Source: an uncultured virus (IMG/VR IMGVR_UViG_3300031525_000002) | Lineage: Duplodnaviria; Heunggongvirae; Uroviricota; Caudoviricetes | Length of the DNA: 64,000 bases | Strand: one strand, 5' to 3' | Virus record (IMG/VR): IMGVR_UViG_3300031525_000002 | Part shown: in pieces, positions 1 through 64,000 of the stretch | Numbering within the stretch: the first letter of the stretch is position 1 | How the letters are laid out: every line of letters starts with the position of its first letter | Translations under genes and position numbers: made by a program | Notes under the pieces: generated by a model | The model's input: the letters and a program-made list of their open reading frames with translations, nothing else | The model's database searches: none | What the model was told of the DNA's origin: nothing

Positions 1-264
1 GCTAACGTTGTTGGAGTTGGAGAACGTGAACGCGCTGGCGAGGTTCGAGGTCGTACCTGCGGAGATGTTGATGCTTGCTTGGGTGGAGGCGACAGTGGCC
101 GACGCCGTAATCGTCGACGCATTCAGGCCGAAGCTAACGTTGTTGGAGTTGGAGAACGTGAACGCGCTGGCGAGGTTCGAGGTCGTACCTGCGGAGATGT
201 TGATGCTTGCTTGGGTGGAGGCGACAGTGGCCGACGCCGTAATCGTCGACCCGTTCAGGCCGAA
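1..264. repeat. 132-bp (44-aa) tandem coding repeat
   Basis: gctaacgttgttggagttggagaacg at 1 and 133, with near-identical continuation. Confidence 0.9.
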
Positions 265-552
265 GCTAACGTTGTTGCTGTTCGAGAGCGTGAACGCCGT
301 CAAGTTGTTCGACGTCGTCCCGGCGCTCAGGTTGAGGAACTCCATGAGAGTCCCGTTGCTCATGGTCGGGAACCAAAGGGTCTGGTTGGCCGTCGGAGCA
401 CCCAGCACCGCGAGCGAGCCGGCGGTGTTGCTCATCCCGAATGTGAGCGTCGATGCCGCAGAGTTCCCAATCTCGAACTGCTCGCCGAGATGGTAGAGCG
501 TGTCCCCGCTGAGCTGAACGAGGTCTTGGAAGTTGCCGGTTGTATCGGCCAT
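1..552 (-). CDS. Fibre/adhesin-like repeat protein, runs off the left edge; paralog of 1987..3603
   Basis: ATG at 552 reads MADTTGNFQDLVQLSGDTLY, almost identical to the N-terminus of 1987..3603, followed by SAGTTSN..FTFSNSNNVSFGL repeats. Confidence 0.75.
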   Translation of the reverse strand, partial: MADTTGNFQDLVQLSGDTLYHLGEQFEIGNSAASTLTFGMSNTAGSLAVLGAPTANQTLWFPTMSNGTLMEFLNLSAGTTSNNLTAFTLSNSNNVSFGLNGSTITASATVASTQASINISAGTTSNLASAFTFSNSNNVSFGLNASTITASATVASTQASINISAGTTSNLASAFTFSNSNNVS

Positions 553-716
553 GAACAGAACTCCGTTAGATTGTTCCCGGCGGGTCCGTACTCGCCGCGC
601 ACATCGCTTCTACCATTCGTGAACCGCGTCCTCCACGGACAGCACAGCACACACACCATACCACGGATCGCATGACGACCGTTAGGTTCCGTTCTTCACG
701 CATCCTTGGATCGTCA

Positions 717-1979
717 TCAGGCGGCAGTGAGGTTGGACACCCCTCCTGTACCCGCCATGTAAAACCCGCCTGCGATCATTAGCCAAGGCGTAGAGCCACT
801 CATGTTCCCCACTGGATTCTGGGCTCCCGTCACATTCGTCTGGTACTCGATCAGCCACGTCAGTGAATTGGTGATCTGAATGAGCAAGTAGGTGGAGTCC
901 TCGCCCCCGGGGTTAGAAAGGGGAAGCGTCGGACTGCTGGCCACGGCGATGACGATCTCGTTCGGCTGACGAAGCGTGAACGAACCAGGTGTCGACGTGG
1001 TACCTGTTCCCGAATTGCCGGACCCCGTGTCGTACGCGTTGACGTCGCGGACCTCGATCGCATAGACGCCCGACGTACCAAACGTGCCCGTGTACGAGGC
1101 GTGCACTGCCGGGGCAGTCCCGCCCGCCACACCGAAGGCCACGAACATGGCACAGCCCGCCACGCTCGCCCCCGCGCAAGCGTGGTAGGTGTTGCCCTCC
1201 GCGTCCGTCACGCCGGTCCACGTCATACCGCTCACGCCCATGCAAGCCACAACGATGGCGTTCCCCGCCGTCACGTTGTTGGAAAACGTAGCCGTGATGG
1301 GCGAACCCGCAGACGTGGTCTCCGTGACCGCGACCTGCACCGGGACCGGCCACGGGTTCGGATTGTCCACGGAGGACAAGCCGACAGCCATGATGCCGTA
1401 GTCCGAGTTGATCGCTGCATTCCAATGTCCCGCGTAGGTACCCGCGGTCGGTGCCGCGAGGTCACCAGAGGCAGTCCACACGTCCGTGCTGAGGTTCGAT
1501 CGGAGCGTGTAACCACCACCGATCGAGGCGATGTTCTGATCGATGAATGCCGCGAACGAGAAGATGACGTCGTTCACCTCCGCCGTGGTGAAGTTCGCCG
1601 TTGCCAACGCCGTGCCCGTCGAGCCGCTCCCCACGGCGTACCCATCGATGGGGTGATGCTGGGCACAACCGCTGTACTCATGCACGATGAGCGCGACGTC
1701 GGCCTCAGACGCCAGGAGAGTGACGGTGACGGTCGTTGCTCCCGCGTTGCAGTTCGGGACATGGTAAACCGCACCGCCGGAGTTACCCCTCTGCTGGTTG
1801 AAGATGGCAGGGATCCAATTGTTTCCGTTGTTGTCCGCGACGGAGACGATCTGACCCTTCTGGTACATCCCGATGCCGAGGATGAGCAGATTGCCCGCCG
1901 CGTTCGGCGTAATAGAGATATTGAACGACGAGCCCGTCTGGGAAGCCGTCTGGACAACCTGCGTGAAGGTGATCGACAT
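717..1979 (-). CDS. Putative virion structural protein with a duplicated beta-rich domain
   Basis: Likely start MSITFTQVVQ; two similar Thr/Gly-rich halves (AGNL/AI..V.D..GN....A). Confidence 0.55.
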   Translation of the reverse strand: MSITFTQVVQTASQTGSSFNISITPNAAGNLLILGIGMYQKGQIVSVADNNGNNWIPAIFNQQRGNSGGAVYHVPNCNAGATTVTVTLLASEADVALIVHEYSGCAQHHPIDGYAVGSGSTGTALATANFTTAEVNDVIFSFAAFIDQNIASIGGGYTLRSNLSTDVWTASGDLAAPTAGTYAGHWNAAINSDYGIMAVGLSSVDNPNPWPVPVQVAVTETTSAGSPITATFSNNVTAGNAIVVACMGVSGMTWTGVTDAEGNTYHACAGASVAGCAMFVAFGVAGGTAPAVHASYTGTFGTSGVYAIEVRDVNAYDTGSGNSGTGTTSTPGSFTLRQPNEIVIAVASSPTLPLSNPGGEDSTYLLIQITNSLTWLIEYQTNVTGAQNPVGNMSGSTPWLMIAGGFYMAGTGGVSNLTAA

Positions 1980-1986
1980 AAACGAC

Positions 1987-3603
1987 TCAGGTGCCTTGAA
2001 GAGCGAACCACGGTTGCACGAGAGCACTCCCCGTCCGCACGTAGTTGTTCGTCGAAGCAACGGCGATTGACGCTGGAAGCGCGGCAACCGTAGAAGTAGA
2101 ATAGCCGGCTAATACGGCTTTGGTGAGGTTGCCAGCCGGGTCAGCGATCAACGGAAAGCCCAACCCCGTTGCCTGACCTGCGATCGGTATCAGAGCGTAG
2201 GTGACGCTCGCCGTGTTCGCGTTGCTCCACGCCATCCCAAGCACATAGGGACCAGGTGTCATCGTCCAAGCGATGGCGACCGACCGGTATTGAACACCCG
2301 TGAATTGGCTCGACGATGCACTGGACCAGGAGAAGGCTCCAGACGACGACGTCGCAAGACTGAGCGCCGTACCGGCATTCACGGTGTACGCCCCCACGGA
2401 CATGGTCATCGACCCACTCGTGCCCGCGCTCGCCGAGACCTCCGCAAGGTACACGAACTCATTCGCGGTCATGCAGTAGTCGAGTATGAACGGCTGCAAG
2501 TAGAGTGTTCCGCTCGCCAAAAGCTGACCGCTACCCGTACCGGGAAAGCCTTGGACGAAGCTGGAGAATCCCCCGTACTGGGCCGTGATGGTTCCTACGC
2601 CCGCTCCGGTGCTGAGACCAAAAGTATATCCATTGGAGTTGGCAAACGTGAGACCGCTCAGAGCGTTGCTGGTACCACCTCCAGCGCTCACATTGAGGGC
2701 ATAGGACCCTGTCATCGTGCCGACGCCAGCACCCGTGCTGAGACCGAAGCTCACGTTGTTGGAGTTCGAGAACGTGATTGCGCTGAGGGCGTTGCTGGTA
2801 CCACCTCCAGCGCTCACATTGAGAGCGTAGGAGCCCGTCACCGTCGAGGCATTGAGTCCGAACGAAACGTTGTGAGAGTTGGAGAAAGTAAAGGCCGACG
2901 CCAGGTTGGAGGTTGTCCCGGCGCTGAGGTTGAAGCTTCCCTGCGTACTCGCGACCGTCACTGTCGCGGTCATCGTGCCGACGCCAGCACCCGTGCTGAG
3001 ACCGAAGCTCACGTTGTTCGAGTTGGAGAACGTGATCGCGCTGAGGGCGTTACTGGTCCCACCGCCAGCACTCACGTTGAGGGCGTAGGAAGCCGTGATG
3101 ACGGAACCGGCGATCCCGAACGAGACGTTGTTCGAGTTCGACAGCGTCGCCACGCTCACGGACGCGGTAAGCGTCGACGCGTTCAAGCCGAAGGAGACGT
3201 TGTTCGAGTTGGACCACGTCCATGCCGTGAGAGCGTTAGAGGTGGTCCCAGCGGAGATGTTGACGCTTCCGCCTCCGCCCGCCGCGACCGACGCCGTGAT
3301 CGTCGACCCGTTCAGACCGAACGAAACGCCGTTACTGTTGGAGAACGTGATCGCCGTCAGGTTGTTGCTGGTCGTACCCGCCGACACGTTCATGTTCGTC
3401 ATGAGCGTGCCCGTCCCCGAGAGCCAAAGCGTCTGGTTCGCCGTGGGAGCCCCCAGCACCGCGAGGATCCCCGCAGTGTTACTCAGCCCGAAGGTGAGCG
3501 TGCTCGCGAGGGAGTTGCCGATACCGAACTCTTCGCCGAGGAGATAGAGCGTGTCTCCACTGAGTTGGACGAGATCGTTGAAGTTTCCAGTGGTGTCGGT
3601 CAT
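1987..3603 (-). CDS. Fibre/adhesin-like repeat protein
   Basis: Multiple N[VL]SAG..TSN.L.A.TFSNSN.VSFGL repeats followed by a beta-rich C-terminal head. Confidence 0.65.
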   Translation of the reverse strand: MTDTTGNFNDLVQLSGDTLYLLGEEFGIGNSLASTLTFGLSNTAGILAVLGAPTANQTLWLSGTGTLMTNMNVSAGTTSNNLTAITFSNSNGVSFGLNGSTITASVAAGGGGSVNISAGTTSNALTAWTWSNSNNVSFGLNASTLTASVSVATLSNSNNVSFGIAGSVITASYALNVSAGGGTSNALSAITFSNSNNVSFGLSTGAGVGTMTATVTVASTQGSFNLSAGTTSNLASAFTFSNSHNVSFGLNASTVTGSYALNVSAGGGTSNALSAITFSNSNNVSFGLSTGAGVGTMTGSYALNVSAGGGTSNALSGLTFANSNGYTFGLSTGAGVGTITAQYGGFSSFVQGFPGTGSGQLLASGTLYLQPFILDYCMTANEFVYLAEVSASAGTSGSMTMSVGAYTVNAGTALSLATSSSGAFSWSSASSSQFTGVQYRSVAIAWTMTPGPYVLGMAWSNANTASVTYALIPIAGQATGLGFPLIADPAGNLTKAVLAGYSTSTVAALPASIAVASTNNYVRTGSALVQPWFALQGT

Positions 3604-5040
3604 CTAGGTCCCCAGAAGGATGATACCGGGCTGTAGAAGGGCGGAGAAGCCCGTTCGTGCGTAGCCCGTGTCCGTGACCGCGACGCTCGCGGGGAAGGTG
3701 TTGACGCTCGAGATGGAACTCCCGTTCAAGAATGCAGCAACCTCGACCCCGTCGAACGCCCCGACAATGTTTGCAGCCATTCGCCCGAACGGCCGCACGA
3801 CCACACCGTTGGCGGTCGAGACGGCCCACGCGAAGAGGTAGTCGCCGGGGGTCATCGAGTAGCTCACGCCCACGGACCTGTACCGCGTCCCGCTCACGTT
3901 GCTGTAGGCGGCTCCCGCCCACGAGATCGTACGAGACCCAAAACTAGCCAGACTCGCCGTGCCGGCCGAGAGCGTGTAGACAGCGTGATTCACGGTCACG
4001 GCATCGGACGACGCGACGTTCCCTCGGAAGTCGGCGAGCATCACGAACTGCGTGGCCCGAAGATTCATGGGAAGCGAGACCTTCTGAAAAGAAAGCATCG
4101 CTTGAGATGCGGTGAAGTTCGTGACGAAGTCAGCGTCCTGGGAGAACACTGAGATCGTCTGCCCACCGAACGAGGCCGTCAGGGTCGACGCGTTCAACCC
4201 GAATGAGACCGCGTTGGCGTTCCCAAACGTGAGAGCTGCAAGGTTATTCGATGTCGTTCCCGCCGATACGTTGAACGCGTAGGAAGCCGTCAATGTCGAG
4301 GCGTTCAGTCCAAAAGAGATTCGGTTCGAGTCGGCAAACGTGAAGGCACTCGCGAGGTTCGACGTCGTGCCCGCACTGAGGTTGATGGCCGTGAGACTCG
4401 AGGCGACGGACGCCGTGACCTGCGACGAGCCGCTCATCCCGAAGGTGATGCCGTTCGAGTTCACGAAGGCAACGGTCCCGCTCGTCGCGGTCTGGGTGCC
4501 CGCCTCGATGGCCGCGATGCCTGCCGCCGCTCCGGGGGTCACCGTCGCGGTGATGGTGTTCCCCACCATCCCGAAGGTGACGCCGTTCAGGTTCGAGAAG
4601 ACGATGGTGCCCGACGACCCGAGCGTGGCTCCTGCCGAGATGGCGGTGGGTACTCCTGGATCGACGAGCGCGCGACCGAAGGGGTTGAGGACGACGAATC
4701 CGTCGGCATCGGTGCTGTACTGGATCGAGTAGCCGGGAAGCAGGATGATCGAGAACAGTGGGATGGGCGTGACGCCATCGGTCTGCTGAATCGAGATCGC
4801 ACACGGAGAGCCGCTCGTGTTCGTGACGGTCAGAAACTTGATGTTGCGGTCGAAGCCCGCCGGTGGTGACGCGACCGCCACCGTGGTCATCGCAGTCGTG
4901 ATGATCGTGTCCGTCGCCCCCGGCACGACCACCTGGGTCAGGATGCCGATGTCGTTGAACGACGCGTGGACCGCGATCTCGTTGACGCCGCTGCCCGTGA
5001 CGACGAGGAGCTCGGAGGTCGCGGTGGGGAGATTCAGCAT
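3604..5040 (-). CDS. Fibre-like protein with the same repeats; N-terminal domain shared with 5042..5434
   Basis: MLNLPT...HASF.D...RN[IV]KFL domain, SAGTTSN repeats, and a C-terminal head similar to 1987..3603. Confidence 0.65.
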   Translation of the reverse strand: MLNLPTATSELLVVTGSGVNEIAVHASFNDIGILTQVVVPGATDTIITTAMTTVAVASPPAGFDRNIKFLTVTNTSGSPCAISIQQTDGVTPIPLFSIILLPGYSIQYSTDADGFVVLNPFGRALVDPGVPTAISAGATLGSSGTIVFSNLNGVTFGMVGNTITATVTPGAAAGIAAIEAGTQTATSGTVAFVNSNGITFGMSGSSQVTASVASSLTAINLSAGTTSNLASAFTFADSNRISFGLNASTLTASYAFNVSAGTTSNNLAALTFGNANAVSFGLNASTLTASFGGQTISVFSQDADFVTNFTASQAMLSFQKVSLPMNLRATQFVMLADFRGNVASSDAVTVNHAVYTLSAGTASLASFGSRTISWAGAAYSNVSGTRYRSVGVSYSMTPGDYLFAWAVSTANGVVVRPFGRMAANIVGAFDGVEVAAFLNGSSISSVNTFPASVAVTDTGYARTGFSALLQPGIILLGT

Positions 5041-5041
5041 C

Positions 5042-5434
5042 CTAGTTCACCGCTTGCAACCGGCGACCGCTCGTGTCGTAGAGCACGAAGCTGTTGCCAT
5101 CGGTGTCATACTGCAGCGTGTACCCGGAGAGGAGCGTGAGGGGAGGCAGCAGTGGAATGAGCGACACACCGTCGGTGTGCAGCACCGTCACCAAGCAGGA
5201 AACATTGCTCGTGTTCTGAAGTGACAGGAACTTCACGTTTCGGTCGACCGTGGGAGCGGGTGACGGAACCACGACCGTCGATGTCGCCGTCGTGATGAGC
5301 GTGTTCAGTGCACCCGGTACGGTGTTGTTGGACCCAGCGGTTACGTCGATGAAAGAGGCGTGAACCGCGATGGATGAGACACCACTGCCTGTCACCACCA
5401 TGATCTCCGACGACGTGGTGGGCAGGTTGAGCAC
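5042..5434 (-). CDS. Stand-alone copy of the fibre N-terminal domain
   Basis: Collinear similarity to residues 1-130 of 3604..5040. Confidence 0.7.
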   Translation of the reverse strand: MLNLPTTSSEIMVVTGSGVSSIAVHASFIDVTAGSNNTVPGALNTLITTATSTVVVPSPAPTVDRNVKFLSLQNTSNVSCLVTVLHTDGVSLIPLLPPLTLLSGYTLQYDTDGNSFVLYDTSGRRLQAVN

Positions 5435-5658
5435 GGCGGCCTAGACTACCAGTAGTAGGCTAGGCGCGTCTTCCGCCAACGACCAACGGAGCCCCTCGCG
5501 GCTCACATCGGAGACATCGGAAGGTCACCCGTCCCAAGGAGTCGACGCTCACCCAAACCTGTGATCGTGGTAGCGCCCACGGTCGTCCGTCGGCGTCCCA
5601 CTGGCCCAGTACCTCGAAGGTCGCGCCGCACACGACACACGCGAGGCGTCTCTCGAGA

Positions 5659-6513
5659 CTAGGAACCCGCGTTGACATCGAGAGGCAGTTCCGACCATCC
5701 GCGTTCGGTGAGGAGGAGCGGATAGGCCCCGCAGCCGCCATGACGGTTCTTGCTCACGACGAGCCAGCGCCGTAGCGACGCGAGCGGATCCTTCTTCGAA
5801 TCGTCGCCAGCGACCAGCGTGGTCTTCTCGAGGCCGATCACGACCTCACCTTGGTACTCGATGCCCCAGTCGCCGCGCATCGTCCCGCCGCCCTTCGCGC
5901 GCTCGCCGACGAGCAGAAGTGAGGTGTGCGTCTCATCCACGAATCGCATGAGGCGCTTTGCGTGGATGAGGGCGTCCGCGCGCGGCTCGAGCGAATGCAG
6001 GGAGTCGACCATGGCCAGGTCGGGACGCCTCGCCTCGAGCATGGCGAGGATGTCCGTCACGCTCTGGCTGAAGTAGATGTCGAGATCCTTGCCGAGCCCA
6101 GTCCGCTTGACCATGAGGCTGAACATCGTGTGGTTGCTCTCGCTAGGGCAGTAGATGGCCGAGCGACCGCTACGTTGGAACGCCTCTCCCACAAGGATGG
6201 CGAGCGTGCTCTTGCCCGCGCCTGGGTCACCCGCGCACGTCACGGAGCTTCCGACGACGAAGCCCCCACGCCCGTCGGCGTTCAGGCCCATGGCCCGGTC
6301 GAGCGTCTCGAGCCCCAGAGAGACTCGGACGGGTTCCTTCACGTTGGGGTCGGCCTTCGTGAGGCCGGTTGGTTCCACTGGGCGGACGATGGAGAGGACC
6401 GGCACCGGCTTGCGTACGCGACAGACCACCCCCTTGCCGCACGAGGAGCACTTGAGCGCGTACGCTTCGGCGATGGCTCCGCAGACCGAGCAGGCGAATG
6501 CAGGCAGACTCAC
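5659..6513 (-). CDS. RadA/Sms-like RecA-fold ATPase lacking the C-terminal Lon-like domain
   Basis: N-terminal C4 zinc finger (CSVC..CSSC), Walker A GDPGAGKST, Walker B LAMVDS, KNRHG (RadA has KNRFG). Confidence 0.8.
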   Translation of the reverse strand: MSLPAFACSVCGAIAEAYALKCSSCGKGVVCRVRKPVPVLSIVRPVEPTGLTKADPNVKEPVRVSLGLETLDRAMGLNADGRGGFVVGSSVTCAGDPGAGKSTLAILVGEAFQRSGRSAIYCPSESNHTMFSLMVKRTGLGKDLDIYFSQSVTDILAMLEARRPDLAMVDSLHSLEPRADALIHAKRLMRFVDETHTSLLLVGERAKGGGTMRGDWGIEYQGEVVIGLEKTTLVAGDDSKKDPLASLRRWLVVSKNRHGGCGAYPLLLTERGWSELPLDVNAGS

Positions 6514-7679
6514 ATGCCACCGAGTTGCTTCATGGCGATACCGCCCTGCGCCAAGAGTGTGTGCTCACGCGTCTTCCACAGCGCAGCGAACATCTGTTGT
6601 TGCTTGGACTGTCGCATGACAGGCTGCATGACAGGCTGCCCATCTGCGTTGACGAGAGGGGCGCCTTCGGCGTCCGTCCCCTGCACGAGTTCCGTCGGGT
6701 CGGCGGTGGCGGGGTCGAGTAGTTCGTAGATGCCCGCCGCGAGCCGCTGGTCGATTTGCGCGAAAATCTTGGCGGCCGCTGCGGGCACGAGAGGGGCGGC
6801 GATGGCGCCTTGGTAAATCTGCATGATGCCCATGCGGAGGTGGTTCGGGAGCAGGGCGCCGATCCTCTCGAACTGCCCGTCGTGCATCGACTTGAGGAAC
6901 TCCTCCATGAGCTTGTACTCGGCGACCACGTCGAGGCTGCCGTTGCCCTGTCCGTTGGCCTTCATCCACCCTGAGGCGAGCGCAGGCAAGAGCACGTCGA
7001 GGTTGCTGATGACGGCGGTGAGAGCCTGCTCGTTCCTGGCCTCGGCTGCCATGACCCGCCTCCGGTTGTCCCCTTGCACGAGCGCCTCAGAGTGGCTCTG
7101 GGCGTTCGCGACGGCCTGCTGGCTGGTGTTGAAGAGGAGCTGGGCCATACCGGTTGAGTGGGCGCGCTCCAACTCCAAGTCCCGTCGCGCGCGGTTGACC
7201 TCGTCCTCGTGACGCTGAGCCACCATCTTCGAGAACTCCAGCATGGTGCGGCTCATGTCGACTTGGGCGGCGGTCTGCTGAATCGCCAGCGACCGTTGGT
7301 TCGCGAGCAAGCTTGACCGTTCGCTCGCCTCGGTCGGCGAGCAGTCCTCGAACACCAACGGGAAGCGTTCGATGGGAGCGGGAGCGCCGTCGCCTTCGCC
7401 TCGGCAGATCCACACGAAGTACGGACCCTCCGTTCGCATGGCGCGCGCGTCGGCATGAGCCGCCTCCACCAAGACGGAGGCGAGTTGCGGAATTCCGCCA
7501 TCTCCCACCTCTTGGGCAAAAACCTGTTCAATCTGGGTCGCGCGGCTCAGTGACGGACCAACGCTGAGGGTCACCGAAGTCCACTCGCGACGCCCCAGTT
7601 TTCGTTCGAGAAATTCCGATAGAGCTTGCGCTGACGCTGGCATGGACAACCCTTCTAACACGTCTCTTGCGGCGCTCAA
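6510..7679 (-). CDS. Hypothetical protein with central coiled coil
   Basis: 389-aa ORF overlapping the ATPase start by 4 bp. Confidence 0.65.
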   Translation of the reverse strand: MSAARDVLEGLSMPASAQALSEFLERKLGRREWTSVTLSVGPSLSRATQIEQVFAQEVGDGGIPQLASVLVEAAHADARAMRTEGPYFVWICRGEGDGAPAPIERFPLVFEDCSPTEASERSSLLANQRSLAIQQTAAQVDMSRTMLEFSKMVAQRHEDEVNRARRDLELERAHSTGMAQLLFNTSQQAVANAQSHSEALVQGDNRRRVMAAEARNEQALTAVISNLDVLLPALASGWMKANGQGNGSLDVVAEYKLMEEFLKSMHDGQFERIGALLPNHLRMGIMQIYQGAIAAPLVPAAAAKIFAQIDQRLAAGIYELLDPATADPTELVQGTDAEGAPLVNADGQPVMQPVMRQSKQQQMFAALWKTREHTLLAQGGIAMKQLGGM

Positions 7680-7755
7680 CAGGCACGTTGCCGACCAAAA
7701 CGGAAACGTGTGGTACCGTGGACAGTTACGTGGTCAGTAGAGTGCAGACCATAGG

Positions 7756-8115
7756 TTGAAGCGGAGGTGCATCGTGGCGCGCGTGATCGATGTGATGATT
7801 TGCCTCGGGCCGGAGGATTTGAAGGAGCTCGACGCGTGCGCGCGCAAGCGCGGCTGCTCGAGATCGGCAGAAATCCGCTTCCTTCTGCACGAGCGCCACC
7901 ACGGAGAGGATCCGCGCGTCACGGCGGCTCGCTACTACGCAGAGGCGAAGGAGCACGAGCGGATTGGACGCGAAGCGCGAGCCAAGGCAAGCATCGAGAG
8001 ATCCCATTGCATGCAGGTTACGGCCAGCCTGAAGACCAACGAGCGTCTCACGCTTGCAGCGATGTCACCCGCGAAGCCTTCCGTAGTTCATCCAACGTCA
8101 GAGACCACAGGCTGA
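7756..8115 (+). CDS. Putative ribbon-helix-helix regulator
   Basis: VMICLGPEDLKELDACARKRGCSRSAEIRFLL fits the CopG/RHH pattern; start uncertain. Confidence 0.55.
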   Translation: MKRRCIVARVIDVMICLGPEDLKELDACARKRGCSRSAEIRFLLHERHHGEDPRVTAARYYAEAKEHERIGREARAKASIERSHCMQVTASLKTNERLTLAAMSPAKPSVVHPTSETTG

Positions 8116-8399
8116 CCCTCGACGCCCGCCTTGTAGTCACGGTAGACGTCGCGCACGTACCACGGTGGCTGCCCGGTCTGGATGACGATGTCCTCGAAGG
8201 CGACACCGCTCTTGAAGAGCGAGTACATCTCGACGTAATCGACGCCGATCACCAGGTCCTCGACGACCCTGGAGCAGGAAACGCGTCGCTGCCGTGACAG
8301 AGCCGTGATGCGAGCGGCGGCTACAATCGACAACGAAAAGCTCCGAGTGACGCGTACACGCACGCGACGAGAAGTCTTCCGCTCACGCTCTTTTTGCAT
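8088..8399 (-). CDS. Small putative DNA-binding protein
   Basis: Basic N-terminus and RHH/HTH-like segments; divergent from the main operon. Confidence 0.4.
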   Translation of the reverse strand: MQKERERKTSRRVRVRVTRSFSLSIVAAARITALSRQRRVSCSRVVEDLVIGVDYVEMYSLFKSGVAFEDIVIQTGQPPWYVRDVYRDYKAGVEGQPVVSDVG

Positions 8400-8487
8400 A
8401 TTGTGTATCCTGCACGTAGTCCAATAACTTTCCTAATAGTGCCACACTACTCGCGTGGACGTAGCACTTTTCTCTGGTCACTGGACC
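8400..8487. promoter_or_regulatory. AT-rich divergent intergenic region, likely promoters
   Basis: AT-rich patch between 8399(-) and the long plus-strand operon. Confidence 0.35.
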
Positions 8488-9045
8488 ATGGAAAAGCGCA
8501 TGATTCTGCTCATGGATGGATACAGCCACGCAGATTTCCAACGACTCGCACACGAGAACGCCAAGCTCAAGAGCCGAGAGGCCAAGGAGAAGAGCCAAGC
8601 CGTCGAGTACACCGAGAAAGCCATCGTCGGCGTCTCGGCTGTTGCTCTCGGCTTCGGCATCGGCGTCATCAACGCGCAGAACGGCGCCACCGCGGAGGCC
8701 CCCTTCCAGCTCGGAGGGACGGTTCCCATCGATACGGTCGCTGCCGGACTCGGCGCCATCGCCATTCTCGCCACCCCGACGCACGGTCCCAGCGAAAAGC
8801 TGATGCCGCTGTCGCTCGGCGCTGGCGCGGCTGCCCTCGGCATCTGGGGACAGCGAACCGGCTACGCGTGGCAGCAGTCGCGCGCAGGTACGGCGGCGGC
8901 TGTCGCTCCGGCGACCACCACCGCCTCAGGCACCGTCGGCTGGGGCGGCGGCGGCATGAGCCCCCGCTTCCAAGCGCAGGGTCAGCCTGGCGGCCACTAC
9001 GGCGGTTTCAAGAACGCCTACGTGGACCAGTACGCCGGCGGCTGA
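8488..9045 (+). CDS. Membrane protein with about 3 hydrophobic segments
   Basis: Hydrophobic helices; C-terminal ASGTVG motif followed by a Gly/aromatic tail. Confidence 0.65.
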   Translation: MEKRMILLMDGYSHADFQRLAHENAKLKSREAKEKSQAVEYTEKAIVGVSAVALGFGIGVINAQNGATAEAPFQLGGTVPIDTVAAGLGAIAILATPTHGPSEKLMPLSLGAGAAALGIWGQRTGYAWQQSRAGTAAAVAPATTTASGTVGWGGGGMSPRFQAQGQPGGHYGGFKNAYVDQYAGG

Positions 9046-9097
9046 GCCGGACACTCCACTCCTCCGTCAACCAACGTCACGAGAAAGCAAAACGAAG

Positions 9098-9664
9098 ATG
9101 AGCTACGGATATGGACCCCGCGGTCACGTCGGTTTCTCCCCCTACATGCCCCCTCGGGGCCGTGGACGGGTCGGCGTTCCGCTGATTCCGGGCAACGTCG
9201 CGCAGGCGATGCAGGTTCTCGGGTCGTTCGCGACGGCGCAGGGCGGCAACCCCGCCGTGCTCTCGCCGAGCGGCGCGAGCCTCCGCGGTACGCGCGAGGG
9301 CATCGGCTTCCCCAACTTCACCCTCGCGGGTGTGGTCGGTACGACGCAGACGCAGGGAACGACGAGCCAGGGCATCTTCCGCCCCAGCAAGATGATCCTC
9401 GCGAACAGCCAGGATGCCGGTGGCATCTCGGTCTCCGTCACGCAGATCCTCGTCGGGTCCGAGACGGCCATGGTGAACCAGAACCCGCTCATCGGGTGCG
9501 TGTTCCTCGCCACGGCGGTCGAGTGCGGGATCACCTTCCCCACGGCGAACCCCGGCATCACGATCAACGTGACGCTGCAGAACAACACGGCGTCGACGAC
9601 GTCCGCGTACATCACGATGCTCGGGGAGTACGTCAGGGGCGGCGGCGCGGACATCGGCGGCTGA
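9098..9664 (+). CDS. Candidate single jelly-roll capsid protein
   Basis: All-beta pattern FRPSKMIL..V.QILVG..PGITINVTLQN..ITMLG after a Gly/Arg-rich arm; fold inferred, not verified. Confidence 0.45.
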   Translation: MSYGYGPRGHVGFSPYMPPRGRGRVGVPLIPGNVAQAMQVLGSFATAQGGNPAVLSPSGASLRGTREGIGFPNFTLAGVVGTTQTQGTTSQGIFRPSKMILANSQDAGGISVSVTQILVGSETAMVNQNPLIGCVFLATAVECGITFPTANPGITINVTLQNNTASTTSAYITMLGEYVRGGGADIGG

Positions 9665-9674
9665 TAGCCGTTCG

Positions 9675-10217
9675 ATGTACCTGAGTCGTAGCGAACTCGC
9701 GGCGTTCGACTTCCTGTCGGACGCCGCGAAGTGTCGCATCATCCTGACGTGGGTACGCGCTCTCGTCGAGACGAACAAGCTCATCCTGAGCGAGTTCCAC
9801 GCCCCGATCTTGTACGACTCGGGCGTGCGCTACGCTTTCCAGGGGGACACGGACGACTGGCAGGACATCGCCCGATGTCTGGCAACTCGGGCCGCCTCAT
9901 GCAACTCGCTCGCCGCGTGGCGGTGTGCTGAGCTCCAGATGGCAGGCGAGCAGGCGACGCCGTACATCCAAAACCAAGCCGTTCGAAAGCCGAACGGTGA
10001 GCGCCTCGACGTGTTCCACGTGATCGTGCAGCGGGAGCTTCCTCCGCCGCACCAGTGGGAAGACCCGTCGCGCACGTTGGGTATGCCATCGAGCGACCCG
10101 AGCATGGCGGGCGCGCGCGTGATTTCTACCGCAAGCGGCGTGCTCGTGGGGGACGCAGGAGCATTCGTTGGGATGGGGTTCCCGGAGGATGTGGACGCGC
10201 CCAGTTGGGGAGACTGA
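9675..10217 (+). CDS. Transglutaminase-like cysteine protease
   Basis: LYDSGVRY..W.D...L...ASCNSLAAWR.AEL...HVIV...EDPS gives Cys-His-Asp order. Confidence 0.6.
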   Translation: MYLSRSELAAFDFLSDAAKCRIILTWVRALVETNKLILSEFHAPILYDSGVRYAFQGDTDDWQDIARCLATRAASCNSLAAWRCAELQMAGEQATPYIQNQAVRKPNGERLDVFHVIVQRELPPPHQWEDPSRTLGMPSSDPSMAGARVISTASGVLVGDAGAFVGMGFPEDVDAPSWGD

Positions 10218-10218
10218 C

Positions 10219-10533
10219 ATGCCAGGTCCGTTCACGGGAGCCATCGGGCTCCCTCAGATTCCGGCGCAGGAATTCGATCTGCACCGATGGTGCTACTTCT
10301 CGCGCCGAGCCGCGCGACCGACGTGGCGTCCGTATACTGCGGCGGAGTCCGGGACAGGACGCGGTGCTGGTCCGGGTCATTGGAATCGTCACGGGGCCGC
10401 GTGGCTCTGGTGCCCCATCGGCGAGCAGTTCGTGGCACACGGCGGGCAGCAGCGCGAGGTGTGGTGGACGCCACCGACACCGCTTGCTGCGCCGTGGGTG
10501 CAGACACTGACCGCCTACTGGGTCAGCGAGTAG
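10219..10533 (+). CDS. Hypothetical Trp-rich protein
   Basis: ATG directly after the protease stop. Confidence 0.45.
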   Translation: MPGPFTGAIGLPQIPAQEFDLHRWCYFSRRAARPTWRPYTAAESGTGRGAGPGHWNRHGAAWLWCPIGEQFVAHGGQQREVWWTPPTPLAAPWVQTLTAYWVSE

Positions 10534-10922
10534 GCGCTCTACACTCGTTAGAGCACCAACCTTGCGCGCGCAGGTCTGACCGAAGCTTCCGTGAGCCAGC
10601 AGCGTAGTTTGCGGCATCGGTAAGCGCGGAGAAGGCGTGAAGAAGGCCGTGCGCGGGTTCCGTGTGCGCGTAGATGTCCACGTGCGACGCACGACGAACC
10701 TCTTGAACATGTACGTGGCGACCGCTTCGAAGCGGTACCGTCCACGCTTGGATCTCTCCGTCACGCTGGTAGCGATGTCCGGTGTGCGGGCAGTAGCCAG
10801 CTCGACGAAGCGCCATTCGGAAGCGCTCGACATCGTGCAGTGGAACGATTACTGCCGGTCTCTCCCCTTGCTTGAACACAGGCAAGTAGAGTACACCATG
10901 GGGAGCGAAAGCGGAGGCTTGG

Positions 10923-11465
10923 ATGTTCGGATTCGTACCCGTGTGGGCATGGTGGCTGTCGGGTGGGTGGGCAGCCAAGACGGTCATGGACAAGATGAAG
11001 CCGCCGCCCGGTGGACGTGTTCCGGTGCCCATTGCGGGCCCGCAAGCGGGAGCCCCTGTCGTAGTCGCTCCACAGCCGCCGCCTCAGCAGGTGGTGATCC
11101 AAGGGCCGCCGGCTCCGCGCCCAGGCCGTCCATGCCAGTTCGATCCCCACATGGACGAGCGGACCGAGAGGGCGGTGGTCAAGTGCCTCCAGTCGGGCGA
11201 CATCGAGAAACTGCGCGGCTTCGCAGACTCGGTGACGACCAAGCTCCCTCCGCAGGCATACCCGTACGGCTACTTCCCTGTTGCAGCGACGATCATGCGA
11301 ATGCAGGCGACACTGCTCGAGCAGCAGGCCGCGCAGCACGCGGCTGCGCCGCCTCCCGCACCGTCGCCGCCTCCCGCACCGTCGAAGCAGACCAATGGGG
11401 CGGCTGCAGCGCCCGTCGCAGCCATCGTTGCAGCCGGCGAAGTGACGGCATCGCCGGAGGGCTGA
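10923..11465 (+). CDS. Hypothetical Pro-rich protein
   Basis: Operon-coupled ORF with a small helical core. Confidence 0.55.
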   Translation: MFGFVPVWAWWLSGGWAAKTVMDKMKPPPGGRVPVPIAGPQAGAPVVVAPQPPPQQVVIQGPPAPRPGRPCQFDPHMDERTERAVVKCLQSGDIEKLRGFADSVTTKLPPQAYPYGYFPVAATIMRMQATLLEQQAAQHAAAPPPAPSPPPAPSKQTNGAAAAPVAAIVAAGEVTASPEG

Positions 11466-11469
11466 TTCG

Positions 11470-12270
11470 ATGGGAGCGCCTCGCGGACGGCTCGCCGGGA
11501 CCGCCACTGCCACAGGTGGTCTCATGTGGCAAGAGGTCTGTCGCCTCGAAACCAACAACGACCACGACAGTTTCACCGGTACCATTCTGACAAGCGCGGG
11601 ACTCATCTCGCAGCCTGCTGGGTCAAACGTCGCGAACCCTCGCATCGTCGTCCGAGCGCTGATTGGCGGTGGCAACAAGAATGGCGGCAGCGCCATCGTC
11701 ACGCAGTACGCGCTGGCGGGCAACCCGATGCCGTTCTCGGGAACGTCGTGCATCGTGTCGGTCCTCATCTGTCCGACCGAGAATGCGGACTTCTCGTCAC
11801 AGACGGGTCTTGCCGAACTCCCCAACGAAATCACTTGCGAAGTGACGGGCATCATCACGATCGGAGGCTCATCCGATGCCCAGCCGACGCAGTGGCTCGT
11901 TCCGATCCCGCCGCTCGGCTTCCAACTGCAGGTGACGCAAGGGCCCTGTCGCCTCCGTGAAGTGCAGGGTTTCAACCACGGCCCGAACCTCGGCTACCTC
12001 ATGTTCTTTGACACGGAGGACGGTGGCCTGCTTGTGAACGGAGCCTTTCCGCTCTTCACGATTCCTGTGGGCGGTCTTCCGACTGCTCCAGGAGGTGATG
12101 TCGTGTTCAGCAATGACTTCATCACTTCTACGCGGGTGTTCCAGTACGGGCTCTTCTGGGCCGTGTCGTCGACTGCAGACACGCTCACGCTCGATGGTAC
12201 CGGACTCTTTCGCGTCGACATCGAGCTCTTCTCGCAGCAGCAGACTCTGTCGAACGGCCAGGTGCAGTAA
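11470..12270 (+). CDS. Putative minor capsid/vertex beta-sandwich protein
   Basis: Beta-rich; C-terminal GPCRL..V.GFN....YLMFFD...P.FTIPV...F..GL.WAVSST. Confidence 0.45.
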   Translation: MGAPRGRLAGTATATGGLMWQEVCRLETNNDHDSFTGTILTSAGLISQPAGSNVANPRIVVRALIGGGNKNGGSAIVTQYALAGNPMPFSGTSCIVSVLICPTENADFSSQTGLAELPNEITCEVTGIITIGGSSDAQPTQWLVPIPPLGFQLQVTQGPCRLREVQGFNHGPNLGYLMFFDTEDGGLLVNGAFPLFTIPVGGLPTAPGGDVVFSNDFITSTRVFQYGLFWAVSSTADTLTLDGTGLFRVDIELFSQQQTLSNGQVQ

Positions 12271-12716
12271 TGAAGCGCTGCGAGCTCTGCGACCGCGTGG
12301 CGACGAATCTCGTCATCTTCGAGGCGACGCTGGCACCAGGCATCCTTCCGCGCCTCCCGTACAAGTGGATGTGCCAAGAGCACTGCAACGACTCGTGGGC
12401 CGAGGTGCTCTTCAAGCATGGCAAGCCCGCCGGGCACCGCTCCCTCAAGCGCATCGACATGCAGTTGTTCGAGCGCATGTACGCGGACATCCGGAAGCGC
12501 TGCGTGGCCAACAATCCGGAGCTCTGGGACGAGAAGGAGAAGACGGGCGAGGTCATTCCGCTCATCTGCTGCCCATCGAAGCTCACGGAGCTCGAGGCCG
12601 AGGAGTTGCGGCAGGCCGCCGTGGACCAGGGACGAACCATCCGTGAGGGGCGCGCGCCCGTGATCGAGTACGTGTCGATGGAGGATGCCGCACGCGAGAT
12701 CGCGAGCCGGTCGTGA
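12270..12716 (+). CDS. Hypothetical protein with N-terminal zinc ribbon
   Basis: CELC...CQEHC; overlaps both neighbours. Confidence 0.6.
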   Translation: MKRCELCDRVATNLVIFEATLAPGILPRLPYKWMCQEHCNDSWAEVLFKHGKPAGHRSLKRIDMQLFERMYADIRKRCVANNPELWDEKEKTGEVIPLICCPSKLTELEAEELRQAAVDQGRTIREGRAPVIEYVSMEDAAREIASRS

Positions 12717-14197
12717 GGCGCCCGCTGTCGGAGCGTCTCACGCGGGGATATGACCCGCGCCTCACCTCGCTCCTGCGCGTGTCCGGCGCGGGCAGTGGTG
12801 GTGGAGTGACACCGATTCCGCCGAGTGCAGATTTCATCATCTGGGTCACCAAGGGTGGGGACGATTCGACGGGTGACGGGACGGATGAGGCCCCGTACCT
12901 GACGATTGGAAAGGGGATGGCGGTCGCGGCGTCTTTGCCGCTTACGTTCGATCAGCCTGCGCAAATTCTCGTCGGCCCAGGTGGATATACCGAGAATATT
13001 GTCTGGACGCCCAACGTAGTCGTCTCTGGACTCGATGCGAGCACGCTGGGATTCTTTCTGAATGGATCGATCACGCTCAATAGCGCACTTTGGATAGCGG
13101 CTGGAGCGTCCAACCTCGTCTTGGGAGGTCTCGACGCGTGTGAGGTCGGAACGGATGTCACGCTCGATTTCACGGGCGTCAACGCAGGTGGCTTCTTCGG
13201 GCAGTTTTTCTTCGGCGCGAAGACCAACGTGGACGGCAACCTCAGCGTGACCGGAGACACGACGGGCGCGGTCGGCGGTCTTTTCATCATTCAAACAGGT
13301 TCTACAATCGGTGGAACCGCGTCGTTCGTTGGCATGTCGGTCGAGACGAATCTGACACTGTTTGGAGGAACGACGAGCTTCGCTTCCAGCGCAACAGTTG
13401 CAATGTCTTGGCAGAGCTTCGGGGACATCATCAACGGGATCGCACTCTCGTGCGATGCGTCGGCGGGACAGCCTCTGTCTGCATCCTTGACAGGAACGGG
13501 ATGTGGGACAGGCACCGTTTTGACGCTGACGGACGGTGGGGGCGGCCACACATCGTATACCGCCACGATCGGCGGTGTACCAGCCACCGTCACGCGACTG
13601 GGCGGAGCGGCAGCCCCCGTCACCGTCCCGATTTACGCAGCCGCGTTCGGGCCGATTGTTCCACCGGCGCTTCCCACGGTACCCATCGTGTACGCGAGCG
13701 GGTCCATCACCGGCACGGGCAACGCGGTCGCCTCCACGAGCGATCAAGGCGCCATCACGGTCCTGTCGATCGCGGGTGGCAGCGACCGCGAGCTCGTCAC
13801 GCCGGACGCGGTGGAACTGCTTGCCGTGGCGGGAGGTGGCGGGACGGCGTCCGCATCGTACGGACTTCCGGCCGAGACATGCTCCAAGGTCTATGTGACG
13901 GTCGTTGGAGTCGGGGCGACCGGCTCTGACGGTTTCTGTGAGGAGGCCGTGGCGACGGTGCGCGTCACGGCGGGAGGCGTCGCCGCCTTCCCGGCAGCGG
14001 TGGGCGGCTCGTCGAATCCGGTGTTGAACCCGAACCTCGACAAGGTGAGCGACACGACCTTCAACAGCGGCGGCGGTGTGCCGAGCGGCATCGCGCTGAC
14101 GGTCTCTGCGGGCAACCTGGTCGTCACGGTGACGAACCACGGAGTGGGTGCCAACGACTTCGTCGTCTACTTCTACACAAAGGTGTTCGCGTCATGA
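12713..14197 (+). CDS. Beta-helix spike/receptor-binding-like protein
   Basis: WV..GGDDSTGDGT..APYLTIGK..ILVGPG.Y.E, a DUF1565/pectin-lyase-like start. Confidence 0.6.
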   Translation: MRRPLSERLTRGYDPRLTSLLRVSGAGSGGGVTPIPPSADFIIWVTKGGDDSTGDGTDEAPYLTIGKGMAVAASLPLTFDQPAQILVGPGGYTENIVWTPNVVVSGLDASTLGFFLNGSITLNSALWIAAGASNLVLGGLDACEVGTDVTLDFTGVNAGGFFGQFFFGAKTNVDGNLSVTGDTTGAVGGLFIIQTGSTIGGTASFVGMSVETNLTLFGGTTSFASSATVAMSWQSFGDIINGIALSCDASAGQPLSASLTGTGCGTGTVLTLTDGGGGHTSYTATIGGVPATVTRLGGAAAPVTVPIYAAAFGPIVPPALPTVPIVYASGSITGTGNAVASTSDQGAITVLSIAGGSDRELVTPDAVELLAVAGGGGTASASYGLPAETCSKVYVTVVGVGATGSDGFCEEAVATVRVTAGGVAAFPAAVGGSSNPVLNPNLDKVSDTTFNSGGGVPSGIALTVSAGNLVVTVTNHGVGANDFVVYFYTKVFAS

Positions 14198-14336
14198 GAG
14201 GCCGAAGACCGTTCCCCCGACCGACTCCGCCGAAGCCGACGCAGCCGACCACCGTGGACCCGCCTCTTCCGGACGGCATCGATTCCAATTCCATCCGGGG
14301 CAAGCTCCGTCCCCGCGCGGCGAGACCGAAGAAGCC

Positions 14337-16007
14337 ATGAGACGCTCGCTCATCGACCACGACTTCAACCCGACACTCTGCGCTCTGCTCGAGGTGAGTG
14401 GAGGAGGAGGTGGTGGCAGCGTGCCGCCTGGCGGAGGACCGCCAGTGGAGATGCTCTACGTCGCGCCGGGAGGGAACGACACGACGGGCAACGGTAGCTT
14501 GGCGCTGCCGTACCTCACGATCGGGAAGGCGGAGAGCGTCGGAGCTCCTCTGGCGACGCTGCTGAAGCCCTACGTCATCTTGGTCGCACCAGGAACATAT
14601 GCGGAGACCCCGCTCCTCTACCCGTACCTCACGATCTCTGGGCTTGACCCGGCGTCACCGCCACTCATTACGGGTGCGCCATCGATTGCGCCATCGTTCC
14701 CCGCCTCCGCCCCTACCGGCCTGAACAATCTCGCGTGGAGCAGCGCGGTCCCCGTCAACTTTGGGTCGGCGGCCGGACCGACGCTCACGCTGACGAACAA
14801 CGACTTCAAGGCGGGCCTCTCCGTCACTGGCGCTGGCGGTGGCATCACCGCGGTGTTGAAGAGCAACCTTGTCGGCGGAGCGCTGTCGTTTACCGACGTG
14901 AGCACGGTCGGGACGTACTTCAATGCGTTCAGCGGTCCGGTGGCCATCACCGCAACGAACTTCAACGCCGCGTGGAATTCGACGGGCGACGTGATGTCCG
15001 ACGGCCTGTCGGTCGATGCCGCAGTCGCGAAGACGAATATCGTCGAGGCGCTCGGATCTTCGGTGTCGGGCGGCAGCGGGCTCACGCTCACGGGTGCAGG
15101 TGTCTCGTACACGGGCACCGAAGGAGCGATTCCTTCCGTTGTGACAACGAGCGGCGGAGCGCCGGCCCCCATCACTATTGCCGCGAGCGGCGGTCCGTCG
15201 CAGGGCGACTGGAGTGACGGGAATGTCACCATCTCCGTGCCGACCAATCTCACGCGCGACATGTACTACAAGACGCTCACCGTCAACTCGACGCTGAGTA
15301 CCAAGGGCTACCGCATCTACGCGGATGTCGTTACGGGCACAGGGATCATCGACAACTCTGGCGCCAATGCCGTCACGATCACGCCAGGGGCGGGAGCGTC
15401 CTCCGGGACACTAGGCGGCGGGACGAGCGGAGGGGCGGGAGTCTTCTCCAATCTCGGGTCCGGGGCGATGAACGGAGCGCCGGGTACCAACCAGGCTGGA
15501 GGCTTTGGCAACGAGAGTGGAGCCGGAGGAACGGGCGGCGCTGCAGGCATCGGAACCGGTGGTGGTGGCGGGTCACTCAGCGTTCTGCCCGCGACAGTGG
15601 GAGGAATCCGAGCTCAGCCAGCATCGCTGACAGGCCAAGTCGAGGGAAGCACGGTCGCTGCAACGTTCGGAGGGACCGGAGGCGGGTCGGGCGGGTCGAA
15701 TGGAGCGACCGGAGGGACCTCGGGAGCGGGTGGAGGAGGTGCCGGTCCGATCATCATCGCGACGCGCGTGCTGTCGAGCAGCCTCACCATTCGAGCCAAT
15801 GGTGGAACAGGAGGCGCGGCCATAGGAGATGGCAACGTCGGCGGTGGCGCGGGTGGTGGCGCAGCGCCCATCGTCATATCCGCAAATGATAAGAGCGGAT
15901 TCACGGGTACCATCGAGAGCAATGGCGGGACGGGAGGCGCGCCCATCGGCACCGGTGGCGTTGGAGGCGCGGGCGCGAATGCTTCGATCATCCAACTCGT
16001 GACGTAA
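14337..16007 (+). CDS. Beta-helix spike-like protein with Gly-rich C-terminus; paralog of 12713..14197
   Basis: Shared MRR.L....P.L..LL.VSG.G.GG leader and YVAPGGNDTTGNGS...PYLTIGK motif. Confidence 0.6.
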   Translation: MRRSLIDHDFNPTLCALLEVSGGGGGGSVPPGGGPPVEMLYVAPGGNDTTGNGSLALPYLTIGKAESVGAPLATLLKPYVILVAPGTYAETPLLYPYLTISGLDPASPPLITGAPSIAPSFPASAPTGLNNLAWSSAVPVNFGSAAGPTLTLTNNDFKAGLSVTGAGGGITAVLKSNLVGGALSFTDVSTVGTYFNAFSGPVAITATNFNAAWNSTGDVMSDGLSVDAAVAKTNIVEALGSSVSGGSGLTLTGAGVSYTGTEGAIPSVVTTSGGAPAPITIAASGGPSQGDWSDGNVTISVPTNLTRDMYYKTLTVNSTLSTKGYRIYADVVTGTGIIDNSGANAVTITPGAGASSGTLGGGTSGGAGVFSNLGSGAMNGAPGTNQAGGFGNESGAGGTGGAAGIGTGGGGGSLSVLPATVGGIRAQPASLTGQVEGSTVAATFGGTGGGSGGSNGATGGTSGAGGGGAGPIIIATRVLSSSLTIRANGGTGGAAIGDGNVGGGAGGGAAPIVISANDKSGFTGTIESNGGTGGAPIGTGGVGGAGANASIIQLVT

Positions 16008-16579
16008 TGCCGATCTGGCTATGGATCGCGCTCGCGGCCGCTGGACTGCTCCTCATCGGAGGAGGAGGGGCGAGTCTTGCGCCGGGACAAGTGCCCGATA
16101 CCGCCACGCCCGTCACGCCCGCGCAGTTGTACGCGGCCCTTCAGGCGGCCTGGCCCAGCATCGTGGGCGGAACGCCATCCCGCGAGGCATTGCTCACCCT
16201 GTTGTCGCAGTGGGCTTTCGAGACGGGCGGCGGCGGAAAGACAATTCAGTACAACATCGGCAACTTCAAGGCGACATCGTCGACCGTAAGTTGGACTAGC
16301 TACATGACGACAGAGGGTTCCGGTCCGAACACGGTCCACGTGATGCAGAACTTCGTCGCTTACCCTGATCTCGCCACAGGCGTGGCCGCGTACCTGAGCG
16401 CGATGTACGGCCACTTTGGTAGCGCGTGGCAGTACGTTGTGGACGGTGACCCGAGCGGGTTCGCGCAGGCGCTCAAAGACGCTGGATACTACACTGGCAG
16501 CGAGAGCGACTATGCGGCTGGGCTTGAGTCTTGGTATGCTCAACTGGACGCGCAAATCCCAGGAGCCGGCAATGCGTGA
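16007..16579 (+). CDS. Membrane-anchored GH73 (FlgJ/glucosaminidase-like) peptidoglycan hydrolase
   Basis: N-terminal TM; QWAFETG, YNIGNFKA, TTE, FVAYPD, ALKDAGYYT. Confidence 0.75.
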   Translation: MPIWLWIALAAAGLLLIGGGGASLAPGQVPDTATPVTPAQLYAALQAAWPSIVGGTPSREALLTLLSQWAFETGGGGKTIQYNIGNFKATSSTVSWTSYMTTEGSGPNTVHVMQNFVAYPDLATGVAAYLSAMYGHFGSAWQYVVDGDPSGFAQALKDAGYYTGSESDYAAGLESWYAQLDAQIPGAGNA

Positions 16580-18497
16580 GGACATCGAGGAGATCGCTGC
16601 TGGACATGCCATCGTTGCAGCAGCAGCGGTTATCGAGCAGGGGCAAGCCCTCGAGCATCGTCCGGAGGACATCGCGGCGGATGCTCACGCGGCGGCCGAG
16701 GAAGCGTACGACCTCTACCTGCACATCGTCGCGCATGCACAGGCGGACGACGCGCACGCTCACTCCCACACGCATAGAGCGATTGTTGGAGCGGGACATC
16801 CGAGCTCGAAGCCGCATCACATGAAGAAGCCGCCGAACCCGCATCCGTCACGAGGCGGACCGGGTCAGGGGTTGGCGGGCATCTACGGGCAGGCCGAGGC
16901 GAGACTTCGCGAGGCGGCGTCCGTGGGAAAGGCCCATGGCGGCGGCGGTCATGGCGGTCGGCAGGGTGGTGGCGGCGGCGCAGGACGTCCACGGATGTCG
17001 TCGCCAACTGCGCACTCGGCCCTGCGACCGAGTGGTTCGGGTGGTGCTGGAACTCCACGAATGGCACCATCAAAGCCGCATCCAGGCATGGGCATGTTCG
17101 GCGGAGGTAGTGGCGGCAGTCCTCCATCGCCCCCACCTCTTGGACATCTTCCGTTCGGAGGAGGCGGCGGATCGCCACATGGGCCGCCGATTGCGCATCT
17201 CCCGTTCAGCGGGGGCGGAGGAGGGGGGTCGCCTCCACCGATCGCCCATCTTCCGTTCGGTACGACCCCCGCCTCTCCGCCCCCCTCCGGCGCACCGCCC
17301 GCTCACCTTCCGGGGCCGCCTCCTCACGGCGGCGGCGGATGGCCACACCACGGTTGGCCGCACGGCCATCCAGGTTTCGGTCTGGGATTCGGCGGAGGTA
17401 GCGACTGGGGCATTGGGACTGCCCCTCCGGAAGTCATCGACATCGAGGCCGAGTGCCCGCCCGGAATGCATCTCGAGGGACTGGACGACGGTACGGTCGA
17501 GTGCGTTCCCACGTGCCCTCCCGGCTATCAGCCTGAGCAGATGGAGGACGGGTCATGGGCGTGCGTCCCCGAGCCCGAGATCATCGTAGGTCACGGCGGC
17601 GGTGGTGGCGGCGGCGGAAACCACGGCGGAGGCGGACACGGAGGTTGGGGGGGTCGGGGTCGACGCTACTGGGGCGGCGGCTACGGGTACGGCTACCCGT
17701 ACTGGCCCATCGTGCTCGCGTGCGGCCCCGGGCAGGTGATGCTCGCGGACGGGTCCTGCGCGAACGTCGCGGTCGGCCCGGTGACGGTCGGAGCTCCGAT
17801 GCCATCGAGCGACGACGGATGGGAGGACGGGGAACCCGTGTGCTGCGGCATCGACGAGGACGGTACCGTCACGCTTCCGGACGGCTCGACGATCAATGCG
17901 CACGACCTCGACTGGAGCGATCTCGCGGACGCGGGCTGCGCGACGGTAGGGGACTCCACGTCGGATTTGCCGCCATTCACGAGCGAAACTCCGATGCCCG
18001 TAGCGATTGCTACGGGTACGCAGGCAGGCGGCAATGCTCAGGCAGATAACCTCAATCTTCAGTGGATTGCGCTTGCGCAGTTCCTCGCGGCCAATCCGCA
18101 ACTCGGCACCAACCCGACTCTCCCCGCCTCCTACGCGCCCGATGTCGTGAGCGTGATCAACTGGCTCACGACCTACGCGGACTGGCAGACGTTCTACAGT
18201 ACGATCGGGACGGTCAGCCTGTCGCAGTTGACGGGGGATCTGACGGGCTGGCAAGCCTACGCGAACGCGTGGGGCCAGTATTTCCAGTCGCTGGCCCCGA
18301 ACCAAGCGGTGCCCGCGAACTACCCGACGGGCACGGCTGGCATCGCCTCGTTGCCCAGCCTTTCCAGCATCCTGCCTTCGGCCAACAGCACTGCAAACCT
18401 CCTCGAGTGGGCCGTCATCGCGGCGTGCGTGGGCGTGGGCCTCTGGGTCTTCTGGCCGGTTCTCGCTGGCGCGCACGGCGCGTTGGCGGCCGTCTGA
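16572..18497 (+). CDS. Large Gly/Pro/His-rich protein with Cys modules and C-terminal TM
   Basis: Start MREDIEE overlaps the upstream stop; AHLPFG repeats, CPPG repeats, several [ITSA]VG motifs. Confidence 0.65.
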   Translation: MREDIEEIAAGHAIVAAAAVIEQGQALEHRPEDIAADAHAAAEEAYDLYLHIVAHAQADDAHAHSHTHRAIVGAGHPSSKPHHMKKPPNPHPSRGGPGQGLAGIYGQAEARLREAASVGKAHGGGGHGGRQGGGGGAGRPRMSSPTAHSALRPSGSGGAGTPRMAPSKPHPGMGMFGGGSGGSPPSPPPLGHLPFGGGGGSPHGPPIAHLPFSGGGGGGSPPPIAHLPFGTTPASPPPSGAPPAHLPGPPPHGGGGWPHHGWPHGHPGFGLGFGGGSDWGIGTAPPEVIDIEAECPPGMHLEGLDDGTVECVPTCPPGYQPEQMEDGSWACVPEPEIIVGHGGGGGGGGNHGGGGHGGWGGRGRRYWGGGYGYGYPYWPIVLACGPGQVMLADGSCANVAVGPVTVGAPMPSSDDGWEDGEPVCCGIDEDGTVTLPDGSTINAHDLDWSDLADAGCATVGDSTSDLPPFTSETPMPVAIATGTQAGGNAQADNLNLQWIALAQFLAANPQLGTNPTLPASYAPDVVSVINWLTTYADWQTFYSTIGTVSLSQLTGDLTGWQAYANAWGQYFQSLAPNQAVPANYPTGTAGIASLPSLSSILPSANSTANLLEWAVIAACVGVGLWVFWPVLAGAHGALAAV

Positions 18498-19137
18498 TGC
18501 TCCTCTCCTGTCGGAACGTCTATGCGGCGATTTACAAGCTGCAGGGCGGTCCGCCAACCATATGGGGCCTCGGATGCTCCGTCCCCGAGGCGACGAAGGC
18601 AGCGCGCCGGAACATGAAGGCGGCGGGTGGAGGCGGATTCTTGGGCGTCGCCTCGTGGCGTCACCACGTGGTGATGATCTCGCCCGCCGAGTACGAGCGC
18701 GTCCTCGCGGGTGAGTGCATCAAGCGACGGCTACCGTGGGACGTTCTGAGGAAGTCCATCTGCGTGGACGCGCGCGCGTTGGAGGAGTGACCATGCTGAA
18801 GGCCTGCCCACGATGTTCCGGTCCCGTCCTCTGGCTGGACGGAGAACCGTCGCCCAGTCTGACCATCGTGGCCGACCACGGCGTGCCTCGAGTGGTTGGA
18901 TGCCACAACTGCATGGGTCGCGTGCCTGTCCAGCCACGACCAGTTCAGATGCCACAACCACCCATGCGACAGAACACCATTCTTGGGAGTCCACCGACGT
19001 CCGGCCACGACCCGCGCCCATTTCGCGAGAAGGTAGCGGAAGAAGGTGCACGCATGGTATCGTTGCTGTCGCACGGCTTGGACTTCATCGAGGCTGGAGC
19101 CAAGTTCTGGGATCGCCTCAAACCTCGCAAACCCTGA
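18497..19137 (+). other. Two small hypothetical CDSs (18497..18790, 18793..19137)
   Basis: Coupled starts; the second has CxxC..CxxC. Confidence 0.5.
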
Positions 19138-19151
19138 CCGAAAGAAAGTCC

Positions 19152-19544
19152 ATGACGCCTCTTCTCCTCCTCGGTGGTCTCGGTGCTGTCGCCCTGTACC
19201 TCTACTCGCAGTCAAGCGGTTCGTCGTCGGCGAGTTCGGCGCCTCCTCCGGCTGTCGCTTGGAATGCGGGTACGGCCGTACAGACGAGCAATCCATCGGG
19301 AGCCAACTACATGGCGCCCGCGCCGGCTGGGTACTATCCCGGCACGGGAGTGACGAATCCGACCGACGCGGTTGCTGCAGCGGCAGCGTCTGGCGCCACC
19401 CCCGTCGCGAACGGAACGCCTGCGGGTACTCCGACGGGTTCGACCACCACGAGCGGTGCCCCGCTCTTTCACACGGGCTACTCCGACGCCAACTCCGGCG
19501 CCGTGATCGCCAGCGACGCCACCGGCAACCCGTACCTGGCGTAA
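19152..19544 (+). CDS. N-anchored membrane protein (array)
   Basis: MTPLLLLGGLGAVALYLY; ends TTSGAPLFHTGYS..GNPYLA. Confidence 0.75.
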   Translation: MTPLLLLGGLGAVALYLYSQSSGSSSASSAPPPAVAWNAGTAVQTSNPSGANYMAPAPAGYYPGTGVTNPTDAVAAAAASGATPVANGTPAGTPTGSTTTSGAPLFHTGYSDANSGAVIASDATGNPYLA

Positions 19545-19549
19545 GTGCG

Positions 19550-20086
19550 ATGCCGCTTCTCCTTTTACTCACGGTCGGCAGCGCCCTCGCCTACTTCGCT
19601 ATGAGTGGGTCGAGCGACACAACGACGACCGACGCACTCCCGGCAGCGTCTGTGGCAACCAATGTGGCAACCAACTGGCCGCCAACATCCGACCAGACGG
19701 CGGCGCTGCAGGCCCAGGTACTCGCGCTCGTTCTCGCGGTAGACGGGAAAGCCGCGTTGTCGGCTACGCAGTCGCAGAATCTCTCCACGCTCCTCGCGAA
19801 CGCACCTGCGCAGTATGCGGCAGCGCTTCCGGTCGGCTACACACCGAACTTCGCCGACTATGCGGCTTGGATGCTAGGTGCCTCGGCATCCGGAGCGGTG
19901 GCGACGTGGACCAACCCCGACAACTTGTCCAGCAGTCAGGGGCAGGCGTACGGCAATGGAATGCAGCCGGGCAGTCCGGCTGGTCAGGCCACGAGCGGCG
20001 CTCCGCTCATTCACACGGGCTACTCTCACGCGCGGACGGGCGCGCCCATCGCATCCGATCCGTACGGCAACCCATACCTCGTCTAG
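19550..20086 (+). CDS. N-anchored membrane protein (array)
   Basis: MPLLLLLTVGSALAYF; NWPP..YAAWML domain; ends ATSGAPLIHTGYS..GNPYLV. Confidence 0.75.
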   Translation: MPLLLLLTVGSALAYFAMSGSSDTTTTDALPAASVATNVATNWPPTSDQTAALQAQVLALVLAVDGKAALSATQSQNLSTLLANAPAQYAAALPVGYTPNFADYAAWMLGASASGAVATWTNPDNLSSSQGQAYGNGMQPGSPAGQATSGAPLIHTGYSHARTGAPIASDPYGNPYLV

Positions 20087-20095
20087 GAGTCGAAC

Positions 20096-20350
20096 ATGCC
20101 CTCATTGCTCATCCTCGCAGCGCTCGGTGTCGGCGCCTACCTCGTGTTCTCGTCGAGCACGGCCTCTGCATCCAACTCGTCACCCGCGGCTGCCGGGTCA
20201 GGCGTTGCGTCTGCGGCGACTCAGAACGCGCTTGCGATGCAGGCGTACAACGCGCAGGCAGCATCGGCTGGGCTCACGCCCGATCAAGCGCAAATGGCGC
20301 TTCAACTCGGCATGAGCCCGCAAGACTACGCCACCCGGCTGGGGCTGTAA
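20096..20350 (+). CDS. N-anchored membrane protein (array)
   Basis: MPSLLILAALGVGAYLVF; GMSPQDYA. Confidence 0.75.
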   Translation: MPSLLILAALGVGAYLVFSSSTASASNSSPAAAGSGVASAATQNALAMQAYNAQAASAGLTPDQAQMALQLGMSPQDYATRLGL

Positions 20351-20351
20351 G

Positions 20352-20681
20352 GTGAACCCACTCCTCCTCATCGGAGCGCTGGGTCTTGGCGGCTACCTGC
20401 TGGTGTCCTCGAAGAGCGGTGGAGGGTCGAACGTAGCGGCCGCCCAACAGGCGTCGGCAAGTCAGTTTGGAGGCCTCAATCCGTCCGGCCAAATCGGGGC
20501 GCAGTCGAGCCAGTACGGGGGCGTCAACCCGGGGCCGTTGTCGCCCGCCGATGCAGCGAACGCAGCGAGCATGGGTCTTTCGTCGCAGGAGTACATCGAC
20601 GGGGGGCTGCAAGGCTCTGCAACAACGAGCGGGACGGTCGGCGCACGCTTCGACCCCATGTCCCAGAAGTGGTACGCCTGA
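20352..20681 (+). CDS. N-anchored membrane protein (array)
   Basis: MNPLLLIGALGLGGYLL; ends TTSGTVGARFDPMSQKWYA. Confidence 0.75.
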   Translation: MNPLLLIGALGLGGYLLVSSKSGGGSNVAAAQQASASQFGGLNPSGQIGAQSSQYGGVNPGPLSPADAANAASMGLSSQEYIDGGLQGSATTSGTVGARFDPMSQKWYA

Positions 20682-21049
20682 TGCCGCTCTGGCTGATTCT
20701 TGGCGCCGTCGGTGTGGGCGGCTACCTGCTTCTCTCGAAGAGTGCGTCCGCTTCGACGAGCAACGTCGCCGCTGCACAGGCGCAGTCGAACGCTGCCATC
20801 GCGCAGGCCATCGCGCAGAACCCCAGCGGGCTCGCTCCTGGGTTCGGGGGCCAGGTCCCTCCTGGGACGCCCTACTACCCGCCTGCGGCTCCGGTCTACG
20901 ACCCGTCGACGGACCCTGGGCCGACAGCGCCTACGGGCGGTCAGGTGTACGACCCGAACCTCGGGGGCACGCCTGACATCAACAGCATGCTCGCGGGCAT
21001 GCAGCCAGGCAGCGGGGTGGTCAGCGGCACGGTCGGCCGGAGGCGGTAA
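20681..21049 (+). CDS. N-anchored membrane protein (array)
   Basis: MPLWLILGAVGVGGYLLL; YDPSTDPGPT module; ends VVSGTVGRRR. Confidence 0.75.
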   Translation: MPLWLILGAVGVGGYLLLSKSASASTSNVAAAQAQSNAAIAQAIAQNPSGLAPGFGGQVPPGTPYYPPAAPVYDPSTDPGPTAPTGGQVYDPNLGGTPDINSMLAGMQPGSGVVSGTVGRRR

Positions 21050-21415
21050 GTGCCCACGCTTCTCATCGTCCTCGGGCTCGGCCTAGGGGCGCTTCTGCTC
21101 ATGCAGGCGAGCGCTTCGGCGTCGACGTCTTCGACGAACGCGTGGCCTCCCAGCCAAGCGGTCCAGCAGGCGCTCATCGACCAGATGAGTGCGATGGCGT
21201 CGGGGGCGCTCGGTCGTCCACTGACTGCGCAGGAGGCGACGAACATCGGCAACGGCATCGCGCAGGCGCCCGCCGAGTACGTCTCCACCTTGGCGGGCGC
21301 TACGCCCACCGTGGCAGGATACCAAGCGTGGGTCCTGAGTCAGCTGTACCAAGCGATGATGGCGGCGGCGCAGGCCGCTTCTGTGTCGCAGTCGATCGTG
21401 CAGCAGACTGGGTGA
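21050..21415 (+). CDS. N-anchored membrane protein (array)
   Basis: MPTLLIVLGLGLGALLL; WPP..YQAWVL domain. Confidence 0.75.
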   Translation: MPTLLIVLGLGLGALLLMQASASASTSSTNAWPPSQAVQQALIDQMSAMASGALGRPLTAQEATNIGNGIAQAPAEYVSTLAGATPTVAGYQAWVLSQLYQAMMAAAQAASVSQSIVQQTG

Positions 21416-21420
21416 CGCGG

Positions 21421-21774
21421 ATGCCGCTCCTCTTTCTTGGTCTCCTCGGCGTCCTCGCATACCTCGCGTACACCAACAATGCGAACGCGAGCTCGTGGCC
21501 ACCGAGTGCTGCCGTACAGCAGGGGCTCGTGAACCAGATCGCAGCGATGGCGTCGGCTGCCGGCAGTCCGATGGACGCGTCGCAGTTGTCCGAGCTCGCT
21601 ACGTCCGTGAACGCGATGCCTGCCGCCTACCAGTCCACTCTGTCGGCAGGCACGCAACCGTCCACGGCGCTGTACCAAGCGTGGGTGCTCGCGCAAGGCC
21701 AGCAGGCCATCGCTGCGGGAGGCGCGACGGGGTACTCCACGAGCGGGTACGTGCTCGGGCCATGGGTCGGATGA
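21421..21774 (+). CDS. N-anchored membrane protein (array)
   Basis: MPLLFLGLLGVLAYLAY; WPP..YQAWVL; ends STSGYVLGPWVG. Confidence 0.75.
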   Translation: MPLLFLGLLGVLAYLAYTNNANASSWPPSAAVQQGLVNQIAAMASAAGSPMDASQLSELATSVNAMPAAYQSTLSAGTQPSTALYQAWVLAQGQQAIAAGGATGYSTSGYVLGPWVG

Positions 21775-21989
21775 TGCCGCTGCCCATTCTCCTCGCCTTC
21801 GGCGGCATCGGCCTCTACATTCTTCTGTCGCCTGCCGCCCCGTGGGCACCGGCTCAGGCGGCGCCGGCGACTGCCCCCCCGGTCCCGACGCCGCCTCAGC
21901 CTGTGTCCAGTGACGCCGAGCCGCCATTCGTTCCTGGGTTTCAGGGGACACAGGCGACGGCGGGGTGGTACTATCGCCGGTACGGGTGA
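21771..21989 (+). CDS. N-anchored membrane protein (array)
   Basis: MMPLPILLAFGGIGLYILL; ends ATAGWYYRRYG. Confidence 0.7.
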   Translation: MMPLPILLAFGGIGLYILLSPAAPWAPAQAAPATAPPVPTPPQPVSSDAEPPFVPGFQGTQATAGWYYRRYG

Positions 21990-21995
21990 CCAGAA

Positions 21996-22625
21996 ATGGA
22001 GATGCTCCTCCTCAGCTTTGCAGGCTCGATGCTCGCGTACTTCGCGTTCCTGTCGGCCTCCTCGAGCGCCGCTTCAGCGCAGGCGGCCGCCGCGACGAAC
22101 TGGCCTCCGACGGTTGCGCAGCAGCAGGCGCTGCAAGTCCAGATCTCCCAACTCGTTGACGAAGTGACGGGCCAGCCGCTCACCGCGCAGGAGCAGGCCA
22201 ATTTGCAGATGCTCCTCGCGAACGCACCTGCGCAGTACCAAGCGGGCCTGCCGACGGGCATGTCACCAACGATGGCGGGGTATCAGGCATGGGTGCTTGC
22301 GGGATCGGCTGCTCAGGTGGCGGCGAGTTCGCAGATGCCCGCGACCCAGTACGGAGGATTCACCGGTACGGGGCCGCAGCCAGCGGGATCGGTGTCTGGA
22401 CCACTGCGAGCGCCGCCATTGCCCGTTCCGCCAAATCGTCGTCACCAGGTCGGCGCCGGCCCTCTTCCCGTGCCGTACGCGCCAGGCCCAGCGCGTCTCT
22501 ACTCGTACTATCCTCCGGACAACATGACCGTCCGTGAAGTGGTCTGGGACAGTTGGAACGACCCGTACACGCAGGTGTGGACAGGGCGCATGGATGCCGA
22601 AGGCGTCCGCTACCCCAACGTGTGA
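21996..22625 (+). CDS. N-anchored membrane protein (array)
   Basis: MEMLLLSFAGSMLAYF; NWPP..YQAWVL domain. Confidence 0.75.
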   Translation: MEMLLLSFAGSMLAYFAFLSASSSAASAQAAAATNWPPTVAQQQALQVQISQLVDEVTGQPLTAQEQANLQMLLANAPAQYQAGLPTGMSPTMAGYQAWVLAGSAAQVAASSQMPATQYGGFTGTGPQPAGSVSGPLRAPPLPVPPNRRHQVGAGPLPVPYAPGPARLYSYYPPDNMTVREVVWDSWNDPYTQVWTGRMDAEGVRYPNV

Positions 22626-22632
22626 GGAAGCC

Positions 22633-22968
22633 ATGTTCTTGATTCCACTTCTCATCCTCGCCGGAGGCGCGATCTGGTTCGCTACCGCGAAGGCCACAAA
22701 TGCGCCGGCTCCCCAGGCAACGGCGGCCGCCGTGCAGGCGCAGGTGCAGCAACAGGAGGCCGCCGCGTTCATCGCGCAGTCGCGTTCGCTGGGGATGTCC
22801 ACAGCCCAGATCGCGGATGCGTGGAATCAAGGCGTGTCGCCGCAGGCGTACGCGGCGAACCTACAGCAACAGTACGACCAGCAACTGGCGGACGCGCAGC
22901 AGAGCAATGCGACGGCCAGCGGCGACATCTCGATGGGGGTATGGAGCGGGTGGGGGAGGTCTGGCTGA
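22633..22968 (+). CDS. N-anchored membrane protein (array)
   Basis: MFLIPLLILAGGAIWF; GVSPQAYA; ends TASGDISMGVWSGWGRSG. Confidence 0.75.
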   Translation: MFLIPLLILAGGAIWFATAKATNAPAPQATAAAVQAQVQQQEAAAFIAQSRSLGMSTAQIADAWNQGVSPQAYAANLQQQYDQQLADAQQSNATASGDISMGVWSGWGRSG

Positions 22969-22969
22969 G

Positions 22970-23092
22970 ATGATGCAAGTCGAAGCCACGACACCGCCGA
23001 GCAACGTTGGGATCGCGCAGATGCAGGATTCCGCCGAACTCCTTGAGGCAGCAGCGAGGTACCTGCGTGAATGTCCGTGGAGGGGGCCCTGA
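22970..23092 (+). pseudogene. Possible remnant of an endonuclease VII-type gene
   Basis: SNVGIAQMQDSAELLEAAARYL resembles the EndoVII C-terminal CN.GLG.F.D...LL..A..YL. Confidence 0.4.
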
Positions 23093-23478
23093 TGCCATCA
23101 ATCCTGCTACTCGTTGGAGTAGGAATCGGGATGGCCTATCTTCTTTCGGTAGTCGGTCCCAAGCCACCGCCCGCTGTGCTTGCGCCAGGACAAATGGTCT
23201 CGATGCCTCCTGACCAAATTGCACAACTCCAAGCGGCGACCGCCGCGTCGCAGCAAGCGGCGCAGCAAGCGCTCCAAGCCCAACAGACCCTCCAAGCACT
23301 ACAGTCCGGCTCGCTCTTCGATCCTGGCTTTCAAGGGCAGGTGCCGGCGGGTACGCCCGCACCCACCACCGCGAGCGTGAGCGGCGTCCTCGTGTGGCGT
23401 GGAGAAGTAACGCAGGATGGCGGTCAGGTCGTCTATGACGTCATCGGTAACCCACACGTGGTCTACGGAGCCTCATGA
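23092..23478 (+). CDS. N-anchored membrane protein (array)
   Basis: MPSILLLVGVGIGMAYLL; SVSG followed by a ..GNPH tail. Confidence 0.75.
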   Translation: MPSILLLVGVGIGMAYLLSVVGPKPPPAVLAPGQMVSMPPDQIAQLQAATAASQQAAQQALQAQQTLQALQSGSLFDPGFQGQVPAGTPAPTTASVSGVLVWRGEVTQDGGQVVYDVIGNPHVVYGAS

Positions 23479-23948
23479 ATCCTCTCCTCATTCTCGGTGC
23501 GGTCGGTATCGGCGCGTACATCCTGATGTCCTCCTCCTCGAGCAGCGCCTCACCTGCGGCGGCGAGCCCCTACGGTGGCGGGGGAGGAGGGGGCGGCGGA
23601 GCGGCACCCTCGAGCGGGTACGGCGGTCCGACCACGCTGGGTTCGGGCGGGTCAACGACGCCCCTCGGGCCGGCAGCGGTGAGTTCCTCGTCGCCATCGA
23701 CGGACAGCGGAGGGTACGGCGGCCCGTCATCCTCGAGCCCGTCATCCTCGAGCGCTCCGTCACCGACGTACATCACCGACGAGACCATGGCTCAGTTCCC
23801 CAACCTAGCGACGGGCGCGGGGCAGGGGATGTCGAGCTACGGTGGCGTCGATGAGGACGACACGGGCGGGTTCCCAGCGGCGAGCGCGACGGGGACAGCG
23901 TCGGGACCTGGGGTGCGGTGGGATCCGATGAGCAGGTCTTGGTACTGA
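23475..23948 (+). CDS. N-anchored membrane protein (array)
   Basis: MNPLLILGAVGIGAYIL; ends TASGPGVRWDPMSRSWY. Confidence 0.75.
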   Translation: MNPLLILGAVGIGAYILMSSSSSSASPAAASPYGGGGGGGGGAAPSSGYGGPTTLGSGGSTTPLGPAAVSSSSPSTDSGGYGGPSSSSPSSSSAPSPTYITDETMAQFPNLATGAGQGMSSYGGVDEDDTGGFPAASATGTASGPGVRWDPMSRSWY

Positions 23949-23949
23949 G

Positions 23950-24351
23950 ATGCCTCTCTGGGTCGTCCTCCTAGGGGTTGGCGGTGTCGCGTGGTGGCTG
24001 TTCCAGCAGTCCTCCACGTCTACGAGCGCGCCCGCGCCGTACCCGGTAGCGACGAGCCCCCAGTTGTACGCGGCTTCCTCAAGCACACCAACCGTCACGC
24101 CTCTTCCATCGATGCTAGCGGCCGGATGGTACTGGGAGGATCAGGGCAACACCTCAATGGTCGTGATCGGTGACCCGATCAAGGCGATCGCGATGTCGCC
24201 CGATGACGTGGCGACCGCCGTGTATGGGACCGCCGTGAGCGCGTTGGACAACATCACCATGCAGGTGTCGCAGCCGGCGGCGGGGCTCCCGAGCGGTCAG
24301 CAGGTGACACTGCCGCTGTCATACGTCACCTCCGACTCCGTGGGCGTCTGA
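23950..24351 (+). CDS. N-anchored membrane protein (array)
   Basis: MPLWVVLLGVGGVAWWLF; W.DQ.N...GQ..TLPLSYV domain. Confidence 0.75.
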   Translation: MPLWVVLLGVGGVAWWLFQQSSTSTSAPAPYPVATSPQLYAASSSTPTVTPLPSMLAAGWYWEDQGNTSMVVIGDPIKAIAMSPDDVATAVYGTAVSALDNITMQVSQPAAGLPSGQQVTLPLSYVTSDSVGV

Positions 24352-24777
24352 GTGATCCCGCTCTGGCTATGGCTCATCGGTGGTGGTGCGGCCGCGTGGT
24401 GGCTGCTCAACTCCACCTCGTCGAGCGCAGGCAGTTCGAGTGCGCCGGGCACTCCTACGAGCCCGCCAATATCGGTCGCATCCTCCGACGGTCCATCGTC
24501 ACCCGTTCCCGTCTGGACAGGCTCGGTCCTCGCCTCGGGGTACTACTGGGGTGACCAGCAGAATGACCAATCGCCCGCGCTCATGAGTTCCGTGAAGGCA
24601 CTGGCAATGACCTCGTATGGACTTGCGTCCACCATCACCGGTCGGGTGACGGTACCGCTGACACCCGGCGGGAACGTGACTTTCCTCGTGACGGCGCAGA
24701 CACCAGAGGACCCGAACAGTGGAATTTCGTTCGGCCAGAGCATTACTCTTCCCCTTTCGTACGTGGCTGCGGCATAA
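24352..24777 (+). CDS. N-anchored membrane protein (array)
   Basis: MIPLWLWLIGGGAAAWWLL; W.DQ.N...GQ..TLPLSYV domain. Confidence 0.75.
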   Translation: MIPLWLWLIGGGAAAWWLLNSTSSSAGSSSAPGTPTSPPISVASSDGPSSPVPVWTGSVLASGYYWGDQQNDQSPALMSSVKALAMTSYGLASTITGRVTVPLTPGGNVTFLVTAQTPEDPNSGISFGQSITLPLSYVAAA

Positions 24778-24956
24778 AGGAGTCCATGGATCTATCGAAA
24801 GCAGTGAGGTGGTTGGGCTGGTGCCACGCGTCCTCGAAGGCTCGTATCGACTGGGCGTGCAAGCACGGACTCGACTGGGCACGAAACACACCGTGATTCC
24901 AGTGTCTACTGGACCGTGGTAAGGTAGGCGTAACCCTTCACTGGAAAGACCCAACG

Positions 24957-25448
24957 ATGGCACTGCCCCTGATCCCCATCCTCGGCGCCGCCGGCGTCGC
25001 GGCCTACCTGCTCCTGTCCGGGAAGTCGACTCCCGGAGCCGTCACTGCCCCCACAGGTCCTGGGGTGGCGCCATCGTATGGTGGTCCCGCCGCACCCGCG
25101 CCGGGCGCGTCTGGCGGTGGTCAGACGTATGGCACGTCACCGGGGCAGATCGACCCCAACACGGGGATGACGATCCTCGGCCCGGGAGGAACCAACGAAG
25201 GTGGCGGGCTCCTCGGCAACGCGGTGGGCAGCGACGGGAGCGACGACGGAAGTGGCGGCACAGCCATGAACGCTGCCGTGGCTACGGGGACTGAGGTGTC
25301 TGGTGTCGTGGGGGCGCCGCAACTCCAGTATCACCAGCTCGCGGACGGCTCGTGGACGTACTGGAACGCTCAGCTTCGATGCTGGGTGCCCACGCACGAC
25401 GGACACGAGTACGGGGCTCCGCCGCCGCCAGGGTTGCCCGTCTTCTGA
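24957..25448 (+). CDS. N-anchored membrane protein (array)
   Basis: MALPLIPILGAAGVAAYLLL; EVSGVVG followed by an aromatic tail. Confidence 0.75.
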   Translation: MALPLIPILGAAGVAAYLLLSGKSTPGAVTAPTGPGVAPSYGGPAAPAPGASGGGQTYGTSPGQIDPNTGMTILGPGGTNEGGGLLGNAVGSDGSDDGSGGTAMNAAVATGTEVSGVVGAPQLQYHQLADGSWTYWNAQLRCWVPTHDGHEYGAPPPPGLPVF

Positions 25449-25456
25449 GGCGGGTG

Positions 25457-25786
25457 GTGAACCCCCTTCTCATCCTCGGCGCACTCGGAGTCGGCGCCTA
25501 CGTCCTGCTCTCGCCGAGCACGGCATCAGCGGCTTCAGCGGCCCAACCGATGACGCCTCCAGGGCTCGTGCCTCGCGCGAGCCCACTGGCACTGCCGCAG
25601 CCGCCATCGACATACGACCCGTCAACGGATCCCGGACCCACGAATCCAACGGGGGGTGTGGTGACGGACCCGAATCTCGGCGGTGTGCCAGACATGACCA
25701 GCGTGCTTCCGTCGGTTCAGCCGTGGCAGAGCGTTGTCGCCAGTGGTCCCATGCGTTTCGATCCGCTCAGCGGGAGGTGGTACTGA
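25457..25786 (+). CDS. N-anchored membrane protein (array)
   Basis: GTG start, NPLLILGALGVGAYVLL; YDPSTDPGPT module; ends VASGPMRFDPLSGRWY. Confidence 0.75.
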   Translation: MNPLLILGALGVGAYVLLSPSTASAASAAQPMTPPGLVPRASPLALPQPPSTYDPSTDPGPTNPTGGVVTDPNLGGVPDMTSVLPSVQPWQSVVASGPMRFDPLSGRWY

Positions 25787-26079
25787 TGGAGCCGCTCATT
25801 CTTCTCGGTCTGCTTGGGGTCGGCGGGTACTTCCTGTTCTCGTCGACTGCTCCGGCGGCCGCGTCACCGGCAGCACCGCCGACGCCTCAGGCGCCTGTCG
25901 CGCAGCAGCCGCCTCAGGCCCCATACGTTCTCCCCGGAAGTCCCGGTTACACGCCTCCAGACATGACCGGGGCGAGCGACCAGGAGCCGGGTGGATGGTC
26001 CGGCAACCTTCCGGTCAATCTTCCACCGACCGTCAGCGGCCAGGTCGGCTGGAACCCGTTCACGAAGAGGTGGTACTGA
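25786..26079 (+). CDS. N-anchored membrane protein (array)
   Basis: MEPLILLGLLGVGGYFLF; ends TVSGQVGWNPFTKRWY. Confidence 0.75.
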   Translation: MEPLILLGLLGVGGYFLFSSTAPAAASPAAPPTPQAPVAQQPPQAPYVLPGSPGYTPPDMTGASDQEPGGWSGNLPVNLPPTVSGQVGWNPFTKRWY

Positions 26080-26948
26080 TGCCGCTCTGGGCCTTCCTCG
26101 GACTCGGCGGCGTGGCCGCGTATCTGCTCCTGTCGAAGAACGCCGGAGCCGCCAATGAGCAGGGTGGAGCCAGTTACCAAGGGACGACGCTCGGACCGGG
26201 AGGGTCTTCCTCGCCTATCGGGCCAGCCGCGAGCACCCTTGGTACCTCGAGCGACGACTACTCGACCACGTTGGGGCCTGGCGGTTCGCAGACGCCACTC
26301 GGCACGGCTGCGAGTTCCACGGGGACACCCGACGCGTACACGCAGTTGCAGGCGGCGGCCTACAACCAGTCTCAGATCGAGGCCGCAGCAACGATGGTGA
26401 GTGGGTACGTCGGAGCCAACCTCGCGCCGGGCGCGCGCCACGTGTACGTGACGCCATCGCCATCGCCGCCCGTCGATCCGGGATTGTTCGGGGGTTATGG
26501 GGCCACTGGTGCCACGTTTTGCTCAAACGTCTGGGCGTGGATCGCGGTCGGATCGAAACCGCCGACTTGCCCACAGCCGGGAGGAGGCCGTTGGGTCCTC
26601 GTCTCGGCGCTCGGACCGGATGGGATCGTCGCGACATCGGGGCTGACACCGCTCAGCCTGCCATTGTGGGTCTGGTATCCGACCGGGCTCCTGACGATCA
26701 TGCCAAGCACCGAGTGGTTCGGCTGCAATGTGGTGGGCGCGCCATCGCCACCCACTGGTGGCACGTACACCGATGGCAGTCCCATCACCTACCTAGAGAT
26801 GTTTCCTGGATACTGGGTAGAGGCTGCGGCGTATCGCGTGAGCGACCCGACATCGCCCGCGTACTCACTTCCGTCGGCCCACGAACTATCGTTGCGTCGT
26901 GCACCGCACGCGCCTCGCTTCGACCCGATGAGCGGTCGGCACTACTGA
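26079..26948 (+). CDS. N-anchored membrane protein (array)
   Basis: MPLWAFLGLGGVAAYLLL; TTLGPGGS twice; ends RFDPMSGRHY. Confidence 0.75.
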   Translation: MPLWAFLGLGGVAAYLLLSKNAGAANEQGGASYQGTTLGPGGSSSPIGPAASTLGTSSDDYSTTLGPGGSQTPLGTAASSTGTPDAYTQLQAAAYNQSQIEAAATMVSGYVGANLAPGARHVYVTPSPSPPVDPGLFGGYGATGATFCSNVWAWIAVGSKPPTCPQPGGGRWVLVSALGPDGIVATSGLTPLSLPLWVWYPTGLLTIMPSTEWFGCNVVGAPSPPTGGTYTDGSPITYLEMFPGYWVEAAAYRVSDPTSPAYSLPSAHELSLRRAPHAPRFDPMSGRHY

Positions 26949-26954
26949 GGACCT

Positions 26955-27335
26955 ATGCCGCTCGTTCTCATCCTCGGGCTCGCCGCCTACCTCATGCTGT
27001 CGAAGGATGGTGGTGCGGCAGCCCCCGTGGTGGTCGCGCAGGCATCGTCCACGCAGGTGATGGCGCAGCCGTCCCCGCCTGTTGAGCCGCCATCGGCCCG
27101 TGCCGTAGCCGAATCGAACAGCGGCGCGATCCTCACACCCGATATGCCGAGCACGATCCTCGGTCCCGGCGGTTCGCAGACGCCACTCGGGCCGAGCGCC
27201 ATCGCGACGCAACCGGATCCCGCCCAGATGACCCAAGCTGCACTGGGGCTGGGGGTGGAGACGCTGGGGATGCCGTCGTCAACAGTGCAAGGGCCATCAC
27301 TGCGATGGGACCCCATGAGCCGGAGTTGGTACTAA
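26955..27335 (+). CDS. N-anchored membrane protein (array)
   Basis: MPLVLILGLAAYLML; ends TVQGPSLRWDPMSRSWY. Confidence 0.75.
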   Translation: MPLVLILGLAAYLMLSKDGGAAAPVVVAQASSTQVMAQPSPPVEPPSARAVAESNSGAILTPDMPSTILGPGGSQTPLGPSAIATQPDPAQMTQAALGLGVETLGMPSSTVQGPSLRWDPMSRSWY

Positions 27336-27505
27336 TGATTCCTCAGCCGTACGCGTTCCTCTTCTGCCTCGGGGCGTTCGCGATCATCATGCTCATCCCG
27401 GTGAACAAGGGCACTGCCTCTACAGTGACGACGGGTCGTGGCCCGATCATCCAGCCCGGTTGGTACATCGACGCGAACGGGCAACCATTCTACTGGGGTG
27501 GGTGA
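27335..27505 (+). CDS. Small N-anchored membrane protein (array)
   Basis: TM segment followed by VTTG..GWYIDANGQPFYWGG. Confidence 0.6.
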   Translation: MIPQPYAFLFCLGAFAIIMLIPVNKGTASTVTTGRGPIIQPGWYIDANGQPFYWGG

Positions 27506-27981
27506 GGCGCGTGAGTTCCTCCCGCATCCTCCAGCACCTCCATCAAGGGAGCGCGCCTCAGGCCGGCTTCCCACTTCCGTTCGACCTCGTGGTCCTCTGC
27601 GCGCAAGAACGGCAGTATTCGCCCAGTGTCTACGGACACCGTCCGTTCGGTGCGCGCGCGAGGGTCCTCCGCGTTCCGCTCACCGATGGCGGACAGCCTC
27701 TGTCGCCTCAGAACGCGGCTCGAGCATACGCAGCGGGCACGGCCGTGGCGGCCGCCTTGGTGCGTGACGAGCGTGTGCTCGTGACCTGCGCGCTGGGTCT
27801 GAACCGGTCGGGCATCGTCAACGCGCTCGCGATGCTCCAACTAGGAGCCGACGCGCCCAGCGCAGTGGCGATCATAAAGCGTCAGCGTCCAGGGGCACTC
27901 CACAACCCACATTTCGTGCAGTTGGTGTATGCTGTGGCCGGTCGGTCTCTCCTTCGAATCCCCCTCACTCAGGTGGCGTAA
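27502..27981 (+). CDS. Dual-specificity/protein-tyrosine phosphatase
   Basis: CX5R loop VLVTCALGLNRSG, upstream PLTD, downstream R..AL.NP.F. Confidence 0.85.
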   Translation: MRRVSSSRILQHLHQGSAPQAGFPLPFDLVVLCAQERQYSPSVYGHRPFGARARVLRVPLTDGGQPLSPQNAARAYAAGTAVAAALVRDERVLVTCALGLNRSGIVNALAMLQLGADAPSAVAIIKRQRPGALHNPHFVQLVYAVAGRSLLRIPLTQVA

Positions 27982-27982
27982 C

Positions 27983-29284
27983 ATGCCCTGGCTCATTGGC
28001 GGTGGAGTCCTTCTCGCGCTCCTGCTCAGTTCGAACAGCAGCACCGCTGCCGCGACGCCCGCGTACGCGCCCGCAGTCCCCCCGCAGCCGCAGTCTCCGT
28101 ACCTGCCATCGTCACCGGCGTACCTGCCAGTGTCATCCCCACCGCCGTCGCTTCAGGCGCACCTTGCGACCGTCTTGTCGCAACCGTCGAGCACCCCGTC
28201 CGTGGTGACGGACTTGTTCAACCCGCCCCCCAGCGTGACGCAGTCGGTGTTCACGTCGCCTCCGTATGGCTCCGCGCCCGGGCACAACCAGTTCGCATGG
28301 TGGATCAACCACTACACGGGTTCGGACTACAAGAACGGGCAGACCATCAGCCAGCACGACATCGACGACGCCGTGCACAACGCCATCCACACGGGTACGC
28401 TCCACGATGTCGCGATGCTGCAGGAGTTCGCCACGCAGCTCAACGGCCAGCAAGTGCCTGGCTACTCGACGATCCCAAACGTGCTCACGAACTTCATTCT
28501 CTCCCTTCAGACGGATGCCATCGCGCCGTACGTCTCTCTCTATGCCAACGTCCACAACTGGCCGACGGCGGACACGAAGGCGGACAACACTGCGATCCCT
28601 GCGGCTGAGAAGGCTGACCAGGCGGCGCTTCTACGAACCATCGCAAACGTGAAGACCCTCGGCACGGTGTCGGACTGCAAGAACCTCGGCACGCTCCTCA
28701 TGGGTTACACCGACTTCGGCATCCAGTGGGATTCGTATGGGGCGAGCCTCGTCGCCTACGCCAACACGCCGGCGTTTCGGGCGGCCGCAGCCGCTCGAGC
28801 GAAGCCCAAGCCTGCTCCCGCCCCAGTACGCGCCACTGCTGTCTCGGTCGCTCGAGTGCGCGCTCCATCGAGCTCGCCCATCGGGGTGACACCGCCACCG
28901 GCGGCTCCCCCGCCACCGGCGGACACGGGCGAAGCCTCCTCGGGCTCTGGATTCAACTGGCAGGACCAGGGCAATACAACTCCGCCGAATCCCGGTGACG
29001 GGGTTGCGGCGGTCGTCGTCGGTCCGGACGGGACCTCCTACTCGGTCACGGGTATCGTGGATGCGGACGACGGGACCAACGTGACCTTCACCGTGAACAC
29101 CGACACCTCCGGGGCACTGACCCCAGGTCAGCAGATGGTCGTTCCCCTCTCTTACGTCGCGGTCGTAGCAGGCGACAACCAGACGTACGACGAGGGGGAG
29201 CCTCCGATGCCATCCACCCCGTCCGCCGATGCGGGCGAGTCCGACGTCGGTTCCGGTGAATCTGGCCCCGAGCTCGGAGGCTGA
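27983..29284 (+). CDS. Large N-anchored membrane protein (array)
   Basis: MPWLIGGGVLLALLL; W.NHY.G..Y..G domain; C-terminal WQDQGN..GQQMVVPLSYV domain. Confidence 0.75.
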   Translation: MPWLIGGGVLLALLLSSNSSTAAATPAYAPAVPPQPQSPYLPSSPAYLPVSSPPPSLQAHLATVLSQPSSTPSVVTDLFNPPPSVTQSVFTSPPYGSAPGHNQFAWWINHYTGSDYKNGQTISQHDIDDAVHNAIHTGTLHDVAMLQEFATQLNGQQVPGYSTIPNVLTNFILSLQTDAIAPYVSLYANVHNWPTADTKADNTAIPAAEKADQAALLRTIANVKTLGTVSDCKNLGTLLMGYTDFGIQWDSYGASLVAYANTPAFRAAAAARAKPKPAPAPVRATAVSVARVRAPSSSPIGVTPPPAAPPPPADTGEASSGSGFNWQDQGNTTPPNPGDGVAAVVVGPDGTSYSVTGIVDADDGTNVTFTVNTDTSGALTPGQQMVVPLSYVAVVAGDNQTYDEGEPPMPSTPSADAGESDVGSGESGPELGG

Positions 29285-29285
29285 C

Positions 29286-30059
29286 ATGCCCTGGTTGATT
29301 GGAGGCGGTGTCCTCCTCGCAATCTTGCTCGGATCGAAGGGGACCACGAGCGTTCGGGCGACTATCGCTGCTCCGAGAGGTACGTCCGTCGCGCGCGCGG
29401 TGCCCGCTTGGCGCATCCCCAAGGCGGGTCAGTTGTACGAGTGGGTCAACTACTTCAGCGGTACAAGCTACGGGCCCGGTGACGGGATGAATTCCGCCGC
29501 CGTAGCGAACGCAGTGCACAGCGCTTGCGCTCGCGCCGCCCCCTCCGACATCACGCTTCTCACGCGGCTGGCGGCCGACCTTCAAATGGTCATCAACTTG
29601 AGTCCCGGACACGGAGGCGGCCCCACGGGTGGCATCCAAGGCGTTTCCCAAGCGCAGGCAACAAACTACCGCAACCAGGTGCTGTCGACCATCGCGCGCC
29701 TCAGCGCTGGCGGTCGGGTCGTGTCGACCACCGCCATTCGCGGTCCCGCATCGGTTCCCGTTGGGCACACGGCGTCCGGCGGTATCGTGTCGTACACGTA
29801 CACCGGCTCCGGTGGCTCCGCTCCAAGCGGCGGGGGCGGAGGCCCGTCGATGCCATCGATTCCGGGCGGGGGCAAGGGTGCCGAAGGTACCGATCCGCAG
29901 ACGGGGCTGCCATCGAGCGTCGCTCCGCCGTCAAGCGGCGACCCATACAACCAGTATCCGTCCGGCGGCTCAGGCGGCGCGGAGGGGTCCGGCGATCCGG
30001 GCGCGACCGACATTGGAGACCTCGACGACGGCCTGCCGTCGTCCGGAGACGTTGACTAG
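29286..30059 (+). CDS. N-anchored membrane protein (array)
   Basis: MPWLIGGGVLLAILL; WVNYFSG..Y..G..AVH domain shared with 27983. Confidence 0.75.
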   Translation: MPWLIGGGVLLAILLGSKGTTSVRATIAAPRGTSVARAVPAWRIPKAGQLYEWVNYFSGTSYGPGDGMNSAAVANAVHSACARAAPSDITLLTRLAADLQMVINLSPGHGGGPTGGIQGVSQAQATNYRNQVLSTIARLSAGGRVVSTTAIRGPASVPVGHTASGGIVSYTYTGSGGSAPSGGGGGPSMPSIPGGGKGAEGTDPQTGLPSSVAPPSSGDPYNQYPSGGSGGAEGSGDPGATDIGDLDDGLPSSGDVD

Positions 30060-30544
30060 TGTGGCCGTGGCTCGTGGGCGCCGGTGTCCTCGCGCTGCTC
30101 GCAACCTCGAGCAGTAAAGGCGCCACCGCGCCCGCGTACACGAGCAATACGTCGCAGCGCAATACGTCGCAGCGCAGCGCGTCCACGTCTCGCGCGGTAG
30201 CGACTACGGGTCCAAGCAACGTTCCGCTGACGGCCGCCAACATCCAGAAGGCGGCGGCCGTCGCGCTGGCGCAGGAAACGAACGTGTCGAACCTCGAGAC
30301 GTTCGGCAAGGCGCTCTACATTGCGAACTACGGCAGCCTCGGCGTGCCACTCATTGTCAAGGCGCTGCGGCTGAGTCGTCAGGCTGTCAACGTCGCCTCA
30401 ATTCTCAAGGTGCTCAACATCTACCAAGGCGTCGCGACCCCCGCGTGGCTCACGGCGGACATGCAGAAGTGGATGGGCGGAACGCCCGCTGTGACGACAT
30501 CGATGCCCGCGACCAAGACAACCAAGAAGAGAACGAGCGGCTGA
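30059..30544 (+). CDS. N-anchored membrane protein (array)
   Basis: MWPWLVGAGVLALLA. Confidence 0.7.
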   Translation: MWPWLVGAGVLALLATSSSKGATAPAYTSNTSQRNTSQRSASTSRAVATTGPSNVPLTAANIQKAAAVALAQETNVSNLETFGKALYIANYGSLGVPLIVKALRLSRQAVNVASILKVLNIYQGVATPAWLTADMQKWMGGTPAVTTSMPATKTTKKRTSG

Positions 30545-32034
30545 TGGCTACCAAGTTCACACTGCCGACTCCGGGCGACATCAACGGCCAAGTTGCAGCG
30601 GGCGGCAATCTCATCCGCTCGCTTGGGGCGAAGGACGCAGCGAGTCTCTCGGGTGCCGGCATCTCGCTTGCACACGCGTCGGGAGGTGGTGCCGGCGCCA
30701 TCCTCTCCGGTGCGGTGACGGCTGTAGGGGTCGGGGTTGCTGTCGAGACCGCTGCTGCTGCACTCGGTACGGCTGCCGCGGGGGCCGGAGCGTTCGCCGG
30801 TGCCATGTCAGGTCTCGCCGCGTGCGGTCCGTACGGAGCTGTCGCTGCCGCGGTCGTCACGTTCATCGTCACGCTCGTCAGCGCGTTTCAGAACAACTAC
30901 CAGGGCGTGAAGTACGTGTACCCCGACGAGGCCGCAGGGAGCGGACCGAATGCGCCTTCTGTCACCATTGCACAGCGGATAGCGAGTTGGCCGTATGCGA
31001 CTCCCCAAGGCAACATCGACTCGTACGGCGATTCCCCTGGTTACACGCTGGCGCAGTATCTGTCGGTCGCGTACCCGCCGAAAACAACACGACGTCCTTC
31101 GCTCGCGCTCCACCTCATGCAGCAGGTGGCGATGGACGTGCTCGTGGAGGGAATCATCGGTCAGAACCAGATCACGAGCGGTGACATCGCGGCGATCGCC
31201 GCATCCTCGAACCCGCTTGTCCAGTGCGGCGTGTGCAAGGCCGGTGCGCCAGGGATGCCGGCGCTACCCTGGGCGGCAGTGGGTTCAGGACCTGCGCTAG
31301 GGAGCCCGAACGCGCAAGCCAGCGTGAGCCCTTCGGTGTTCATGTCGCCTGCGGGATGGGGCAACAACGAGGGATGCCAGGCCGTTGCAGCAATGATGCT
31401 CTGGCACTGGGTGGACTGGCACAACATCAACCCCAACAACAGCACCGGCAGCAATGGGCCGCAAACGTACCCGTACAACCTCTACGCGTACGACATCACG
31501 ACCGGCATCGGAAAGCTCTCGTCATCTTTCCTCATGCAAAAGCTGAAGAACACGATGCACCCGCTCTCGTCCAAGCTGAGCAGTTCGGCTTGCCTTGCTC
31601 GAGCGTTGCAGCGCGCGCCCGACCCACTCTTCTTCGATGCCGACCTCTATGGGTGTACGCCCAATCACTCGTACACGCTTTACTACAACGTCGACCTCGC
31701 GAACGCGCTGGTGACGGTCTGCATGATGCTGCAAGCCGGCATCTGCACGCAGGGCATCGTGTCGGAACTCCTCGTGCAGGCGAACGTGCTTGCGATGGGC
31801 AACGTGATGAACAAGGGGCCCGGTAGCGTCGCTAACGTGTCCGCTGGTTTTCGGGCGCTCCTCGACGATTACACGGCTCTCGCCATTGCCGAGAACAAGG
31901 ACCCTCACGCGACGATGGCGTCAGTCATCTCCGCCTACCCGAGCGGATTTGCAGGTCGGTCGCCGTCGCCTACCCCGACCGCTCCGAGTCCGCTGCAGCA
32001 CTGGGTCAACCTCTACGTTGCCGGCCACTCGTGA
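30544..32034 (+). CDS. Large protein with Gly/Ala-rich hydrophobic N-terminal region, possibly DNA delivery/membrane penetration
   Basis: Long hydrophobic stretch ending GPYGAVAAAVVTFIVTLVSAF; function inferred. Confidence 0.5.
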   Translation: MATKFTLPTPGDINGQVAAGGNLIRSLGAKDAASLSGAGISLAHASGGGAGAILSGAVTAVGVGVAVETAAAALGTAAAGAGAFAGAMSGLAACGPYGAVAAAVVTFIVTLVSAFQNNYQGVKYVYPDEAAGSGPNAPSVTIAQRIASWPYATPQGNIDSYGDSPGYTLAQYLSVAYPPKTTRRPSLALHLMQQVAMDVLVEGIIGQNQITSGDIAAIAASSNPLVQCGVCKAGAPGMPALPWAAVGSGPALGSPNAQASVSPSVFMSPAGWGNNEGCQAVAAMMLWHWVDWHNINPNNSTGSNGPQTYPYNLYAYDITTGIGKLSSSFLMQKLKNTMHPLSSKLSSSACLARALQRAPDPLFFDADLYGCTPNHSYTLYYNVDLANALVTVCMMLQAGICTQGIVSELLVQANVLAMGNVMNKGPGSVANVSAGFRALLDDYTALAIAENKDPHATMASVISAYPSGFAGRSPSPTPTAPSPLQHWVNLYVAGHS

Positions 32035-32248
32035 GCGGCCTCCAAGCCGTCCCCTTCGCCGAGCGCGAGGCGCGCGCGTCCAAGCGCGGCTACTGGCGCG
32101 TCTCGTCACCTGACGGGGTCCTCTTCGGCACGTCTCCGTCGACCGAGGCGGCCGACAAGCTTGCGCTCGCCCTGGGGTGCCCGGTGACGATCACGCCGCC
32201 CGGCAAGAGGCGGAAGCGTACGAGGTGTGATACGACGGGGACGGCACC

Positions 32249-32674
32249 ATGAGCTTGCTCGGTCGCAGCGCGGCAGTGACTACCCCGAAGCGGGACTACG
32301 TCAGTGATTGGCGGAAGGCCGGTCGTTACTGGGTCCATCGGTACTCGATTCTGACGACCGACCGGGTCATCTACGCGTGCTTCGAGCTCGGGAAGCAGGG
32401 ATGGGCGCTGCATGGGGCTCCCAGCAGCACGCACTCGTCGTGGATGACCGGTCCGGACGGGCAGTCACTCGGAACGGTCACGAGCCGCTCCGTACCCAAG
32501 CACATCGACCGCATCCACGTCGGCCCGAAGCGATGGGCCGCGCTCGACAAGTGGCGCGCGCGCCTCGAGCGCATCTGCTACTCCGCGATTCGGCAGGCGT
32601 ACCCCGAGAGTCGGATGGGGGAGAGGCGGCACGGGGAGGTGGAGATGGGCTTAGCGGACGTGAGGCGAGGGTGA
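32249..32674 (+). CDS. Small basic protein with MSLLG tag
   Basis: MSLLGRS; coupled start. Confidence 0.65.
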   Translation: MSLLGRSAAVTTPKRDYVSDWRKAGRYWVHRYSILTTDRVIYACFELGKQGWALHGAPSSTHSSWMTGPDGQSLGTVTSRSVPKHIDRIHVGPKRWAALDKWRARLERICYSAIRQAYPESRMGERRHGEVEMGLADVRRG

Positions 32675-32675
32675 C

Positions 32676-33571
32676 ATGGCGCGGACGACCACGAAGTTCA
32701 ACATCTACATCAACCACCGCACCCCGTCGGGCGACTACACGACCAGCGTGCACTGTGTGAAGGTCGTCGGCGCCACCCGCGTCGACGGTCCTTCCGTCAC
32801 CTACGCGGCGGCGAAGCACTTCCACGTTCACTCGGACCGCGTCCTTGCGCTGCCGACGCCTCGGGACCCCATCGACGCGCGACGGAAGGTAGAGGCGACG
32901 CTCGTGCTCCCAGACCCGTTCGCGAAGTCGTCCAAGCTCATCGGAGGAGGCCACTGATGGCGAACATGCGCGTGAAGCACCAAGTCGAGAAGATCTCCAA
33001 CGAACTCGACCGCCTCGTCAACTACGTGCGGCAGTACAGCGGCATCTCCGAGACGGACGCCCGGTACATCGACACGATCGCGGGGGAGATCGCCGTGCAG
33101 GCATCGCGGCTTGCCGCCGAGGCGCGCGCGAAGATCGGAAACCGTAGCGCTGCTACGGTGACGAAGAACGTTCGCAAGGCACTCGGGTACACGTACCCCT
33201 GAGGAGACGACCATGGCCAAGAAGCGCAAGAAGCCTCTCACCGCACTCGTCACCGTGTGTCTCAAGATTTGCAGGAAGATCCGCGTGAAGCGCAAGGGCA
33301 GGCGCTGATGCTCATCGGCGAGAAGCGCAGCCGTCCGACCGAACCCACCACGCCAGCCTCCACGCGCGAGCGCATCCGCACGACCGTCGAGCAGATCAAG
33401 ACGCTCGCGCGCGACCTCGAGCTCGTCGCCGACACCCTGCCCGATGGTGACGCGCTCTCGCTCCGAGAGTTCTGCGACTCCGTCATCGACGCGGCGTCCG
33501 CGCTCGAGGCCGAGTCCAAACTGCTCGACGGTGCGCCGCCTGTGACGGAGCCGGAGCCAACGCCTGCGTGA
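32676..33571 (+). other. Four small CDSs (32676..32957, 32957..33202, 33213..33308, 33308..33571)
   Basis: Coupled starts and stops; the first ends KLIGGGH, the last starts MLIGE. Confidence 0.6.
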
Positions 33572-33770
33572 ACGCGCTCGCCCTCTGGCTCCTGATTGGC
33601 GTCGTCGCGACCTGTCTCGAGGTCTGGGGCGCGCTCCGTCAGCAGCCCGAGGTCTTGCGTCAGTACGCGGAGGCGTCGCCCGGTGGCGTCGCAGTGCTTC
33701 TCACGGTCTTCGTGCTCGGCGGACCCTTGACGCTGGCGGGCTCCCTCGCTAGCGCTTTCCCGAGGCGAGA

Positions 33771-34646
33771 ATGATCGACGTACCCAAAGAGATTCGTGAC
33801 GGCTCCCTGCTCTGCATCGTCAGCGTGAGCGGCGGCAAAGATTCCACTGCGTGCGCGCTGGCGCTCCGCGAGGCGGACGTGCCCTTCCGCATGGTCTTCG
33901 CCGACACCGGGTGGGAGGCGAAAGAGACGTACGAGCATCTGGACCACCTTCGCGCGAAGATCGGCCCCATCGATGTCGTCGGCGTCGAAGGGGGCATGGT
34001 GGCCAAGATCCGCCACCGAGCTGGCTTTCCCGCGCGGATGCAGCGGTGGTGCACGCGCGAGCTCAAGCTGCAACCGCTCCGCGAGTACCACGACGCGCAG
34101 GAGGCGGACCGCGAGACGGTGTCGGTCGTCGGCATCCGCGCGGCCGAGAGCGAGGCCCGGTCGAAGTTCCTCCCGTGGGAGGACGACGAGATGTGGGGCG
34201 GCTGGATGTGGCGGCCGATCCTCACATGGTCCATCGAGGACGTGCTCGCCATTCATCACCGTCACGGGGTCGACGTGAACCCCCTCTACAAGTACGGTCA
34301 CGACCGCGTCGGGTGCTACCCGTGCATCTACGCCAACAAAGAGGAGGTGCGCCTCGTGGCGGAGTACGCCCCCGAGCGCATCGCGGTCATCCGGGATCTC
34401 GAGCGCGAGTGCGAGGCGCTGCGCGTCGAGCGCAACGCGGTGACGCCCGGACGCTACGGTCACGCGGTCGCGTCGTACTTTCAGACCCGAGCCCCCAACG
34501 CCGGCCCCATGCACATCGACGACGTCGTCGCGTGGTCGAAGACGACGCACGGCGGCCGCCAGCTCCCGCTCCTCGGTCCCGCGCCCGATGGGGGGTGCTT
34601 CCGCTGGGGGATGTGTGAACCGCCCACGACGGAGAAGGTCGCGTGA
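33771..34646 (+). CDS. Phosphoadenosine phosphosulfate reductase (PP-loop) family protein
   Basis: VSVSGGKDS, FADTGWE, WCTRELK, GIRAAES..R, RPILTW, NPLY..G.DRVGCYPC. Confidence 0.9.
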   Translation: MIDVPKEIRDGSLLCIVSVSGGKDSTACALALREADVPFRMVFADTGWEAKETYEHLDHLRAKIGPIDVVGVEGGMVAKIRHRAGFPARMQRWCTRELKLQPLREYHDAQEADRETVSVVGIRAAESEARSKFLPWEDDEMWGGWMWRPILTWSIEDVLAIHHRHGVDVNPLYKYGHDRVGCYPCIYANKEEVRLVAEYAPERIAVIRDLERECEALRVERNAVTPGRYGHAVASYFQTRAPNAGPMHIDDVVAWSKTTHGGRQLPLLGPAPDGGCFRWGMCEPPTTEKVA

Positions 34647-35756
34647 AGGTCCAAAAGCTCTGGGTCGTCCGCGACCCCACCCGTCACTCGGAGATGGGCG
34701 ACATCCTCTTCTCGGTGACAGCCGCCGAGCTCCCTCGCGTCATCCTCGGCACGAGCCTCGGCACGTGGGTCGGTGAGCACACTACGCTCTACACGACCCG
34801 TTTCGAGGCGCAGGTGGACGCCTCCGGGCGGATGATGCGGATGTGGGGGCGGATCGGGCGTAAGGCTGGCCGTGAAGGGTTCGCCGCTGGCGTCAATGCC
34901 TCGCGGGCGGCACGGGCGATCATCGGGGGACGGTCATGAGCCTTCTTCTTGGTCGCGAGCCGCCCATGTACGTCGTCGACATCGGCGTGGATGCTGTCGA
35001 CTACAGCACCAAGGCGGCTGCGGTCTCAGCCGCTCGCAAGATTGTACGCGAGGAGCATGAGGCCGCTCGGGTGTACCTCGTCACCGAGACCGGGCGGCAG
35101 TGGATTTGCGGCTTCCGTCACCGTGACGGCCGCGTCCAAGAGGTGCCCGCGGCACTCGTCGCGAGCATGCCGGAGTTTCAGCGATGACCCTCATCGGCCG
35201 CCAGCGCGTCGCCACCCTCCACAAGCGGGCTCGGTCCGCTGCCGTGGAGCGTCGCGCGCAGGCGCGCGTCTTCTACGAGTCGAAGGAGGGTCTCCTCGGC
35301 GAGGGGTGGTGGGTCAGCACCGAGAGCGGCGACCCCAAGCGCGCCTTTGCGACGAAAGGTGAGGCACTCGAGTACGCCCGGGAGTATGAAGAGGACGTAC
35401 GATACCGCTACTAGGACTGCGTGATGGCGCGTCCCGTGACGATGAGTGCTGCGGCTGCGATTGGTTATGTCCCTCCCCATCCGGATCGGACGGCGTACCG
35501 CAATGCGGGTGGCGGCATGAATTTCGACCTGGTGTTTCGCGAATGGCCTTCACGCGCCGCCATGGTCAAGACCATCGAGATGCAGGGACGGCGCGAGTCA
35601 CGCAACGACGACTGGCACGACTGGTCACGCTCGCGGTACGCCAAGCGCACCAACTTCGACCTCGGCATCTGCCCGTGCAAGTGTCACTGCGGTCCGATCT
35701 GCGACCACAAGACATGCCCGTGCGCGGAGTGCGTCGAGGCAAGGCCGAGGCGCTAG
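34643..35756 (+). other. Four small CDSs (34643..34939, 34936..35187, 35184..35414, 35421..35756)
   Basis: 4-bp overlaps; starts MSLLLGR and MTLIGR. Confidence 0.6.
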
Positions 35757-35798
35757 TAGCACCCACATCTGCGGCAAAACCTGATAGGCTTTCGATCC

Positions 35799-36545
35799 AT
35801 GAGCTTGATCGGCCGCAAGCCCCCAACGCCAGCCGAGCTCGACCCGCTCGGCTACTGGTCGAAGCCGAAGCCAGCGCCGACCCTCGGGGCGTACATGGCT
35901 GGTCCGACCGCCGAGATTCGCCCCGTCAAGGTCGCGGGCGGCTACGTACCGTCGAAGCCAGCAGGCAAGTGGGTCGAGACGTTCCCGCACCTGCCCGGCA
36001 ACGCGCGGAGCGAGCACTTCGTCCCATCGCGTCCTCTGTCGCCCGGCCTCGACATGCCCCGAGGAGGCTACGACTCGGGGGTCATCGGGCCGTTCCCAGG
36101 CCCACGGACCCCCCGCCAGCTTCGCAGCTCGGTGGCGAAGGCGAAGAAGTCCGCGCGCATCTACGCCCCCGCCGTGCACCCGAAGTACGGACCGGCGAAG
36201 TACGACCTCCACACCATCGTCGTCCCCGGCAAGCGCGTCACCATCGTCGGCATCCTGCCTCCGGGACACCGCTACATCGGCCCCAAGCACGAGGTGAACA
36301 CGCGTCCCATGCAGATTCGTCGCGTGTTCCGTATGGGTGACGTGGCGCTCACGCACGGACACAACCTCGACTACATGGGGCGCATTCGCGGCATCACGGC
36401 GAAGCAGGTCAAGGTCGTCGAGCACGAGGGGATGGGCACGGGTCGTGACAAGGTGTTCCACATGTCGCTGTACGACTTCGCGGAGAAGAACGCGTTCTTC
36501 GACGAGGAGAAGAGTCGCAAGCGCAACGCGGAGTGGACAGACTGA
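35799..36545 (+). CDS. Basic Pro-rich protein with MSLIG tag
   Basis: MSLIGRKPP. Confidence 0.65.
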   Translation: MSLIGRKPPTPAELDPLGYWSKPKPAPTLGAYMAGPTAEIRPVKVAGGYVPSKPAGKWVETFPHLPGNARSEHFVPSRPLSPGLDMPRGGYDSGVIGPFPGPRTPRQLRSSVAKAKKSARIYAPAVHPKYGPAKYDLHTIVVPGKRVTIVGILPPGHRYIGPKHEVNTRPMQIRRVFRMGDVALTHGHNLDYMGRIRGITAKQVKVVEHEGMGTGRDKVFHMSLYDFAEKNAFFDEEKSRKRNAEWTD

Positions 36546-36940
36546 TGGCGCTCATCGGACGCGAACACGAGGCACCGGATCCGAAGGTCTACCTCTCCTT
36601 CTCGGGGGGGCGGTACCGCGTCATCGACCAGGGTATGGCCGTCTCTCGAGACGCTCCGACTGCGCAGGAGGCGCTCGCGAACGTCGCACGCTTCAATCTC
36701 AAGGTCTCCGACCGCATGTGGGATGGCGACGCCGGGCGCTGGGTCATGCGAGGTTACGGCATCCCCATCGCCTTACGCTCCGTCGACCCCGTCGAGGGGC
36801 GCTCGGTCGGCATCGCGCGCGACGAAGGCGGCTACACGGCACTGACGAACGTGGAGTCGAAGCACTTCAAGCGGGAGGCGGCTGCGAGGCGCTGGCTCGC
36901 CAAGCGCGGTTACAACGCTGACGGCACGAGGATCCGATGA
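36545..36940 (+). CDS. MALIG-tagged protein with C-terminal DUF1391-like domain
   Basis: GGYTALTNVESKHFKREAAARRWLAKRG resembles DUF1391. Confidence 0.6.
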   Translation: MALIGREHEAPDPKVYLSFSGGRYRVIDQGMAVSRDAPTAQEALANVARFNLKVSDRMWDGDAGRWVMRGYGIPIALRSVDPVEGRSVGIARDEGGYTALTNVESKHFKREAAARRWLAKRGYNADGTRIR

Positions 36941-38947
36941 GCCTCCTCAGCGCCTCCAAGCCGTCCCGCACCTCTTGGGCAGGCACCGACGCCATCGACC
37001 GCGAGTTCCACAACGTTCGCGAGCCGCTCGTCAGCATCTACCTCGACGGCATTCAAGGCATCTCCAAGCCCGTGCCAGACAACGCGCATCGCCTCTACCC
37101 GCGTGACCGCGCCGAGGCGGCCATCGAGAAGGCTCGCAAGACCCTCCGGTGGATGGAGGAGCAGAAGCCCGCCCCGCGCGGACGCACGAGGCGCTACCAA
37201 GAGCACACCGTGACCGAGCTTCGTCGCCTCCTCGGACAGGCGGAGGCGGTCTACCGGGGTGGCCCGCAGAAGATGGACGCTTCGTCGTATCGCGCGTACC
37301 GCGCATCACTAGGAGTCCGCTGATGAGCCTGCTGAAGCGCACGACCCGCCTCGACGACCTCAAGGCGTCGCTGCCAAAGGGTATCTCCGTGCACACCTAC
37401 TCGCCGGGTGACGGTCAGACGCGATACCGGTTCTTCCGCAACGCTCCCGCAGGCCAGACGTACTACGGCCCGGACAACGGCATCTTCACTGCGCTGGGCA
37501 TGAAGGAGGCGGTGACATACGCGCGTGGGCTCGCGCCCGTGGCGTTCAGTCACAGCGCTCTTCCGGGTGGCGCCATTGCGCGCGAACTCCGTGGTCGCGG
37601 CTGGGACTACTGGAAGGCGCAGCCGACGCTCGAGAGCGGCCACTTCGACAACAAGGTGTACGACGACGGGACGTTCCGCGTCTGGGTGACGCGCACCACA
37701 CCGGAGGACTACGGGAGCCGCAGCGCGTGGCTCAAGGAGCGCCTCACCATCGAGCAACGCACCGCAGACGGCTGGAGGAGCACATGATTCTCGAGACCAT
37801 CCCCGTAGTTTTCATGATCGGCGCGCTCGTGTACGCGCTCTCCGGCAACCCGAAGGTCGCCGAGCTGGGCAAGCTTGCGTACTTCGCCGGCATGCTCGTC
37901 GCGCTCTTCGGCTGGGCGCACGTCGGTGGTATCCGCGTGCTGCCGTGAGCCTGCTCGGGCCGAAGTATTACGAGCGTCACAAGCTCGCGAACTGGAACGT
38001 TCAGCCGAGCGTGCTCCTCGCGAAGGACGCTCGCCTCACGAGGCGCGTCTTCCCCGAGCTCAGCAAGGCCGACCACCTGCGGCTCGCGGAGGAGTACGCG
38101 AAGAAGGCGGGGGAGGCGCGTCGCAGCTACTACAAGGCTCTCGACGCGGCGATCAAGAAGTACGGTGACGTGAAGGGTCCGTACGTTTCTGGCATCTACA
38201 ACCCAGACTTCCCGGAGACGGTGAAGAACCGTCTTCGCAACCTCGCGTCCGCGCCGGGTGAACTGAGTGACGCGTCCGTTGCGCACTGGGTGGCCGCCGG
38301 CAAGCGGACGCCGTGGCGCGATTCGCCGCTACAGGCGATGTCGGGGGTCCGATGAGCCTCATCGGCGGCTGCAGCGCCTCCTGCGCGTGCGCGAAGTGCT
38401 CCGGATTCCACCGCGGCCAGGACGTGGCGTTCCGCACCACGACGGGCACGGAGTTCGGCCACGTCGCCGGCTTCGAAGGCGACTACGTCATGGTGCGTTG
38501 GGTCGGCACGAAGGTCGTCACGGGGGTGACGCCGGGACGGCTGCGCGGGCTTCCGCCGGGTCACGCGGGACGGGTGCCCGATGACCTGCATCGCAAGGGC
38601 ACGAGGCGCGCATGAGCCTCATCGGCCCGAAGTGCGGCCCCTCCTGCGCCTGCAAGGGGTGCCGGTCTACCTCGCCGTACGGGCGCATCCAGCGTGCGGG
38701 TCGCGCTGCAGGCGTCCGTAGCGAGCCTGAACCGAAGTTCGGCTACGACGACATCGTCTCGTGGGAGACCGGGTTCGGTTCGGTGTCGTCGTCGGCGTCC
38801 CTAGGTCGAGCCCGCGGCAAGATCTCCTTCATCGGGTCCTACGACGACGTCATCAAGGGCTACCGCTACAAGGTTCTCGAGCCGGACGGTACGCGCCTCT
38901 ACCACAACGAGGGGTCGCTACGACTCGTGCGACGAGCCACGCGATGA
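36937..38947 (+). other. Six small CDSs (36937..37323, 37323..37787, 37784..37948, 37945..38355, 38352..38615, 38612..38947)
   Basis: All overlap-coupled; five start MSL[LI]; 37784 is a small 2-TM protein. Confidence 0.65.
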
Positions 38948-39113
38948 CCATCGAGCACCGCCGCTACTGCGGCACCCTCGAGCACTGCCCGGTCTGCACG
39001 CCGACCGTCGGCCACAACAAAGAGACCCACACTTGGTTCGTGTGGAAGGTCGGTCCCGCCTGCTCCCATTTGGAGTGCAGCGAATGCGGTACGCCCTACG
39101 GGGGCGTGGAGAC

Positions 39114-39353
39114 GCCATGCGATGCCGTCGAGGCGACGGATGACCCGGCGGTCCTGCGGGTGCGTCGCTTGGAGGCGGCTCGCCTCCGAAGGCTCCATCA
39201 GGGACGGTCCACCTCAAGCGAGGTATGATCATGGCCATGCGATGCCGTCGAGGCGACGGATGACCCGGCGGTCCTGCGGGTGCGTCGCTTGGAGGCGGCT
39301 CGCCTCCGAAGGCTCCATCAGGGACGGTCCACCTCAAGCGAGGTATGATCATG
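39114..39353. repeat. Exact 120-bp tandem duplication
   Basis: 39114..39233 is identical to 39234..39353. Confidence 0.95.
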
Positions 39354-49240: not shown

Positions 49241-49723
49241 ATGAGTCGGTTCTTCAATGAGTCGGGAACCATCGTCGGCAAGGTGACGTACCAGCCCGCC
49301 ACGGTGGCGCCGCTCACCGTCGCCAACATTGACTCCCAGATCTTCCCCGGTCAGACGACACCCGGCAGTCATACAGGCGTCGTCATTGCGACGATCCCAC
49401 TGCCGGGAACGACCGGAGCCGATGCGACGCGCGGGCTCTTCACGCTGAACGTCGAGGTGGAGATGCAGTCCACGACGACAGCGGATGCCGCGTACTTCAA
49501 GATGTGTTGGTCTTGGAGCGTCGAGACCCCAGCGAATCCCATCGCGCTAGGCGCTCTCATCACGAGCCTCTCCACGGGGACGAACGCGGGCGCGCCCCCT
49601 GCGGGATGGAGCGCCACGATCCAACTCGACGGTCCGACGGAGAACGCCGAGGTGGCCGTCAACGGGGACCCTGCGCTCACGGTGAACGTGAAGATCCTCG
49701 CACAGTTCAGCTACACGAACTAG
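49241..49723 (+). CDS. Beta-rich hypothetical protein
   Basis: RBS-preceded ORF, Thr/Val-rich. Confidence 0.55.
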   Translation: MSRFFNESGTIVGKVTYQPATVAPLTVANIDSQIFPGQTTPGSHTGVVIATIPLPGTTGADATRGLFTLNVEVEMQSTTTADAAYFKMCWSWSVETPANPIALGALITSLSTGTNAGAPPAGWSATIQLDGPTENAEVAVNGDPALTVNVKILAQFSYTN

Positions 49724-49734
49724 GAGCCGCGCAC

Positions 49735-50442
49735 ATGTTGTACGGACTCGATGTCTCGGACGACCAGGGCGTTGTCGACTGGCCGAAGGTAGCCGCTGCT
49801 GGCTTCACCTTCGCCATCATCAAGAACGGGAACGGCAATACCGAGACCGATGGCAAGGATGCCGACGAGCGCTTCGACGCGAACGTCGCAGGCGCTCGAG
49901 CCGCCAGCCTATTCTTCGGCGCGTACAACTTCTGCTATGTAGGCCTCCCCAGCGGACCAAGCACGCCCGCGAACCGGAGTCCCGAGGACCAGGCGCAGCG
50001 GCACTGGGAGTCGTCCGGCGGGCTTGGCTCGAACCCAGGCGACCTCGTCACCTTCGCCGACTTCGAATGGCCTGAACTCGCCGACTGGGCGAAGTACGGG
50101 GTGACGGTCGCCGGCTGCCAAGACTGGATGCGCCGCTACTGCGCCAAGCTTGACGCGCTCACCGGGCGCACCACGGGCATCTACACCGACAGGTGGTGGT
50201 GGCTCGACGTCGTCCAAGGTGACGAACTCGCGGAGTTCGCCTCGCGCCCCTTCTGGCCAGCGCAACCAGTCGCCGCGCGACCCGTGGATGGCTCGGCGCC
50301 GAGGGTGTGGGCTCCCTTCACGTCTTGGCAGGTCTGGCAGCACTCGCAGTCGTCGATCATCCCCGGCATCGGGGACAAGGTCGACCTCGATGTCATCCCT
50401 GACGACGCCACCTTCGCGATGCTTACCGGGAGATCGCCATGA
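49735..50442 (+). CDS. GH25 lysozyme (endolysin)
   Basis: GLDVSDDQG.VDW, GAYNF, ADFE, IYT, WQHS, VDLD. Confidence 0.9.
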   Translation: MLYGLDVSDDQGVVDWPKVAAAGFTFAIIKNGNGNTETDGKDADERFDANVAGARAASLFFGAYNFCYVGLPSGPSTPANRSPEDQAQRHWESSGGLGSNPGDLVTFADFEWPELADWAKYGVTVAGCQDWMRRYCAKLDALTGRTTGIYTDRWWWLDVVQGDELAEFASRPFWPAQPVAARPVDGSAPRVWAPFTSWQVWQHSQSSIIPGIGDKVDLDVIPDDATFAMLTGRSP

Positions 50443-50797
50443 GCAGCATGAAGCCCCGCGTCGTCTGGCTCGAGCCATCTCGCGAGAATCCAATCGTCGT
50501 AGGGCTCGGCGCCTGCGCGCACTATCTCGCTCGCGAGGCCGCCATCGAATTGCGTCGCCAACTCAGCGAAGTCCTCGACGAGGAGTTGCCGACCCGCCGT
50601 GACACCCCTCTCGCCGTCGCGGCGGTCCGGGACACCGATCCAGCGCCCCGGACGACCTCAAGCGCCGGGTTCAAGGCGGTGAACGTCACGCGGCACTTCG
50701 AGGAAGTGAAGAAGGGAACGCCGCCGGATAGTCAAGGGAAACCGTAGGCGGCGAGATCCGCGCGTGACGCCCTCACGTGGCGGCGGTATGAATCGGC

Positions 50798-51364
50798 ATG
50801 AATACAGCCATACTGTATGCGCCGATCGCCAGGTACCTGCTTGCTGCGGCCCTATCGTGGTCACCCCTTGCAGCCCACGATTACACTAGGGTGGCCCGGG
50901 CGGACACGCAGGCCCGGTACGAGTCCATCGTGGCCGACCTCGAGACGGTCGCGCTCGACCCGTTCGAGGACCCCCTCTTCGAGGGACCCACCGGGCGAGC
51001 TCAGACCGCGCTCTTGATGCTCGCCATCGCCTCCTACGAGTCAGGCGGGTTCCGGGCCGACGTGGACCAGCAAGACCATCCTAGCGGGGATGGGGGGCAC
51101 GCGTGGTGCTTGGCGCAGCTGCACGACGAGGCCCCCTCCCACTACGCCAGGGGCCTCACCGACCGCGTCTCGTGCTTCCGGGGCATGCTCCATGCCCTGC
51201 GGGACTCATGGTCGATGTGCGTGACGGACGGCTGGGACCCCGCCTACCGGATCACTGGGTACACGGTCGGCCACTGCGAGCTCGACGAGCCGCAGGCCAA
51301 GCATCGCCTCGAGCGGGCGATGCGCTGGTGGGCAATGGCTCCGTGGCTGCCACCTGTTTCGTGA
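50798..51364 (+). CDS. Secreted lysozyme/SLT-fold-like protein
   Basis: Signal peptide; IASYESG and GD.G.AWCL.QL. Confidence 0.45.
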   Translation: MNTAILYAPIARYLLAAALSWSPLAAHDYTRVARADTQARYESIVADLETVALDPFEDPLFEGPTGRAQTALLMLAIASYESGGFRADVDQQDHPSGDGGHAWCLAQLHDEAPSHYARGLTDRVSCFRGMLHALRDSWSMCVTDGWDPAYRITGYTVGHCELDEPQAKHRLERAMRWWAMAPWLPPVS

Positions 51365-52601
51365 CGGGCGCGCGCCACTCATACCATCGGGTCTTCGACA
51401 CCTTGAACGAGAAGACCCCAGGAATCGCCGTGAACGCCTGAAGCCACCGATCAGCCGTCGGCACGCTGATGCGGAACTGGCGGACGAGCGTGTGACGGTT
51501 GTGACGCCCGCCGAGCATGAGGTCGCGTAACGCGCTCAGCAGGCCGCCGAACTGCTCGCGGCACGCGGTCACGGGCTTGACCCGTCTCACCCGTATCGCC
51601 TCGACGTGTCCGTGCCCGACGAGCCGAACATCGCGACCTACCGTCACGCTCGGGCCTGGGAAGTCCCTGGTGATCGTCGTCGCACGCCTCGTGTCACTCA
51701 TGGACCTTCCCAGGATTCGCATGCTTGTCGAAGCATTTCGGGCAGTGGAGCACATGCCTTCGCTCAGGAAGGTCTATGCGGCGCCACCCGAGAAGGAAGA
51801 CGACCGCCGCGTGCTCGTTCGTCGGCCTAAACACTCCAAAGTTCGTGCAGAGGTCGCAGCCGAAAGCGAGGTTACCCGCCTCGTCCACCTGAAACACTGC
51901 CATTTCCCCACGTGGGTCAGCCATAGGTCACCTCTTCTCTTCGTGCGTGCGAGCCACCAGGGTCGAGCGCGAATCTGGCCATGAGCAGGAACGCCGGTTG
52001 CGCTGCCTCTCTCCACGGCTCGACCCACTCGCCAGCCCGATGCAGGCGCTTCGCCATGGCCAGTACCTCCGCCTCGGTCGGTGGCGTGCTCGGGAGCACG
52101 TAGCGTTGCACGGTGAAGTGGTGCGAACCCGTCCTCGGTCGTCGCACGCCCCACCAGAACACCTTGCGACCGTCCTCGGCCAACGTCACCCATACTGCCT
52201 TCGGTGGCTTCACACGGATCGTCACGGGGTGACCCCACCCACCAACTTCGAGCTTGGCACGTGAAACTCGATCTCGTCGAGCAGCTTACGTCCGTCCTCA
52301 CCGAGGTCTACGCCGCTGTCCTCGAGCCGCTGGAGCAGTCGCCACGCGTCGCGAATGAGTTCCCACCGAGGGTCGCTGCCCGTAGTGCCAGTGACACGTA
52401 CGAGGTCGGTCTTCGCCTCTTGAAGGCGTCGCACGCAGTCGTTCCAGTGCCTCTTCGCGGCGTGGAACCGCGGCCAGTACGTGGTACGCCCGTTCGGGTC
52501 GGATGATCCTCGCACGGCTGTCAGCGCGTCCTGCGCCTCGCGTACGGCATGCTTGCGTTCGTCGACGATGGCCTTCAGTTCGGCCACACGATCCATTCCG
52601 C

Positions 52602-52892
52602 TCATTTCGGTTTCTCCACTCCGCCGCACTTCGATGGCGGCCACCACGGGTCCGGTGCGAACGGGTCTACGGGCGGCGTCGGCTCCACGTCCTTCGAGCC
52701 CTTCTCGTGATTGCACGGCCAGCACGCGAGCGCGAAGTTGTCGGGCGCGTTCTTCCCGCCCTTCGCGAGCGGCTTGCGGTGGTCGACCGTCGCAAGCTTG
52801 AGGGTCAGCGGCTTTCGGCAGTAGGCGCACCGCCGGATGCCCTTGCGACGGAACTGGTCCCGTTTCCATTCAGCCGCAAGCATATTGGTCAT
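52602..52892 (-). CDS. HNH endonuclease
   Basis: CAYC..TVDHRKPLAKGG.N..DN..LACWPCN..KG. Confidence 0.9.
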   Translation of the reverse strand: MTNMLAAEWKRDQFRRKGIRRCAYCRKPLTLKLATVDHRKPLAKGGKNAPDNFALACWPCNHEKGSKDVEPTPPVDPFAPDPWWPPSKCGGVEKPK

Positions 52893-52906
52893 GGTATAAG
52901 CGCCCC

Positions 52907-53563
52907 ATGAAGACGATCCTCGTCGTGACGCTCCTCGCGATGGTGTCCTGCAGCAAGCCCGTCGCGCCGCCCGCCCCCGTGACGATCACCGCGACATCGG
53001 CCATCGAGGTCGAGAACCGGACCGCCGAGCCGACCAAGGTTTCCGTCGCCTTCGGTGCGAACTCCGTCGTCCTGCCGGCGGCGTGGAAGGCGTTCTGCAC
53101 GGAGACCGCCAAGCTCAACTGCTCCTTCGACCTCGCGGCGCACGCCACGCAGTCGCTGCCGACCGGTGGCAGTTACCTCAACGCCACCCTCGCCTTCGAC
53201 GACAAGGTCGGCTGCGGCTCGACGAAGGCCGAGCTCAACGTCAACAACCCCAAATGGTATGACATCGTCGACATCTCCCTGGTCGACGGCTTCTCGAGCG
53301 GCCTCAGCATCGATGTGCTCGACCCCGAGGCGGGCAAGGCGATGCTTGGCCCGGTCGTCAGCAAGACGGGCAACGAGAAGGCGTTCGGCGTCTACCCGCT
53401 CGGCTGCGACATCTGCGTCGCCCGGCAGAAGCCGTCGTGCGGCATGGCGCCCGGCAAGGATGGCTGCAAGACGGGGGCGCAGAACAACCCTGACGTGCCG
53501 TGCCAGTGGCAAGGCACTGTCATGGGCGGCGGGGCAACCACGATTCGGATCGCGCGGCTGTAG
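52907..53563 (+). CDS. Thaumatin-like lipoprotein
   Basis: Lipobox MVSC; TKAELN..YDIVDISLVDGFS resembles the thaumatin AEF..YD.SLVDG.N signature. Confidence 0.6.
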   Translation: MKTILVVTLLAMVSCSKPVAPPAPVTITATSAIEVENRTAEPTKVSVAFGANSVVLPAAWKAFCTETAKLNCSFDLAAHATQSLPTGGSYLNATLAFDDKVGCGSTKAELNVNNPKWYDIVDISLVDGFSSGLSIDVLDPEAGKAMLGPVVSKTGNEKAFGVYPLGCDICVARQKPSCGMAPGKDGCKTGAQNNPDVPCQWQGTVMGGGATTIRIARL

Positions 53564-54088
53564 CACGGTCAGCCTCCGTAGTCGGTTCATCGTCATCGCT
53601 TGCGCCACGTCCAGAAATTCAACGTCAAGGCAGGGACCCGAAGCTCGGGCAGTATGAGCCACCGAAGGACCGCCACCCAGAATCGAAGCCATCGACGCTT
53701 CCGACGACTTGGCCATGGCACCCGAGGTGCTAGCGGTCGCTCCCCTTTCTCACGGTACGGCTGGTTCACGTTGGCCTTCCTCCATTCGGGCGCAACGGAT
53801 GGGAGTCTACTTGCCGGACGCCGCACGATTGCGGCGCTTGGTCGAAACCTGCTCGCGCTCCTTCACACACGCAGGGCAGTAGTCCTTGTCGTCGTTCTCC
53901 CACCCATTGTCCTGAGACAGATCGATGACCTCGTCCGCGTTGTCATAGGCGGCCACCGGCCCCTGACGACCGCACGCGTCGCAGTACATGACGGTGCCCA
54001 TCACCGTGATCGTTTCGTGCTTGATGCTCATCGAGAAACCTCCGGGCGCACGGACGGGAGTGTCATTGCGAGCAGGCGGTGCAGGTCG

Positions 54089-55105
54089 TCACTTGGGCGC
54101 CGCCCCCTTCTTCGCCCCCGTCCCCGCCGGCCACGGCAGCCGCTCCCGGTTCTTCTTGAGCGCGGCGACCATCTCGTCACGCCCGTCCTTCACGCCGTTC
54201 GCCTTCTTCGCGATCTCCTCGAGCGCCAAGCGCGTCTCCGCCTTGTCGAAGAGCACGACGTACTCGGCGGCGGTCATGAGCTTCTCCTCGGCCGGCGGCG
54301 TCGGGTCGGGCGGGCCGTCGTCCCAGAATTCGGCGTCAGGTATCTCGGGCGACGGTTTGCCGGCGGCCTTGGCGTTCGCCTCCACGTCCTCCATGTCGGG
54401 CGCGAATATGTCGGCGCTGCGCGTGACGCTTATCGTCGCCCCGACCAAGGCGCGCTTGCACGCCATGCGCTCGAGCGTGTTCACGGCGTCGTAGATTTCG
54501 GGGTTTGGCGCGAAGTACACCGTCTCCTCGAGGCCGAAGACCGTGTACGGCTTGTTGGTCTTCTTGCTCGTGCGCTCCAGCGTTTGCAGACCCTCATGAG
54601 AGATCCCTCGGTCTCGCAGTTCGGAAGCGAACACCCAACGCATGCCCGTCTTCGACCGGAGCCGGTCGAGGTCGACATCGTTGGGCACCTCCGCCTTGGG
54701 CACCCAGCGGCCGGCATACTTGCTCTCGCGGCTGTTGCTCGAGGCGCTCGCCTCGCCCACGCACCGGTCACCTCGGTAGAGGCGGCACGTCACATGATAA
54801 ATAAACAGCGGCTTGTCCCAGTCTTCCTGCCGAGTCACCTCGTACCGCGGGACGAGCCCGTAAATCTCGCAGAGCTTCTCGGCCCCCGGCTTGAGCAGGG
54901 TCTTTTTGTTCGTGCCGGGAATCAGCCCGTAGTCGTGGTCGAGCCCTTCGACCATCACCTCGCTGACGAACTGCTGCAGCGCCTTGAGGCGCGTCTTCGC
55001 CTCCGCGATGGTCGATGTCATCTCGAGTGCAAGCTCCATCGGGGCTCGCATCATCGACGTGCTGCCGTTCTCTTTTGCTGCTGCCGTCTCTTTCATGATC
55101 GTCAT
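54089..55105 (-). CDS. Putative single-strand annealing recombinase
   Basis: DYGLIPGT.K.TLLKPGAEKL and NTLERMACKRALVGA..DIF..DMED. Confidence 0.55.
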   Translation of the reverse strand: MTIMKETAAAKENGSTSMMRAPMELALEMTSTIAEAKTRLKALQQFVSEVMVEGLDHDYGLIPGTNKKTLLKPGAEKLCEIYGLVPRYEVTRQEDWDKPLFIYHVTCRLYRGDRCVGEASASSNSRESKYAGRWVPKAEVPNDVDLDRLRSKTGMRWVFASELRDRGISHEGLQTLERTSKKTNKPYTVFGLEETVYFAPNPEIYDAVNTLERMACKRALVGATISVTRSADIFAPDMEDVEANAKAAGKPSPEIPDAEFWDDGPPDPTPPAEEKLMTAAEYVVLFDKAETRLALEEIAKKANGVKDGRDEMVAALKKNRERLPWPAGTGAKKGAAPK

Positions 55106-56033
55106 CCTCCGTCCAACGTGGTCTTCCCGTCGGCCGACACTTCGAAGTGACGGGCCGTCACGATCTTCTCCCAGGTGTCCAGCGCGAGGTCCTCGATCTC
55201 CTTGTCGGTCATCGACCGCTTCTCGAGACCATCGCGCAGCGGCGCGGTCATTGTCCGGGTACCGAGGCGACGCGCGCCCATCGCCATGCCGATGTCGTGG
55301 AGCACATCCAACGCTTTTCGCAGGTCTGACCCGACGCTCATCGCACCCTCACACGTCCGCTGCCCTCGCAGCCGTCACATTCTTGCAGCCACTGCTCTCC
55401 GCAGATGTCGGGTTCGCTGTAGACCGAGCCCTTCCCCTCGCAGAGCATGCAGGTTGGTCCGGTACGACGCTCGCGCTCCGACAGCAAGCCCTGCGCAGCT
55501 CGGCGGAGCTTGCCCCCGTCACGGAGGAAGCCTGTCGCTGTCGCCTCTTGGGCGGCCTTGTGCAGGTCGTCCGGCGAGCGCTGGGGGGCGAGTCGGCCTG
55601 CCTTCCGGAGGCGCGCGAGACGCTCACTGGGCATGATGAGGCGTCGGGCCATCACTTGGCGGCCGCCTGTCGCTTGCAGTAATCGCAGTCGCAGTCGGGT
55701 GCTGGTCCCTGTCGACGACCCCACGCCTCGATGGCGGGCGACCACGTCCCGTGGACGCTCAGCCACTTGTGCTTGAAGTAGGTGAACCGCTCCTCCTCGG
55801 TCCATCGGTTCGACGTGTGCCACACGAATGGCGTCCCGCACGATGGGTTGTGGCACGCGAACCCGTAGCCTTCGATGGGATCACCGCAGTCCGCCTTGCA
55901 CATCCGTTGACATCGCGGGCACGCCTCTTCGGGGAAGGCCGCGTACGTCGCGGCGGAGCGTGCGCAGGCAGCGGCGTAGTCGCCATCGCTCATAGGACCG
56001 TCCTCATCTTCCTCTCCTTCGCGGCCATTCGTT

Positions 56034-56231
56034 CCTCCAACCAGCACCTCACGTTCCGCCTCCCGGTCACCGTCCGCGTCTCCACGGAAGAGATCGTTGG
56101 GCCCGCAGCGTGATGCCCGCGGAACCTATCCTCCAACCAACACCTCAACTCCTGCCTCCCGCCACCCCTGGGCGCATCGGCATCATCTGGCACTACCTCC
56201 AACCAACACCTCAACTCCTGCCTCCCGCCAC
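56034..56231 (-). CRISPR. Mini CRISPR array: two identical 36-bp repeats and one degenerate repeat
   Basis: GTGGCGGGAGGCAGGAGTTGAGGTGTTGGTTGGAGG at 56231..56196 and 56165..56130; degenerate copy at 56070..56034; spacers of 30 and 59 bp; adjacent to cas1. Confidence 0.85.
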
Positions 56232-56572
56232 CGAGAAGGTACGGCAGAAGTCCGCTGCCACAAGCTATTATTCAGCGTCCTCGATGCGTCTGCTTGGGCT
56301 GCTGCGATGCGCGTCTGAGCATGGTGCCCAACTACCGGCATCGACCAGACCACGGGCAGGTACCCGCGTCCGCAGATAACGACGACAGCGCCTCTCTCAG
56401 CCAGCGCTACCGCAACCTCGCTTGTGTATGTGCAGCCACGAGCCGTCACAATGACCGCTTGAATGTCATCGAGCGGGATGTGACCGAGTTCCTTGTCGGC
56501 CGCGCGTACGACCATGAAGCCGGCGTCGACGCTCAGCGAACGCCCATGCTCCGCGATCTCTACGACGTGCAT
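56183..56572 (-). pseudogene. cas1: Truncated Cas1 (N-terminal domain only, type II-C-like)
   Basis: VEIAEHGRSLSV..GFMVV..IPLDDI.AVI..G.TYT..ALAERG..VICG..LP..GHH.Q..AQ..LWQ; similarity ends near 56252 and the frame runs into the array. Confidence 0.85.
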
Positions 56573-58197
56573 GGTTTCCCCGGCTGCCTTCCGAGTTCTC
56601 GCCTGAGACCGTTCCATGCGACGATCTGGTCCGTCCCACGCGTGAACCCGCACTTCTCACACGTCCACGTCGGCGCCATCTGGCGCTCGGCGTGCACGTG
56701 CTTGCAATCGGGGCACCCGCGCGCGTCCCAGTGTGCGTCGAACTGCGCAAGCTCGACGGATGCAGTCGCGGCGGTGGCATCGCGCGTGGCACGCCCCTTG
56801 TCGTCCACGTAGATCTTCGCGCAGGCTTGCTTGATTCGGTCAAGCATCTTGGCGAACGGCCACTGCCTGAGCAAGGCCTGCACCACGTCCGGCACGTCGT
56901 CACCCATCTCCTTCGGGTTCATCTTCGCCACGAGGAGCTTGCTCACGCCACGGTTCACGCATTCGTTGGCAATCGACCTCGCCCAGACCTTGCACCGCGT
57001 ATCGACGAACCGGTCCTCGGCATCATCGATCTTCCTAAGCGCTGCAAACCGACGTCGTTTGCCTCGACCCCTGGCCCCGTCGCCGGCCTCCATCTGTCCC
57101 ATGTGTTCCCCGATGGAGACCTTACGCGCCTTCAGGCGCCTCTTGAATGCCACCACGTCGCCGCCATCAATCGTTCGGATGGACCCGTCAGCGAACACCA
57201 AGACGAGAGCGCTCCACACGCCTCGACGGAGCGCAGCGGTCGTGCCGACCAGTGGTCGCGACATCTTCCGCGTGAGGCGAATCGTCAGCTTCGCAAACCA
57301 CTGCTTCTTCCGCTCGGAATAGACGACCCGCGCGTCACATAGTTTCACGTCCTTCTCGCCCAGCATCCGCTTGGCGTACGCGTGCATGCTGGGTCCGTCA
57401 GGGATAACCGTGAATCCGCTCCGCGTGACCTTCTTGCCATCGGTGTCGAGTTCGAGCGTAAGGTTGTAGCGGCCCTTCGCATCGCCTCGGTCGAAAATCC
57501 AACTGCCATCACGCCACCGGATCGGCTGCCCAGCTCGGTAGGTGTCGTTGGATCGGTCACCTCGGAACGCTTCTTTCTTGTAGATCGCGTACCGCGACGC
57601 CGTGTAGCGCACCGCCGAGTCGTAGACCGATGATGGCATGCTGTTGGTCGCCTTGATGCGCAGGCTCGCGCATCGCTTCTGTGCGAACGTGAGACGCTTG
57701 CTCAACGTCACGGCCTCCTCCGTGCGCTCCTTCGAGCGGGCTCGGCCGAGGTCGACGCGAATCTTCTCGACCTCCGCCTCCGCCTTCGGCACCTGTTTCG
57801 ACCAGTAGTCGCGCTCGCGCTCGAGGAGCGCCTTGACCGCATCGGTCACAGGACCGCGTGCCAGCGTTTCCTTCTCCGGGTTTGTCTTCGACGCCACCTT
57901 GTCGGCGCGGTGCCACTCGCTAATGGCCGTATTGAGGACGCGGTGCATGCAGTCGCGCATCGCCCAAAGCCGATCGAACTTCTCTTGGTCGCCATCGTAG
58001 ATGACGGAGAACTGTACGACGACCGTGTCCTTGGTCTCGTCGCTCTCGGCACCGCCAGTCGCGCCGCCACCCGCCGGTTGCCCGGATTGAGGTGTTGGCT
58101 GCGGATTGGTTACCGCCTGCTTGGTGAGCGCTCGCTCATCCTTTAGGACCTGGAGCGGCCCTACAGTGACGGCGCGGCTGTCGGTGTCGAGTTTCAC
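56560..58197 (-). CDS. Cas12f/TnpB-like type V effector with degenerate RuvC
   Basis: RG.RS..TYR.GQPI, WFAKL, RGRGKRRR..E.RF, QWPF, CPDC..CEKCG..D..AWN; RuvC-I reads AALRRG and RuvC-II reads LLVAKM. Confidence 0.8.
   Translation of the reverse strand: MKLDTDSRAVTVGPLQVLKDERALTKQAVTNPQPTPQSGQPAGGGATGGAESDETKDTVVVQFSVIYDGDQEKFDRLWAMRDCMHRVLNTAISEWHRADKVASKTNPEKETLARGPVTDAVKALLERERDYWSKQVPKAEAEVEKIRVDLGRARSKERTEEAVTLSKRLTFAQKRCASLRIKATNSMPSSVYDSAVRYTASRYAIYKKEAFRGDRSNDTYRAGQPIRWRDGSWIFDRGDAKGRYNLTLELDTDGKKVTRSGFTVIPDGPSMHAYAKRMLGEKDVKLCDARVVYSERKKQWFAKLTIRLTRKMSRPLVGTTAALRRGVWSALVLVFADGSIRTIDGGDVVAFKRRLKARKVSIGEHMGQMEAGDGARGRGKRRRFAALRKIDDAEDRFVDTRCKVWARSIANECVNRGVSKLLVAKMNPKEMGDDVPDVVQALLRQWPFAKMLDRIKQACAKIYVDDKGRATRDATAATASVELAQFDAHWDARGCPDCKHVHAERQMAPTWTCEKCGFTRGTDQIVAWNGLRRELGRQPGKPCTS
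58072..58190 (-). ncRNA. Candidate tracrRNA overlapping the effector 5' end
   Basis: Anti-repeat CAGCCAACACCTCAATCC at 58101..58084; CTCCA at 58155..58151; hairpins including CCGG-GCAA-CCGG; boundaries approximate. Confidence 0.5.

Positions 58198-64000: not shown

Follow-up and report, generated by a model that had tools for sequence, protein, structure and literature searches.

A Cas12f-like CRISPR locus with a non-canonical RuvC site from a peat metagenome, probably an RNA-guided DNA-binding module with a fixed guide set

Nuclease-dead effectors of type V have already been described on plasmids (Cas12m), in transposons (Cas12k) and among bacterial regulators (TldR, dCas12f-sigmaE). Cas12m processes its own crRNAs without a tracrRNA, Cas12k is located in Tn7-like transposons, and TldR proteins occur without a CRISPR array or Cas1, with the omega-RNA downstream of the gene. 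Both TldR and Cas12k (the effector of V-K CAST) are RuvC-dead TnpB/Cas12 proteins that are used for binding only. RuvC-inactivated effectors of types V-C (Cas12c) and V-M (Cas12m) interfere by blocking transcription, according to the available excerpts of PMC12669027 and PMC11656645, and these systems occur on mobile elements (same excerpts and that of PMC11013384). The available text of PMC10691335 describes the greater Cas12f branch as consistently associated only with arrays. The excerpted text of PMC13472631 reports natural nuclease-dead Cas12f relatives that bind DNA under RNA guidance, namely the dCas12f-sigmaE proteins and a CRISPR-linked dCas12f cluster, which is encoded close to arrays and was proposed to act in repression. 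According to the same excerpt, a C-terminal truncation removes part of RuvC from these proteins, most of which are encoded beside rpoE or HTH genes.

The locus described here resembles Cas12f systems (type V-F; AsCas12f, OsCas12f) in the domain order of its effector, the zinc ribbon, the downstream array and a predicted tracrRNA whose pairing partner would be the 3′ portion of the repeat. Cas12f effectors function as homodimers that share a single guide RNA. Unlike Cas12f, it has Arg-Ala-Asp in place of the catalytic Asp-Glu-Asp, a protein that is ∼120 aa longer and carries long helical insertions, and a tracrRNA candidate that lies within the 5′ part of the effector ORF or immediately upstream of it. 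Moreover, its family is linked to cas1-cas2, unlike the greater Cas12f branch. With Cas12m (V-M) and Cas12c (V-C) it would share a compact type V effector, a non-canonical RuvC and the proposed interference by binding.

The module lies in a stretch of 64,000 nt (the window) that is part of a 132.8-kb contig; the window searches reported below cover this part, and the other 69 kb lie outside them. Judging from gene content, the carrier of the module is likely a phage. A 24-kb part of the window gave no megablast match in a phage collection. On the minus strand the effector ORF is followed by a Cas1 stub and a mini-array (Table 1). The cas1 ATG at 56572 and the effector stop at 56562–56560 confirm the 13-nt overlap of the two genes described in an earlier note on this DNA, made from the sequence alone. 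The note had also described an array of three repeats, which holds for two identical 37-mers, the third being a degenerate copy at 76% identity. With this last repeat and a 59-nt second spacer the array looks worn.

Table 1. Positions of the features of the locus in the window.
Feature	Position	Strand	Basis or remark
Whole module	56034–58197	minus	effector gene, Cas1 stub, mini-array
Effector gene, 545 aa, Cas12f-like, non-canonical RuvC (Arg324/Ala424/Asp523)	56560–58197	minus	sequence, profile, AF2 fold, alignment
tracrRNA-like structured RNA, ∼155 nt, overlaps effector codons 2–53	58038–58193	minus	covariation, 9-locus alignment
Anti-repeat within structured RNA, pairs with 3′ half of the repeat (15 bp, one of them G-U)	58087–58101	minus	inverted match and local alignment
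Arg324 codon, RuvC-I Asp position	57226–57228	minus	AsCas12f alignment; Arg in 34/34 core sequences covering the column
Ala424 codon, RuvC-II Glu position	56926–56928	minus	AsCas12f alignment; core family Ala 24, Ser 9, Pro 3
Zinc ribbon CxxC...CxxC, Cys495/498/513/516	56650–56715	minus	invariant in alignment; 36/36 core family
Asp523 codon, retained RuvC-III Asp	56629–56631	minus	AsCas12f alignment; Asp in 35/35 core sequences
Cas1 stub ORF	56183–56572	minus	Cas1-like only 56252–56572 (∼107 aa); catalytic C-terminal domain absent
CRISPR repeat 1, 37 nt	56196–56232	minus	repeat match
Spacer 1, 29 nt	56167–56195	minus	between repeats 1 and 2
CRISPR repeat 2, 37 nt, identical to repeat 1	56130–56166	minus	repeat match
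Spacer 2, atypical, 59 nt	56071–56129	minus	relatives' spacers mostly 30–38 nt
Repeat 3, degenerate, terminal	56034–56070	minus	28/37 identical (76%), 17/19 in 3′ half

AsCas12f ranked first for the 545-aa effector by sequence, profile and fold, in line with its description as a Cas12f-type protein. The closest solved structures are AsCas12f chains, both in the search with the single sequence (E 9.4e-13) and in that of the family profile against the PDB (E 6.5e-29). An AF2 model (mean pLDDT 79.3) retrieved the AsCas12f chain 8j12_A as the top Foldseek hit (E 5.6e-22). The protein thus has the TnpB/Cas12f fold, in which RuvC is split and a zinc ribbon (TNB) is inserted. About 490 residues are structured, and the model places long helical insertions in helices 115–211. 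Matches to Pfam Cas12f1-like_TNB (18.3 bits, cut-off 26.3) and NCBIfam guided_TnpB (30.9, cut-off 100) stayed below their thresholds. The dCas12f structure 9n9c matched the family profile at E 3.1e-11, against the 6.5e-29 of AsCas12f, and in contrast to the truncated dCas12f proteins the C-terminus, the zinc ribbon and the RuvC-III Asp are intact here. Cas12m2 came at rank 12 of the Foldseek list (E 9.8e-16), behind Cas12f chains, and the family-profile search against the PDB gave no Cas12m chains at E≤1.

A link to type V-K had been suggested by the ends of the repeat. Cas12k appears at rank 34 and below in the fold list and is absent from the sequence and profile matches, and this lead was dropped because nothing else points to Cas12k. 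A Pfam scan of 87 window ORFs, picked by a GC3 filter which a gene may have escaped, found no transposase or sigma factor, as the earlier note had stated, and no tnsB, tnsC or tniQ families. Thus, unlike TldR and Cas12k, the effector has neither of their contexts in the window, and unlike dCas12f it has no sigma factor among the ORFs scanned.

Residue-by-residue alignment to AsCas12f puts Arg324, Ala424 and Asp523 at the catalytic positions, which bears out the claim that RuvC-I lacks its Asp and RuvC-II its Glu and that only the RuvC-III Asp is left. In the deposited structures 7wju and 8dzj, the RuvC-I Asp of AsCas12f has been mutated to Ala. Across the core family (37 sequences; column counts refer to those covering the column) the catalytic triad is likewise absent: 32 of the 37 carry Arg, then Ala, Ser or Pro, then Asp, and the other five are fragments that lack one or two of these columns. 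None of the 36 sequences covering the RuvC-II column has an acidic residue there. Comparison of the window with its relatives at 84% and 79% gave a dN/dS of 0.087–0.123 in the gene body, i.e., about 0.1, so the effector is under purifying selection. Because Arg occupies RuvC-I in all core sequences covering it, RuvC-II has no acidic residue and selection is purifying, the alignments indicate that the loss of the two RuvC carboxylates is a family trait and not local decay. The next 133 relatives mostly have His, Asn or Arg at RuvC-I (122 of the 127 that cover the column) and retain Glu or Asp at RuvC-II in 112 of 128, which points to a stepwise loss of RuvC, with His/Asn/Arg-Glu-Asp in the sister clade and then Arg-Ala-Asp here.

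With one RuvC carboxylate left, the effector complex most likely binds its target instead of cutting it. The effector could still be a nuclease (a DNase, nickase or RNase) with a rearranged active site, the RuvC remnant serving interference by cutting or the processing of its own RNA. The unbroken conservation of Asp523 and the four cysteines would fit such an enzyme, as would the Glu and Asp that the broad sister group retains beside His or Asn at RuvC-I; the available text of PMC10691335 notes that conserved substitutions can mean rearranged yet active sites, and relatives with 14–15 spacers and cas1-cas2 resemble immune systems. However, a single carboxylate is too few for two-metal RuvC chemistry, Arg is unable to bind the metal, and the Ala, Ser or Pro at position 424 has no acidic residue conserved beside it (of 35 core sequences, 25 have Lys at position 425 and just 2 have Glu). 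We therefore regard a cutting effector as unlikely. Given the strict conservation of Asp523 and the zinc ribbon, the RuvC pocket may still have some role, e.g., in RNA processing or strand binding.

At its 5′ end the effector ORF overlaps a structured RNA, a feature that is absent from the earlier note. RNAalifold predicted 43 pairs from nine loci, with compensatory changes at 32 of them; 92.5% of the cells were paired compared to 36–48% in slid structures, and none of 500 shuffles reached the observed values. The RNA has a minimum free energy of −79.1 kcal/mol (z −4.56), and an Rfam search with it matched no family. In the region where RNA and codons overlap, dS falls to 0.20–0.35, compared to 1.16–1.30 in the gene body. 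The duplex of the window's repeat with its anti-repeat reaches −30.1 kcal/mol, shuffled sequences averaging −16.3 (equally good shuffles 0/200), and cognate duplexes across loci range from −18.6 to −30.1 kcal/mol, with at most 1 of 200 shuffles equal. Moreover, the anti-repeat co-varies with the repeat of each locus, the cognate pairing topping its row in 6 of 7 loci. We read this RNA as a predicted tracrRNA.

Downstream of the effector, the Cas1 frame is homologous only to residues 1–107 of a relative's Cas1 (window 56572–56252, E 7e-48) and to positions 3–91 of the 283 of the Pfam Cas_Cas1 profile; beyond this part it continues into repeat 1. At the same place, relative L002 encodes at least 315 aa of Cas1. 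A tblastn search of the window at E≤1 found no Cas2. As Cas1 is truncated and Cas2 is missing from the window, the guide set would not be renewable by the locus itself, in agreement with its earlier description as frozen. Three close relatives have, in turn, a full Cas1, a stub and none.

These losses, together with the degenerate last repeat and the odd length of spacer 2, could also mean that the module in this phage is a decaying remnant without present function. In line with this, target searches of the window, viral_contigs and genome_contigs came back empty: within the window spacer 1 matched only itself at ≤3 mismatches, the best partial matches to the first 20 nt of any spacer had at least 5 mismatches, and exact 22–24-nt seeds found nothing in viral_contigs for spacers 1 and 2 or in genome_contigs for spacer 1. 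Whole arrays of the window and of loci L009 and L008 gave nothing or chance-level matches (E 0.3–0.9) against the phage collection, and a minus-strand consensus scan of 55600–59200 for promoters and terminators detected no sites, including no sigma-70-type promoter. A contig of one metagenome (run X7) may contain a protospacer for spacer 1. A remnant is at odds with the intact ORF and with the dN/dS on the branches of the window and its relatives, which a very recent loss would escape, as well as with the two perfect repeats and with an RNA in which every helix is kept (covariance-model score 149.5 bits, by construction). The locus sequence is also identical, wherever covered, in four further peat-metagenome runs. 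A defunct module is thus improbable, to about the same degree as a cutting effector, and a functional module with fixed guides is the reading we prefer.

Members of the effector family come from metagenome contigs only. No relatives of the effector were detected in viral_contigs or in genome_contigs, where each of 185,579 prokaryotic species is represented by one genome, and tblastn against phages gave just two distant TnpB-like matches (20–25% identity). Arrays are present at 6 of the 8 other loci, two of which have at least 14 and 15 repeats with unique spacers; cas1 is full-length at three of the eight, and a Pfam-confirmed cas2 at one. The earlier note did not mention these full adaptation modules and long arrays. 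Because relatives have complete adaptation modules and long arrays, the comparison of loci suggests that a dead nuclease was already present at the root of an adaptive CRISPR family and is not a phage-specific relic.

A dead effector and its tracrRNA might instead serve as a decoy which soaks up the crRNAs of a related host system, a role proposed, in the available excerpt of PMC11656645, for a phage Cas9 with inactive RuvC. The combination of phage context, dead nuclease and an own predicted tracrRNA would suit this role. However, as the genomes of the 185,579 species contain no effector relative, there is no known host system whose repeats would match, and the relatives' own cas1-cas2 and long arrays also speak against a decoy, which we consider highly improbable.

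In deeper relatives, at 6 of the 8 other loci, the interval that separates the effector from cas1 or from the array encodes a conserved helical/coiled-coil protein of ∼200 aa. Its model (pLDDT 87) matched ParB/SopB/Noc DNA-binding domains weakly (Foldseek E 2–8; VIA 6s6h_B, Z 5.9 over 95 residues); none of the fold matches exceeded the level that helical proteins usually reach, and Pfam gave only coiled-coil noise below the cut-offs. The available text of PMC10691335 catalogues an uncharacterised candidate, V-U24, to which the family may correspond by description: RuvC-I is non-canonical in both, and the helical accessory with its weak ParB-like HTH matches may be compared to the HTH-domain protein associated with V-U24. 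No accession of this family appears in a supplementary PDF of PMC10691335. That the bound complex recruits another activity, be it transposition, transcription activation or a partner such as this conserved protein, is likewise highly improbable, as tblastn and HMM searches did not find the accessory gene in the window and the 87 ORFs scanned include no transposase or sigma-factor family.

Taken together, we interpret the locus, with a probability of roughly 0.6, as an RNA-guided DNA-binding (CRISPRi-like) module that has a fixed guide set and would work like Cas12m. It would be a type V CRISPR-Cas locus in reduced form, belonging to a Cas12f-related lineage known from metagenomes only. A minus-strand transcript would supply the ∼155-nt tracrRNA, folded from the 5′ part of the effector mRNA, the effector itself and, from the mini-array, a short pre-crRNA. 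Each repeat would pair through its 3′ half with the anti-repeat of the tracrRNA; bound to this duplex, the effector would find DNA complementary to the spacer, presumably in the host or in a rival element. There the complex would stay bound and block transcription or replication of the target without cutting, as in Cas12m and Cas12c. Loss of the catalytic part of Cas1 and of all Cas2 would have left two guides fixed.

More tentatively, and with the odds rather against it, large phages of peat soil might possess an adaptive, non-cutting CRISPR system of their own, an offshoot of Cas12f that acts as a programmable repressor and has its tracrRNA in the first 50-odd codons of the effector. The phage studied here would have shed adaptation and hard-wired two guides against a gene of its host or of a rival element, for host takeover or exclusion. 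If true, each transcript could be either translated or cut into a guide scaffold, so that the dosage of protein and RNA would be coupled by the position of the tracrRNA within the effector codons.

If the binding interpretation is true, it would add to the known nuclease-dead type V effectors a Cas12f-derived lineage whose relatives are still full CRISPR systems with cas1-cas2 and arrays of 14–15 repeats. This lineage seems to be borne by phage-like contigs, appears to have lost RuvC stepwise and would carry its tracrRNA within the effector reading frame, and its close relatives display the loss of adaptation step by step. It would also offer a compact natural CRISPRi scaffold of ∼490 structured residues with a defined predicted guide RNA.

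AsCas12f chains ranked first when the effector was compared with solved structures by phmmer (E 9.4e-13), and a profile of 29 family members gave AsCas12f at E 6.5e-29, other Cas12f proteins next, the sigma-factor-linked dCas12f only at E 3.1e-11, and no Cas12m or Cas12k chain at E<=1. An AlphaFold2 model of the effector (mean pLDDT 79.3; residues 1-52 below 50) likewise retrieved AsCas12f first in Foldseek (E 5.6e-22), where Cas12m2 ranked 12th and Cas12k no higher than 34th. Curated Pfam and NCBIfam models matched it at sub-cut-off scores only.

In HMMER alignments to AsCas12f, Arg324 occupies the position of the catalytic Asp of motif I, the residue mutated to Ala by the depositors of 7wju and 8dzj, while Ala424 aligns with the motif II Glu and Asp523 with the motif III Asp. 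We aligned 170 proteins to the family HMM, comprising a core family of 37 sequences, fragments counted in, and the 133 next-best representatives, and counted the sequences covering each column. The core family carries Arg at RuvC-I (34/34), Ala (24), Ser (9) or Pro (3) at RuvC-II and Asp at RuvC-III (35/35), and the zinc-ribbon Cys is present in 36/36. The comparison group has His (71), Asn (28), Arg (23), Asp (3) or Val (2) at RuvC-I, Glu (101) or Asp (11) at RuvC-II and Asp (119) or Glu (8) at RuvC-III, with the zinc-ribbon Cys in 128/129. Thus, a large sister group has already swapped the first Asp, and the family of the window has lost the Glu too. The sister clade (proteins P0034-P0170, 440-600 aa, Cas12f-like) has His, Asn or Arg at the RuvC-I Asp position in 122 of the 127 sequences covering it and keeps the RuvC-II Glu/Asp and the RuvC-III Asp, its commonest triads being HED (51), NED (26) and RED (11); for one sister-group member OsCas12f is the best match (E 2.6e-26). 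Two claims of the earlier note, a Cas12f-like effector, for which it had proposed a structure-prediction check against AsCas12f, and a RuvC domain left with only its third acidic residue, are therefore upheld, the first by phmmer, profile and Foldseek and the second by the AsCas12f alignments and family-wide counts.

The effector gene is not decaying: relative to loci L002 and L003 (84% and 79% identical), two other metagenome loci carrying effector relatives, dN/dS over the gene body is 0.087-0.123 at a dS of 1.16-1.30. Over codons 1-60, dS falls to 0.20-0.35 and dN/dS climbs to 0.70-1.16, the signature of constraint at the nucleotide rather than the protein level. The residues of this region are disordered in the AlphaFold2 model.

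Within this 5′ end of the effector ORF, positions 58087-58101 are complementary to part of the repeat, and an anti-repeat lies at the same relative place in every locus with a known repeat, though the repeat sequences differ. When the 5′ regions of the nine loci were aligned, RNAalifold predicted a fold in which a long closing helix surrounds three hairpins, a single-stranded anti-repeat and a GCAA-capped hairpin. Of its 43 pairs, 32 show compensatory changes. Paired cells amount to 92.5%, compared with 36-48% after the partners were shifted by 1-3 columns, and double-change pairs to 32 versus 5-10 for the shifted structures; none of 500 shuffles matched the observed pairing values. For the copy in the window, the folding energy is -79.1 kcal/mol (z -4.56). 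Cognate repeat/anti-repeat duplexes reach -18.6 to -30.1 kcal/mol versus shuffled means of -7.7 to -16.3, with at most 1/200 shuffles as good, and in six of seven loci the repeat pairs best with its own anti-repeat. Only the L003 repeat forms a slightly better duplex with the RNA of the window, which is nearly identical to that of L003. No Rfam family matches at the structured 5′ region. We read this RNA as a putative tracrRNA; a structured guide-RNA scaffold had gone unseen in the earlier note. In L006 the ORF starts downstream of the RNA. In the window, GTG 58197, behind AGGAGG, is the only in-frame ATG, GTG or TTG ahead of the conserved core, so that here the RNA region is probably translated too. 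By eye, candidate TTGACA-N17-TAnAnn boxes lie upstream of the RNA in L006 and L008.

A word-indexed search recovered 29 family proteins, the window's own counted, and an exhaustive profile search at a threshold of E<=1e-30 recovered 121 representatives; about a dozen of these score above 470 bits and form the core family. No effector relatives were found in viral_contigs or across 185,579 prokaryotic species, one genome each. The nine metagenome loci include the window's own 132,819-bp contig. Repeats follow the effector in six of the eight others (L003, L005-L009), which answers the question whether homologs also have arrays; in the remaining two the contig end is too close to judge. The arrays of L008 and L009 hold at least 15 and at least 14 repeats, with spacers that are all different. 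Full-length cas1 is found in three of the eight (L002, L005, L009), and L005 has a Pfam-confirmed cas2. In the clade to which the window belongs, adaptation genes are being lost step by step: L002 retains an intact cas1 of at least 315 aa that likewise overlaps the effector gene by 13 nt, only about 107 residues still resemble Cas1 in the window, where no cas2 was found, and L003 lacks cas1 altogether, its first array repeat (2680-2716) lying over the effector stop codon.

In six of the eight other loci (L004-L009; e.g., L008:2215-2838), a conserved accessory gene encoding about 200 aa separates the effector from cas1 or the array; this gene is absent from the window and its clade. Its product has no Pfam family and is modeled (pLDDT 87) as a helical domain that leads into a long C-terminal coiled coil, with weak matches to ParB/SopB/Noc DNA-binding domains (Foldseek E 2-8; VIA Z 5.9 over 95 residues). 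L007 (2222-2292 and 2919-3236) has an irregular array and no cas1, with repeats of about 14-17 nt that correspond to just the anti-repeat-pairing part and spacers of about 17-41 nt; two more short repeats stand directly ahead of the accessory gene.

The layout of the module bears out the 545-aa ORF, the 13-bp overlap with cas1 and the three-repeat array first described, the third repeat being degenerate. Repeats 1 and 2 are identical; repeat 3 matches at 28/37 positions overall and 17/19 across the 3′ half.

Coordinates of features in the window
Feature	Position	Strand	Remark
Effector ORF, 545 aa	58197-56560	minus	
129-aa ORF (Cas1 stub)	56572-56183	minus	start 13 nt ahead of effector ORF end
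37-nt repeat 1	56232-56196	minus	
37-nt repeat 2	56166-56130	minus	
37-nt repeat 3	56070-56034	minus	
tRNA-Cys	41066-41139	minus	
Second tRNA	41261-41336	minus	odd anticodon call
tmRNA	41799-42144	minus	Rfam RF00023, 61.2 bits vs gathering score 47
HNH endonuclease gene	42159-42596		adjoins tmRNA

The spacers measure 29 and 59 nt. Spacer 2 (56071-56129) has about twice the usual spacer length of the family, and could represent two spacers after repeat loss or a spacer plus filler. After degenerate repeat 3 comes the ribosome-binding region of the next gene, which starts at ATG 55993, and in L005 a single degenerate repeat (2961-2997) overlaps the effector stop codon and leads directly into the accessory gene's ribosome-binding site and start. 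Such repeats abutting gene starts or stops in L005, L003 and the window are possibly cr-like regulatory RNAs, or mere tight packing.

No spacer targets were identified in the window, viral_contigs, genome_contigs or the phage collection. Twenty-four peat-metagenome runs contain the stretch, and none of these is recorded as RNA. Where contigs of four runs (X4-X7) overlap the window, array included, their sequence is identical to it; they probably represent the same phage strain and thus give little information on array turnover. One X7 contig matches only 56164-56196, i.e., spacer 1 ±3 nt, at 90-95% likeness between unrelated flanks of 90 and 28 nt, making this single low-depth contig a candidate protospacer from a different replicon or from elsewhere in the phage. 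By eye, the whole piece is one open GC3-rich frame.

Among 109 window ORFs picked by a GC3 filter, nine matched PHROGs at E<=1e-5, including an endolysin, two HNH endonucleases, a tail protein, a PAPS-reductase-like protein and a UvsX-like ATPase. A Pfam scan of 87 ORFs gave few matches and no housekeeping enzymes, and found no transposase, sigma factor, Cas2 or Cas4, in agreement with the earlier failure to recognize the first two nearby. Two tRNAs and a tmRNA, the latter uncommon on phage-like contigs, lie at 41066-42144 on the minus strand, and L009 has similar flanks (tRNA, HNH gene, helicase, ORFans). No capsid, portal or terminase was recognized in the window, so that the phage-borne origin originally asserted is likely by gene content, short of proof.

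PMC13472631, on dCas12f-sigmaE, mentions in passing a separate CRISPR-linked dCas12f cluster featuring C-terminal truncations, unlike the window effector. Of the 40 candidate branches listed in PMC10691335 (V-U6 to V-U45), V-U24, with its non-canonical RuvC-I and an associated HTH-domain protein, may by its description be identical to the family of the window or a sister clade of it; the name did not recur in the other literature searched. PMC12669027 names V-C, V-M, V-O, V-P and Cas12b3 as inactivated type V systems that block transcription or are predicted to. Two further searches of the literature covered turned up no account of such a family. The family of the window is probably already catalogued but uncharacterised. 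The earlier note was right in its observations, and in outline in proposing a compact RNA-guided DNA-binding or repression system, a mechanism that we infer. New here are the putative tracrRNA embedded in the effector reading frame, the successive replacement of RuvC residues, the loss of adaptation in stages, and the phage-like context.

Follow-up and report, generated by a model that had tools for sequence, protein, structure and literature searches.

A candidate tracrRNA in the probably translated 5′ end of a Cas12f-like effector gene predicted to be nuclease-dead

According to the available portions of the reports cited here, the tracrRNAs of type V-F systems typically form one long and one short duplex with the repeat (PMC11246509). 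The same source assigns the pseudoknotted two-duplex form to V-B, V-F and V-G, and gives Cas12k one duplex and a triple helix, so that an initial annotation of the present DNA, which had ascribed two duplexes to both Cas12f and Cas12k, was right for V-F and wrong for Cas12k. In AsCas12f1 and SpCas12f1 the tracrRNA is encoded between the effector gene and the array (PMC8548392), and that of SpCas12f1 is predicted to be closed by a head-to-toe stem (PMC12255294; PMC11641405); the catalytic positions of AsCas12f1 include D225 and E324 (bioRxiv 2023.07.03.547593). In Cas12n (V-N, V-U4) the tracrRNA lies inside the ORF, in the part encoding a disordered C-terminal tail (PMC12216341; bioRxiv 10.64898/2026.03.27.714800). 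Hoffmann et al. described dead Cas12f clades, with a sigmaE-linked and a CRISPR-array-linked cluster, that use single guides or intergenic RNAs (PMC13472631). The V-M (Cas12m), V-C, V-O and V-P effectors carry an inactivated RuvC domain, and silencing by DNA binding has been predicted or shown for them (PMC12669027).

Here, a locus was analysed in which a structured RNA coincides with the start of a Cas12f-like effector gene. The RNA fold, the covariation of anti-repeats with repeats, the loss of RuvC residues and an open frame through the RNA are all shown by comparison of sequences. The reading preferred here, to which a probability of about 0.6 is given, is that a nuclease-dead, Cas12f-like system of type V derives its tracrRNA from the effector's own mRNA, at the translated 5′ end.

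The effector and its locus

The window, that is the whole 64,000-nt stretch of DNA analysed, belongs to a contig of 132.8 kb, has a GC content of 65% and is phage-like, with endolysin, HNH, recombinase and tail matches in six of the 18 ORFs scanned. A tRNA and a tmRNA were also seen, at 41264-41336 and 41799-42144 (minus strand). The genes and array of the CRISPR locus are as follows.

58206..58212, minus strand: Shine-Dalgarno-like sequence, 8 nt upstream of the effector GTG
56560..58197, minus strand: Cas12f-like effector gene (545 aa), whose GTG start shares bases with the stop codon of the upstream ORF
56183..56572, minus strand: truncated type II-like cas1, about 105 cas1 codons running on into the first repeat (TIGR03639, E 4e-14)
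56034..56231, minus strand: mini-array with 36-nt repeats, two of them identical and the third degenerate, and spacers of 30 and 60 nt

The effector gave weak matches to the TnpB and Cas12f zinc-finger families, both below the family cut-offs. Among solved structures, AsCas12f and further Cas12f1 proteins come closest to it, in the sequence profile as well as in the predicted fold. The profile comparison with AsCas12f gave an E-value of 1e-29 and the Foldseek comparison of the predicted fold with Cas12f1 one of 2.5e-21; the top fold matches were all AsCas12f, CnCas12f1 or OsCas12f, with TM scores by target of 0.55-0.68 and identities of about 15% in the structural alignments. No Cas12n entry appeared among the 16 solved-structure sequence matches. 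The predicted structure has the compact fold of V-F1 Cas12f, with WED, REC, RuvC and zinc finger regions. The D-E-D triad of V-F1 nucleases is not intact, as the RuvC-I Asp is replaced by Arg324 and the RuvC-II Glu by Ala424, residues that align with D225 and E324 of AsCas12f1; Asp523 of RuvC-III is retained and the C-terminal zinc finger is present. Moreover, among 26 aligned close homologs (29 matches minus three fragments) the RuvC-I Arg is found in all 26. In homologs the RuvC-II position is occupied by Ala, Ser or Pro. Together, these comparisons show a Cas12f-like protein that has lost two RuvC catalytic residues and is predicted to be nuclease-dead.

Most of the more distant relatives listed (P0034-P0170) have His, Arg or Asn in place of the RuvC-I Asp and keep the RuvC-II Glu; judged from these residues, they constitute a large group of dead Cas12f-like proteins. 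Virus Rctr197k (KX853510.1; L011:2713-4608) encodes a relative of 468 aa with a transposase-like annotation and a RuvC-I His; downstream of it come a structured gap of 240 nt and a CRISPR array of four repeats.

The start of the truncated cas1 overlaps the last effector codons, its TIGR03639 score is below the family cut-off, and cas2 and a leader are absent. A longer cas1 together with cas2 is present in the related locus L005 and, by reading, in L002 and L009; the window locus, without most of cas1 and all of cas2, may be decaying. The repeat copies lie at 56231-56196 and 56165-56130 (minus strand), with the degenerate copy at 56069-56034. The second spacer (56070-56129), at 60 nt, is twice the length of the first and probably represents two spacers whose intervening repeat was lost. 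In the collections searched there was no credible protospacer, from which a PAM might be read, for the window spacers or for the L008 array: self-targets reached at most 16/20 within their own loci or the window, spacer 1 found nothing in species genomes and spacer 2 nothing in viral contigs, and the L008 array gave nothing against phage records beyond one match at E 0.3. A match of spacer 1 to 20 of 30 nt in a viral locus (L010), with the remainder unmatched and in a lower-GC ORF (labelled glycosyltransferase-like by reading), was rejected as probable chance.

In six of nine related loci a gene of about 200 aa with a C-terminal coiled coil lies, by reading, between the effector and cas1 or the array.

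L005:3011-3604: accessory gene of about 200 aa, with similar ORFs in L004 and L006-L009

This gene is absent from the window and from L002. None of the three copies scanned matched a family above cut-off, and a feature search returned unnamed clusters together with DUF3102 as a lead (0.90-0.92). No sigma-factor match was found among the four neighbouring non-cas ORFs scanned. A further observation is that a CRISPR repeat, full or degenerate, overlaps the effector stop codon in three of the seven loci with a testable repeat.

L003:2681-2716: stop-codon repeat, 35/36 matches
L005:2962-2997: stop-codon repeat, 28/36 matches
L006:2209-2242: stop-codon repeat, 22/34 matches

The copy in L005 is solitary, 1.8 kb from the array, and the sequence that follows it is unmatched in its own locus. 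In L006 many short repeat-like copies are spread irregularly over 2200-3255, 35-97 nt apart and without a regular array, and both anti-repeats match them. The stop-codon repeat is possibly a regulatory repeat or a trace of repeat origin.

A structured RNA at the start of the effector gene

The initial annotation had placed a candidate tracrRNA at 58072..58190. Its location was upheld and its extent was not, the element reaching from about 58195 to 58042. The parts of the RNA, from 5′ to 3′, are listed below.

58042..58195, minus strand: whole structured RNA (candidate pre-tracrRNA), about 150 nt over codons 1-52, with the paired core in codons 3-51
58166..58191, minus strand: 5′ arm of the closing (head-to-toe) stem, beginning 6 nt past the start codon's first base
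58144..58163, minus strand: stem-loop 1, with the short anti-repeat in its loop; five of six pairs changed on both sides
58151..58155, minus strand: short anti-repeat AR1 (CTCCA), pairing with the 3′ end of the repeat in a predicted pseudoknot
58123..58141, minus strand: stem-loop 2, the most conserved helix, from the consensus fold and covariation
58101..58116, minus strand: stem-loop 3, from the fold of individual loci and covariation
58084..58101, minus strand: long anti-repeat AR2, mostly unpaired in the folded RNA
58074..58085, minus strand: optional GCAA hairpin, found in six of nine loci
58045..58070, minus strand: 3′ arm of the closing stem, G-rich

The 18-nt anti-repeat at 58101-58084 (minus strand) reads as originally quoted, and recomputation returned the same pairing with the repeat, namely 15 contiguous pairs, one of them G:U, followed by a one-base bulge and three further pairs. 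The upstream CTCCA (58155-58151), which a 7-bp hairpin carries in its loop, and the GCAA hairpin after the anti-repeat (58085-58074) were likewise found where they had been described. With the array excluded, no other site in the 64-kb window, on either strand, matches the repeat as well as AR2 does; the AR2 15-mer occurs three times within one mismatch against 0.01 expected, and none of 100 shuffles reached three. The GCAA hairpin competes with the distal anti-repeat pairs, since its first two bases are the last two of AR2. No Rfam family was found at the element. Cofolding with the repeat, which had been proposed as a check, gave a divided result: with the closing stem intact the two-strand calculation showed almost no gain, the program being unable to draw pairs that cross this stem, and segment-wise duplexes, used in its place, support the pairing. 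Duplex energies for the whole region were uninformative because of the G-rich background.

Comparative DNA came from one metagenome scan, which yielded nine loci, one identical to the window and the others 41-84% identical over the best segment; L001-L003 are close kin, as are L007 and L008. No related loci were confirmed in viral contigs or species genomes, and viral contigs searched with DNA patterns of the RNA core and of the repeat gave no match. Six loci have clear arrays with differing repeats. L006 has scattered short repeat-like copies, with repeat boundaries chosen by the analyst, and L002 and L004, with no array on their contigs, were excluded from the pairing tests, leaving seven of nine loci with a repeat to test.

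In every tested locus a long anti-repeat complementary to the local repeat precedes the first conserved strand, and the first hairpin bears in its loop a short anti-repeat, of five bases, that complements the 3′ end of that repeat. AR1 varies with the local repeat in L005, L006, L007/L008 and L009. Both anti-repeats change with the local repeat in the seven loci tested, and the covariation that the initial annotation called for is therefore present. Indeed, among the 5040 permutations of anti-repeats against repeats the cognate assignment came first for AR2 and within the top 12 for AR1. In a stricter test for contiguous helices, five of seven loci had this site as their top-ranked one; the test failed in L005 and L008, which have bulged duplexes (45 and 276 of 300 shuffles).

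A feature that the initial annotation had missed is a closing stem of about 26 alignment columns, joining the two ends of the RNA in all nine loci. Its arms lie just after the start codon and just before the conserved protein core, and in the consensus fold it encloses three stem-loops, the anti-repeat and the optional hairpin. The stem is 18-28 bp long in each of the nine loci, in sequences that are unrelated, and 23 of its 26 pairs show compensatory change. In seven of nine rows an arm pairs clearly best with its own partner; in L003 and L004 it pairs about equally well with the arm of a close relative. Over the whole structure 92% of cells are paired, as opposed to 36-45% when partners are slid by 1-3 columns, a score favoured by derivation of the consensus structure from the same alignment, and none of 500 shuffles equalled any measure. 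As the nine loci are related, these shuffle and permutation counts are not probabilities. Folded singly, the nine loci gave z-scores of -2.9 to -8.9. Moreover, a covariance model built from L004-L009 only, and so without the close relatives of the window, recovered the window element (58195-58042) at E 3.4e-23, the next match in the window being at E 0.095. The model gave no match at the 25%-identical relative in Virus Rctr197k. A weak second match in L005 (3224-3369; E 1e-4) falls inside the accessory gene and is probably due to chance.

Chance complementarity in GC-rich coding sequence might be suspected in a window of 65% GC, and the contiguous-helix test, taken alone, is not significant in L005 and L008. 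This explanation is contradicted by the covariation across loci with different repeats, as well as by the excess of the 15-mer over shuffles, the covarying stem, the cognate permutations and the leave-out covariance-model match, and its probability is close to nil. A second alternative is a purely cis-acting element, a switch within the mRNA that senses crRNA, permits or prevents translation of the effector, and at no point leaves the message to serve as a scaffold. In its favour, the fold of the mRNA leaves most of both anti-repeats unpaired, and signals for a separate transcript were not seen in the window. Against this, the succession of a short anti-repeat in a loop, stem-loops and a long anti-repeat is the V-F tracrRNA layout in the available text of PMC11246509, and Cas12f needs such a scaffold, for which the RNA model gave no second candidate in the window; a switch of this kind is accordingly rated very improbable. 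The comparative data show both the long and the short duplex of V-F1 systems. The position of the RNA is not that of V-F1, between gene and array, but at the 5′ end of the effector gene in all nine loci. On this sequence evidence the element is taken, with high confidence, to be a tracrRNA.

RNA and reading frame in the same sequence

The effector GTG has the best Shine-Dalgarno pairing of ten candidate starts (-12.3 kcal/mol, scored against the anti-Shine-Dalgarno motif). As the initial annotation had stated, there is no in-frame ATG or GTG between the anti-repeat and the first conserved strand; nor is there a TTG. Effector residues 1-52 are predicted to be disordered (pLDDT <50), and the Gly-rich, low-complexity character of the peptide follows from the G-rich 3′ arm of the closing stem. 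The first effector codons (58197-58162, minus strand) resemble an internal stretch at 57453-57424 (minus strand; KLDTDSRAVT and ELDTDGKKVT), which may be chance.

The overlap of the RNA with the translated 5′ end, also claimed at the outset, gains support from conservation of the frame. AR1 and the protein core are separated by a number of nucleotides divisible by three in eight of nine loci, and the frame is open through the RNA in eight of nine, with one stop in frame and 30 and 19 in the other two frames; shuffled versions of the region are stop-free 7-30% of the time per locus. In five of nine loci no in-frame ATG, GTG or TTG follows the anti-repeat. L005, L006 and L008 have an in-frame GTG downstream of the anti-repeat, and the Shine-Dalgarno pairing in these three loci is weak. 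In the window's subclade the N-terminal extension is present in 22/22 proteins, 20 of which start 9-16 codons before stem-loop 1, and its spacing to the core takes 13 distinct in-frame values; the subclades come from a quick-version tree and all proteins are gene-caller predictions. P0176, which is 95% identical to the window protein and known from protein alone, is longer by three codons in each of the two stem arms, which fits joint preservation of stem and frame. The five proteins of the sister subclade are mixed, and in L007 (protein P0022) the RNA lies in an untranslated leader, with the protein's own ATG after it. Since the extension is predicted to be disordered, the constraint most likely lies on the RNA and on keeping the frame, rather than on the peptide.

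The layout of L007 raises the alternative that the RNA lies in an untranslated leader throughout, the extension being a gene-calling artefact and the protein beginning near the first conserved strand at a non-standard codon. The disorder of the extension fits this account, as do the chance of an open frame in any one locus (0.07-0.30) and the differing frames of some sister-clade proteins such as P0026. It does not, however, explain why the frame is open in eight of nine loci through many in-frame indels, why the extension recurs in 22/22 subclade proteins, why the window has a strong Shine-Dalgarno sequence and a coupled start, or how the protein would begin in the five loci without a downstream ATG, GTG or TTG, and it is considered improbable. 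A translated overlap of RNA and reading frame in the window's subclade is thus held with only slightly less confidence than the identity of the RNA itself. From the aligned sequences, RNA structure and reading frame are conserved together and appear to be under double selection.

Long N-terminal tails are also seen in the distant relatives P0110, P0113, P0125, P0134 and P0128, two of them with a trace of an L009-like peptide. The embedded RNA may therefore extend beyond the subclade, to distant relatives with long tails.

Proposed mechanism and comparison with known systems

Between 55900 and 62200 of the window no promoter-like site and no minus-strand terminator-like site were found. A sigma-70-like promoter lies upstream of both the start codon and the RNA in L004, L005 and L008; the scan used the sigma-70 consensus only and missed L007. 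The simplest reading is of one transcript with two fates, being either translated or folded, bound and trimmed to the tracrRNA. If a ribosome loads while the 3′ arm has yet to be transcribed, it would translate through the element and melt the fold, giving an effector with a disordered tail of about 52 residues. The folded transcript would hide its own initiation region in the closing stem, bind effector and crRNA, and then be trimmed to the tracrRNA by a host nuclease. A host enzyme is invoked because a dead RuvC should not process RNA, and RNase III is the first candidate because the closing stem is long. Free effector would stabilise the folded state, providing a negative feedback that balances protein against tracrRNA. 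The complex would bind DNA without cutting it, as V-M and V-C effectors do, and binding without cleavage is its most likely activity.

The positions of the stem arms are consistent with this scheme. The 5′ arm begins between -3 and +18 nt from the start codon in the eight translated loci, and in L007 it is the 3′ arm that covers the Shine-Dalgarno sequence and ATG. In both layouts the folded RNA would thus overlap or adjoin the stretch used for ribosome initiation. Like the initial annotation we infer autoregulation, to which the closing stem over the initiation region adds a structural basis; translational feedback on the effector is given an even chance.

RNase III acts on stems of about two helical turns, a length that the closing stem, at 18-28 bp, has in nine of nine loci. 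In the available text of PMC6212723, the E. coli enzyme prefers A-U/U-A at the D/D′ positions and WSSW at the centre. This pattern is not enriched in the nine stems relative to shuffled pair order (P 0.26), with a full match in two of nine and three of six positions in the window, the rules coming from a different host of lower GC. RNase III as the processing enzyme is a tentative assignment, somewhat below even odds.

A real tracrRNA could also overlap the ORF passively, through genome compaction, with a purely structural stem, its own start site or unregulated trimming, and no feedback. Since the head-to-toe stem is structural in SpCas12f1, at least in the available text of PMC12255294, the closing stem needs no regulatory reason; moreover, the E. 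coli RNase III pair pattern is not enriched in the nine stems, and the accessible portions of the Cas12n reports describe an ORF overlap and mention no autoregulation. What speaks against passive overlap is that the stem keeps its 18-28 bp despite unrelated sequences, that it overlaps or adjoins the initiation region whether the RNA is translated or not, and that the window has no internal promoter-like site. Passive overlap is considered unlikely. The fullest form of the preferred reading, an undescribed dead Cas12f-like clade in which the tracrRNA is overprinted on the effector start, protein or scaffold is made on an either/or basis, the effector locks the stem and the whole is a promoter-independent, self-balancing cassette, is put just short of an even chance.

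If true, such a cassette could drop into any phage operon, and the untranslated form of L007 and the translated form of the subclade would represent two stages of overprinting. One cassette of 150 nt bears on the matching of protein to scaffold and on scaffold processing for an effector that does not cut, and provides a clean case of RNA structure and reading frame held together under selection. Searches for tracrRNAs between effector and array, or in C-terminal tails as in the available text of bioRxiv 10.64898/2026.03.27.714800, would miss this class. In practical terms, the system offers a naturally dead, putative DNA-binding core of about 490 residues with a defined scaffold.

The closest described systems are the V-F1 Cas12f1 nucleases, which are nearest in sequence and fold and share the two duplexes, an RNA of about 150 nt and, in SpCas12f1, a predicted head-to-toe stem. 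V-F1 nucleases work as asymmetric homodimers on a single guide and use a T- or C-rich PAM. In contrast to these proteins with their active RuvC, two catalytic residues are replaced here and the RNA lies in the 5′ coding region; several loci also carry type II-like cas1, cas2 and the extra gene of about 200 aa. The RNA would work like a Cas12f1 tracrRNA, and the system falls outside V-F1 on catalysis and on tracrRNA position.

With Cas12n (V-N) and the omega-RNA of TnpB the locus shares an overlap of guide scaffold and effector ORF at a disordered end of the protein, as far as the available text of PMC12216341, PMC11641405 and bioRxiv 10.64898/2026.03.27.714800 describes them. The overlap is N-terminal here and C-terminal there, so that the locus mirrors the 3′ overlap of TnpB and Cas12n, and the Cas12n and TnpB nucleases are active, whereas the RuvC triad here is not intact. 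A C-terminal overlap means that processing leaves the start of the message intact, whereas excision of an N-terminal RNA would sever the start codon from the rest of the coding sequence.

Like the dead Cas12f clades of Hoffmann et al., the proteins are inactive Cas12f homologs, some beside arrays, and there is a weak match to 9n9c. Those clades are C-terminally truncated (365 aa in 9n9c), the sigmaE type using a single guide without tracrRNA and the others intergenic RNAs upstream of arrays. The present effector, by contrast, is a full-length protein that carries a zinc finger and has point substitutions; no adjacent sigma factor gene was seen. In place of the C-terminal truncation, single guide RNA and adjacent rpoE of the sigmaE-linked proteins, it keeps the RuvC-III Asp and is accompanied by a separate array and anti-repeats. 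An inactivated RuvC is also shared with V-M, V-C, V-O and V-P, with V-M being more distant in fold (Cas12m2, TM 0.38).

A literature search returned neither a tracrRNA in a 5′ coding region nor this clade, which may yet be listed in supplements or in the original Cas12n, TranC, SpaCas12f1 and TnpB/Cas12 classification papers. Overall, each ingredient of the system has a precedent, and what appears to be new is their combination, together with an N-terminal placement that would tie production of the scaffold to loss of the message.
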